The notes beneath the pieces are model-generated. The model was not told where the DNA came from. It saw only the letters and a list, made by a program, of their open reading frames with translations, and searched no databases. A program made the translations under genes and the position numbers. Below, piece after piece: positions 1 to 64,000 of a stretch of 64,000 bases of DNA; the first letter of the stretch is position 1; each line of letters begins with the position of its first letter. The DNA is from Eledone cirrhosa. Taxonomy: Eukaryota. Location: assembly GCA_964016885.1 (NCBI GenBank), contig OZ024751.1, positions 33,108,001 through 33,172,000 of the forward strand, given 5' to 3'.

Positions 1-480
1 TCCTTCTATCTGAATTTGGTAAGTGGGAAACACTTCAAGCAACAGTCTATCCTCCTAATTTGAAAACTGAAACTACACACAGTGGTGTGTTTGATGGGGG
101 TGTTGCAACACAGACAAGAGAGATAACTCATATAACATTGGCTGATCCAAATAATTTGGAACAATTTTAAATACATAAGTGGGGGATGGGGCATGCCTGT
201 AAACCAATGTGAACCTAATATTGCACTGATTAAGTATATCAACGATGGGTAAGGTGGAAATGCTGAATCTCGCTAGCTGAGTATTGTGAGTAGGGCGATA
301 TTTCAATAAAGGGAGACTATCTTCGCAATTTCAAGGGCGAATCTGTTTTTAGTGGTGTTAAGTCAATGGGGTGACACACTGGGTGGGTTAGTGATAGCTA
401 TTAGAGACAGTGGAGATCCAGATTACCTAAGGATGTCCAACACCTTCATGTAAACTACCTCATCAATTTCAGTAATTTTC
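1..480 (-). mobile_element. Degenerate Penelope-like element fragment (linker/GIY-YIG region)
   Basis: Frameshifted minus-strand translation has TLVYRHAPS (cf. PxVAYRRxxN) and SANVI*VIS..C (cf. SxNVIYxIxC of the PLE GIY-YIG domain). Confidence 0.45.
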
Positions 481-586
481 GATGTGCTACACCCTTCATA
501 CCTGTGGATTATCAACTCACACCGAACTTACACTTTACTTTGCCAAACATATATACTCGTGTATATATATATATATATATATATAT

Positions 587-1026
587 TCTAAGGCGGGTAA
601 AATTTCCGAGATCCATGGACGAGTTCTCTCCAGCGGTCTCTGTACCTCATTATCCCTGCCATGTCCTGCGTCTCCAACAGACCAGTGTCTGTCCTTAGAG
701 CATCAACATACGTTAACCTTGGTCTTCCTCTTCCAGTGTGTCCATGTAGGGGCTCCCACAGGGGCACTGAGTGCAATGTCAAATCTGGATGTCCGAGAGC
801 ATGTCCAGCTAACCTCAGTCTCCTCTGTGTCACTTTTGAGCTGACTTGTCATTGCTGTAGTGGAGTCTGTGCTACTGTGCGGGTCTGAGACTTGGACACT
901 GACCAACAAACTCACTCAGATGGTGGATGGGTGCTACAAGAGAATGCTGAGGATGGCTCTGAACATTAATCAGTATACACTGAGGGTGTAAAACTCAAAG
1001 CTGTATGGTAGCCTCCCAAAAGTCAG

Positions 1027-1029
<3 letters not shown>
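587..1029 (-). mobile_element. RTE-clade LINE 3' fragment with 5' inversion, inside (TA)n
   Basis: 587-847 (-) encodes [46 protein letters not shown]. 848-1029 (+) encodes the upstream VESVLLCGSETWTLT..DGCYKRMLRMALNI. (TA)n lies on both sides. Confidence 0.9.
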
Positions 1030-1070
<41 letters not shown>

Positions 1071-4030
1071 ATATATATATATATACATTGATGATCCACA
1101 GGTATGAAGGGTGTTAGAGTGCCGCGGACCAACGGCTGAGTGTTTGCCGTTTCAACATCAAATATATATATAGATACATATATATGTATGTATGTATGTA
1201 TGTATGTGTGTGTATGTATGTGCGTATATATGTATATTCGTGTATCTGTGTGTATATGTGCGTGGTTGCAGGTGTACACACATACACACACATTTACATA
1301 TGTACGTGTGTGAGATCGGAATATTTGCACTTGTTAATCTCTAGAATGTATGTATGATGTGTGAAATTATTTTTGACTGATATTTCTGATAAATAACCGC
1401 TATCTATTTATCTTTACATAAATATACAACAAATGTATATTCCATAATTGTAATGCATACATTATCATTTCTTGACGTTTTAACAATTCCCCACAATGTT
1501 TTTGTGGGTTTTTTTTATAATAGGAGGTGGTGGAGGTGTGATATTCTTCTACAAATCTGATCTGATAATATGATTTATTAGTTAAAGGAAATTTTTATAT
1601 ACGTTTGTGTAGAGAAATAGAATGATATTAATCTACCTCTAATGACCTTGATGTAGCTGCTGCAGTGACCTCGCTATTTCTTCCTTCTGTCTCTATTTTG
1701 TCTTTTTCGGAGTTTATTATGTGTTTTACATAAAGATCGATATTGATATAGTAAAATATAAAACAAAATATACAAAAATACTATATAAACAATAATGACA
1801 CTAACTTACAGTTATGTCTAAATTCCCGATAGTTGGCGCCTACATTGCGTGTGTAGAGGAAGACTCCTCACAACGATATATTAAGTACTGGCTCAATAGA
1901 AGAATATCAAGAGATGAACACGAAAATTTAAATGAAAGACAGAGAAAAATACATTTGTTCAACGAATCGAACTATGTTAACATGGCTGTGGTGGTTAGGA
2001 GGACTTAAAAGCTGAGGTAGTGGAAGTGAGAGAGTGAGGGAGGGTGGAAGTGATGGGAGTTATTTCTATAACTGTATGATTAAGGGATAGCTAAAAAGAG
2101 AGAGAAAATAACAACAAAAATACACAATTGATGAAACGAACATATTTCCTCACTGTTTTGTGTTATATGCAGATTTATTATTGAATAAAAATGGAATTAT
2201 TCGCTTGCTAGCATCGTATTTTAATTTCGATGTAGTTAAATCTCATATAACAAGATTAAATGCAAATTTCAATTTGGATGTGTGCATAGAAGCTTGTATT
2301 TGTTAGAATATAATGTCCTAATGAGTTTATACATATACAGTCATTCATCCACAAAGAGAAGATTGTTTGATTAAGGTTTAGACAACATTATAACTTAGTT
2401 TCTTGTGTTGTTTGTGCTTATTTCAAATGTAAAATTTCCTCAAACTAATAATATTTTTGAAAACATTATTTCACGATTTTGACATTTTCGCAATTGACAC
2501 CTAATTTCTGGAAACAATAAAAAGATTTATGCTGATACAGTCAGATTTCTTGAAAGCAAATAAAGTTTCACAGACAGAATTAGATTTTCTGAAAGCAAAT
2601 ACATTTTGTCCTATAGAAGTAGATTTTCCAAAAAGAAGTAAACCAGCTTCTAAAATTAATCTAAATATATCTGACATAAGCTCTTCCTAAATTCCTGTTA
2701 CCAGTGGAACACTGCCATCTTCAACAACTGCCAAACTTTACTTCTTCAACTATTCTCGACATAGCAGACTAAATTTAGTTGACATTACAAAAGTGAATAA
2801 TCCAGTGAATACACTCTTGAAATCGTGCCCCACCTTAACCCCAGTCACTCACGAATGTTAATCTAATTTTATTACCAATCAATTTTCTTCCATGTTTTAT
2901 GGAAACAAGCCAAAGCTTGTTATAGAAAATTTAGAAAACAACTCAGTCGCGCCTAATTCTCAATGACTTGTGACTTTCTTGCTAATCGTGGCACTTCTAA
3001 TTTCAACTCACCATTTTCATTCAAAGAAAACCCAGTACAGATAAATATAGAAGGTATAACATTGTGCCTATACTTCATAATCATTTGTCACCTTACACGA
3101 TGAAATTCGTACTATTATTTCTTATAGCTATTCACAACTTTATCACCAATCAAAATGCAGTTAATATTTCCCAGTTTGTGTAAGTCTGCTTCATGCACAT
3201 TTTACATTTGTCATTATTCTTGATACTTTAATAAATGCTTCTTGCCCTGCAGAATTATAGTCTCATGTATTGCATCGATTTATGTACAAGTCATGCATTC
3301 TGTTTTACATATTTTTCCCACTCACAATCTCATGGTTACAGACACTTTCTCAGAGCTGCAATCAATAACAGGAAATGTCATTGTTAGTGTGAAGTGGTCA
3401 AATGTGTAAGATATTTTAAACATTATCATTAACATACTCAAAGAATACAAATATTTAAGTCCGATTATATCTGCTGTCTAGTCATTTGTCAGTACACTGG
3501 TATAAAGTCGTTAATAACTTCAGTTATGTCAAATAATTTAGTACGCTTGGTATTTCAAATATCTGGCTAAACAACGAAACACACTTTCTGTGACTTCATT
3601 ATTATGCACTGCCATGGTTTAAGTTTAGTTTAGAATAACGGGAAATAGCCAGATATCTGAAATTATTCACTAAATTTGATTAATATTCTTGCACGCTACT
3701 GTACAAATAAGTCTATCTCAATATAACGATTACGGCATATACAATGTTCAATCGAAGCCCCTTAACAGGAGCGATAATTATGATGATACGTAAAATAATG
3801 AAGTCATAAATCCCATGACCGATTGTGTTGCTGGTACCCAGAGTTTGTGAGAGATATGGCAAGAATGAAGAAGCCAATCTATCAAAATCTAACTATAGTC
3901 AAACTAGAAGTCACCATAGTAACATTAATTGATTATTGAATACATTTGCTTCATCATCATCACCATCATTTTTGTTTTGTTGTTGAGTTGTTTATGATGT
4001 TTGAATTAAATTCAAATATTTTAATATTAT

Positions 4031-4112
4031 TTCTTCTTCTTCTTCTTCTTCTTCTTCTTCTTCTTCTTCTTCTTCTTCTTCTTCTTCTTCTTCTTCTTCT
4101 TCTTCTTCTTCT
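4031..4112. repeat. (CTT)n microsatellite
   Basis: Pure trinucleotide run. Confidence 0.95.
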
Positions 4113-4480
4113 CATATCAATTAATTGTTCTTTGAACATTCACTATACTTATTTGAAGGGTGGTGTATGAGTTCTGTCATTTCTTTTGAAAATATTAGCG
4201 TAAGATTTGAAGAAGATTTGGGTGCCATTTCTAGCAGGTTGAGCTAACCATACCGATATGGTTACACATGTTAGAGCTAGGTACTCCCTCGTTGGCTACA
4301 CATGTTAGAGCTAGGTACTAGGTCAGGTGTTGTCGTGGAGAGATGACCATAAATTAATAAATAGTAGTTTTAAGGAGGCATGCCGTTAAAATGTTTGAAA
4401 TGCATATATTTTGTGGTGGTTACAATAACACAGCGTCGGGCTGATCAGCGCTTCGCCCATGGCAACTGCTAAACAGAAAC

Positions 4481-4581
4481 GTATATATATATATACATAT
4501 ATATATATAAATTATATATATATATAATTGATATATATATGTATATATATAAATTATATATATATATGTATATATATATAT

Positions 4582-4625
<44 letters not shown>

Positions 4626-4835
4626 CATACATATATATATATATGTATACATATATGTATATATATATGTATATATATATGTGTGTGCGTGTGTGTGTGT
4701 ATACGTATGTCTGTATAAATAGATGCACAAGCACACATATATATTCATACACATATATATATAGGTATATATGTATATATATATACACACATACACACAC
4801 ACACACATATATATACATATATATATATTTATACT
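4481..4835. repeat. Compound (TA)n/(TG)n/(CA)n microsatellite
   Basis: Directly visible; one of about 30 such tracts in the window. Confidence 0.95.
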
Positions 4836-4959
4836 TATATGGTGGGGGATCCTTATGCGCTTGTGTGTATGCTTGTAAATCAGTGAAAATACTTTGACAT
4901 ATTTTAGTCCCCTGTGGGAAGTCAACTATCATGCTTATAATAAAAGAAAAAACCTCAAA

Positions 4960-5480
4960 AGGAAAGTTATCAAAGTTAATATATATTATGCCGTGAGGTA
5001 AAGGAATATCGTCGTTTTAAGTAAGAAGCACTTTGGTCAGAGAGAGAAAAAGTAAAATTGAGAGAAAAAATATGAAAGTCCTAAAGGGAATAAATGTTTC
5101 CATGCGTTATTGAATAAAAATGTCTACCAAACTGTAGAACGGATATGAAGGGAGGCATATATGTGATTTCTGGCAGTAGAGAGCGTAACAGACGATGTGG
5201 GAGTGATAATGGTGCACTGAATGTTATGGGGTGAGGTATGCCGTTGACAAGAAATATCTATGTATTACGAGTGTAGTTCTATATGTCAATTTTTGTTGCC
5301 AAAGCATTTGTGTTAGAGGAGTATCGTTGTGTTGGAGAAGATCACAGACAAGGTTGTTGTGTAGGAACTAGGCAGTGTAGTTGATAGGATATGCGATGGG
5401 TTTGTAAGATACAAGACTATTTTTTTGCACGTCCTGCTATCCCAGTACATGACCTCTCAGTCGAGCAGCTCAATTCAACT
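4960..5480 (-). mobile_element. Highly decayed Penelope-like (Naiad-type) remnant
   Basis: Minus-strand traces resembling YKP...YI..S.H and the C-terminal LLxKR...RH motif; many stops. Confidence 0.3.
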
Positions 5481-5499
5481 GACTTCTTTTCCTTGTTAG

Positions 5500-5664
5500 A
5501 CTTAGCAAGATACTCTCATGCAATGAGGTTTATTTTCAAACATAGTCCCTGGAAAGAAACAATGCAGTTATTGATAAAATGAGTTGAAATTAATGCATAC
5601 AAGATTTTATAACCCTAGCATCACTCCTTCATAGTCAGCCTATGATCTTTTCAGTCGACCCTCG
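5500..5664 (-). mobile_element. Mariner-type MITE, one TIR decayed (same family as 9311-9509)
   Basis: Reverse-complement match to 9311-9480; ends GTCAGCCTATGATCTTTTCAGTCGACCCTCG followed by TA. Confidence 0.8.
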
Positions 5665-5716
5665 TATATACATATATATGTATGTATATATATAAATATA
5701 TATGTGTGTGTGTGTG

Positions 5717-5778
<62 letters not shown>

Positions 5779-5784
5779 TATATA

Positions 5785-5818
<34 letters not shown>

Positions 5819-6399
5819 AAAACATACATGTGTCTGCTTTTGTTTAAGTGTGTGTGCTTCTGTGTGTGTGCTTGCGTTTGTGTATGTGTGTGTGTGCAGT
5901 GCAGAAATATGGTGAGCGTGATATCGATTTAGATTTATTTCCCTTTTTTACCAGTGAGATATTTCAACAGCTAGATAGATATCTACACGAATAAATTATT
6001 GATTGTGCGTTATTAGCAAGGTATTGAACGAACGATACAGCGAGGTATGAAGTTATGAGGAAAATATATATATACGACTTTCATGTAACAAATCTAATCT
6101 AAAGATAATAAATATGCCTATTTGACAATATATAGTAAAGAAAGTGGAGATGTACAATAAAATAGACGATGAAATTCATCAGGAGAGCGTAATACTTTCT
6201 AATTGGTTCTGTTCAGTAGTGAAAATAAGCTGCTTTGACTGTAATAAGGGATCATTCCTTGATAGCAGTGGTATGGAACAGTGCGATATATCAAATACAT
6301 TCCATAAAAGAGGGATTTCTGCAATACGCCGCAGATATATTTATTAGAAACTCACTCAGTTATTACATTGCCATTTAAAAACACAAAGCATCAAGGATA

Positions 6400-8300
6400 T
6401 CTTAGTGCCATCTTCTTCATTTCTAAGTGACCAAGGAAATGTAAAAGAAAATTAGGTTACATTGGTGTAGGTGAATAGTAGCGCTGCATTCCATACATTC
6501 CTAGTTGTTTACAGTCTACAAGACTAATCTGAAATGTTATGTTCAACGAATGAAAAAGAGAAATTCACCTGTAGTATTAAGGCTTCGTTACAATGTTACT
6601 TGGTTCAGTAAGTTAGACATTTTAAAGAAGTGACGTTTCCCATCTTCTGTTCTTTTGTATAAAGTTAGTGATATGTAAAAATTGCCCTGCAGAGAGATTA
6701 CACATCGCATACAGCTCTGAAAACTATACCAAACTGAATTTTTATAAGACACAACTACGCTAGATTTAATCTAAAAGTCATATTCTATGAATTACATCGT
6801 TCCAAACCTGTATGTATGCTGGTCTCGACATAGAATGAAAAACCAAAATATATTGGTGAAAAACCGATTCATTTTCAATGGATATAAGGAAGTTATTCAC
6901 AAAGGCAAGATTTGCTAAGTATTTGAGCTTTGTTAGATACTATAATCATAGCCTGAATACTAATATGTGATTCATACGTGATTTTTGGCGAATACATCCC
7001 ATATATTGTCTTATTAAGTCAGTTATGTGATTTCTAGGATCAAGAAGATCTACAAATTGATCAGCAGTTTTAATGTAGTAATGAAATGAGAGGGGAAAGG
7101 TTCAAGTTACAACTTTGGTCACATTCACTCAAGCTTAACACAGAAATCCAAATAAACGAAACTGTAGTTATTTTTACAGTGTTGTTATTGATTATATTGA
7201 AGAGATCCATAAGCAAACGGAATTTTAAATATTTTAATTATTCCTTCGCTAAAAGCTGACAAAATATCATCATTTAATTTAAACAAAACAGCATGCTATT
7301 AAAATATTTCTCCTCATACAGAATATCTGGAGTTAGTTTGTGATTCCAATTTACCCTGTTTTACCAAATATAGATACTAAAAAGATGTATAAAATTATAT
7401 ATATTCCTATGCAGTATCTGAAGAAATTATATGTGACCTTTCAAACTTTCTTTGGATAAATCCTAAATATTTTGGAGGATACCATTTTTACAAATTTTAA
7501 ATAATTCTAGCTGAGAAAATATTCTATGATAAATATAAAAGGAATAGATAGAAGAAATTCTTAGTTGTCATGCTGAATTAGCAGTGATGTTGCAACTCAG
7601 ATTAATGGATAAGATGCCACTTACCAATATTTTAAAACGAAATGCTCAGTGATTTTATTTTCACTCTGCGAGTTATATTTCAGCAATATTGCTGCAGTGT
7701 ATGGAAGGTTAAATGGACTCTAAGAGCTAATTAAAGATTCAGAAGTATCTGTCTGTTTTTCTTGTTTAATTTAACCTAAAGTTAGATCACATGCATAGAA
7801 TACAGAAAATTTGTAATTGAATACTTTCATTATCATAATACTACCAATTCTATGTAAGGAATATTTATCTAGGAAATGTACAAATTCTTCCTGCTGATTC
7901 AAATTCCATATTACAGCTCTAAGGAAATGTGAAAGAGAATAAGAATATTCGATTTCATTATTCTAACCGAAGTTTAAAATACAGATAGACATTTATGAAT
8001 GGATCTTCTGGAAATATTTTTTCATCGTTTGTTTAGCAATAAATTTAAATCCTCAAATCATATTTGAAGGCAGCTTTAGTTGTTGTCTTTACTAATAACT
8101 TCTCTGCTACGATCTGCAAAATATATTATCTAGAGGTCAGTGTTATCGATTTAACCTTTTCAAATGGACTGCTGAAATATATCTCTTCTGCATATTTTAC
8201 TATCATTTCAAATGCTAAGATTAATTTTTATGAGCATTTGTATATGTCATCTCTAACAAAAATTTTCTACTTGAAATTTTAACAGCAAAAACTAATGGAT
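6400..8300 (-). mobile_element. Possible very old hAT-type transposase remnant
   Basis: Scattered minus-strand traces (IHC-like motif near 7690, FSFVE near 6550 resembling the hAT dimerisation region); no open frame. Confidence 0.25.
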
Positions 8301-9310
8301 AATGATGCGTAAATAGATAGATAGACTGTTAGATGAGAGATACATAAACAAAGAGACATCGTTGTCAATTATATATTTCATATATTATCTCTATATTTGA
8401 AAGCACAACAAAAAAAATCAAACAAACAAATATCTCTGTTGTTTCGCTTAGACAGAATGCTATTGAAAATGACCTTTTTAATAATACGATTATATATGCT
8501 GTACATCCGGATATCAATAAAACTGATGCAGAATATCACATACACGTATGTGGCCTATTTATCTTCAACTGTTATAGGAGAACGTAAAGATTCTCTTTTT
8601 TCTCCCTCTCCCTATCTATCTCTTTTCTCCCACTCCTCCCCCCGTCTCTCTAACTGTACTTCTCTATATTCTGTATAGTTTCTTAAACCTTCCTCACACT
8701 TATTCTCAAAGATCTGTTGCCTGTGTGGATGAATGGTTAAACATTTATCTCAGTTGTGTATTCAACTTGTTTCTTTTTATTTTTCCATCTAACAGTTACT
8801 ATCAATACATCAATATTCTCACCCAGTGGTCGGAAGAGGTATTTTCAGAGCTGGTTTTTAATTCAGGTTTTTATTCAAGCAGAAGATATATATACATATA
8901 CTCCCGGGAGAAAACGCTAGCATACAGAGAGTGACGTTGCCTGATTATCTGATAGCCTATTTCCGACAGGTCAGAGTATTGAGATAATGTAAAACGTGCT
9001 GTACTCAACAAATGCACAGAGAAACACATATGGAAGACTATACGTGATATCCCGAACTTATAAAAATAGTTGAAATAACTTGGAGATATCACATCATAAT
9101 GTCTAGAGTAAAGGCTATATTAAACTGAATAATACTTGCTATACACAATTATGTGAAGGGCGAGACTGAGGAGGATTTATCGCCAGTCTGTTGTCTCTAT
9201 TTCTCTCATACTATTATTATCCTCTCTTACTTTCACTCAACCACCTTTCCCCCTCTCTGCCATTCTTCATCATACCTTTTTCTCTCGCTTCCTATTTCTC
9301 CCATTCACTA

Positions 9311-9509
9311 TGAGGGTAGGCGGAAATATTCATAGGCTGACTAAGAAGGAGTGATGCTGGAGCTGTGAAATCCTGTATACATTAATTCCAAATCAACTTA
9401 TTAATAACTGCCTTTTTTTCTTTCCAGACACTATGTTGAAAAATAATCCTCATTTGGTCATTCTATGAGGGTGTCTTGGTCAGCCTATGACCTTTTCAGC
9501 CGACCCTCC
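9311..9509 (+). mobile_element. Mariner/Tc1-type MITE (~200 bp)
   Basis: ~31-bp imperfect TIRs TGAGGGTAGGCGGAAATATTCATAGGCTGAC / GTCAGCCTATGACCTTTTCAGCCGACCCTCC flanked by TA on both sides; second copy at 5500-5664. Confidence 0.85.
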
Positions 9510-9629
9510 TATAGCTAGTATTCCTTCAATTTCCTTTGTTGTTGGACTCAATCCATTAATATTTTCAAATGTGACAGCCAGTGTTTATAGTTTCAAATCA
9601 TTTCTACAATTCTCTTACTTTTTAAATGA

Positions 9630-10460
9630 ACTAGCAGAAAAACCACCCTAGGGTGGTTTTCTGCTAGCATGTGTAGTGTGTATATTGATATTATACATAT
9701 AGATATGATACATGAAATACAATCGTAATTGACAATATTCACAGAAATTGAACGAAGTCTATATTACACTGTCTTCTGTAATCAGTAAAGTAATCCAGGA
9801 TACATTTAAAAAAAGATGATATTATATATAAACTGCATTAGGAGAAAATTAGCGACGGAAATATATGCGATGTTTTTGTAAGTGTTATAATATAACGGCC
9901 GCTAACCGGAAGCGTTGACATTTGAAAATTTTAAAGAAGTGAATCTTTAAATAAGCTATAAAATATATTTAATCAACAGCCACGAAATTTAACACATGAA
10001 TTATGTAATATTCATTCATTATTTATTCAAATGGCGGTGGATTGGCAGTATCGGTAGAGGGTCGGACGCCATGCTTTCCAGCATAGTTACGTCCCTTTAC
10101 GATCTGAGTTCAAATCCCGCCGAGGTTGACTTTGCCTTTCATCCTTACGGGGTCGATAAAATAAAGTACCAGTAATGCACTGGATAATTGCTGGCCTTGT
10201 GCCTAAAGTAGAAACAATTATTTATTCAAAGTAATCCAACTTATTTTACAAACGGGATAAAAAAACATATACTTTGGACGCAGTCCCGCACTCCTTACTT
10301 TATCATAGTTTAGATTTCCATTTAAAGTCGGACTTTTTCTGTAACATAAAATTGCGAACAACTCAACAAAAGAGAACAGAACTACATACGTCGGACACAA
10401 TGAAAACCAGACAGGAACATAGCACAATGACGGACACATAGGGGATTAAATGGTATATAG
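9630..10460 (-). mobile_element. Probable non-autonomous Helitron-like element, interrupted by a SINE
   Basis: Minus-strand end CTGCTAGT with an adjacent palindrome (9631-9667). Internal part recurs at 55825-55960. Confidence 0.45.
10032..10216 (+). mobile_element. Full-length tRNA-derived SINE with 14-bp TSD
   Basis: B-box-like GAGTTCAAATCCC, core GACTTTGCCTTTCATCCTTACGGGGTCGATAAAATAAAGTACCAG. TSD ATTATTTATTCAAA at 10018-10031 and 10217-10230. Confidence 0.9.
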
Positions 10461-11033
10461 ACGACAGAACATGATATCAGTAACATGTCCACCAATCAGC
10501 TCAATCAATGTTGACCTCAGGCAGAACAACAACAATAGTGACAATAATGTAGCAACAACACTGTGATCAATATTGTTTTGCATGTGATAAGAAATACAAT
10601 GACGTGTGATATTCAATGATAATTCAGTTTGTTATTTATATGTTGAAGAATATCCTTAGACATGGAATTAATCACAGCTATTTTCTAATTAAGAAATAAG
10701 ATATACAATCCTATCATATAATATTTATAGAAGATTACTAAAGCTCCTATACTACATACATATTTCAACTCTATAATATCATGTATAATTTATCATACAC
10801 ATGATATCCATTTAGTGACTGATGTCATCAATGTAATTTATGTTGTTTGTAATTAATGGAGTGATATTTAGTGTATGATCTTTTACGATTGGCTATTGAT
10901 GTTTATTGTCGGTTTGTCTATCAGTTAATCTAGGAATGTGTTGAGTTTAGAAGAGATTGAATCAACTCTTTATTGTATAATGATATGTGGTGAGCGTATG
11001 TGTATAATGTATAATTAATTATATATAAAGAAC

Positions 11034-11065
<32 letters not shown>

Positions 11066-11207
11066 ATGTGTGTGTTTGTGTGTGTGTGTGTATATATGTG
11101 TGTGTGTGTGTGTATGTGCGTGTATACATATTTAAAGTTCATGAATAAATTTGACAAGTACAGAAATGAACAAATTCAGTCTTATAAGGTTCAGCATATA
11201 TACATAC

Positions 11208-11327
<120 letters not shown>

Positions 11328-11334
11328 ATATAGC

Positions 11335-11481
11335 TGCCCCAAAATGTGAGAGATCTACATGGAGTGGATAGAGACGTTTTTAAGAAACATCTCGATATTC
11401 TGCTGACCAAGATCCCGAGTAAGTGAACAGCATGCGACAAAGTAGAAATAAGGCCAGCAGTGACTCCATCAAGCGTCATGG
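11335..11481 (+). mobile_element. CR1-clade LINE 3' fragment within TA-rich microsatellite
   Basis: Translates LPQNVRDLHGVDRDVFKKHLDILLTKIP, matching the CR1 ORF2 C-terminal LP..R.....FK..LD..L..IP pattern. Confidence 0.75.
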
Positions 11482-13715
11482 TACATATATACATACATAT
11501 ACATACATACATATCGATACATTCATATCGATACATACATATTTATGAATGACTGTGGTTGACATCACTAACCAAGTCTACTCTGCAGTGGGATGGAACC
11601 TGCCACAAAGTTGCTCTGGATTGTAGTTCCAATCTGAAGCTTCATTTAGGTAGTTTATTTTCTTCTTTAGTCTATTAACCATTGTTAAACTTAATGTTGT
11701 TGTTTTTGTTGTTGTATTTTTGCTCCTACTCCGGCCTGATTAAGTACGTTTGTGCATCTTACATTTCTTTAAGAATGTATTCTATAATTATATTTTCCTG
11801 TATACATGTTTTCTCTCATTTTTCATGATAACAGGAGCTGATTCTTGGAAGATTTTAATGGTATTTTCAGTACTTTGACTGTAATGGCTAATTTTCTAAT
11901 GTTGAGGTTTATAACAGATAATCTCTTCTGTGATAGTTATAATTACTGTTGGGAAAATATGCGTTTGTTCAATAAATACTTTATTTTAGAACTTATCTAA
12001 AGAAGGAAATCATTTTCTGCTGTTAATGTAAAGATAAATGACTTCTAAGAAGAGATAGTATTGCTAGCAGTGAACCGCTATCTCGTTTACTGAGGAAGTC
12101 TGTCTTATAATTACACGATTTTATTGTGATTCCTGTGCCATTCCTTTCAAAAAATATTTTCCTGGATGAATATATAACTGGAGGCGTTTTAAAGGAATGG
12201 TAATGTTGCATTAGAGCATCATCGAAATTATTTGTAAAAGACATTAGCAATATAAGAGCATGCCTCTGTCTTAGTGCTGCGTGACGTAAGAGACAGTGTA
12301 AATGGCAACAAAATGGCTTCAATTGAGGACAACTGAGTTGGTTTGACGAGAACGTATGTGTTTCTTCGAGGCGCTGCTAACTGATTAATCTACAGTAATG
12401 ATTTCTAAAATATACACGAAGCTACATTTTGTTTTGCAAGATACGATTGGTTATGTATTTATTTATTTATATTTTTATATATTTATTTATGTAATAATGC
12501 AATTTGTGAAGCGTGGTTTCGCTCGTTATGGGCCAAACACTGGTTCGCTGCAATTACAACGGCAACAATGAGACAAAGGAATCTCTCACTCAATAGGGAA
12601 CAAATATTACATTCGTGAAGCCACGACCTTTTCGTTTCCTCCTCAATATTTCTATCCTTTGCTGATATACATCGATAACTGACATGCACATTCACTCTTC
12701 CATACATACATATACAAAGACACACATGCACATACACACATATGTGCATACATGCATACTAACATGCATATATATACATGCATACTAATTTGCATATATA
12801 CATACATGCATAATTATATACACACATACATAATGCAAGCATTCATACATACATACAAAGATACATACACTGACAAACATACATACACTGACAAACATAC
12901 ACACATTACATATACTCACAAGTACTTAACTGTTGCCTGTTACCCTGAATATATAACGAGCTTGCTTGTGAGAAACACAGTCGTCGCTTAGAAAACTCTG
13001 TGGTTGTTTTATACTCCCTTGATAGGTTCATATTATCCAGCGATACAGTGTAGGTGTTTTCCTTCACCTTAGTAGTTGTAAGAGTATATGTAGACAATCT
13101 CGTAGGAAGCTACAAATGTGTTTGTGGAATATCGTCAGTAAAATATTTAGGAAATTATGTAGGTGATATGAGTCCCAGGCCTTCTATACTGATTCCTATT
13201 GCAGATGGCTTTTGTTCGTCTTATTTCCAATTTTTCAACTGGAAACTTTGCGCTGTATTCACAAAATTCATGAATGGCCGTGCTCTTCCCATGACCAGCT
13301 CGGGGATTTAATCGGTTATATTCATCTCGGTTATAGAATCGATTTGCTCGTGGGACGCAATTAAGATTAGAATTTGAATACGTCTATCTCATTTGTGTAA
13401 TGCATCATATGTGCTTTTTTTAAACAGAATTTCGAGCATGTCTAAATGCCTTGTTGTAAAGTTGTGAGTTTAATATGAGGGTAGCCCACATACTGAGATG
13501 AAGCTGACTAGATATAAATTTGGGAGCGAAGGTCAGAACGAAACGAAACATGTAATGTAAATAAAAATAAAAATAACTGCAGAACAGGGTTAAGGAAGAA
13601 AGTAGTGACGGGATGATATAATCGAACGTAAGATAATTGAACGTAATAGAAGATATTTGAAATAGAAACATAAGAAAATAAGAAGTAAAACGTAAAAATA
13701 TAAAATTACACACAC

Positions 13716-13813
<98 letters not shown>

Positions 13814-14714
13814 GGACATACCCACACATATATAGGATATGTGACATGGTAAGATAAATATATAGAAAAAAACCCCAGAAATATATAAAGATAATAAACT
13901 AAGACGTTTGGCGATGAAGGTGTGTGTCAGCGCTATGTTGAGACTATCTCCATTACTTTAAGACTTTAAGAGTCAGTCGTGCGTGATTCTGGTTCTATAG
14001 CCAGCTTTCAGTAGATGTTCGTATTGAGATATAAGGAACGTGTGATGAGATGGTTGAAGGAAGATGTGTAGAGTAAGCCTGAGAATGAGGGTTATATGTT
14101 TGAAGTGGGAAGGGGTTTAGGACTGGATGAGGTCAGGAGGCCAAATCAAGATAGAAGTGACTTGCAACAAAGGGTGCGTTGCTAACCTATTTCACTTACA
14201 ATTATTAATACATTGCTTATTTTCCGCATGCAGCTCTTCCTATTTAGGGGTAGTCAGTATAATGATTATCGCTTCTGTGTGAGGCGTGGGGCTTCATATT
14301 ATAATTCGGTTACTTAAGCTGATGTTATTTTACGTAGATTTATTCAATAACAGTTTAATTTCAAAACTGAGTGTTTGTGTTCATGTTAACAGCACATGAT
14401 AATGTCCGATTTCTGGAGAATTCCGTGCTTTTAAAACTTGATTATCTTTATATATTTGGCTATAAAGAGGTTGTAATGGCATCATTCCGTCGTATAGGGT
14501 GGGGTGTGTCTAATCATAGACCATTTGATTCTAAACTCGACTTTATTATCTTTGACTTGCCATATCTTCACTGCTATTACTGTCTGGTAATAGCATCTGT
14601 CCTTAAATGTTATGGTGGTTAATCCTATGTTTAAGTAATCTTGTTGCAGGTTATCGTGCAGTTGTTTATAAAGATGGAAGTTAGATATTTCTTAAAGTAC
14701 CAGTAAAGTGAATG

Positions 14715-16440
14715 ACTAAACTTTGCACCAATTCCTCAAAACCTATTTCTATATTCCAGAAATTAAACATGATATTTAGGACTTCTGCAGAAAACTCAGA
14801 AAAGGGGAACACATTTCTGAGGGGGTAAATGATGATGAATCATTCATCAAAATCAAAAACTATTATCAACTCCCAAAGGGCAGGAATATAGCCCACGGTG
14901 AAAGTAGTAAATACATCTGATATGATCCTGTGGAGGAAGTGGAAATGAGACAAGCAAAACCCAACTTCACCAGACAGCAATAGATCCATTTTTAACAGGA
15001 AAGAAGTATTATCAAGTTAACTATCAAAGGACCTACTTTCTCAAGGACACAAATAACTACATTTATATATTAGACAAAATATGTTACAGGAAATACATAC
15101 TCTGAGGAATCCAACAATTATAAATTGTACAATGTGATGAAACATTCCCTTGATTTACTAAACCCATATCGAAATTGTCAAAACGATAAGATAGTAGACT
15201 TTACCAACAGTTTTAGATGTAGAAAAAGTTTCATCTGTGGAAACAAAATATACAAAACTAATTAATGAGACATACGGAAAGGCGAAATCCAATTTTGTGA
15301 ATATACTCTCAGCAGTTGACTTTGAACTAATACCCATTATAGCCAGCCTGACACATCACCTACGTAATTTCCTTGACATCTTACTGAAGTCTCTCCTCAA
15401 ACACATTTGGAGCTTCATACGAGAAGACCTATATATACTCAACCATCTAAATAGTAAAAATCAAAAATATGCATGGTTTCGTTTGATGTTGTGAACCTAC
15501 ATAGCAACATTCCACACGATTACGGAATTGAAACAATTAGATACAGGCTAGATTCATTTCGAGCAACCAGACCGTTTGCTAGAAAATTCATTATAGATGG
15601 ATTTAATTTATTTTAGAAAACAGCAATTTCTTGTACAGCGACAAAAGTTAAAAAAAGACAAAAGGAAAATGGGAATAAATGTTGTACCAAAATAAACCCG
15701 ACCTAGACACGAGATACCATGAATTAAATATCTACGAACAAACCTCACAAATGTCTGGATAGGAATTAAGTTGCTGTATAAAAGAACATTGGAAAAGATG
15801 CCTAGACAGCTGTTTTATTTCTTTGCGGGGAGGGGATAATCTTGACAAACGAAAACTCTTTCTAAACCACATGTTTAGTAGAGGCGTCTAATTTTCTATA
15901 GACTTCAGTAAAGAAAGGCTTTCCTTTTTAGACACACTTGTGACACAAAGAAACAAAATTTAGAAAAGCACTAGCATATATTTCAAACATATCGTCTCCC
16001 AAGTATTTCCCTGTTTTACATATTATCCAAACTGCTCCCGTAACAATATTGCACTTAACTTCACGAAACACATCTGTACATTAATCTCAAACAGCAAGAG
16101 ACCATAGACTAGATGTGATGAAAAAATACTCATCATGAGAAAATAATTCCAGAATCTAATCCAAAATAATAATCAAGAAGGAAGAGAATTTAAAATCTAG
16201 GATCTTCAGGAAACAAAAGCAATAACAAAGAAATGTTTAGATTATATATTCCAACATTTCATCCAAAGAACACAGATATCTACACAGACACATATAACTA
16301 AACGAGAAATAAATGAAACACTTCTTACAGAAATAATCAATTATAGAATGTAAAAGACAGCCAAACTCACCATAAAATATAATTTTGTATCATAAACGTA
16401 CATGCATATAAAAATCATTAGTTGCGTCTTCAAAACCATA
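14715..16440 (+). mobile_element. Degenerate Penelope-like element reverse transcriptase region
   Basis: Ordered frameshifted motifs: NFAPIP, PIIAS, NFLDILLKSLLKHI.SFIRED, VSFDVVNLHSNIPHDYGIETIRY, LENSNF, WKRCLDSCFI (YxDD site), FLD. Confidence 0.8.
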
Positions 16441-16461
16441 TTATCCTCCCTACATATATAA

Positions 16462-16533
<72 letters not shown>

Positions 16534-17629
16534 TCCACAACTTCTACCCCATAACCGAAATATTAATTATCTCTACCTCTGTTCTTAACTTCCCTACAAA
16601 GATTAATTTCAAAGCTGGCACCAGTGGGATTTGAACTGATTACAGCATATTTCGTTTCTTCCTCACCAGTTTAAACATACACCAAATACTTGCTAACAAA
16701 TTTCATGTTTACAATTGAATGGGGTCTATTTGTATTGAATCTTCGTAGTGTATTACTGGTATATAAACATATTACATATCTCTAGAGAAAGAATGTAAAA
16801 CCCATCTTGGCAGGATTTGAACGCAGATCTTACAATTCCTTCATAAAGTATATGAATTTCAACGAAATTTGCTAGTATATATGTCATACTTAGAATATAG
16901 TTGGCATAATGAAGCGCTTCCAATCATAGAAAACCTGCCTAAAAATTTCTCACCATAATCCATGCAAGAACAAGCTAATGTAAAGATGGAGATGATGGTG
17001 ACATCATCAGTTTAAGGGAAATGCCAACATCATACTGAGATGATCATGCATTTTTAAAGACAAAAAAAATGTGATATAAATGAAGTTAGATGGCATTATC
17101 TTGGAAATGAGATGAAATTGTGAACTAATAAAGTTAGTAACCAATCTGTATTATACTAAATTTAGGGCTAAACACATTTCATGTTACGAAGTACAAGAAC
17201 ATTTAAATTAATCAAGTCTCTTCTTGCATTACTCTCCATCAAGAGGAGACTGGATTCATTTAAATAAGCGAGAGATCAATGTTTAAATCTACTCAAGACA
17301 TGCAGGGGCAACTACTTCAAATCTTAAATAATAATCCAAATGCGCTGATAACACGGAACTCGCAATTAATTAAAATTGCAATAGGTGAGGGAAAACACAT
17401 TAACGTAAGGAACAATAGTTGGCATAATCTTATAGATTAACACACTACCACACCACTAATAATTTTAAGAAGCCAACAAGGGAGTTCTTACATGGCTGTC
17501 CGAATTGCTAGAAATAGAAGTGAACATCTAAATATAAATTTGTCGATGGACTTTCGTCAAATCGGACCGAAGAAACATTGTTTCCGTTGGTCTTTCCAAT
17601 TGCTAATACTATCTATCGGTCGCAACTCC

Positions 17630-17760
17630 AGGTAGAAGGAGCAACGTGAAATAAAGCGTCTTGCTCAAGGACATAACGCATCGTCCGGTCCGAGAATCGA
17701 ACTGAAAACCTCACGATTGCGAATCCAGTTCTCTAACCAGTCAGCCACACACCTTCACAG
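17630..17760 (-). mobile_element. tRNA-derived SINE head (CORE-like family)
   Basis: GTGAAATAAAGCGTCTTGCTCAAGGACATAAC..GAATCGAAC..CTCTAACCAGTCAGCCA is the antisense of a tRNA-like A/B box head. Confidence 0.7.
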
Positions 17761-18489
17761 CGAATTATCTTACGACTATTAAAATGAAGGAAATACTAGG
17801 CAATGTTGTCCTATATCTACTATATTTGTATTGATTGGTAAAATGGAAACAACAGCTTGGAAAATAGATCTGTTTATAGATTGATAACTAAAGTTTTATA
17901 GGAAAGGTATAGAGCGGCCGATGTCAGGGCCGATAACCCTGCCAACTTCCGTCCATGACATCATTGAACCAATCTGTCAGACTGTCTCTGCCAGCTATTG
18001 CACACATGGTAACAGTCCCATAGAACCAACCTTAACAACTCTCTACTCATTCAAACACATATGAATCACATAAGACGCCAGATATCTGTGACTGACTAAC
18101 AAAGCCAATAGTTGAAACAATAGAATTAACATTTCTATGGAAAAGCCCAAACCCTCAAACTAGCAGCCATCGTTCCCGACACTTATACATTCGCTACATA
18201 ACTGTATCCCAGTATAGCCTCGAACATTCTTAGAATATCCCCTTTTATAACAATGCTACGACAAAATCAATAATTTCTTATGGAATATTTACCCAACTTT
18301 CTACGTTAATAATCTGCTAATCTTCTCTGTTTACCTGAGTATTTATTCTGCCATACCTTATTGCTTGACTAGAAAACAGCTTATAACCCATCAGAGTGGA
18401 ATACACCTGGAGGCGAAGCTACCTTAAAATAAAAATTGTAAATTATTTTAAACCATCGTCACTAACGTTATGCTCAGTGTTGATGTGTG

Positions 18490-18826
18490 GATGTGATATC
18501 TGTAGTATATCAAATGGTATACACAGTTATGATGTGATATCTGTAGTATATCTAATGGTGTTATGTCTGTAGTATAATCTATGGTGTACCTAGTAATGAT
18601 GTGATATCTGTAGTATATCTAATGGTATACCTAGTAATGATGTGATGTCTGTAGTATATCTAATGGTATACCTTGTAATGATGTGATATCTGTAGTATAT
18701 CTAATGGTATACCTTGTAATGATGTGATATCTGTGGCATATCTAATGTTAAACACAGTGATGTGATATCTATGGTATATCTAATGTTATACACAGTAATG
18801 ATGTGATATCTGTTGTATATCTAATG
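18490..18826. repeat. 41-bp minisatellite, ~8 copies
   Basis: Unit TAGTAATGATGTGATATCTGTAGTATATCTAATGGTATACC. Confidence 0.9.
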
Positions 18827-19175
18827 TAACAATGTGTGGATATGAAAGTTGTACAGATAACAACAAGATGGAAGAGATAACAAAGAATAACCGGTAGCAA
18901 AGAAGTAGAGATGTCGAATATTGAGAACGGCGAGACTGTGTATATATCGTTGGTATGTATGGACCGGGTCTTTTAAAGTAGGCTCCTCAGAAAATGTCTT
19001 GTGCCAGTTGTATGTTGAGACAGTCCCTAGGGGTAACTTGACAGAGAGCAGCTGCGGTTCTTTGGTTGGTTTAAGGTAGTTTTAGATAGCATAGGTTATC
19101 TAGGGTAGCTGTCCTACTTGGCAGTGTGCTACCATACTGGTGTTTGGCGAAAGAAGCTTTTAATGGGAACCCTTT

Positions 19176-19830
19176 GGCTAGTGTGGTCATGATGGCTAAT
19201 GTGGTGGCTAGTGTGGTCATGATGGCTAGTGTGGTGATGATGGCTAGTGTGGTGATGATGGCTAGTGTGGTGATGATGGCTAATGTGATGGCTAGTGTGG
19301 TGATGATGACTAGTGTGGTGGCTAGTGTGGTGATGATGGCTAGTGTGGTGATGATGGCTAGTGTGGTGATGATGGCTAGTGTGGTGATGATGGCTAATGT
19401 GATGGCTAGTGTGGTGATGATGACTAGTGTGGTGGCTAGTGTGGTCATGATGGCTAGTGTGGTGATGATGGCTAGTGTGGTGATGATGGCTAGTGTGGTG
19501 ATGATGGCTAATGTGGTGGCTAGTGTGGTGATGATGACTAGTGTGGTGGCTAGTGTGGTGATGATGGCTAGTGTGGTGATGATGGCTAGTGTGGTGATGA
19601 TGGCTAGTGTGGTGATGATGGCTAATGTGGTGGCTAGTGTGGTGATGATGGCTAATGTGGTGGCTAGTGTGGTGATGATGGCTAATGTGATGGCTAGTGT
19701 GCTGATGATGACTAGTGTGATGGCTAGTGTGGTGATGATGACTAGTGTGGTGATGATGGCTAGTGTGATGGCTAGTGTGGTGATGATGACTAGTGTGGTG
19801 ATGATGACTAGTGTGATGGCTAGTGTGGTA
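19176..19830. repeat. 18/12-bp minisatellite with 114-bp higher-order repeat
   Basis: Units GGCTAGTGTGGTGATGAT and 12-bp variants; the same register recurs at 19321 and 19435. Confidence 0.95.
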
Positions 19831-19934
19831 AACTAAAGCTAATATTGCTATTTAACAGGACAAAAGACAAGCTATTACAATGATTATTGTATTTAAATTT
19901 AGTTGGCTTATAAATTCTTAACTCTTGCTTCTAC

Positions 19935-20587
19935 TCTCTTCTATGCCTCTCTCTCTCTATCTATCTATTTATCTCCTTCTCTCTCTCTCTCTCTCTCTCT
20001 CTCATTATTTCTCCTCTTCTCACTTTCTTTCCTCTTCTCTCTTCCTCTCCCTCACTATATCTGATTCTTTCACTCAATTTAATTCAATTCATATGTCCCT
20101 CTCTCTCTCACTCACTCACTCTATCTCCTTCACACCCTCTCTTTCTCATTCTCACATTATCTCTGTCTAACTTTCCGCCTCATATCTATCATCTCTCTCT
20201 CTGTTTTCTCTCTCTCTCTCTCTCTTCGCTCTTTCTTCATCTCTTTCCCACTCCCCCCTCTTTCTCGCTCTGTCTCTCTCTCCCTTTTTCCACCCTTCAT
20301 CTTTCTCTCTTTCCCACTCTTCATCTCTCTCTCTCACACACTCACTCTCTCTCTCTCTCTTGCTCTTTCTCTCTCTGTATATATATGTTTCTCTCTTTCT
20401 CCTCTAACACACGTACACACACTCTCTCCCTCTCTCTCCCTCTCTCTCCCTCTCTCTCTCTCTCCCCCCCCCCCTCTCCCCCTCTTCCCCCTATCCCTCA
20501 CAGTCTCTCTCTCCCTCTCCCTCTCCCTCTCTCCCCCTCTCTCTCACAGTCTCTCTCTCCCTCTCTCTCCCTCTCCCCCTCTCCCTC

Positions 20588-20675
<88 letters not shown>

Positions 20676-20694
20676 CCTCTCTCCCCCTCTCTCT
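19935..20694. repeat. CT-rich polypyrimidine low-complexity tract ending in (CT)n
   Basis: Directly visible. Confidence 0.9.
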
Positions 20695-20887
20695 AGCACC
20701 CCACTGCAACACTAAGGCAGCAGTAGTCAGCCAGTAAGACCAGCCACCATGTTTAATATTCTCCACCTCACAGCCAGCTAAATAGACTACTTCCCATCTG
20801 TATGGACAAAGCTATTGATTTGTCGGCTGAGTCACTATCACAAGTTCAACCATATTCTAGCAACCCTCATGCTGCTGAGTCTCCTTC

Positions 20888-22020
20888 TTGCTGCTGCTCT
20901 TACTGCTGCTGCTGCTGCTGCTCTTACTGATGCTGTTGTTACTACTGCTGTTACTGCTGCTGCTGCTGTTGCTCTTACTGCTGCTGTTGTTACTACTGCT
21001 GTTACTGCTGCTGGTGCTGCTGCTGCTCTTACTGCTGCTGTTGTTACTACTGCTGTTACTGCTGCTCTTATTGCTGCTGTTGTAACTACTGCTGTTACTG
21101 CTGCTGCTGCTGCTGCTGCTCTTACTGCTGCTGTTGTTACTACTGCTGTTACTGCTGCTGCTGCTGCTGCTCTTATTGCTGATGTTGTAACTACTGCTGT
21201 TACTGCTGCTGTTGCTGCTGCTCTTACTACTGCTGTTGTTACTACTGCTGTTACTGATGCTGCTGCTGCTGCTCTTACTGCTGCTGTTGTTACTACTGCT
21301 GTTACTGCTGCTGCTGCTGCTGCTCTTATTGCTGCTGTTGTTACTACTGCTGTTACTGCTGCTGCTACTGCTGCTGCTCTTACTGCTGCTGTTGTTACTA
21401 CTGCTGTTACTGCTGCTGCTGCTGTTCTTACTGCTGCTGTTTTACTACTGCTATTGTTACTGCTGCTGTTGCTGTTACTGCTGCTGCTGTTACTGCTGTT
21501 ACTGCTGCTGTGGTTACTGCTGTTACTGCTGCTGTTGTTACTGCTGTTCTTGCTGCTGCTCTTACTGCTCTTATTGCTGCTGTTGCTGTTACTGCTGTTA
21601 TTATTGCTGTTACTGCTGCTGCTGTGTTAGTGCTGCTGTTACTGTTACTGCTGTTACTGCCGCTGCTTTTGTTGCTGCTGCTGCTATTGTTACTGCTACT
21701 TTTGTTGCTGCTGTTGTTAGTACTATCCTTGCTGCTGTTGTTGCTGTTGTTGCTGCTGATACGGCTAAATATTATATTTTCCCTGCTGCTACCGTTGCTG
21801 CAAATCCAGCTGCTCCTGCTGCTGAAACTGCTGCTGCTGCAGTTCTTCGGCTTTGTTTCTCGTCCTCTTTGTAGCTATTGTCACCATCCTCACCATGATC
21901 ACCATCACCATCATCACCATCATCATCACCATTATCATCACCATCATCATCATCATCATTACCATCATCATCACCATCATCATCACTCTCATTACAATTT
22001 TTAACACAATCATCATTACC
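20888..22020. repeat. GCT/GTT/ACT trinucleotide-derived minisatellite followed by (CAT/CAC)n
   Basis: About 10 copies of GCTCTTACTGCTGCTGTTGTTACTACTGCTGTTACT(GCT)n, then a degenerate triplet tract. Confidence 0.9.
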
Positions 22021-22174
22021 ATTCCATTTCTCAGAATGAAAGTCTAAGACGTGGTGGCCACGGCTGTACCACCACCACCCCTACCACCAACACCAACACC
22101 AACAACAACAACACCACCACCACTACCACAACAGACATATTGTGGTCTGGTGTGGCAGTGTGAGAATTATGTTG

Positions 22175-22275
22175 GTGGATTGGCAAGTTAACTTTGCCTT
22201 TCATCCTTACGAATAAAGTGCCAGTAATGTACTGGGATAATTGCTGGCCTTGTGCGAAAAGTAGAAACAATTATT
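22175..22275 (+). mobile_element. SINE copy, internally deleted (family of 10032-10216)
   Basis: AACTTTGCCTTTCATCCTTACG...TTGCTGGCCTTGTGCGAAAAGTAGAAACAATTATT. Confidence 0.85.
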
Positions 22276-23496
22276 GATACACGTGACAGTTGATCTGTCG
22301 TAACCAACAATGTTTCCTTAATAAACTATTAATTGAGCTAATTTTCCATATTTCTACAAGACCTGGTATATATATTTGGTGAGAGTGAAGTCTAGAGACG
22401 ATAAGAACTACATCTCACTTCCAGACTTATTTATTTTACCAAATAAATGCAATGTTGAATCCCAAATACAGTCAACTCGACAGACTTCCACGTATTTTCC
22501 ATCTACCCAATTTGATTATCAATATTTGGACCGATCTTATGGCAAGGCATACTTACCCCCCAAGAAGTCATGTGGTGTGATTAAACTCGTCTATTCCATA
22601 ATCTGCTAGAATAATTTAAAGTTTCATTTCAAATCACACCATACCATATTTGAAAATAACTTTACACTATATAGTCCTAAATATACAAATATACGCGGTT
22701 AGAATGCATTCAATCGTATATGTGAACTCACTCAGTACCGCCCTAGGGTTAAACTAAGAGCTGTAACAACAACAACAACAGCAAAAACAACATTCGCTGC
22801 AATTTAGTTCAGTATTTCTTTAGTAATGTAACGTTTCATCACATTAAACTGATTGAAATATTTCTAAAGTAATGCAACTAAATTCCCGAAAGAAATTCCA
22901 AGATTTAATATCTTATTAAAAATTCATAGATATTTAAGTTATTTTCCTAATCTAATTCACATTTAACGTGAAATTGGAAATAAAAATAAACCAAAACTTT
23001 CATTTTACTAACCTGGTCAAATTATTATTTTCCCCCGTTTCCTGATTTCAGATCGATATAAATTCTAATCTTTCCTTGGCAATTTCCTAAGGTGACATTT
23101 CCTCCAACTTGGTTGGCCTCTGTAGGAGTGTTTTGAATTATTTACTTTACTGAGTCAGTTTATTTAGTTCTTGGATATTCACTGAACTACTGTTAATTCC
23201 TTACATCGATTCGTTGCCGTTTCTCTACACATAACACATAAAGAACCAATATTTTCAGAGAGAGAAAAATGTTAAAATTGTGATGTTGTAATACTGAAGT
23301 TTGTATAATGGAATAGACATGGCTGTGTGTTTAACAAGTTTGTTTTACAAACACTTAGTTCTTTGGTTCGAACACACATTGGGATATCTGAGATAAGACT
23401 CTTCATACATGGCTTTTGGGTAGAATTTGGCTGATAGAAGCTCTGTCCAAATTTATTGTGTCTATATAAATGTATGTGTGCGTATGTCTGTATTAT

Positions 23497-23610
<114 letters not shown>

Positions 23611-23699
23611 TAGATAGATAAATAGATAGAAAGATATAGTTCGGATAACTAGCTGGCGAAACGGCCGGAGCTCAGCCATCGTGGTCCTGAATCTTTTCA

Positions 23700-23809
<110 letters not shown>

Positions 23810-24092
23810 TGTGTGTGTGTGTGTGTGTATTCTGTCTATTTAATGAAATACCTAACATAACTAAACATATTCTGATTGGGTCAGTAGTCAGTGGGAGCAA
23901 ATTAAACATTTTCTGAGGAAGGACTGTGAATTTCCAATCACATTCACTTAACCTTAAACCAATCTGTTTAAAATTCCAAACCACACCATTAACCAGATTT
24001 ACATTCTCTCTGACTTCATAGGAAAAATACTGTGAAAAGAATGAAAAGAAAATCTTCTCCCCCCGACTAGCAGATGTACCAACATACCTTAC

Positions 24093-24149
24093 CTAAGCAA
24101 ATGACAATCACACCTGCTACAGATATTACCTTCCCGTAGAATGGTTCAA
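24093..24149 (-). CDS. Candidate 57-nt internal exon encoding a hydrophobic, TM-like segment
   Basis: tttattattag|...GCTTAG|gtaagg; phase 1-1 frame reads EPFYGKVISVAGVIVICLG. No recognisable homology. Confidence 0.3.
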
Positions 24150-25521
24150 CTAATAATAAATATAAATACACCATATCTCTTCATAGGAGCAATAGTAATG
24201 GAAATGATGAAGACGATGGTGGCGGTGGCGGTGACGATGACGATGATGATGATGTTAATAATAATAATATTAAAAATAATAATATAATAAAAAACAAAAA
24301 TAATAATAAATAATCAGGAGAAAAAAGAAGAGGAAACAGGGAAAGAGGAACAAGGAGAAAGAGGAAAAAAAAAGATTACATTCGTATTAGCTGTCTTTGA
24401 AATCTAATAAAAACCAATTCCGTATTCCTAGTAGAAAATATTTTTTACTTGTATACATTAAATACCATTGCTGTTTATATACATACTTATATGCATAGTA
24501 GCAGGAATGAGCACACGTACACATACACACACACACACACACAGACGCTCTCACACACCCACACAGACACACTAGCTATGCATATATGCCTATTTACACT
24601 CAATCACTCACACACACTCTCACACATTCTCCCACACATATTTGCCATGCATATATGCATGTTTGCACTGATGGGGGACACACTTGCTTTACATATATAT
24701 TTTTGTATTATCTATCTATCTATTTATCGATCTATCTATACACACACACACACACACACACATACACGCACACACACTCATACATATATACATAGATACA
24801 TACACACATCTCCCAATCTACCATCTTCTACAACAATTAATTCGTGTGAAGCAGATATCTTTATCATAATATATGCATCTTTATCATAATTTATGCATCT
24901 GGAGGAATTCCAGTGATTTGGGTGACTAAAGATACAAACAACTGTCTATATTGTAAATGATAGCTATAATCTAAAGTGGAAATAGTTTGATAGATACCAC
25001 ATTGGAATATATTATATGAGATTGGAGCAGTTGTTGTTGAGTAATGATAGCCCTGTCTTAGTCAAAGCCCTTCTAAACCTTACTCTCACATTGGTTTGTA
25101 TATAGCTATGACTACATTGTCTAATATTTCGGTCCTTTAACATGGTGCTTATCTTGTACATCGTTTCTTTTCTTTACATGGAGAAGAGGTGAAGTCAAGA
25201 ATGGTGGAACTTGAACTCAGGATTTAACTGACTATAACTAAATACTGCAAACCATTGTATCTCATGTTTTACTAATTCAATAAAGCCCACCAACATATTC
25301 ACATGACCAAATCAGAAGGAGATAATTGTCAATTAAGTCGTTCCTCTGCTTGATTTCTACTTTATTTAATCGATTGTGAACGGATGAAATTCAGTGACAA
25401 CATCAACGGGATTTGAACTCAGGACACACGGAGCCGAAACTAAAATACCAGTTATGACTGATTTCCTTTTAAATAACAATACATCATCACACACCTTTCC
25501 AGTCTATCAACCTCATCTTTC

Positions 25522-25581
<60 letters not shown>

Positions 25582-25868
25582 AAATAACGAAACGAAATTA
25601 AATTTCGTTTCGTTTGTAACTCACTTATGTATGACTGACGCTTAAACAATTAAGTTAAAAATGTACATCCACATATGTATACTGAAATACTAGTATGCAT
25701 ATGAATACACACACGTATACATATGTAGATGTACCAAGTTTTTCACTGGTCACTTTACTGTGAGTGTCCAGCTATTCTGTATGTAAACACACAGACAAAC
25801 AGGTTTTTAGAGTCATACTGGTTTTTGAGGAAACAGCTTTCCTCTATTCTCCAGAAAGCCAGATAAGG

Positions 25869-25913
25869 AATATTGAACTAGTTTCGTTGTTGTTACAACT
25901 CATCAGCAATATT
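25869..25913 (-). ncRNA. Minimal type-I hammerhead ribozyme (inverted copy)
   Basis: Exact reverse complement of 26120-26164. Confidence 0.8.
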
Positions 25914-26119
25914 TACCTATCTTAAGCGTCAGTCATACAAAAGTGAGTTACAAACGAAACGAAATTTAATTTCGTTTCGTTATTTGTTTTTATCGTCTCC
26001 CTTGAACCGGTACGTACTCACACTCTATGCAAATTAGTCTGCCCACTAGTAATTTTCATAGAAAAAGCATATAACGATATGTGCTTTTACGATTCTCCAG
26101 AAAGGCCGGAAGATAGGTA

Positions 26120-26164
26120 AATATTGCTGATGAGTTGTAACAACAACGAAACTAGTTCAATATT
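26120..26164 (+). ncRNA. Minimal type-I hammerhead ribozyme
   Basis: Stem I AATATTG/CAATATT, CTGATGA, stem II GTTGT-aaca-ACAAC, GAAA, palindromic stem III ACTAGT, GUU cleavage triplet (cut after 26157). Confidence 0.8.
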
Positions 26165-26385
26165 CCTTGTCTGGCTTTCTGGAGAATAGAGGAAAGCTGT
26201 TTCCTCAAAAACCAGTATGACTCTAAAAACCGGTTTGTCTGTGTGTTTACATACAGAATAGCTGGACACTTACAGTAAAGTGACCAGTGAAAAACTTGGT
26301 ACATCTACATATGTATACGTGTGTGTATTCATATGCATACTAGTATTTCAGTATACATATGTGGATGTACATTTTTAACTTAATT

Positions 26386-26453
<68 letters not shown>

Positions 26454-26456
<3 letters not shown>

Positions 26457-26812
26457 AGGAGGAGATGAGAGTAAAACTCTCATCTCCTCCTCTTCCTTAC
26501 CCCCCCCCCCCTCACTTTTTCCCAATCTCATACATCAATCTTAAATTATTTTTCATATGTTGATTTAAAACTTCACTCTTCACAAGTGTTTTTTAAGCTT
26601 CATATCATGTATCCCTATTTTATCTGATGAAAACGCAGATATCATCCCATGATGATATTTGTTTTTGAAATGCGCATAATAAAATACTTGGAACTCTTTC
26701 AACCATCTTTTCATCTTATATATTATTTATACTCCAGTCATACAAACTGTAGAGTGCTTCTTATCCGATATTTGCATTGCTTTATTGTGCTACAATAAAA
26801 CTCACCTCCTAC
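26454..26812 (+). mobile_element. Short hammerhead-bearing element (PLE pLTR-like) in (TA)n, with 5' fold-back
   Basis: 19-bp hairpin at 26454-26494, hammerhead at 26616-26686, 3' end CAATAAAACTCACCTCCTAC-(AT)n identical to the copy at 56913-57170. Confidence 0.8.
26616..26686 (+). ncRNA. Type-I hammerhead ribozyme
   Basis: Stem I TATTTTAT/ATAAAATA, CTGATGA, long stem II (CAGATATCATC-ccat-GATGATATTTG), GAAA, palindromic stem III ATGCGCAT, AUA triplet (cut after 26678). Confidence 0.8.
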
Positions 26813-27203
<391 letters not shown>

Positions 27204-27889
27204 CGTTTCTCTCTAATTATCTGCGATGCCACTGATACATTATTACCCTTAGTTTAAGAGTAAATATTCTCTGATCCATTACTGCTTGGTATAATAAATA
27301 TATATCTAGAAATACGATATATGATGGCGATCGAAGATCAAACCGATCAATACGTGGAATAGACGTAAATACGTTTCATCCCTAGAGATGAGGTTAACAA
27401 ACCAAACAGTTAAAACCTTAATAACAACAGCTCATCTCAGCCTGTTTAAATGTTCAAATTTACTCAAGCTTGAAATATACCAGTTTGTCTGCTGCTAATA
27501 ACATCTGCTACTCATTGAAACAATCATACTAATCAAAGAGGACCTTTTACTTTAATGTCCCTCTTTCTCTCCCGATCTGTCTGGAGAATCCGTTTCTTTA
27601 CATCAGCCTATGAACTATGTTGCATCCAATATTGATTTTCCTATACTAGGAAGTCGAAAAGGTCAACTTGTAGTTTGAGGGATCATACTTGATTAAATCA
27701 ACTATGATGTATAACTGATACGTATTTTATCAAGTGAATGTCTGCAATGAAAAGCAGCACAGACTCCTCTTCCACTAAGTTTCAACTCAAAAGGAAAGTT
27801 AGAGAGGCACTCAGGCTACTGTACGATATTTAGTTTGAAGTTCTACAACTCATATAGACGTACAGTCACCAGCAAACAATGGAGCCTGT

Positions 27890-28240
27890 ACGTGGTCAGA
27901 AGGTCAGCTACAAATAGTAAGAAGACTCCATATAAAAACACAGGAAGGATCATCAGAATATATTCTTAGCTACACTATATATACAGATAGAAGATATGTT
28001 AGTCATGGTTTCAATATATTTGATAATATCTGTTTGATGAAGGTTTACACAACAATAAAAACAACTTTTACTTATGGATCACTAGAAATAACGGGTAAAT
28101 TCCCTTCAAATTACAGACTAGCTATTGTAAAATAGAAGGATATATTGTTAGTAGTATTCCTAAATCAGAATTAAAACAAAATGATCGAGAATGGAAGAGT
28201 GGTGCTCGTAGGTTCGGTGACCTGGGGCTAAATAATAGCA
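27890..28240 (+). mobile_element. Two adjacent copies of a common short interspersed repeat
   Basis: CTAGAAATAGCAGCCAA..TCAAAT-type motif. Related copies near 4185-4250, 11735-11905, 22600-22790, 31220-31400, 60640-60830 and 63505-63700. Confidence 0.55.
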
Positions 28241-28414
28241 ACAGATTTTGCTCAGCAATTATTACGATTTAAAGAAAATAAATGTTGGCAGCAAGGGTTA
28301 GGGCAAAAATAAAATTCTATCTATCTATCTCTCTATATCTGTATCGATATATTAAGGATAAAACTGAGTCTTGTTACTCAGGGGTTTCGCCTGTTTATCA
28401 CAGTGTCATCAGAC

Positions 28415-28463
<49 letters not shown>

Positions 28464-28984
28464 CGCGCGCGCGCGTTTGCATATATGTGTGTGTGTCAGT
28501 GTGTGTGTGTGTGTGTGTATTACGAGTCTCCACAAATTTCTATCTACCAAATTTAATTTCATTCTAACATCATTGGTCAATTCTATATTACAGTAAAAGA
28601 CACTTGATGGTGGTATCGTGCAATGGTAACAGTCCTACTGTCACATGACTATAAATCGACCATCTTAAGGTCACAGCAACGCCTGATCCTATATGATTAT
28701 CTATAATTATATATAAATACACGTAGGGATGGTATACAGCGTCCATTCATTAAACAAATTCTGTTGTTATTAAATCTATGTGGTTCTTCATAGCTTAATG
28801 TTTGTGCTTGCGTGATTTCCAATATGGACGATAGAACACACAGCCTTCATATCAGTACATATTATCATAAAATATGTTTTGTAATTATTGCAGCCACTAA
28901 TCGATATATTTGTATGCTGTTGTGTGCTACCACATGGAACACAGGGTGATAATATTGATAATAATAATAATAATAATAATGATG

Positions 28985-29045
<61 letters not shown>

Positions 29046-29047
<2 letters not shown>

Positions 29048-29160
29048 TTTTCTTTATTAACCACAAGGGTTTACATAAAGTAGACATTAAGGACAGTACA
29101 GGACAATACAGGACGGTACAAATGGGCATTTCTGCGTGTAAAAAAAACAGAGGATGTAAT
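29046..29160 (-). mobile_element. LINE 3' end (L1/Tx1-like) with AATAAA and (ATT)n tail
   Basis: Similar to 59211-59310; embedded in (AAT)n. Confidence 0.6.
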
Positions 29161-29175
29161 AAAATAACAAAGAAA

Positions 29176-29206
<31 letters not shown>

Positions 29207-30404
29207 GCAACAACAACAATAACTATGATCACAACTACAACAACAATGACAATAATAACTATAATAATAATCTGTAACAGCCAGTTATTTATGGAGCTGA
29301 AAAATGTGTCATAACACACCATCACCAATCCCATGCCCTTCATAACACACCATCACCTACCCCGGGCCCCCGGTTGAGGACTGGTTGGATGTATGTGATG
29401 ATACAGACATCCAAGAATAACAATAATAATACCGCCATTACCACCGCTACCAGCACCACCACCATCACCACCACCATCACCACCACCGCCACCACCATCA
29501 CCACCACCACCACCACCACCATCAACACAACCACCACCACAACCAACAACTACAACAACAACAACAATAATAATAATAGTAATAGCATAAAATTTCGAGT
29601 GGAAAACATTTGTTGGAACACATTGCTTCTCTTCAATATTTTTGTGAGAGGCACCTCAATCGTAAATGATGGATATCAATACGGACGTGTAAAATTAAGG
29701 CCTTTTCTGTAGTTAGTAATCAATTTACATCTAATTAGTTGTTCGTCTCTGTTGTGATAGACATTAGACACTCCAGATTTTAGACAAAACACTGATTATA
29801 AAATAATAATGATTTAGACAAACAAGAAAAAATAAACTGAAGCAAAATGAAAAGAAAAACAAATATTAAATATTCTAAAGTGAATAATGAAATTCAATTT
29901 ATATCTATGAATAACGACCCATGGATAATGACTACATAAAATATAGCCAATTAGGTATTTGGGAAATAAAAGAGTTTGTTTGTTTAACAATGCGAGGAAA
30001 CAACAATCTGCTTGTTACATCAGAAAAAGTAAAATTTTAATCAATAAAATAAGATTAGAACTTGAAGAATAAAAGCATGTACAATATTTTGTTGTGGATT
30101 ATTTCTTTCTGAGTTAAAATAACGATAGTCTTAATTTTAATAGGGGCCACAACGAGTTATACTTTAAAATAACTTGTTGTCAGCTGATCAATAATGAATA
30201 GCTGATGATATTTATAGGAGTTACAGTAAAGTTTTTTGCCTGTATTTTAGATTTTCGTGTATTAAGTGGGATTAATCGTACATATTTAACCGATATTCCA
30301 CTAATGGCAACTTGTAGAATTACCATGCCAATTTGGTAGATGTATTAAATCATCGACACTTTGTTTTCCAGTATTTGTTCGGTAGTCGAGAGTTTTTGCG
30401 TTTT

Positions 30405-30470
30405 GCGTTCAAATCCCAATGAAGTCAGTTTTACCTTTCATCCTTGCATGGTCGATAAATAAAGTACTGA
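30405..30470 (+). mobile_element. SINE fragment
   Basis: GTTCAAATCCC..TTTACCTTTCATCCTTGCATGGTCGATAAATAAAGTAC. Confidence 0.75.
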
Positions 30471-33299
30471 CGCACAGAATTGTTGATAGTCCATGGAATC
30501 GTTACTCTCAGATTACTTGAGTTACCGAGTTCAAATTTGACCGAGGTTTACATGGGTGATGGACTTAATCAAATTGGATGGTTTAACACCACCGTCTGAC
30601 CATAAGGTGCCATGACTTGAGTCATCAACTATGTTGCTAGTATTTAGTACAGATTTTGGGGTTAAGCATAGAGTCCACTCATAAGTCCAGGCCATCCCCG
30701 TAAATGGAGATGGGAACTGACTAAACGATAAAATATACATAAAATAAATGTACCTGCAAATGGAATTAAATTTGGCAAAGGATAAAGGAGTGAAAAGCTA
30801 TGGAAGACATATTGAAATTTAAGTTAAGTATTGATCCTAGCGAAAACCAATGCTGATTAGAAGTCATTAACTGGATTAGAAACTAAATGAAAATGGAGTA
30901 GTTTGTAACGACTTGATTATTGGTCATTGGTAGGTTCACTCCAGTTAAAATATTTCGTCAATTTAATGGCACATCGTATATTTAACCTTACAAATTGTCT
31001 CATAGTTTTTCCTTAATGAACAGTGATTTCTTCATTATAAGTTTTCAAGGTCCTTAAATAAGAAATAAAGATAATGATCAATTTAGAAGTGGTGACATAT
31101 CAAATCATTAGCTACACTAATTCTAAAAAGATTACAATGCGTTGATTGATAACTAACGTCGTTAGTTATAATTCTCTGATATAAATAGAATGAATGCGAG
31201 AAAATATGGAAAGTATTCTCGTTGTTATTTATCTCCAGTTTAGCCTAAATGGAACTAACGTATGATCAAAGGCTTTCCAACCATGACTTCCCTGTCTTTT
31301 TTTCAACTGCATTATCAAATTTTAAGTCGTATATAGCTGCTACTTTTAAGATATCACGTGACTATATAAAAGTTGTAAGTTAGACTAACCTGGCGTTTAC
31401 TTTAGTCGGGTAATTGGTGGTTTATACAAGGTCTAAGACTAGTTGGAACTTTCCTACTTATGGCGACCAATCAAGATAATGTAGAGAGGTTTTAGTGTAA
31501 ATTGGTGCCTAAACTAATGAGTTTATGTTGATAGTTATATGGAGAAATAGAACTGAGGATGGAATATTTAGTGGATGATGTGGATGTAAACTTTTCTCAT
31601 ATATAAGATTGAGGTTAGGAGAAGGTACATAAACGTCGGAGAGAAAACAGAAAATCTCGGTTTTTATATGGGGAGAACTTTGATATATTTGTTCTGCCTT
31701 GGCTAACAGATGCATTCTTGTGACAGTCACGGTCAGAACTCCAGTAAAACATTGAATGGCTTGTTGGAAACATGCAACCAACAACAGCCTTGTTCATGAT
31801 TGCGATGTAAAGGAGAATAAATAAATGAAAAAAGAAACAAAACAAATTATATTACTTTGAATACGTTGATACAGAAATTACAGCTCCAAGCAGAATTCTG
31901 TCCCTTTGTCTTGTTTTACATAATTAGAGTATTCCTGTTAAAGCTGAAATTAGAGTAATGAAATTAATAATGATAGCTTGATTTGAGGGACCCGAAATTT
32001 TAGGGGCTTTGGTCCTCGCTATTAATTATAGCAAAATACTGTGTTTATAGTTGAGATGGCATTGGATTACACATACGTATCGCGAGAAACACTAAGGTCA
32101 GGAGCTATTAGCCTCAGGTTTGTTTTGTTTCGTTATCCACGATAAATTCCAATGTTTATTTGGTGATTACAAACGTAGAAGAGAGACCTTAACTGAACCA
32201 GTTGTCACACATTTCTACAACATTCATGAGCAGATCAGAGAAATCTCTTGAAAACGAACATCTTTTAATCTCATTCTAGTTGGAGATGTATAGAATTCAG
32301 GAAATAAAGAAGAACATATAAGATTATGCAGAAGTTGATGAGGAAGCCTTCCGGAAAATTACTCCAAATTTGAGCCCCTAATTAACTGTCGTACATCTCG
32401 GTGAAGCAGTATGATTGTAGCGAGTCACGGTAGATTATTTACGGTTCATGAGAAAGCTTCTCTCTGCAATACTGCTGCGAGCATTAGCCACAGATGTTAT
32501 GTGAGATGTTCGGTTTGAAAGAATAAATGATTAGGATGAGACTGCAGTCAGTAAATCAATAAATTTGATGAGGAGATTTCCAGTTAATTTCAGTTGAGCA
32601 CATTACTTGCTGGCAGGTCATTAGCAATCAGTAACTGCCGGCTACTGTACCTTTAAATTCAAATATGACAAATTAGAGCTGCTTAGTTGTCAGCTGCTGA
32701 TTAAGAACAAACCAATTCTAATCTTTTGTTCACATTTTACTCAAACTTGAAAGTGATCGTTATGTTATTCTTGCATAATTTTTTTACTAAATACTTTAAT
32801 AATAAATTACTGTTTATTAATTTATCAATATTGTACAAAATCGTTAACGAGTTGCAGATCACATTGACAATATCATAGTGCATCCTAGCCGGGACAAGAA
32901 TTTCATAGTTCGAGTCATTTTTTTTCTTTTAGTATTTTCTATCATTTTTATTATTTCATGAAAAAAATCCAACTATCAATTACATTATAAATAAGGTTAG
33001 TAAGCCATACATAGATGACTCTGCTGATACAGTATTTGCTTCCCAGTCATGACAGTATATCGCTAGTTAGAATCTTATTTTATCTCTTGTACTATTTATT
33101 TCGCTAATAATTTGCAGGTGAACCCAGTTGAGTATGGTAGCAAATGTATTACTGTTCTGACTGTAAAGTAGTTGTTTCGCAGTTAAAATAGGAGACTGGT
33201 TGGTAGTGTCATTTAAATTCGTTCACAATTTACCTCAGTAAGAAATTAATGGAATTTATTTATCAATTCTATACAGAAAGATGGTGAATGCAGATAGCT

Positions 33300-33570
33300 G
33301 TGGAGTTATATTAAATGGATATCTGTCTGTTTCGACGATGCAACCTCAGTTGTTTGATCAGTTGTACTGCTCACATGAACATTTTAACGAAATCCTCAGC
33401 CAGAATGAATGTGACACAGAATGTGACAAGGCATCCGTACATTTTCCGTCTACCCAATTTCAATGACAATAGCCTCGGAGTTGAACCGAGGCTATTGTAA
33501 AATTCACTCTCAAAGGTGCCAAGCAGTGTGATAAAACTCGAGATCTCGTGATAGCAAAGCAAACGCCTTA
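33300..33570 (-). mobile_element. CORE-like tRNA-derived SINE
   Basis: TTTTCCGTCTACCCAATTTC...CAAAGGTGCCAAGCAGTG; related copy near 22400-22610. Confidence 0.65.
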
Positions 33571-34265
33571 TCCATTTCGATATGTCGATAGAAGACTGTA
33601 AACTAGTCACAAGCTTGAAAGAGATTCAAGTTTCTAACCAGTGAAACATGGTTGTAAACATTCGCGAATATTACACAAGACTGCAATACTATGTTCAATA
33701 GGTGGTGCATATAATGTGTGGAGAGAAATGGTCACTGTAAAGTGGTTTCACTCTCCACCACTTGCGGAGCAAACAGCTTCCTCGTCTGTGATAATTCTAC
33801 GATTCAAATTATTCTAAAAGACTCACAAAATAAATGTAATTTAATACATGAGAAATTGTTGAACCGTGAAATGTAACTTAATAGATGATATTGTAGTTGT
33901 TGGTTGAGTATAAACAAAGTAGGCTTCAGTCCAGTAGTCCTATGTCACATGACCCACAGATCAAAACGAAACATTAGATCAGCAATTCTAACAATTGCAA
34001 TTCTCTTTACATTGTGAGTCACACAGTCCCTGGATTTAACGTATAAAACATGTATTCACCATTTTAAAAATACAGTCAGGGCGTTGGGGTAGATTTTTGT
34101 ATGATAAACTGAATAGCTCAAATGAGTCCGTTGTAGCTCCGTTGTTTGCTGCAAAGGTAATCTACTTTGAAATAATGAAAAGAACAAATAAAATAACAAA
34201 AACGAAAGTTGACGTCCTTTAAAATATTTCCAGAGGTGAGGGGAATATATAAAGGAATAACTTAC

Positions 34266-34315
34266 GTGAAAGATCAAATGTCGGGAGTGTTTGTAAAAAG
34301 AGCTACTAAAATAAA
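34266..34315 (-). other. Candidate 50-nt exon
   Basis: gttattgttattacag|...TTTCAC|gtaagt; only one frame open (YFSSSFYKHSRHLIFH). Confidence 0.3.
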
Positions 34316-35123
34316 CTGTAATAACAATAACAACACGGGTTCAGCTTAATGCTATGTTTTGCTTACACGAACGAAATTATTTGTTAAAACCATTATGGTA
34401 GTTTAAATATAATACCGAAATCCTAAAAGCAACAGAAGCAAAAATATTTCAGCTTTAATCCTGATGTAAATGTCAGCCTTGTTGAATAGAGAAACTGGCA
34501 TTTCGAACGCTACAAATGAATATATGCTGATTGTTAGAAGGAGCATTACGAGAGAGGTCATAAGACTGTTAATTCACTTTCTCTATTATTTCGTTGATAT
34601 TTCATGTCATAACAAAAATAAAAATAACTTAGATATTTAAGACTAAATAGATGTAAGCTAAACAATGAATAAAAACGAATTTAAATCTGCTTAATACATG
34701 TGTACAAACAGGAAATCTCATCCAGAAACATACCCGGTATTGCTGCTGGCAATACTGGTAACATTGAAAAGGAGTTCTTCATCAATTGCATTTTTGATAA
34801 GGAGCGTTAAAGGTTATTTAGACAACCCTACTGCTTCTATAAAACTAAAAATGTTCAAAACTTAATCCCGTCACGAACAACATGGTTGCACAAAATTACT
34901 GTTTTGTTAATGGTTTTTTTTTATTAACTACAGCTATATAGTAAGAACGATCCCTTCATAAACACGTTATTGTAGGCTCCATCTAACTCTACTGTACTTT
35001 GGGAAAATTATTTCTATCATAGCCCTGGGTTATTTAATGGGGTATGGTTGAAATTCGGTAAAATATGGTTGTCGTATTTTATATGAAAGGAATCAAGTGA
35101 AGGAATACATGTTGTAAACTTAC

Positions 35124-35150
35124 GCAAGGAAAGAGGAATTTCTGGAAAAT
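35124..35150 (-). CDS. Candidate 27-nt frame-preserving microexon
   Basis: Strong acceptor cccctctctttcgcag, consensus donor gtaagt, length divisible by 3, no stop in any frame (phase 1: DFPEIPLSL). Confidence 0.45.
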
Positions 35151-35435
35151 CTGCGAAAGAGAGGGGACTTATAGAATATATATAGATATATACAAATATA
35201 CACAGCCATGGCAGTTTGATTGAGTTTACTGTGCAACCACGGCAACCACGGGCTTTTGGCTTCAGACTTGCTGCGCGACACATTAAGGAAGAGAATTCTA
35301 CTATAACCTTGGTTTAACTAATTCTTAGTTTAACTAATTTTCAGTTAACAGAAACAAGAGAACTTCCTTTTATATACATGGAAAGATGAAGAGAGAGAGC
35401 GAGAGATAGATAGAGAGACAGAGAGAGACAGAGAT

Positions 35436-35510
<75 letters not shown>

Positions 35511-35530
35511 ATGTGTCTATGTATGTTTTT

Positions 35531-35552
35531 GTCTGTTGCCATGTCAACAGAC
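35531..35552. promoter_or_regulatory. RFX X-box-like palindrome
   Basis: GTCT-GTTGCCATGTCAAC-AGAC; one mismatch to GTTRCCATGGYAAC, with palindromic flanks. Confidence 0.3.
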
Positions 35553-36640
35553 CTCAGTAAGAGTACCAAATAATTAAGACATTGGGATATTTCGTCTCTC
35601 TTCCTTTAGTTTAAAAGAAAACCAAAGTTGCACCAATATTCCAATCCTAACCACAGTTTTGTATTCATCTGATAAATTTTAATTGGTTTCATATTAAAAT
35701 GTTGCCGCACTTAACATTTATTTTAAGTCTGTCAATACAAACTAGGAACTGTATTAGAGTATTTAAAAAAATAGGAAATAGTGAAATGAAGAGAAGACAC
35801 AGATATGAAAAGGATGTGTACAGTAATGGAGGTATTTAAAAGTATTGAAATAATAAAGAAGCAGAGAAAAAAGATAGAACAAATAAAAAAGGGGAAGAGA
35901 TATACCATCTAGGCTAGATGGTATGTCTCCGCTGTCCCTCACGAAAAAAGAAGATGAAGAGATGGAGAACAGTCAACCGCAAACGCTACATCAGTCATTC
36001 TATCTCACGGCGCTCTTTCCTCTGACGTGATGCTCTCCACCCGATTTTGAGGAGGAAAACAGCAGGCTATGGACCGATGCCACCGGGAGTCTCAACGGAG
36101 ATTTATTAGAAGAAGATGTAGGTAAAGACATGCTGTTTGTATAGAAAGAAAATAAACAAACGAAACAACTGCATAAGACCTTCAGAACTTTTTACAAACA
36201 GAAAAAAGATCTTTACCTTTTATTTGGGGCTGTGTATGTGGTGGGGGGGGGGGTATTTATCGAAACAACATAATAATTGCTGAGCTAGTTACTTTATCTT
36301 TCTTAATGCTTTTTCTCGTGATTATTTCCATTACCATGTTGATCATTAACTGCGGTGTAATGCTTTTTATACCGCCATTATTATTATCATTATGTTAATT
36401 ATTATTATTATTATTATTGTTATTATTATTATTATTATTATTCAGTCAGTCACGCAATCAAAGAAGACATATAAGGTTGTAGCGTAGTTTGTAGTTTTGG
36501 TTGAAGATTATTATTTACGACTTAATAGGAACCACTTCCGGTGCCTGTCGTTGATCCGAGAGAAAATTATGTAACATTGAAGAAATTAGGTGCAGACTTG
36601 TTGAATGTTGTGAACATTAACAAATAACTATAATATCCAC

Positions 36641-37055
36641 CAGCAGCACTACTACACATTACTACAGCCTTCATCAGCAGCACTACTACACATTACTACA
36701 GCCTTCATCAGCAGCACTATCACACATTACAACAGTGTTTAACAGCAGCACTATCACACATTACAACAGTGTTTAACAGCAGCACTATCACACATTACTA
36801 CAGTGTTTAACAGCAGCACTATCACAAATTACTATACCCTCATCAGCAGCACTATCACAAATTACAACAGCCTTCATCAGCAGCACTATCACACATTACA
36901 ACAGCCTTCATCAGCAGCACTATCACACATTACAACAGCCTTCATCAGCAGCACTATCACAAATTACAACAGCGTCCATCTGCAGCACTATCACACATTA
37001 CAACAGCGTCCATCAGCAGCACTATCACACATTACAACAGTGTTTAACAGTAGCA
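36641..37055. repeat. 34-bp minisatellite, ~12 copies
   Basis: Unit CAGCAGCACTATCACACATTACAACAGCCTTCAT. Confidence 0.95.
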
Positions 37056-37490
37056 CCATGACAAATGGAATTTCAGAATAAAATACACACAGAAAAGAAA
37101 TCAAAATGTGCCCACCCCTTCCCCCACCATTTTCCCCACCCCTGGAAAAAAAGAGAAAGAAAAGCATGAAAGAGGAAATAGAAAACAGGAAGAGTAAATT
37201 CGTAATTTAGTTGATTGCAGAAAATCGTTATTAATAGAAATTATCTAATTAAATTTCAAAACTGAAAAATCTAATTAAATTTTGTATTTATTTTTAATAA
37301 TTAAAGATAGTTCAGTGAGTGAAACTTCCATTGTTAATGAGGGGAAATATTAGCAGTTATTTAAGGAAGTAGAAACACTATAATCTCAGACCCAAATGTT
37401 GTTGTTGGTGCTTTTATGTATGTTAGGATTAATGTTCGAAATATCCCAGGAAGAAAATAACTTTAACATTCACACATACATACATACACA

Positions 37491-37533
<43 letters not shown>

Positions 37534-37639
37534 ATGATCCTCTGAGTGTACAGGTGAAGCACCAGAGTAAAATCTTCACCAATTACCCACCCGTAAGAAA
37601 AAATATATATATATTTATATTACTTTATTACGTGTATAT

Positions 37640-38060
37640 TACGATGCCCTAAAAGCAAGCAGTTTTAATGGAAAATTAATTACAGCCCTGGACCAACAAA
37701 ATCAAAGAAAATTAGAAGTAGAAATACTGTCTAGCACTCGCTTCCCATCTCGTTGAATGTCAAAACCAATATTGGTAGAACATTTGTAGCTCTGATAGAT
37801 AAACACTTCCTCGCTAATCATATATACAAGAAATGATTCGATAGGTATATGTGTAAGATAAGTTATACATCCCTTCACTACTTCAAAAGAATACCAACCA
37901 ACTAATTCACACTAACTAATGTAGCCGGGTGTTCTTGTAAGAACAGAAATACAGGCACATTAGATTGCCCTGTACAACCGTCCTCAAACTATATATCAGT
38001 GTCACAAACCGCCAGTTCAAACGCACGATATTAAACATACAACGTCTTTTTCAGACCCGG
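37640..38060 (+). mobile_element. Penelope-like (Naiad-type) element fragment
   Basis: TNIGRTFVALIDKHFLANHIYKK*FDRYMCKISY followed by GCSCKN..IYQC, matching the TNIG..F..LIDKHF..H...FNR...K.SY / CNC linker. Confidence 0.75.
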
Positions 38061-38183
38061 TTAAAATAGACATAATAAAATTGTCCAGTTATTGTTGGAA
38101 ACTGAAAGAGGACTCACTAGAACACAGCATAACTGAGAGGTAGGTATATTGGTCCCCAGTTCTCTTAGCAGTTTTTGCAGCTG

Positions 38184-38260
<77 letters not shown>

Positions 38261-38266
38261 TATATA

Positions 38267-38320
<54 letters not shown>

Positions 38321-38323
<3 letters not shown>

Positions 38324-38629
38324 AAGGCGGGTAAAATTCCCGAGATCCATGGACGAGTTCTCTCCAGCGGTCTCTGTCCCTCATTATCGCTGCCATGTCC
38401 TGCGTCTCCAACAGACCAGTGTCTGTCCTTAGGGCATCAACATTAATCAGTATACACTGAGGATGAAAAACTCAGAGCTGTATGGGAGCATCCCAAAAGT
38501 CAGCTCAAAAGTGACACAGAGGAGACTGAGGTTAGCTGGACATGCTCACGGACATCCAGAGTTGACATTGCACTCAGTGCTCCTTTGGGAGCCCCTACAT
38601 GGACACACTAGAAGAGGAAGACCAAGGTT

Positions 38630-38632
<3 letters not shown>
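38321..38632 (-). mobile_element. Second RTE 3' fragment with 5' inversion, inside (TA)n
   Basis: 38321-38443 (-) is the 3' end, nearly identical to 587-710. 38439-38632 (+) is the upstream part, ending at RPRLT. 5-bp AACAT junction microhomology. Confidence 0.9.
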
Positions 38633-38701
<69 letters not shown>

Positions 38702-38899
38702 CACTTCAAACCTTCGTAACAGAACTGGGGACCAATATTTGTCCAGAAATACCCGTCGAAACTGCTTGAGTGTCACTTGGAGTTACTGCAGGTTCAACGG
38801 GATGAGTACTCGATGTTTAGGTTCACTTCTGTGTTGAGGTGTAGAGCTATACAGAGTGTACATATTGAAAAGATAACAAGGACGATTGGTTACTCCTTC

Positions 38900-39310
38900 A
38901 TTACATTTACTGGTAGGTGACGCGCGTTTCGCCACTGATCAGCTAAAGGTTCGATCTGTATCGATCTTACCCGACTCTATAATGGGCAGCTCGACGGAAC
39001 CTTTAAAATGCTAGTAGAAAATGAATACATACTATGTGATGAAGTCAGAAGTTCATATGTTGGTCAATAAGGATTGTTTTGATTGGTGGAATAGATCATA
39101 GGGATGTTTTCAGCTGTAGTGTATGTAGAGGTGCATGTGATGATAAGATGGTGGTGACGGACGTTGGCTGAGATGGGCTGCGGTGTGGGGGTGGGGGATG
39201 GTCAGTAGACAGATTGGCGTATATTTGTGGCTGATTATTGTGTGTGGTGTGGGTGTGGTGTTGTTGTTTGTGGTAGTGGTGTTTATGGTGGTGTGGTGGA
39301 TGTGTTAGCG
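38900..39310 (-). mobile_element. Decayed PLE 3' region with hammerhead-like remnant
   Basis: Minus strand CTGATCA-GTGGC-GAAA-CGCGCG-TC near 38919-38942; stem I is not recoverable. Confidence 0.35.
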
Positions 39311-39418
39311 GTCTCAAATACAATGAGGAGATACATACCTAGACACACTTAGTCTGACAATAACGTTGCATACATAAACATGTGTATATACACATTGGCA
39401 TATATACACATACACACT

Positions 39419-39539
<121 letters not shown>

Positions 39540-40035
39540 GGCAATTAGTAAAACTCCTGTGATCTTTCTTATGTTACATCAAAGCTAATATGGGTCACAA
39601 CAACAACAACAACAACAACAACAGCAACAACAACAACAGCAGCAGCAATATCTAACCAATGATAACAGTTGATTCAGATTGTGTATAATAGATATGGGTG
39701 GGGGAACCTGAATATTGCAACATTTGGTGATGTTCAGAACTTATTTGCGATGCTAAAGAAGAGAAATTTTCTTCACTGAAAATGGAAATACCGCAGCTAT
39801 CTCGGTAAGCTGAGAGCTTTATTCTTGCTCAATGACGCCCGCCAATTCTTGGATAATATTAAGATCCTGGAATGCGGAAGGAATGGAATTGTGGAAATAA
39901 CTTCCTAGAACTTGATGACAGTGGACGATGATAAAGAACCAGTAAAGAAAAAAAGTAATAAAACTTGGCAAGTCTTTAAAATAAACATATGAAAGGAGAG
40001 GAAAATAAGGAGAGTGAAAGGCAGCATGGAATAGG

Positions 40036-40074
<39 letters not shown>

Positions 40075-41216
40075 ATACGTGAAAATATTTAAATAAATAA
40101 ATGAGGGAAATAAATATATCTCGGATGACGCATGGGAATTTATCTTTCAGTAGAAATTACAGAAAATTATGGTGGAAAAAATAATTCAGCGGAACAGATG
40201 AATGAGCTGAAAATAGAATGGTAAAATATTTGAGTTTACGGAGCAAGGTCAAAAGTAATGTAAGAACGCTAAAAAACAAGAGATAATTCTTAGCGTAAAA
40301 TACGAAGCAAAACAAGCATATTTCAAAGTGCAAATGGCGTATGATAGAGTCAAAATACATATAACTATCTGACTTAGCTAGCTCTGTCTGCGTTTAATGT
40401 GTTTTCAGATGTGGCAAAGATATGTCCTTGCTTCAAAATGGTATATTAATTTATGCAGTTACACTAAATGTATTATTTTACAAATCAGCACATATTTTGT
40501 TTTCATTGATATTGCTATACTTGCTGGTATGTAATATTCAGGTTTCTTTTATGTCAGCAGATAGAAGAGGAAATTTCAAACCTATTACATAACTGATGAT
40601 GATCTCCTGTAAATGATGTTCTTCTTAGGAAACTTTCAGTTATCTAGGTGCAGAACTGTGGCCTACAATGTGAAACATCCTTATATAAAGATATGTATGC
40701 GTTCACGTTTATATATTAAGATGTTTTCACATATCGACACACGACAAACAGATTTTTAAGGGGTTTAATAACGATTTTTTTATTGACTGAGGATAGTATT
40801 GGTAATTATTTTTCAATATACCATAAGATAGGCTTTCTGGCGAAATGCCTTTGAACACAAGCTTACTTAATCAAAGCCTGACCTTATACATATGTAAAAC
40901 ACTCTCTGGTATTTTAATAATATTATGGTTAGTGTTATGTCTGTGAAGTCCAATGTAATTTCAGTCCCTATTAATGTCACAAAATCCCTTGAAATAAAAT
41001 ATATTAATGTCACAATCTTATATTAATTCTCCATCCTCTGAAATGTAAATATTTTAGGTCTAATTAATTTTTTTAAAAGCATTAAAAATTTACAGGAGGC
41101 AACGTAGACCGACAGACAAGATTACAAAGCGGGTTTTAAGTAAACAAACGTGTAGGTAACATGTTAATATTTTTAATAATTCAAAGCTGGTGTAAAATAT
41201 GACATGTTGTATAAAT

Positions 41217-41295
41217 AATTGTTTCTACTTTTGGCACAAGGCTAGCAATTATCCCAGTGCATTACTGGTACTTTATTTTATCGACCCCGTAAGGT
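41217..41295 (-). mobile_element. SINE 3' half
   Basis: Reverse complement of 10143-10220. Confidence 0.85.
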
Positions 41296-42208
41296 AGCAG
41301 TATATAGAATGACTTTGTCTTCCTGTAGTGCATATGTCTTGTATCTGTTGAGACGTAGACATGGCAGTTCTCACACACACTCTCTTTCTTTTTCATTCAC
41401 ACTTTTTACCCCCCCCCCCCCCCCTCCGACAAACATTCTCTATCTATCTATCTCTCTGTCATTCTATGAAAATGAAAACTTTATAACGCAATCACTTCTC
41501 TGACTCTTAAATGACAACACATCATTAGGAAGATGGCGATGGGTATGGACCGATTTCATAGCTAAGTGCTCTATTCTTTGATTACAACATGGTACTTGGT
41601 GAAGAGTGATAAAACTTCTTCCACCTTGTCTGATAATGTATCGATTCTCTTATCTACTCCTACTAAAATATTGCATGCAGACGAAATACTTGTACATTAC
41701 ACTGTTACTTTGTTAACTGTATCCACCCATTAACATATACCTCGGCAGGCTGCTAGGTTTCTTTACATGTGACAGAGGGAAACGTTTGGTACATTTCTGA
41801 CATTCTAAATACAGTTAGCTAACCCAACGAAACCTTTCATATACTATGAAGAATGATGTAGATTATTGTCTATAACTCAGCTCATGGAATCACTGGTCAT
41901 ATAAGTATATATCACTATATATCTTCATTATGGTAATCAATTTTGCCATTTTTATGTCCATTTTATCTTTGCCTTAGCTTTGAATTTTATCTATTGAAAG
42001 TCTAGACTAGTTTCTTGTGAGATTTTCATGACTCTACTGATAATAGATTTATTACATTTCGTGTCATCTTATTCAACATTCGTATGGAGCTAGTTGACAC
42101 GTGACTTAGAAAACTTAGGAATACTGATAATAATTGTCTTCTTAGTTCAGTAGAAAATTATGTTTGGGATAAAAGCATTTGCAGAGCCACCAAGTAAACG
42201 ATGATGTT

Positions 42209-42280
<72 letters not shown>

Positions 42281-42851
42281 AAGAATGAAGAGTAACATGG
42301 TTGGCTGTACAAAAGGGGCTTTATTTCAGGTATTAACAATTGTTTTATTGATCAGGTGAGTCTAGAGGCCGCTAATCGCTCTAAGAATACTCACAACCGG
42401 TCTTCTTGGCCCCCAGATCACATCCACACTAACTTCTATCGGAGCGATGTTGGCTACCCATAAATGATGCCAACCCTGCGAGGTGAAGGGGCTGCTTCAG
42501 TGCGTCACAGGGTGAATACTAACAATTAGTAGCTGCGACAACAGGAAAGCCGTAAAGAACAACAACAAACACCTCCAAAATAATACATTAGCCATTGTAG
42601 ACAACTTACCATCACTAACAACGATCAAAATAACATCTGCAACAACAGCAGCAACAATCATAGCAGGGATAGCAACTGAGTAGAGGGAAGGTGAAAAGTT
42701 TATCACCAAATCCTTAGTAGGGTCTCCAATAACCACCATACCAGCACCAGGACCACCAACAGCACCAAACCTATCTACCGTAGATAGGTTTGGTGCTGGT
42801 AGATAGGTTTGATAGCAATGACTAACAGTATATATATATATATGATGAGCT

Positions 42852-42887
<36 letters not shown>

Positions 42888-43956
42888 GATGAGCTAGTAT
42901 ATCACTACACACACACACACATATATATATATATGATGAGTTAGTATATCACTACATATTTAGATATGAATATATATATATATGGTGTGGGTGATGCGTT
43001 GTAGAACTGAATTTTCAAACATGCTTCTATTCCGCAGATATAATTCGTTTCATGTATGTCACTATTTATAATTCTTAAATTCATCGATATTCCTATGGCA
43101 TCTTTGGAATGCTTCATTTTCGCGTTTGCATATAAATATTAAAATGATCATTGCTTAGACTATTTTTGGTATCGCATATATAATATATATTCCATTATAT
43201 AGAAAATGATATGTTTAAGAAGTGAAACACAATGTGAAATGGACGGTAAGAGGAAGATAAGTATAAGTTTGTTACATGGTATCTATTTTTATTATCTTTT
43301 TTGTTTTTCGTACCAATATTTTGGGATTTAAAAAACCCTTTGTCAGAGAATGGGTAAGTCTCAAAACAAAACTTCCCGGTCCTATCACTTTGAAATTTGA
43401 TTTAAATTTTATATATTTTTGTCAAGGTCTGTACCGATAACATTGAAATTTAGATGACAAACTTTAGTGAAAAATTCAGATCTTGATGAGTCAGTAATTT
43501 CATTATAATTATTGACTTGTTATTTTTGTAAACTTAAATTCCATTTTAATCAGAAATTTTTGACAGCTTTTAGCCATCCACTGACATTTACCATATCAAT
43601 ATATCTTCGAATAGAATAACTTGTATGCAAATAACTAGCTTTGATGCACAGAAATAGTTTCTTAGTTTTAGCAAGTATTTTAGACAGCAAGTCTGTTATC
43701 AGTATTCTTCTGCGGTTTATGACTAATCTATTGTTTTTTAAGTTACACAGAATTACATCACTGGCATACATGAAATTTGCAGCTACGCTCGCTAAAGTCG
43801 GGTGATCAATATCTTGGGTACATAGTTACACAGATGTCCCTCTTAATTGACAACTCATCCCAACATCATTGAGAACCACCCCAACCACCCCCTTTATATC
43901 ATCGAGTCATCGGACTCATGCAAAACTATATATTGTGATCAAAAATATATAATGAG

Positions 43957-45023
43957 CACTGGAATATATATTGAGGACTGTAATATATATTGAGGACTGG
44001 AATATATATTGAGGACTGGAAGATATATTGAGGACTGGAAGATATTTTGAGGACTGGAATATATATTGAGGACTGGAAGATATATTGAGTACTGGAAGAT
44101 ATATTGAGGACCGTAATAAATATTGAGGACTGGAATATATATTGAGGACTGGAAGATATATTGAGGACCGTAATAAATATTGAGGACTGGAATATATATT
44201 GAGGTCTGGAATATATATTGAGGACTGGAATATATATTGAGGTCTGGAATATATATTGAGGACTGGAATATATATTGAGGACTGTAATAAATATTGAGGA
44301 CTGGAATATATATTGAGGACTGGAATATATATTGAGGACTCGAAGATATTTTGAGGACTGTAATATATCTTGAGGACTGTAATATATATTGAGGTCTGGA
44401 ATATATATTGAGGACTGGAATATATATTGAGGACTGTAATAAATATTGAGGACTGGAATATATATTGAGGACTGGAATATATATTGAGGACTGGAAGATA
44501 TTTTGAGGACTGTAATATATCTTGAGGACTGTAATATATATTGAGGACTGGAATATATATTGAGGACTGTAATATATATTGAGGTCTGGAATATATATTG
44601 AGGACTGGAAGATATTTTGAGGACTGTAATATATCTTGAGGACTGTAATATATATTGAGGACTGGAATATATATTGAGGACTGGAAGACATATTGAGGAC
44701 TGGAATATATATTGAGGTCTGGAATATATATTGAGGACTGGAATATATATTGAGGTCTGGAATATATATTGAGGACTGGAAGATATATTGAGGACTGGAA
44801 TATATATTGAGGACTGGAATATATATTGAGGACTGGAAGACATATTGAGGACTGGAATATATATTGAGGACTGGAATATATATTGAGGACTGGAAGACAT
44901 ATTGAGGACTGGAATATATATTGAGGACTGGAAGATATATTGAGGACTGGAAGATATTTTGAGGACTGTAATATATATTGAGGACTCAAATGTATATTGA
45001 GGACTGGAAGACATTTTGAGGAC
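43957..45023. repeat. 19-bp minisatellite, ~56 copies
   Basis: Unit TGAGGACTGGAATATATAT with point variants; explains the three long minus-strand ORFs. Confidence 0.97.
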
Positions 45024-45338
45024 AGAAATTAAACTGAAATTTTAGTTAAGGTCACGTTTTGCATGGTTGTTGACCCAACGAAACGATTGGAGGCGAGATC
45101 CTTTTTTTTAAGTGCAGCAAAAGCCCAAAAGGAGACAAAATTTAATGGCAGTCTATGTTGTTAAAACTTTTTCGACTACCGAATAGTAATTGCTTTCTTA
45201 AAAGCTATTGTTAAGACATCCATACACTTTTACAAACTGTTTATCAAGTAGCTTCGTTTAACGTTTTCGGATTATGAAAAGTGCATCAATTATGATGTAT
45301 TTTCACCCTCTCTAACTTATTTGAAGATAGCTGCCCTT

Positions 45339-45521
45339 GAAGAAGAAGAAGAAGAAGAAGAAGAAGAAGAAGAAGAAGAAGAAGAAGAAGAAGAAGAAGA
45401 AGAAGAAGAAGAAGAAGAAGAAGAAGAAGAAGAAGAAGAAGAAGAAGAAGAAGAAGAAGAAGAAGAAGAAGAAGAAGAAGAAGAAGAAGAAGAAGAAGAA
45501 GAAGAAGAAGAAGAAGAAGAA
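45339..45521. repeat. (GAA)n microsatellite, ~60 units
   Basis: Pure run. Confidence 0.97.
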
Positions 45522-45559
45522 ATAATATTAAAATATTTGAATTTAATTTAGTCTAATTT

Positions 45560-46720
45560 TATTTAATGGAAGGATCGGTTGGATGCCAAAGCATGAGCAT
45601 ATTTGTAAGTATGCTGTTGTTGCTTTTGTTGTTGTTGTTATTGTATTTTTCTTTCTATATTTTAGTGGAAGAGGAAATGAAAATATTTCACTCATGCTTT
45701 TACCAGGAACATTAGCTGCATAGTGCATTGTAATGGCTTCGGTTGTGTGGGGGGTAAGTTTGAAACACGTAGCTGGCTGTTTGGGGTTGCAGCTAGCTTA
45801 TCTACTGCTTTCCAGTGTTCTCCATATTTACCGATATATTGGAGAAATTACTGATATAGATAGTAAAATATATGTCGTGAGAGAGGACCCGATATATTTT
45901 CTTCTTTTTATGAAGCGTGCCTTGTAGCTATTATTCTGGCAAGTTGGGGTCCCTGTTTTGATGTTACCACACATATTTGTTATTCATTTATCTTTTGTTT
46001 CTCTGATTTTCTTTCTCATCTTCCAATTCACGGCGTTGTATTGCTGCTTCCCCTCCGTTTAATATCAAATAAGCTCAGGATGGAGGCTTTCTTTACAATC
46101 CCCAGCATTGCTTGAACTTGTTCATGAAATACTTCCTTTTTGTTAAGTCACGAACTGTATGTTTTATTTTGTTAAACTGACAAACGTCCTTGTTGGCCAC
46201 ATATATTGCTATAATTTATGAATTTGTCAGTTTTTCTACTTCAAATCTTATACATGAAGTTATGTTCTTATAAATCATTTTGTGCTTGAAACTCAGTATT
46301 ATCAATATCATATTCTGTTCCCAGTCGAGATTTCCATCATGGCAGGTTTTAGTGTTCGACCTTGTCGATAATAGACGTAATGTTTTGAGGTGCAAGTAAG
46401 AGATTTAGTTGAATTGTGGTCCTTGCCATTGTGTGCCTCTTATCTTGTATACCACCAGATCTTGTGTAAGATTATTTCAAGAGTATGCCTGTGACAGCTA
46501 ACAACTTCTTTAATTCTATGTCTACGATTTTTGTATTTGTCCGATTCCAAATCAGCTCAATTCCTCTGTCTATTTCTGATATACTTCCCGTACTACTTAG
46601 AGATTCCAGTTTCTTATGAAGATGTGGACATCCGTCTTTGGAAAAAGTTCGATTAGTTTTTCTAGGATTTCTTTAGACTCTTCAAATTTACCATTGTCAT
46701 ATTCAAATGTTAGTGGAAAG
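45560..46720 (-). mobile_element. Decayed Penelope-like element remnant
   Basis: Minus-strand traces QIRGT..QGP (RT motif-like) and ICSCF..LPLN (linker cysteine motif). Confidence 0.4.
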
Positions 46721-46775
46721 ACTTGGGTAATGATGATGATGTGTGTATATATATGTATGTATGCATCTATTATTC

Positions 46776-46817
<42 letters not shown>

Positions 46818-46908
46818 CATACATGTTTGTATATATATGTGTCTATATATATATTTATGTGAATATATATGTATGTATGTATATATATATATGCATGTAT
46901 ATATGTAC

Positions 46909-46977
<69 letters not shown>

Positions 46978-47319
46978 TCACAAATTTTGCAATTATCTTT
47001 TGCTATTTGTTAATACGTAAGTATTTTTTATCGAGACATTAAAGAGAAATTTATTTCAAAACGGTAGATTCTTTCAACAGGAAGAATTCGGCGAAGGAAA
47101 AGACGCCATTAGAGGAAGAATGAATGAGAGAAGTATAGTCCTTTGAAATAAGATTGTCAAGAATACTATAATGAGATCTGTGATATTGCATCCTGGTCAT
47201 TAGAAATTTATGAAATAGGAATAGAGAATTCCTAAGATGGAGTAGTACAATAGCTGTAAAAGGTCTTGTGATATAACGCTTATCTTTTCTCTTACATACT
47301 CACATATATACAGATATGA

Positions 47320-47397
<78 letters not shown>

Positions 47398-47445
47398 ACA
47401 TAAGACTGTGTATGTATATATATACATATATGAATGCATATATAC

Positions 47446-47499
<54 letters not shown>

Positions 47500-47826
47500 C
47501 AAAATATTTAAATGAATATATTCTAATAATCAAAATATATGGTTTATTATATATATTTCTAAGGTACTGTGTTGTTTTTTCAGTACGTCCTCGTCAGATA
47601 AAATATATGATTTGATATATGACATACCACTACGGTCTTGATAGTTCAATTCCTGTATTGGCAGGAATTATATACATATATATATATATACACATACATA
47701 TATATATATATATATATATTTATGTATTTATGTATATATGTGTATGCATGTGAGTGTATCTCTTGGTGTATTCTCGCATGTATGTGTGTTTATAATTGTG
47801 TGCGTGAGCGAGAGAGAAAGAGAGAG

Positions 47827-48005
<179 letters not shown>

Positions 48006-48039
48006 CAAGAGTACACTGAAATATTTCGAAAGTAAATTG

Positions 48040-49420
48040 TTATAACCCTCTGTTATGGAATAGGTATATATGTATATTAATAGGTATATCTGGAAGAAAA
48101 TTAATAAGAAACAACTCCACAGAAGCCCAACTGATCGCCTTCCTACCATCTTTTAAGGAAGAGAAAACTGTGAATATTAGTAAAGGTAGTTTAATTTCTC
48201 CAGGCAGTGTAACAGAGGAATACAATATGTTTAGCGGAGCTTTTTTGATTCCGATTGTAAACTGCCAGTAGGTTTTTATAGTTGGTGTTCTGAAGATATT
48301 TGAGAAGACAAGAATTTGTATAGAAATAGATAAACATAAAGAGCTATAGAGGACTGTTGATAGATGGCAAATTCAGTAGGATTTCAATGTTGGAAATATC
48401 ATTATCAAGAAATAGTTTTGCATTGTAAGATAACGAAGAATTTATCTTCAAGTATTTTTGTATAATCATATTATATGATAAATGTGATATATGATATAAC
48501 AAAATATAGTTTCTCTGTACATATTTCATTTGAAGATGGATAACGGTACCAATCCTGTGTGGTATGTATATTTAAATATCATATATAATACATATATATA
48601 TAATATGTATGTATATCATATCTATATTATATATTGTATGTGTCTGCGTAGGTATGTAGATGTGCATTTCCGAATATATACGTGTACATATTTACTTATA
48701 TACACTCACACACACATATATATAGATATGTAGATATATAGATATAGATAGATATAAATATATATAGATATATATATAGATATATATATATGTGTGGGTG
48801 TGTATACATACATAAATATTTATATGTATATCTATCTGTAAGTATATGTGTGGTAAAATAGTCATGTTAATAGGTGGCCTTCTCTGGGAGGATCAGGAAG
48901 ACCAGCAGAGTAATGGAAATGTTCGGGTCACGTATATTTTCTACTGTGTTTTTATATCATTGTTGTTTTTTATATCTATCGGAGTTCAATAAAGGCTTGA
49001 GTCAAGTGCCATTCCGTTGATGATGTAGACATGACATCGTGGAAATGGTAATAATATTACTTGTTTATTCCTGGCAGAGAACTCAGAATTATCACTATCA
49101 TATATAAAGAGAGATTTTATTGTCATCAATTTATATTATTTCACAGATGCCTGTTGATGGTCTCTGCTATATTTCGGTAGGGTTTTGCGTGATATTGGAC
49201 ATTAGCTGCGCAATTGTATATTTAAAGAATGACATAATTGTACACGATGTTTCCAGGAAGTTGGTATAATATGAACATATAGAAGTATACTTGCAATACA
49301 TGAAGAGAAAATGGAAGAACATAAAATCTGTTTTTATGTTATTAATCGGTTTATAGCATTAATATTGTATTCCTAGTCAAACACGAATTTGATAATTCAT
49401 AAAAGGTGATAAGCGAGATT
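48040..49420 (-). mobile_element. Decayed PLE (Naiad-type) RT remnant split by a TA-rich tract
   Basis: Traces DI....LPSI (cf. FDIxxFYPSI), LGFCGV (cf. MGSxDG) and IDD; frameshifted. Confidence 0.4.
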
Positions 49421-49847
49421 GTATGACCCATATGTTCCTTTCAAATACGTTGAGGATGTAGAAAAATTGGATTGATGTCATCAGGCCATCGAAACTCCAC
49501 TTGCCCAGAGCTATCCTACACTGATTATAAAATTGATACAAGTGTTGTTGCTGATGTATAACCCTGCTGGAGTATGGCCGCAACCCAGTGATTGACTCCA
49601 GTAAAAAGAACATTAAATAGTACATAAACACATATATCCCAAAACTGCAGGTATTTTTACTCCAACATTCTACCATTTCAACTGTTCAGCCACCAAGGCA
49701 TCCATGCCTTCTGCCACAAATACATATACATATCTTAACAGTAACACATTCGCTTCTCCTCCCATACATATATTCACAATATCACATCCACGCCTACTCT
49801 TAACATATAAATATTCGCAGTAACACATCCACGCCTCATTCAATAAT

Positions 49848-49899
<52 letters not shown>

Positions 49900-49949
49900 C
49901 TATAAGGAACCCACCCCTTCTCCCTCACATACATATCTTAACAGTTTAT

Positions 49950-50140
49950 GAATGGCAGATGATTGACAAGCAAGTGACTTACGATATTTGTCCTGGCTTT
50001 TTAGGTTCTGAGTTCAAATCCAGTCGAGGTCAACTGTCATATTTTGCAAGTGTAATAAATGAAGCAATGATCATGTCCTGGAGCCAATATAATCGATAGT
50101 TTCCATCACCAAACATTCAGACCTTGTATCTATGTTATAT
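49950..50140 (+). mobile_element. Diverged SINE copy
   Basis: GTTCTGAGTTCAAATCCAGTCGAGGTCAAC. Confidence 0.7.
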
Positions 50141-50539
50141 ATTATTTTCATTGCTGTCTTTCCTTCTATTACACAACAATTACTCGGGTATTATTTTGAA
50201 AATGTTTATTTTCATTTATATATATATTTATATATTTATTTATTTCACGTTTGAAGGACTGTGAATCAGTGAATGAAGATGTTTCTTTCTCTCTATATAT
50301 GCCGACATAAACAGATTGAACACTTCCTGAACACATATGTATATGTCTATGTCTCTGTATGTGAAGGTCTATATCTGTGATTATGTATGCTTGTAAGAGG
50401 AACTGGAAATTACTGCTGAATAAAAGCAATTATTTGTCACGGCAGATCGATCACTGGCAATTACTCCATTTTGTGAAACATCGACTTTGTTGGTGCTGAT
50501 CAATTTTTCTTTACGTATATATATATATATATATATATA

Positions 50540-50581
<42 letters not shown>

Positions 50582-50606
50582 GTAAAGAAAAATTGATATA
50601 TATATA

Positions 50607-50664
<58 letters not shown>

Positions 50665-52522
50665 GTAAAGACAAATTGAACATATATATATATATATGTT
50701 TGTATGTATGTATGTAGATGTATTTATATTATTATTCGCTAAGATATTAACATATTTCAATGCTTCATCGATTGATGTGTCAGCACTTCCATGGCGTATG
50801 TACCACGATACAAAGTATAAACATCTATAGTGCTGATTTAGCCTCGTGGTATCTATAAAACAAAACATAAACACTTCACTAGCAAGGAACCTCCCTAAAA
50901 TACATTCTATGTAGAATAGGATACATCAGCTATGAGAGAGTGACAGGAAGGGGGAAAGAAAGAAAGTTAGGAAAATAGAGAGAGACTTGCATCATTTTCG
51001 TTCGATATATGAAGAATGCAGCAGTAAGCACTCCTGCATTTAAATGGGAATCTCTTCTTTGTAATATATTTTTCTCCGTATTTCACCTATAGTTAATTTT
51101 CTCCCACAGTGAAGTGTCTCTTATCATATATTTATCACATATAAAACATATTTATCAATTAGGTGTGCTGCTGAAACGATGATATATGAGTGTGTTCAAT
51201 TATTGAAAAGCAATATTACTTGAATATATAATTCGAGCAATGTCATAAGAAACAGGTACACGCAAGAAAACACGCACCAGCACACATAAACCTACCTAGA
51301 CAAATAAGAATATTTACACACATGTATGTAGTCTTACGTACAGGCATATGTTCTCCTAAAACTGGGCGTCCATATAGGAATATTTATCCCTATTCCATTA
51401 ATAACGCTATTTATTTATTTTGTGTTTTCAACGTCGAAATCCTAAATGCGAACATTCAAAAGTAATGCCAAAAACATGATTAATCTCATTATTCTTACAG
51501 TTAAAACTAATTTAAAAGATAAAATAAAATTCGATGGGATTTAAAGGTTTTTTTAGTGTTTTAAAATATTTTCTACATAATTAATTGTACCATACAACAC
51601 TCTCTCTCATTCTGTCTCACTCTAGCCATCACTATCAAATTCTCCCTCTCTCTGTATCTACTACACGGAACTCTCTTCCAATCCACCTCTCTATCAATAA
51701 ACATCAATCTCTCCCCCTCTATAAATCTAATATACAACACTCTTTCACAAACTTCCTCCCTATATCAATTACCACCAAACTCTGCCCCTCTCTATATCTT
51801 TATCTATCTCTGCCATCTCTCTCTCTATAAAATGTACATCAACCGTAGTGCATATACAAATAGATGTGTGTTTTGGTAGTTTGGGGAGAAAAATATAATT
51901 ATTGGGATAGGGCCATGCTCCCCACCCTGACCCTTCCAGGACCGCCGCCCCTGAATAGGTGTTGAAATGATTAGAGTTGAGCCGTCGGGTCCCGAATCTT
52001 TATAATATATATATATATATTATAATATATTAAATAGCACTATTCTTTACATAAAGCACTCTTTTTTCCTTTGCTTTTCCTTTGGAATTACGTAACACAT
52101 AATGTATATATATGCTTGTTTCCATGATTATGCTCAGTCCCATGCCCTTCATAAGATTTATGCTCTCAAGGTGAAGTTACGATTATGATACAATGTCACT
52201 CGGTACTGGAGGCATGTTCACTTTCTTAGGCAAATTTTAGAAATTATGTGAGTAATACAACAATCTTCTGTCACACCTCTGCCCGTTATATTAACTCTCA
52301 TTTACACATATTTCCTTCGAATAAATAGTAATGAACATTAATACATTTTTTATGTTTCTTTTTATTGCCTATCAAATATAATATTAAGGGTGGGGACGGA
52401 GAAGGCGGAGAGGGACACACATTTTGACTGACGAACGAAGCAGCAGTGGCAGCAGCTTTTTAACGAAACTCCGAGTGCCAAAAAAAGTATATGCCATATT
52501 TTACCATGTGTTTCATACAACA

Positions 52523-52581
<59 letters not shown>

Positions 52582-52599
52582 TATATATATCTGTATGTA

Positions 52600-52641
<42 letters not shown>

Positions 52642-52675
52642 CAGATACATACAGATATATATATATATATATACA

Positions 52676-52758
<83 letters not shown>

Positions 52759-52894
52759 ATTTATACACATGCAAGTGCGTGCGTAATTAACTAAGTGCTT
52801 GAGTGTTATATATTTGTAGTTGATCATTCGTATGCACATGCATGCACCTTAAATACATATTATATATACAAGCAACCACCTTATACAGACACAT

Positions 52895-52943
<49 letters not shown>

Positions 52944-52977
52944 TACATATACATATATATATGTATAAATATGCATT

Positions 52978-53047
<70 letters not shown>

Positions 53048-53277
53048 GGTGTGTGTGTGGTGGGTTGCTGGTGTGTATGATCAAATACACGAATACACCC
53101 ACCCCCACACACCACACCCGATGCTCTCCGGATTCCTTTCTTTGTGTTAAAATTTGCTATATTAAAGAATTCTTTAGATTAGCACCGACAGTACATTTTA
53201 CCCCAGGTTTACCGTGTATTAAAGTGGAGACACTTTCATTGCCATTAATAGTAACAAGAACAACAACAACAACAACA

Positions 53278-53315
<38 letters not shown>

Positions 53316-53927
53316 TACTACTACTACTTCTACTACTACTACTACTACAATTATAATACAACATTAACAACATCAACAACAATACCAACGATGTTAGAAT
53401 GTAAGGGTTAGTGGGTGTGAAATGGGAGGGAAATATGCAAGTGCTGATGATGAAAGCAAGCAGATTAGTTTATTGCTGAAAATTTTGTAATTACTATCTT
53501 TGGAAGCTGCACGCGTTTGTCCAGGGAATGAAAGAAGCCGACTAGAGAAGCTAGTTCCTTTTACGTTGTGAAGATATCGGGGGAGCTGTTGTAGGTGCCA
53601 ATTATGCAGAATCAGACGTCGTCCATCAGTAAAACTAGGCTTCATGTTTATACCAAATTTATTTAATGGAAAAATTTGCCGGCTGCGAACATGAAAGCCT
53701 CAAACAAAATATTTAACCCTAAATGTTGACCTTAAATCTTTGAAATGAAGTTAAAAGAAAAAGAAAAAATAGAAACGGAAAGCTGGAAGTGTGAGGATAG
53801 AAGAAAGACGAATAAAAATAATTCATCTAAAATATTTGGTAGATTGCTGATGTTATTTTCGATCTGAGAGCAGTGCAGAAATGCACTGAAAGATATATAT
53901 ATATACATATATAAAGAGAGAGAGAGA

Positions 53928-54093
<166 letters not shown>

Positions 54094-54299
54094 TGTTTGT
54101 GCGTGTTTGTATCTGTGTGTGTGTGAGTATATGTATATGCGCGCTCACACAGAGACTCTCGTACGCACACACACTTATCTATAAATTAAAATAGATCTGA
54201 AAGTTATATATACGTATTGATGAGATTTTAATGATGGTTCGATGTTACTGATGTAAACTGATAAACTAGCTACGTTTATAGATCTCACGAACGTCAAGG

Positions 54300-54960
54300 A
54301 TTGGAATTAACTAAAGTTATTTTCATGTCTTGTGATTGCTTAAGAAAAACAGAGGTCTAAAAATGGTTATGGAATCATATATTTCAAATAAAATAATTCC
54401 TAAATTATTTTTGTACAAAATTCTTATCTTGACCAAATTAAAAATTTCCAATTCCACTTTTAAGTTTTGATATAAATTTCTTTAGATAGTCTCCAGAAAT
54501 CGCTTAATCAATAAATGAATCTTACATGGACGAAATATGTTTTCTTTGATCAACGCAGTTCAATGATTAAAGAAATATCCTGAATTATGGTTTGTAAGAA
54601 GTATTTGCCAAAATTTTCAATTGGTCAACAACAATCAAGGCAATAGTAATTTGCCGGAGAACCTCTAAATGGTTCTTTCAAAATTGAAATGAGGATCATC
54701 TTCATAGTCTCACACATAGAAGAAAAGATTAGTTTCAACCATATTTCTAGTTTTGCTGTTGTTGTCATGTTTTTCAATATATATTTAGAGAAGAATCTCC
54801 CATGTGAAATGTTTAATACTTTACCAGTGGAATATCTACATACTTGCACAACAACATCTCATAATTGTATGAGCATCTGATGATGTTACGTGGAAACTGT
54901 TAGTGTTATAATCATTACATAACTCTGTCGCTAAAATATATATAATGCAATAAAACAATT
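54300..54960 (+). mobile_element. Decayed PLE 3' end with degenerate hammerhead
   Basis: HIEEKIS...NLPCEMFNT resembles a Naiad-type C-terminus, followed by CTGATGA-TGTTACGTG-GAAA near 54877 and AATAAA before a CA/TA tract. Confidence 0.4.
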
Positions 54961-54991
54961 ATGTTAAAGTAAACATGCCTTAACATTTCAT

Positions 54992-55083
<92 letters not shown>

Positions 55084-55824
55084 CAGTAAAAATCCTATGT
55101 TGCTGAGATAAAGTTACACACGCTGACCTGGTGTAATCTAACAGAGGAAACATTATACTATGAATATTAAATATTTGAAAATGTGTTGTAGATTATCACA
55201 TATTTTAAAAAGGATATAGACGATACAAGATAAACATTAAACATTAGATATAAAAATAACCGCATGCTGCAACAAACATTTGAAAAGTGTAAACAGAAAA
55301 AAGAGTCGCTCATATTTTCCATTCTAATAAGTATATTTATATAAGGATTGGAGTAGAATCGTATAAGATGATGGAAAATGCAGACACCGTGTCTGCAGAT
55401 ATCAATGACAATGGTAGCAGCAAAGCAGTATAGATTTTTAGTTATTTCTATATAAAATTTCATTGAATAATGACAGGCAAATAAAATTGCTAAGAACTAT
55501 ACACACCTACATTCACACAACCACACTTGAAAACTATATCCTGTATATATATATAAAGATATAGCTTTCAAGTATCAGTTTTTTGTAGGCAGTTCCCAAT
55601 TTTGGTATTGTTGCGCAGATGTCGATGTGGGTTGGGTTTTGCTTGATGTAGTAGATGGAACAGTTTATCACAAGTATGTTGTTGGTTTCCATGTGGTATA
55701 TCACTGAGTATTATCACACAGATCTTATAGGCCGGTTATTCAACGTATCGAAATACGTGTCGGACTCACTAATATTTAATTATACTATGCTATAATATTC
55801 TTAATATATGTTTAATCATATGTT

Positions 55825-55960
55825 ACGAAATTTAGTAGATAAATTATATAATATTCATTCATTATTTATTCAAAGTAATCCAACTTATTTTACAAACGGG
55901 ATAAAAAATATATATTCTGGACGCAGTCCCGCACTTTTTACTTTATTATAGTTTAGATAT
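55825..55960. mobile_element. Fragment of the 9630-10460 repeat, lacking the SINE
   Basis: Matches 9983-10031 joined to 10231-10315. Confidence 0.8.
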
Positions 55961-56579
55961 CAAATTAATTATTGAACATCAGCATATGTGCCTTAATATT
56001 TTTCTATTAACCTGCCTCTTCCATGCTATGATATAGCCCTCAACCTTTTTTCAAGTACGTTCATTAACACTTATTAACATTTATACCCTATCAATATGTT
56101 AAACTATTTCTTCGTATCTTTTACACTGTTTATTGACGGCTAATTTTAATGAACACTAACATCTATTTCACACAAACACAGGTTCAAAATATTTTCCTTT
56201 TGTTCTCCTAATTATCATATAAATTCAACCGGACCTAAGATATATTCACAGTCTTTTTCAATGGATATAATCTCCTCTGTACTGATATAACTTAGTCAGT
56301 AAAAATGTCTAAGTTACTAAACATTACTGTTTAATGCTTCCATAATTATTAACGTTCTTTTAGTATATTCTAAAAATATTTTTTTCATAGCTTCACTTAC
56401 GGAGTCATAAAAGACTTTATATTTCCTATTAGTATAAATTTAGCTCCATTTTATTGTGTTATCGTTTTGTAATGAAATATCTATGGTTACTGAACGTAAA
56501 TAATTTATCTTTTATAAATTTTAATTACTATTTTAGGCTTCCATACTTTTAACATCTTCCTTTCTATATTTAAACGTTA

Positions 56580-56755
56580 TTGTGGATTGGCAGTTGGATG
56601 CCATGCTTTGACGTATAGAGTTACGGCCCTTGTCATTCTGAGTTCAAATCCCGCCGAGGTTAACTTTGCCTTTCCTCCTTACGGGGTCGATAAAATAAAG
56701 TACCAGTAATGCTTTGGTGATTGCTGGCCTTGTGCCAAAAGTAGAAACAATTATT
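56580..56755 (+). mobile_element. tRNA-derived SINE (family of 10032-10216)
   Basis: GAGTTCAAATCCCGCCGAGGTTAACTTTGCCTTTCCTCCTTACGGGGTCGATAAAATAAAGTACCAG. Confidence 0.9.
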
Positions 56756-56830
56756 TCCAACTTCACTTATTTTCTCCCGCTGGTATATTAAAACATGTAG
56801 GGTTTTTATATGCCAGCTGGGCATATAACG

Positions 56831-56912
<82 letters not shown>

Positions 56913-56922
<10 letters not shown>

Positions 56923-57167
56923 AGATCAAAAGATGGTTAAAAGAGTTGCATGTATTTTATTATGCGCATTTCAAAAACAAATATCATCATGCAATACTAT
57001 TTGTGTTTTCATCAGATAAAATAGGAAGACATGATATGAAGGTTAAAAAACACTTGTGAATAGTGCAGTTTTAAATCAACATGTGTATACTCCAGTCCTA
57101 CAAATTGTAGAGTGCTTCTTATCCGATATCTGCATTGCTTTATTGTACTACAATAAAACTCACCTCC

Positions 57168-57170
<3 letters not shown>
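56913..57170 (+). mobile_element. Second copy of the 26454-26812 hammerhead element, with 5' inversion, in (TA)n
   Basis: 56913-57085 is the reverse complement of about 26554-26726; 57086-57170 matches 26728-26812 in sense. Confidence 0.85.
56953..57023 (-). ncRNA. Type-I hammerhead ribozyme (homologue of 26616-26686)
   Basis: Core, stem I and stem III are identical; differences are confined to stem II. Confidence 0.8.
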
Positions 57171-57262
<92 letters not shown>

Positions 57263-57458
57263 TAGGTAGTAACATGTGCTTATTGCCGTATTTGACTAAA
57301 TAGAATTAGTCTGAGTGGAAAAAAGGATGAGTATTGACGTACATGGGACGTGAAACCACATCTTTGGTTTGCCGTTCGTAAAGAAAGCCTGCTTCTTTGT
57401 GTCTCCCTTTTTACACACACACACGCCCACCCCCACACACACACACATATACATATAC

Positions 57459-57498
<40 letters not shown>

Positions 57499-57550
57499 GT
57501 GACGTTTTTTTTTACAAAATGAAAAATAACCGAGGTGTCCTACACGAGTG

Positions 57551-57633
57551 AAAGTAGAGTTGAGATGGAGGGTCTGTGGTTTTTTTTCTCACATGTGAGA
57601 AAAACCACAGACCCTCCATCTCAACTCTACTTT
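57551..57633. repeat. 83-bp near-perfect palindrome
   Basis: Centred on CACA|TGTG; the arms differ only in T-run length (8 vs 5). Confidence 0.95.
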
Positions 57634-57959
57634 TGAAAAGCAGAAGAACTGCGAAACCGGTAAAGGAACCAAATAAATAAATATATATATTTTTTAAATA
57701 AGACTCCAGTTGCATTTTCGATTCATTTTTTTTTCTATATATATATATAAAATTTATATTTACTCCTAGAATTAACGATTAACTGATTAATTTAATTTAA
57801 TTAGATAATTCTATTGATTGATTAATTGTTTAAGTTTGTTTGATAACTTCTAGTCGAGTGCTTTATTCGGTTTGTCTAAAGGGATTCATTCTTTTATCTC
57901 AAATTAGAATTCACCGCCTAAGCGGAGGTTACTTCCCTTGGAGTAAACCACGTGTCCTG

Positions 57960-58404
57960 TGGCGACATTTAAATCTACAACATACCCGCTCTGGCTAAGA
58001 ACGAAAGACTTGCTGAAGAAGTAAATCCTATGTTCTGTCGTCAAAAAACCATTATATTGCAGACTCCTGCAATAGGAATTTGTCGATCTTGGATTTGCAG
58101 AAACCTAGCGCTGGTGTTGGATGCGATGTGTGATCTATATTGTTGATATACGATGTAGGTTATATGTTTTGCACTCAGCCTCACCGTTATGTCCAGGTCA
58201 GTATAAAATCTTTTCCTGGGTCCTGTATTTTCGTTGCTCTAGTAGTGCGGCCGACTGCCGACCGCTATATCTGATTTGCTAAGCTGTCTGAACGTAATGA
58301 TATTACTCTGGGGTCTCTCCTCATCCGAGTGCTCAAGCTACAGACCGATTATTCATATATGCTAGCTTGGCCGTATTCTAAAGCTTCGTCAATGGTGTAC
58401 TAAC

Positions 58405-58405
<1 letters not shown>
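57960..58405 (-). mobile_element. R4/Dong-like non-LTR retrotransposon fragment
   Basis: Minus-strand SLSTRMRR and RKRFYTDLD resemble the pre-RT region of R4/Dong ORFs; abuts (TA)n. Confidence 0.45.
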
Positions 58406-58438
<33 letters not shown>

Positions 58439-58597
58439 GATTATATTTCTCTTATGTATAAACCAGTTATTTTAGTGGTTACAAACATGTCAGTAGTATT
58501 ATCAGAGAAATTTCTGGATACAACCAGCTTTAACAACAATATATTACTTTAATTTCTCTGGTATTGTCTTATTTCTATTGAATCTCTCTCTCCCTCT

Positions 58598-58677
<80 letters not shown>

Positions 58678-59210
58678 TCTCTCTCTCCTCTCTCTCACAC
58701 ACTCTCTCTCTCTCTCTCTCAAACATATCCCTCCTCTATTCACTTCACCTTCTCACAATACCTCACTTACTTCTCTACACAAGTTAATATATCTGGGTTA
58801 ACAATGTATAAAAGCACAGCAGACTTTGTATAATATTCCATATTCTCTTTCCATTTCTAGGTTATGAAGAAACGATTGAAAGTAAGGGAAGGTAACATTG
58901 TTTATTATCTGAATGCCATTTCTATATTTCTACCAGAGACACATTAATGAGTTTTTATTTGAAATTACATCACATTTTTCTATTTATTAAGGCCAGACTT
59001 CTGTTTGGCATCTTTCTTTGTTTCTGTACTTCTATTATTCTATTTTGATATATACAGAATTCTATCAACATAATCTTACGGCAGCTACCAACAGAATCTG
59101 CGTCATACGTCTACTATTTGAATACGTCGGAATAGGATGATGACGATGATGATGATAATAATAATAATAATGATAGCAACAACAACAACAACAGCAATAA
59201 TAGTAATAAT

Positions 59211-59690
59211 ATTTCTTATTAGCTATACCAGGCTTACATCAAGAACACAATAAATACGACACAAGACGGCACAAGACGGTACAATAATGGTTCTTGCGTG
59301 TAAAAATATGTTTACCAAAAGCAATGTATATATAATTTCAATAGGGAGGAGTCTTTCGAGGATCATTCGTGGAGAAAGCCTTCAGAAAAGCTACGGTATT
59401 CATTACTGCTAGGGCATGTGTGCCTTCCCATTTCTCTTCCTCTACAGGTGCCGAGTGCAGGACCGCAAACTCCGACCATTCGCTGGTGGTATCACATATT
59501 GGCAATGCGATACGGTAAGCACTGCCAAGACAAGGGTTTTTTGGAAGTTATCCATTGACTCCCGTAAAAAAGTGACTAGTTGGTTTTCGTCATCGGTCAG
59601 AGTTTCCCCAAGTACGTCGTCGATTTTACTCACCACTACCCTCTAAATACTGCCAAAGTGGATTTTCCATCCAATGCCTCGGTTCTTTCT
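59211..59690 (-). mobile_element. LINE 3' end (L1/Tx1-like) with 3' UTR and AAT/AAC-repeat tail
   Basis: 3' UTR homologous to 29046-29160; a short ORF ends at 59442, upstream of the UTR. Confidence 0.55.
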
Positions 59691-60159
59691 CTACATATAG
59701 ACAGTTAATATATTCAAAAATGTTTATCGATTTCTTGAAAACAACCTTCAAAAACACTTGAATTAGCTTCATGAACCTTCCTATAGATTATGCTTTATAA
59801 AGAGATTTAAATGAATTATTTGCGCCGAGAAGAAAAACAATTCTCAATTTCTGTGATCACCTCAGGTTCCATTGTTCGATTTTTCTTTATTCCTCTACTA
59901 TAATTGGTCAAAGTTTTGCTCATCTCATTCCTATTTTCGTTATCATTAATTTACTTGTGTCCGCCCAAGTAAATATTCTTCTCAGCTCCACTGCATTTAT
60001 TAACTAACACCTATATATTGCTCCAAATACAGAGTGTACCTTTCTTAAAACGCTCGAAACGAAGAAAAAAAATCGTCCATCAACCCGATTAATTTCATAT
60101 GATTATATTCCCCTGTTTTATCATATAAAGTAGAATAAAACCTTATATTGATCCAGCAA

Positions 60160-60300
60160 CTTGGCAGAAGTGTAACAGAGCGTCGAACAAAATAGTTTGT
60201 GAGATTTATTCTGGCTCTTTGCATTATGAGATCACATTCCGCCGAGGTCAGGCTTGCTTTTTCAACCTTCTGGGTCCAATGACTAAAGTACCAATCTAAG
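60160..60300 (+). mobile_element. Diverged SINE copy
   Basis: TTGGCAGAAGTGT..TTCCGCCGAGGTCAGGCTTGCTTTT..AAAGTACC. Confidence 0.65.
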
Positions 60301-61049
60301 ACAGTGGACTGACAGATTCATTAGAGCGCCAGATGGAATGCCGCACAACATTGGTCCCAGTTCTTTCCGCTCCGATATCAAATCCCATCATGGCCTAATT
60401 GAATGAAAGACTTAATCGGTCACTCAGATTAACACCACCACCACCACCACCTGGACTTGGGTGTCTTCATCACAGTACACTCTACTCCACGCATCGGAAG
60501 GGAAAAAGGCAAATATGACCAAGGCGGTATTTGAGCTCTGAACATAAATAGACATAACTAAATGTTTTATTTGACTTTCTAACAATTTTGCCAATGTCTT
60601 GTCCATTAAGTACTATAAAATAGTGAGAATAATTATATGGTTTCTCTACCTACTAGAAATAGCAGCCAAGCCTTCCTGAAAACACACCTTACTATCTTTT
60701 AAAATATAGAGATCTTATTTGAAGATAATGTATACTTAGGTATACGGTGTGAATAAAAGACGAGATGGTCATATGTGGAGCATCCTTTATCATAGGTTCG
60801 CTCAATCTTTGTCAGACTTCTATAATAATAACTGTAAAACAATAGAATTTCTTCAGCGACCTCCATTACTCTGTTATGGATTAAACGATGTCTTTTTCTT
60901 TCTTTCACTCCCAGAAGATTTCTGATGCAACGATAATAAAATCAATTTTGTTGCAATTGGAATGTAAAGAATCGAAATGAAATACAATAAGGCTTTTAGT
61001 CTGACGTTTTATCCTTTCTTCCAACTCCCTTTCTCATAATTACTATTGG

Positions 61050-61300
61050 TTGATGTTGTTGTTGCTGTTGCTGGCGTTCATTTTGCTTTTGTTATTGCTG
61101 CTAGTGTTGTTGTAGTAGCTCTAGTAGTTGTTGTTGTTGTTGCTGTTACCGTTAATGTTACTTTTGTTGTTGCTACTGTTGTTGTTCTTATTGTTGTTGT
61201 TGTTGTTGTTCTTCTTCTTCTTCTTCTTCTTCTTCTTCTTCTTCTTCTTCTTCTTCTTCTTCTTCTTCTTCTTCTTCTTCTTCTTCTTCTTCTTCTTCTT

Positions 61301-61330
<30 letters not shown>
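61050..61330. repeat. (GTT)n-like tract followed by (CTT)n
   Basis: Directly visible. Confidence 0.95.
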
Positions 61331-61331
<1 letters not shown>

Positions 61332-61721
61332 TCCTCCTCCTCTTGATGTTCGTAAAACAAATCATCAGTAATCGGGCCGAAATACGGGCAAATATGTTCC
61401 CTTTTTCTATAATACAGAATTATATTGTGGATGGTGTTCTTCCAATTTCCGGAAAATGGTGTAGTATTATTTGAGTGTGATATGTCGGCTGTTTCTAGTA
61501 GGTCAAGTGACAATATAACGGTGTTATATAGATGGTTGACCTATCGTTCAGTCCAAAGAAAAATACAGTGCCCATAACTGCTTTGAGGACCTCCAACCCA
61601 GGGAAAACGAAGGTAACATGAAAATAGAGTGTTGGCCTCAATTCTTTCAACATGGTGGACTCCACTAAAGATACTCAAGTTACAAATGTGGCTACTATAA
61701 TGATTAATCCAGACCCTTAAT

Positions 61722-61800
61722 TTAGACTGGTAATTTATTTATTGTCTCCGGAAAGATGGCAGGCATAGTTGATATCGGTGGGATTTGAACTCAGAAGGTA
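61722..61800 (-). mobile_element. SINE fragment
   Basis: CTGGTAATTTATTT..GATATCGGTGGGATTTGAACTCAGAA. Confidence 0.7.
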
Positions 61801-62809
61801 GATGGAACGATTTAATACATTCATGCTCTTCAACCTTCTCTCAGTTCTCCCAGTCCCTTCATAAAGAATTGGTTCCAAACCACGTCCTCTTCTGGGTAGA
61901 AACCAGGTACCATATTCCATTTAAATTGAATCCACCACTTGGTTGCTTTCAGTTTTAAAGTTAACTTCATTTACGTCATTAATTCCATTGGAAGGAAAGT
62001 AAGTAATCCGACCTTTCATATTTTCTCCTAAAATATAGAAACTCTGCATTTAGTGGAAACAAACCAATATTAAAAGCTGGCTTTTGAAATTGTTCTTTTT
62101 TGGAATTTCTATTTCATACGACTGGATTGTTAATATAAAGTAATAAAATAATTGATGAAAGCAACAAAGGCAACGTTAATAAATTCTATAATATATATAT
62201 CAATGTATAATGAAAATAGAGCGAATGACCAGAGGGAATATTAACGGAATGCTTTAACTGCAATTACTTCATAGATTTATTAAATTTTCTGAAAATCATT
62301 TACTGCTGTGCTAGAGTATTTCGAATATTTTTATGATATTTGTCTCAGTTGAGTACTGTTAGAAATGTTATAGTAACAGTTTTCCAAATTCTTTAGATAA
62401 TTCTTCTACCTCAATCTAAAACAATGCCTTATGGTAAAAATAGCAAATTATTGAAAGTTCTTAATGCAGTTGGATGATTTACAATCGACTGGCTTTGCCT
62501 AGAGTTATCGTAATGTCGCATTCAGCAAATGCTTCTCTATAGAGTCACTAACCGTACATAGACTGAAGCAGAATGATAACGGCTTAATTGGTTGTGACTA
62601 ATAAGCAACCTTCCATGCAACTCAATGAAAAAGTTCGGCTTTAACAATCTAAGTGCACATGGATCAGTGGTATTATCTTCTTTAGCTTTCACTATAATCA
62701 ATATCGTTTTCTTACAGGAATCTCTCCGCTTAATATTTGCGGCAGATCATGGCTTGAAGACTGAAGTCTAGTTGCAAGTCATTATTGTTGTTGTTATCAT
62801 TATTATTAT

Positions 62810-62855
<46 letters not shown>

Positions 62856-64000
62856 GATATCATCATCATCATCATCATGATCATCGTATTGTTAGGCTTG
62901 GTAGACGGAAGAAATATATATGAAAAGGTTAAGGAAAGAGACGTGGGTGGAAATAAGAAAGTTTCATGTCGAATGAAGTGAGAGAATGAGAGTAACGTTA
63001 CTTAGAATATTAGAGACGATAAAATATCCTGAAACAATGTCGTTAATGATAATGGCTGAGCTAATGAAATATAATGAAACAATGACAAAAGATTATATAT
63101 ATAAAAGGAACATAAGACAAGCATAACAGTGAGAATATATAGAATGATAGAATTAAATGAAGCAAAGGCGATAATAAATATGGTGGAACTTTTCTAGCTT
63201 CATCTTTTGCGTTTCCATTTAAGCTACATTGTTGTGTAATTGGGAAAGTGCTGGAGGGTGGGTTTATATGTAATTGTGAGAGTGACTGGGACATGTAGAA
63301 TACGAGACTATAAAGAACTAAACAAAATAAAACAATACTGCATGGCAGCTCGTATCATATTATCGTAAATATATTATGTCCCTTGTCAAACGTTAAAATC
63401 CCCAAACTACATCATTGTAAATATGTAGCACATGGTAGGGATATCTGGCTGTTTTAAGTAGCAGTGATGTGATCATATACCTTAACACATTCAATAAAGG
63501 CTTAGTCGTTGTTGTTGTTGTTTAACGTCTCATCACATACTGAACTTCCCTATGATCAAATATATTCCAATCTTGGCTATAATTTTCTATGGAGAAACGC
63601 CTTTTACATTGTGTTTTCTTTTATTGAGACGATAGAGTATTATTTGAGGGAAATTTGGTCATTATGTCTACGAGGTCAAAGGATTCACTGGTTGAAACCT
63701 TAGTTAGTTCCCAGCTGTGTCCTATAACCTATAATTGAAGGATGTATAGGAGTCTATAGACGTGTATTTGCTAATAAATTCCAGCTATTATACTAGACAT
63801 TTAACACTTTGCATCGTAAGAGTATCAATTTTAATGAAAAGTGGATTATTGTTGACAACGAAACCCAGATGTCATATGACATCACACCTAGTCAGGTCTT
63901 ACAACTCATCGGGCCAAATGACGGCTCTTCCAAGGTTATTAGTTAAAATATTCCCCCAAAAGAATGTCAGCCCACATGAACCATTATTTTTGGGATTTGC

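Follow-up and report, generated by a model that had tools for sequence, protein, structure and literature searches.

Structure of the insert

The window, that is, the whole 64,000-nt stretch of Eledone cirrhosa DNA analysed here (contig OZ024751.1, positions 33,108,001 to 33,172,000), contains an inverted hammerhead-bearing insert between two (TA)n microsatellites. Unit positions 1-466 are numbered along 25924-26389, and the parts of the insert and its surroundings are as follows.

about 25522-25578, flank, no strand: left (TA)n target microsatellite
25574-25643, minus strand: 70-nt tail of the left arm, unit positions 70 to 1; its outer end is the tail-end start site
25644-25923, minus strand: remainder of the left arm, unit positions 466 to 187, head-to-tail with the tail
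25853-25924, minus strand: hammerhead copy in the left arm (Rfam Hammerhead_HH9, 40.5 bits, E 3.4e-08, under the gathering score of 52)
25920-25925, no strand: inversion junction where the arms meet, with about 2 nt of microhomology
25924-26389, plus strand: right arm, one full 466-nt monomer; its outer end is the pre-tail start site
25951-25981, plus strand: hairpin within the tail
26109-26180, plus strand: type I hammerhead in a long stem I, with palindromic stem III and a predicted cut at 26157/26158 (Rfam Hammerhead_HH9, 37.7 bits, E 2.9e-07, under the gathering score of 52)
26389-26454, flank, no strand: right (TA)n target microsatellite
26455-26812, plus strand: neighbour outside the insert, the 3' end of a Hydra-type Penelope-like element (PLE); it has an 81-nt tail and a minimal hammerhead (~26619-26683) of its own

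The segments 25643-25923 and 26110-26390 are 99% complementary over 281 nt, and a second pair, 25574-25645 and 25922-25989, is complementary at 97-99%. An earlier note on this DNA had described an inverted insert with ~99% identical arms lying between (TA)n tracts, which is what we found. Read on the minus strand, the left arm runs through unit positions 187-466 and then 1-70 and thus contains the end-to-start junction of the unit, as had been claimed, while the right arm covers positions 1-466. Five sites differ between the arms. The variant at unit position 274 is common to both and was seen elsewhere in one turn of one other insert. The monomer, previously put at ~470 nt, is indeed a tandem unit, with a period of 466 nt in the window and 465-469 nt across inserts. 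As read from the sequence, the hammerhead has a complete core and a stem III formed by a 6-nt palindrome; the earlier note had described it in the right arm, and the left-arm copy is complete as well. Tripling the monomer gives ATG-started frames of at most 50 codons, in agreement with the reported lack of an ORF.

Size and composition of the family

The exact 36-mer of the hammerhead occurs 5,098 times in the 3.0-Gb genome, and the control 0 times. A genome search with the unit gave 589 candidates, 40 of which were scored to yield 170 matches, and the full-length matches listed were 98-100% identical. The junction between the tail end and (TA)n occurs 1,934 times genome-wide. A second subfamily (B), with a 469-nt unit that is ~88% identical to the first (A), accounts for 277 tail/(TA)n junctions. 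Inserts are dispersed, run head-to-tail for up to ~26 turns and lie mostly in (TA)n. The insert in the window is a copy of a young, high-copy, non-coding hammerhead repeat family, a non-LTR retrozyme, with units of 466-469 nt. The candidates and the exact 36-mers bear out the earlier proposal of a young retrozyme family rather than a single copy. The opposite case, a single-copy unit whose end-to-start junction occurs nowhere else, did not hold, as the unit is multi-copy and this junction is the normal one of the family.

For the counts below, 171 distinct inserts were sampled, 103 from subfamily A and 68 from B; contig C1 supplied most, and most were chosen by the tail junction. Overlapping loci of one insert, L097 (a duplicate of L096) and low-complexity partial matches were dropped before counting, and L088 was counted as two inserts. 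Ends were counted in 164 complete inserts, leaving out 7 that were cut by locus edges. The sampled inserts consist of turns of the unit and nothing else, without LTR structure.

The unit was also found in 6 sequencing runs of unrecorded kind and in no run on record as RNA, which says nothing on expression. Among four runs examined, X1 showed very high depth and loose ends at tail/(TA)n, as expected of DNA. Run X4, labelled as another organism, gave one self-closing 496-nt contig (466 + 30) at depth 4.5 with one haplotype and three A>G changes; note that contigs cannot show an RNA circle.

Insertion anatomy

Tail-out inversions made up 116 of the 164 complete inserts, and the remaining 48 were single arms. 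In 103 of the 116 inversions, one arm ended at unit positions 64-72 (about 70) and the other within 10 bases of the unit end (about 461-466); the fixed outer ends lie 70-75 nt apart. The paired fixed ends were likewise seen in 31 of 36 inversions among the 51 inserts that had been found by the unit or the ribozyme, independently of the tail. Both flanks were TA-like in 111 of 164 inserts, and exact informative target duplications of 12-56 nt were present in 11 of 164, most targets being pure repeats that are unable to show one. Where the arms meet, overlaps were mostly 0-5 bases. No sharp pile-up of 5' ends at the ribozyme cut site was found among 280 ends; 24 of the 280 fell in unit positions 240-259, a mild excess just downstream of that site, which suggests that some templates were probably linear.

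In work with a purified PLE protein (PMC11167929), both strands of AT-rich DNA were cut and reverse transcription began at two closely spaced internal sites, which delimit the tail seen in the genome. PLE inserts have been described as tandem and inverted, with a tail at one end and targeting to (TA)n (PMC8557442). The present family has two alternative 3' ends bounding a tail, as well as tandem and inverted insertions in microsatellites, as PLE-mobilised elements do. Because of the two-end tail signature, we have little doubt that a PLE drives the insertion of the retrozyme, in support of the mobilisation proposed earlier. Insertion into (TA)n with an inversion had been proposed together with it; this holds, with the inversion being the usual form of the family and no one-off. 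The expectation of genomic tandems joined at the end-to-start junction was confirmed, whereas the circularly permuted ends expected along with them gave way to two fixed positions.

Neighbouring PLEs and a candidate helper

The 3' end at 26455-26812, just to the right of the insert, comes from an autonomous PLE with at least 2,280 candidates in its family. The Hydra-type family also forms tail-out inversions, with ends at query positions 212 (20 matches) and 293 (38 matches), 81 nt apart, and has a reverse transcriptase (RT)-endonuclease frame of 584 aa (L266:3662-5413). It shares 11 of 12 positions of a motif at the retrozyme tail start, at a like distance from the first end and in 27 of 30 copies, a likeness noticed after the fact; the copy in the window, likewise noticed after the fact, matches at 12 of 12. 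By this resemblance the Hydra-type PLE is a candidate helper, which we regard as only a lead. An intact 780-aa Neptune-like PLE frame, P0001, lies at L089:3052-5394 (C1 near 29.02 Mb). Its family is very young, with all 150 scored matches at 98-100% and 31,073 PLE-like candidates at first look; no DNA match of the retrozyme unit to P0001 was found among the matches listed. Above the Pfam cut-off, RVT_1 alone was detected in P0001 and nothing in the Hydra-type frame, and for this reason the clade names rest on motifs given in the accessible text of PMC8557442. The RT plus GIY-YIG frame of an autonomous PLE was not found in the retrozyme unit.

Several further PLE remains lie around the sampled inserts. 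L088 holds a retrozyme insert in (TA)n behind another PLE, and inserts often occupied (TA)n tracts that lie within other PLE insertions or terminate them (L088, L019/L022, L030, L089 and the window). In the window, a second piece of the Hydra-type PLE with a minimal hammerhead, itself a tail-out inversion, is present at 56908-57170, and degenerate PLE reverse transcriptase fragments are present at 14756-16248 (plus strand). The flanking DNA contains at least 6 other minimal hammerhead families, several of them with palindromic stem III (e.g. L046:305, L048:1073, L083:742, L143:1507).

Turns, arms and haplotypes

In 56 inversions of subfamily A, the mean arm-to-arm distance was 0.55% vs 3.4% between inserts, and the own arm was within the closest tenth for 50 of the 56. 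At least one ribozyme site was read through in 228 of 288 arms and at least two in 95 of 288, the latter in line with a template of more than one turn, as first deduced from the insert. Turns of one insert usually share one haplotype and inserts differ from each other (52 haplotypes in 62 subfamily A inserts). Arrays of 19 and ~26 turns were uniform over both arms, with two small changes in the ~26-turn array. Some long arrays showed higher-order repeats (L076 with period 3, L078, L082), indicating that local expansion after insertion also occurs.

Other irregularities were seen at single loci. The higher-order turn patterns of L076, L078, L082 and L072 point to local expansion or to dimeric or trimeric templates. 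L080 and L133 are mosaics of haplotypes or subfamilies, which suggests template switching or recombination. In L132 and L173, the length of an A-run at unit position 366 varies by turn while substitutions are fixed, consistent with per-turn slippage or assembly noise.

Conservation of the ribozyme

Variants were called on the ribozyme strand against the commonest letter per column; polarity is assumed, and sites are not independent. A variant was scored as fixed when present in all covering turns of an insert. None of the 167 fixed variants fell in the 30 columns of the core and stem III (p ~0.004), while the single-turn variants fell there in 16 of 499 cases, matching the share of these columns. 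The cut-site base was U or C across inserts, with G in 2 of 6 turns of one insert. Across the 32 distinct ribozyme regions compared, paired cells amount to 96.9%. Stem II and the long stem I show one compensatory pair apiece, and both may be single inherited events. Each short tandem unit carries a type I hammerhead whose Rfam score is under gathering and whose core is invariant. To judge from these alignments, the ribozyme is apparently under purifying selection. This conservation would favour a cycle of cutting and circularisation, since we infer that a route through linear multimers should tolerate or even favour dead ribozymes.

Mutation spectrum

A-to-I editing, after reverse transcription, leaves a strand-specific cluster of A>G changes. 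The fixed variants (n = 167) comprised 59 A>G, 26 T>C, 16 G>A and 19 C>T, and the single-turn variants (n = 499) comprised 60 A>G, 64 T>C, 71 G>A and 59 C>T; the ratio of A>G to T>C differed between the two sets (Fisher p 0.003). When variants unique to L133 were removed from the rare fixed set, 17 A>G vs 8 T>C remained among 59 (~p 0.1). Seven A>G changes of L133 are shared with no other sampled insert and recur in each turn that covers them, and the pattern across part of this cluster has exactly 3 genome matches, all in the L133 insert. An A>G cluster in L132 has exactly 4 genome matches, all in one insert and on both arms. Repetition of an A>G cluster in each turn is what a circular monomer would predict. 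A third cluster is not private, with 69 matches in 7 loci; it is on account of these loci that we regard its variant as the founder of a mobile sub-lineage, and the distribution fits a circle or a uniform linear multimer alike. Of the 104 inserts that were multi-covered, only 23 carried a variant found in no other insert of the sample.

The neighbour preference of ADAR was not significant at the A>G sites (5' G in 6/59 vs 50/296, p 0.17), and pairing at these sites was on a par with that of other adenosines (0.63 vs 0.61). Selection for G-U wobble pairs could be an additional source of the excess of A>G over T>C, and donors of the private clusters may be absent from the assembly used.

Proposed mechanism and alternatives

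We consider it probable that the family spread by a PLE enzyme that, in copying a circular RNA monomer, went round it more than once, sometimes after A-to-I editing, from both ends of a PLE-cut site. Tandem inserts would be transcribed, and their hammerheads, probably as dimers via the palindromic stem III, would release monomers that ligation would turn into structured circles, some of which would be A-to-I edited. The PLE reverse transcriptase-endonuclease would make a staggered cut of both (TA)n strands and prime two cDNAs on the same RNA, either side of the tail. Each cDNA would circle its template for less than one to ~17 turns, and the two would be joined at short microhomology, giving a tail-out inversion and a target-site duplication. 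Ribozyme cleavage is not needed for insertion in vitro (PMC11167929).

The same PLE insertion could instead have started from a uniform donor array whose transcript, a linear multimer left uncleaved, served as template, with no need of a circle. We regard this as unlikely, though it has definite points in its favour: one haplotype is common to 7 loci with near-identical long arrays, unprocessed RNA is the main substrate in vitro (PMC11167929), and the GUU triplet and the one-pair stem III predict slow cleavage (general knowledge and PMC7229834). Against it, editing of a linear multimer should vary by turn, but the private A>G clusters are identical across turns and arms, and the ribozyme core is invariant among templates. 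Moreover, the diversity of haplotypes among subfamily A inserts would require many separately homogenised donors, and on C18 one arm runs for 17.6 turns, longer than every run in one direction at the six further loci that share its haplotype.

Rather poor prospects attach to the idea that unequal crossing-over and gene conversion lengthened short inserts where they lay and made their turns uniform, a process suggested for vertebrate retrozymes. The higher-order patterns of L076, L078 and L082 agree with it, and local amplification has been proposed in a preprint (bioRxiv 10.64898/2026.07.22.740005); it leaves unexplained how one haplotype came to lie on two opposite arms, why the A>G bias is strand-specific and why arrays of 19-26 turns have none or almost no turn-specific changes. 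A reading of the unit as an autonomous PLE's terminal repeat (pLTR), with the inserts as 5'-truncated debris of that PLE, appears very improbable. The architecture is that of PLE ends, and at L091 (1620-1660) and L035 (1199) retrozyme arms directly abut PLE coding fragments; these fragments are however from two different PLE families, neither of them that of P0001, 19 non-microsatellite inner flanks share no upstream element continuing the unit, and long arms hold further turns of the unit and nothing else. The direct joins at L091 and L035 may reflect a template switch or an insertion with deletion. Inverted repeats beside microsatellites are difficult to assemble, but an assembly or long-read fold-back artefact is scarcely credible given the two fixed end positions, the target duplications, the locus-specific haplotypes, the five arm differences of the window copy, and an independent run that has the tail/(TA)n junction in 12 contigs together with the head-to-tail joint.

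Comparison with known elements

We return to the proposed copying of a circular monomer by a PLE enzyme. Reverse transcription of circles into tandem DNA by PLEs was put forward as a hypothesis for metazoan non-LTR retrozymes (PMC7229834), and the mobilisation mechanism is still listed as open in a 2026 preprint (bioRxiv 10.64898/2026.07.22.740005). The family resembles the former in that its tandem repeats are short, non-coding, low in GC and free of LTR features and hold a type I hammerhead, in its long target duplications, thousands of copies and structured monomer, and in an amphibian-like one-pair stem III with a palindromic loop; its units are longer (466-469 nt vs 170-400 nt in PMC7229834). 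Its monomer folds as a circle with z ~-10 vs 30 shuffles in both subfamilies, and its copies are dispersed and mobile with target duplications longer than 4 bp. On this sequence evidence, the element has the tested defining features of metazoan non-LTR retrozymes and is of a known class. Tail-out inverted inserts, two fixed ends and (TA)n targeting, all present here, are not mentioned in the accessible portion of PMC7229834. Circles were shown in that work and reverse transcription was hypothesised, whereas the situation is the reverse in this family. The LTR retrozymes of plants, marked by type III hammerheads in LTRs and a 4-bp duplication, are not matched by the type I hammerhead and long duplications found here.

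Vertebrate retrozymes interpreted as PLE derivatives are likewise non-autonomous hammerhead repeats that co-occur with PLEs, and their range of 51-972 bp spans the present unit (bioRxiv 10.64898/2026.07.22.740005). In the available text of that preprint, the link to PLEs comes from co-occurrence and pLTR similarity, while here it comes from insertion anatomy; no pLTR homologue of the unit was found except the 11/12 match to the tail of one PLE family. With Poseidon PAc (PMC11167929) and the Hydra and Neptune clades (PMC8557442), the family shares two start sites bounding a tail, both-strand cutting, an inverted 5'-truncated copy, tandem copies, (TA)n targets and a hammerhead. It differs from the PLEs in the accessible parts of these accounts by having no protein, a tail of ~70 nt vs 30-40, many identical turns on both arms, and a ribozyme apparently under purifying selection. 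MRC1 and other non-autonomous Chlamys PLEs are likewise multicopy head-to-tail inserts made by a PLE, but their 3' sequence is shared with the helper, and canonical hammerheads are missing from most Chlamys, according to the sections of PMC8557442 that were available. We found no report of edited retrozyme inserts, or of the tail-out two-end anatomy in retrozymes, in the open-access literature.

Significance

Read from its copies, the family is unusually direct genomic evidence for the proposed retrozyme mechanism. The hypothesised step, reverse transcription of a circle into tandem DNA by a PLE, would leave countable marks in this family and thereby becomes testable: the PLE signature can be read at the ends to the base, and a circular template predicts private RNA-type changes that recur in all turns and on the two arms alike. 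The findings bear on how PLE inverted inserts form, with two primers on one RNA, and on the role of PLE hammerheads, and in vitro tests could draw on the family for a substrate of 466 nt and for candidate enzymes. It would also show, in nature, a target-primed enzyme that turns a small circle into kilobase concatemers.

The fullest form of this reading is that the genome records rolling-circle reverse transcription of ADAR-edited circular RNA, in which a PLE dimer primes both break ends on one ribozyme-made circle for up to ~17 turns per arm, RNA edits pass to the germline and new mobile sub-lineages are founded; we hold its chances to be evenly balanced. If it is true, no other single source would contribute as much heritable change to this retrozyme family as RNA editing.
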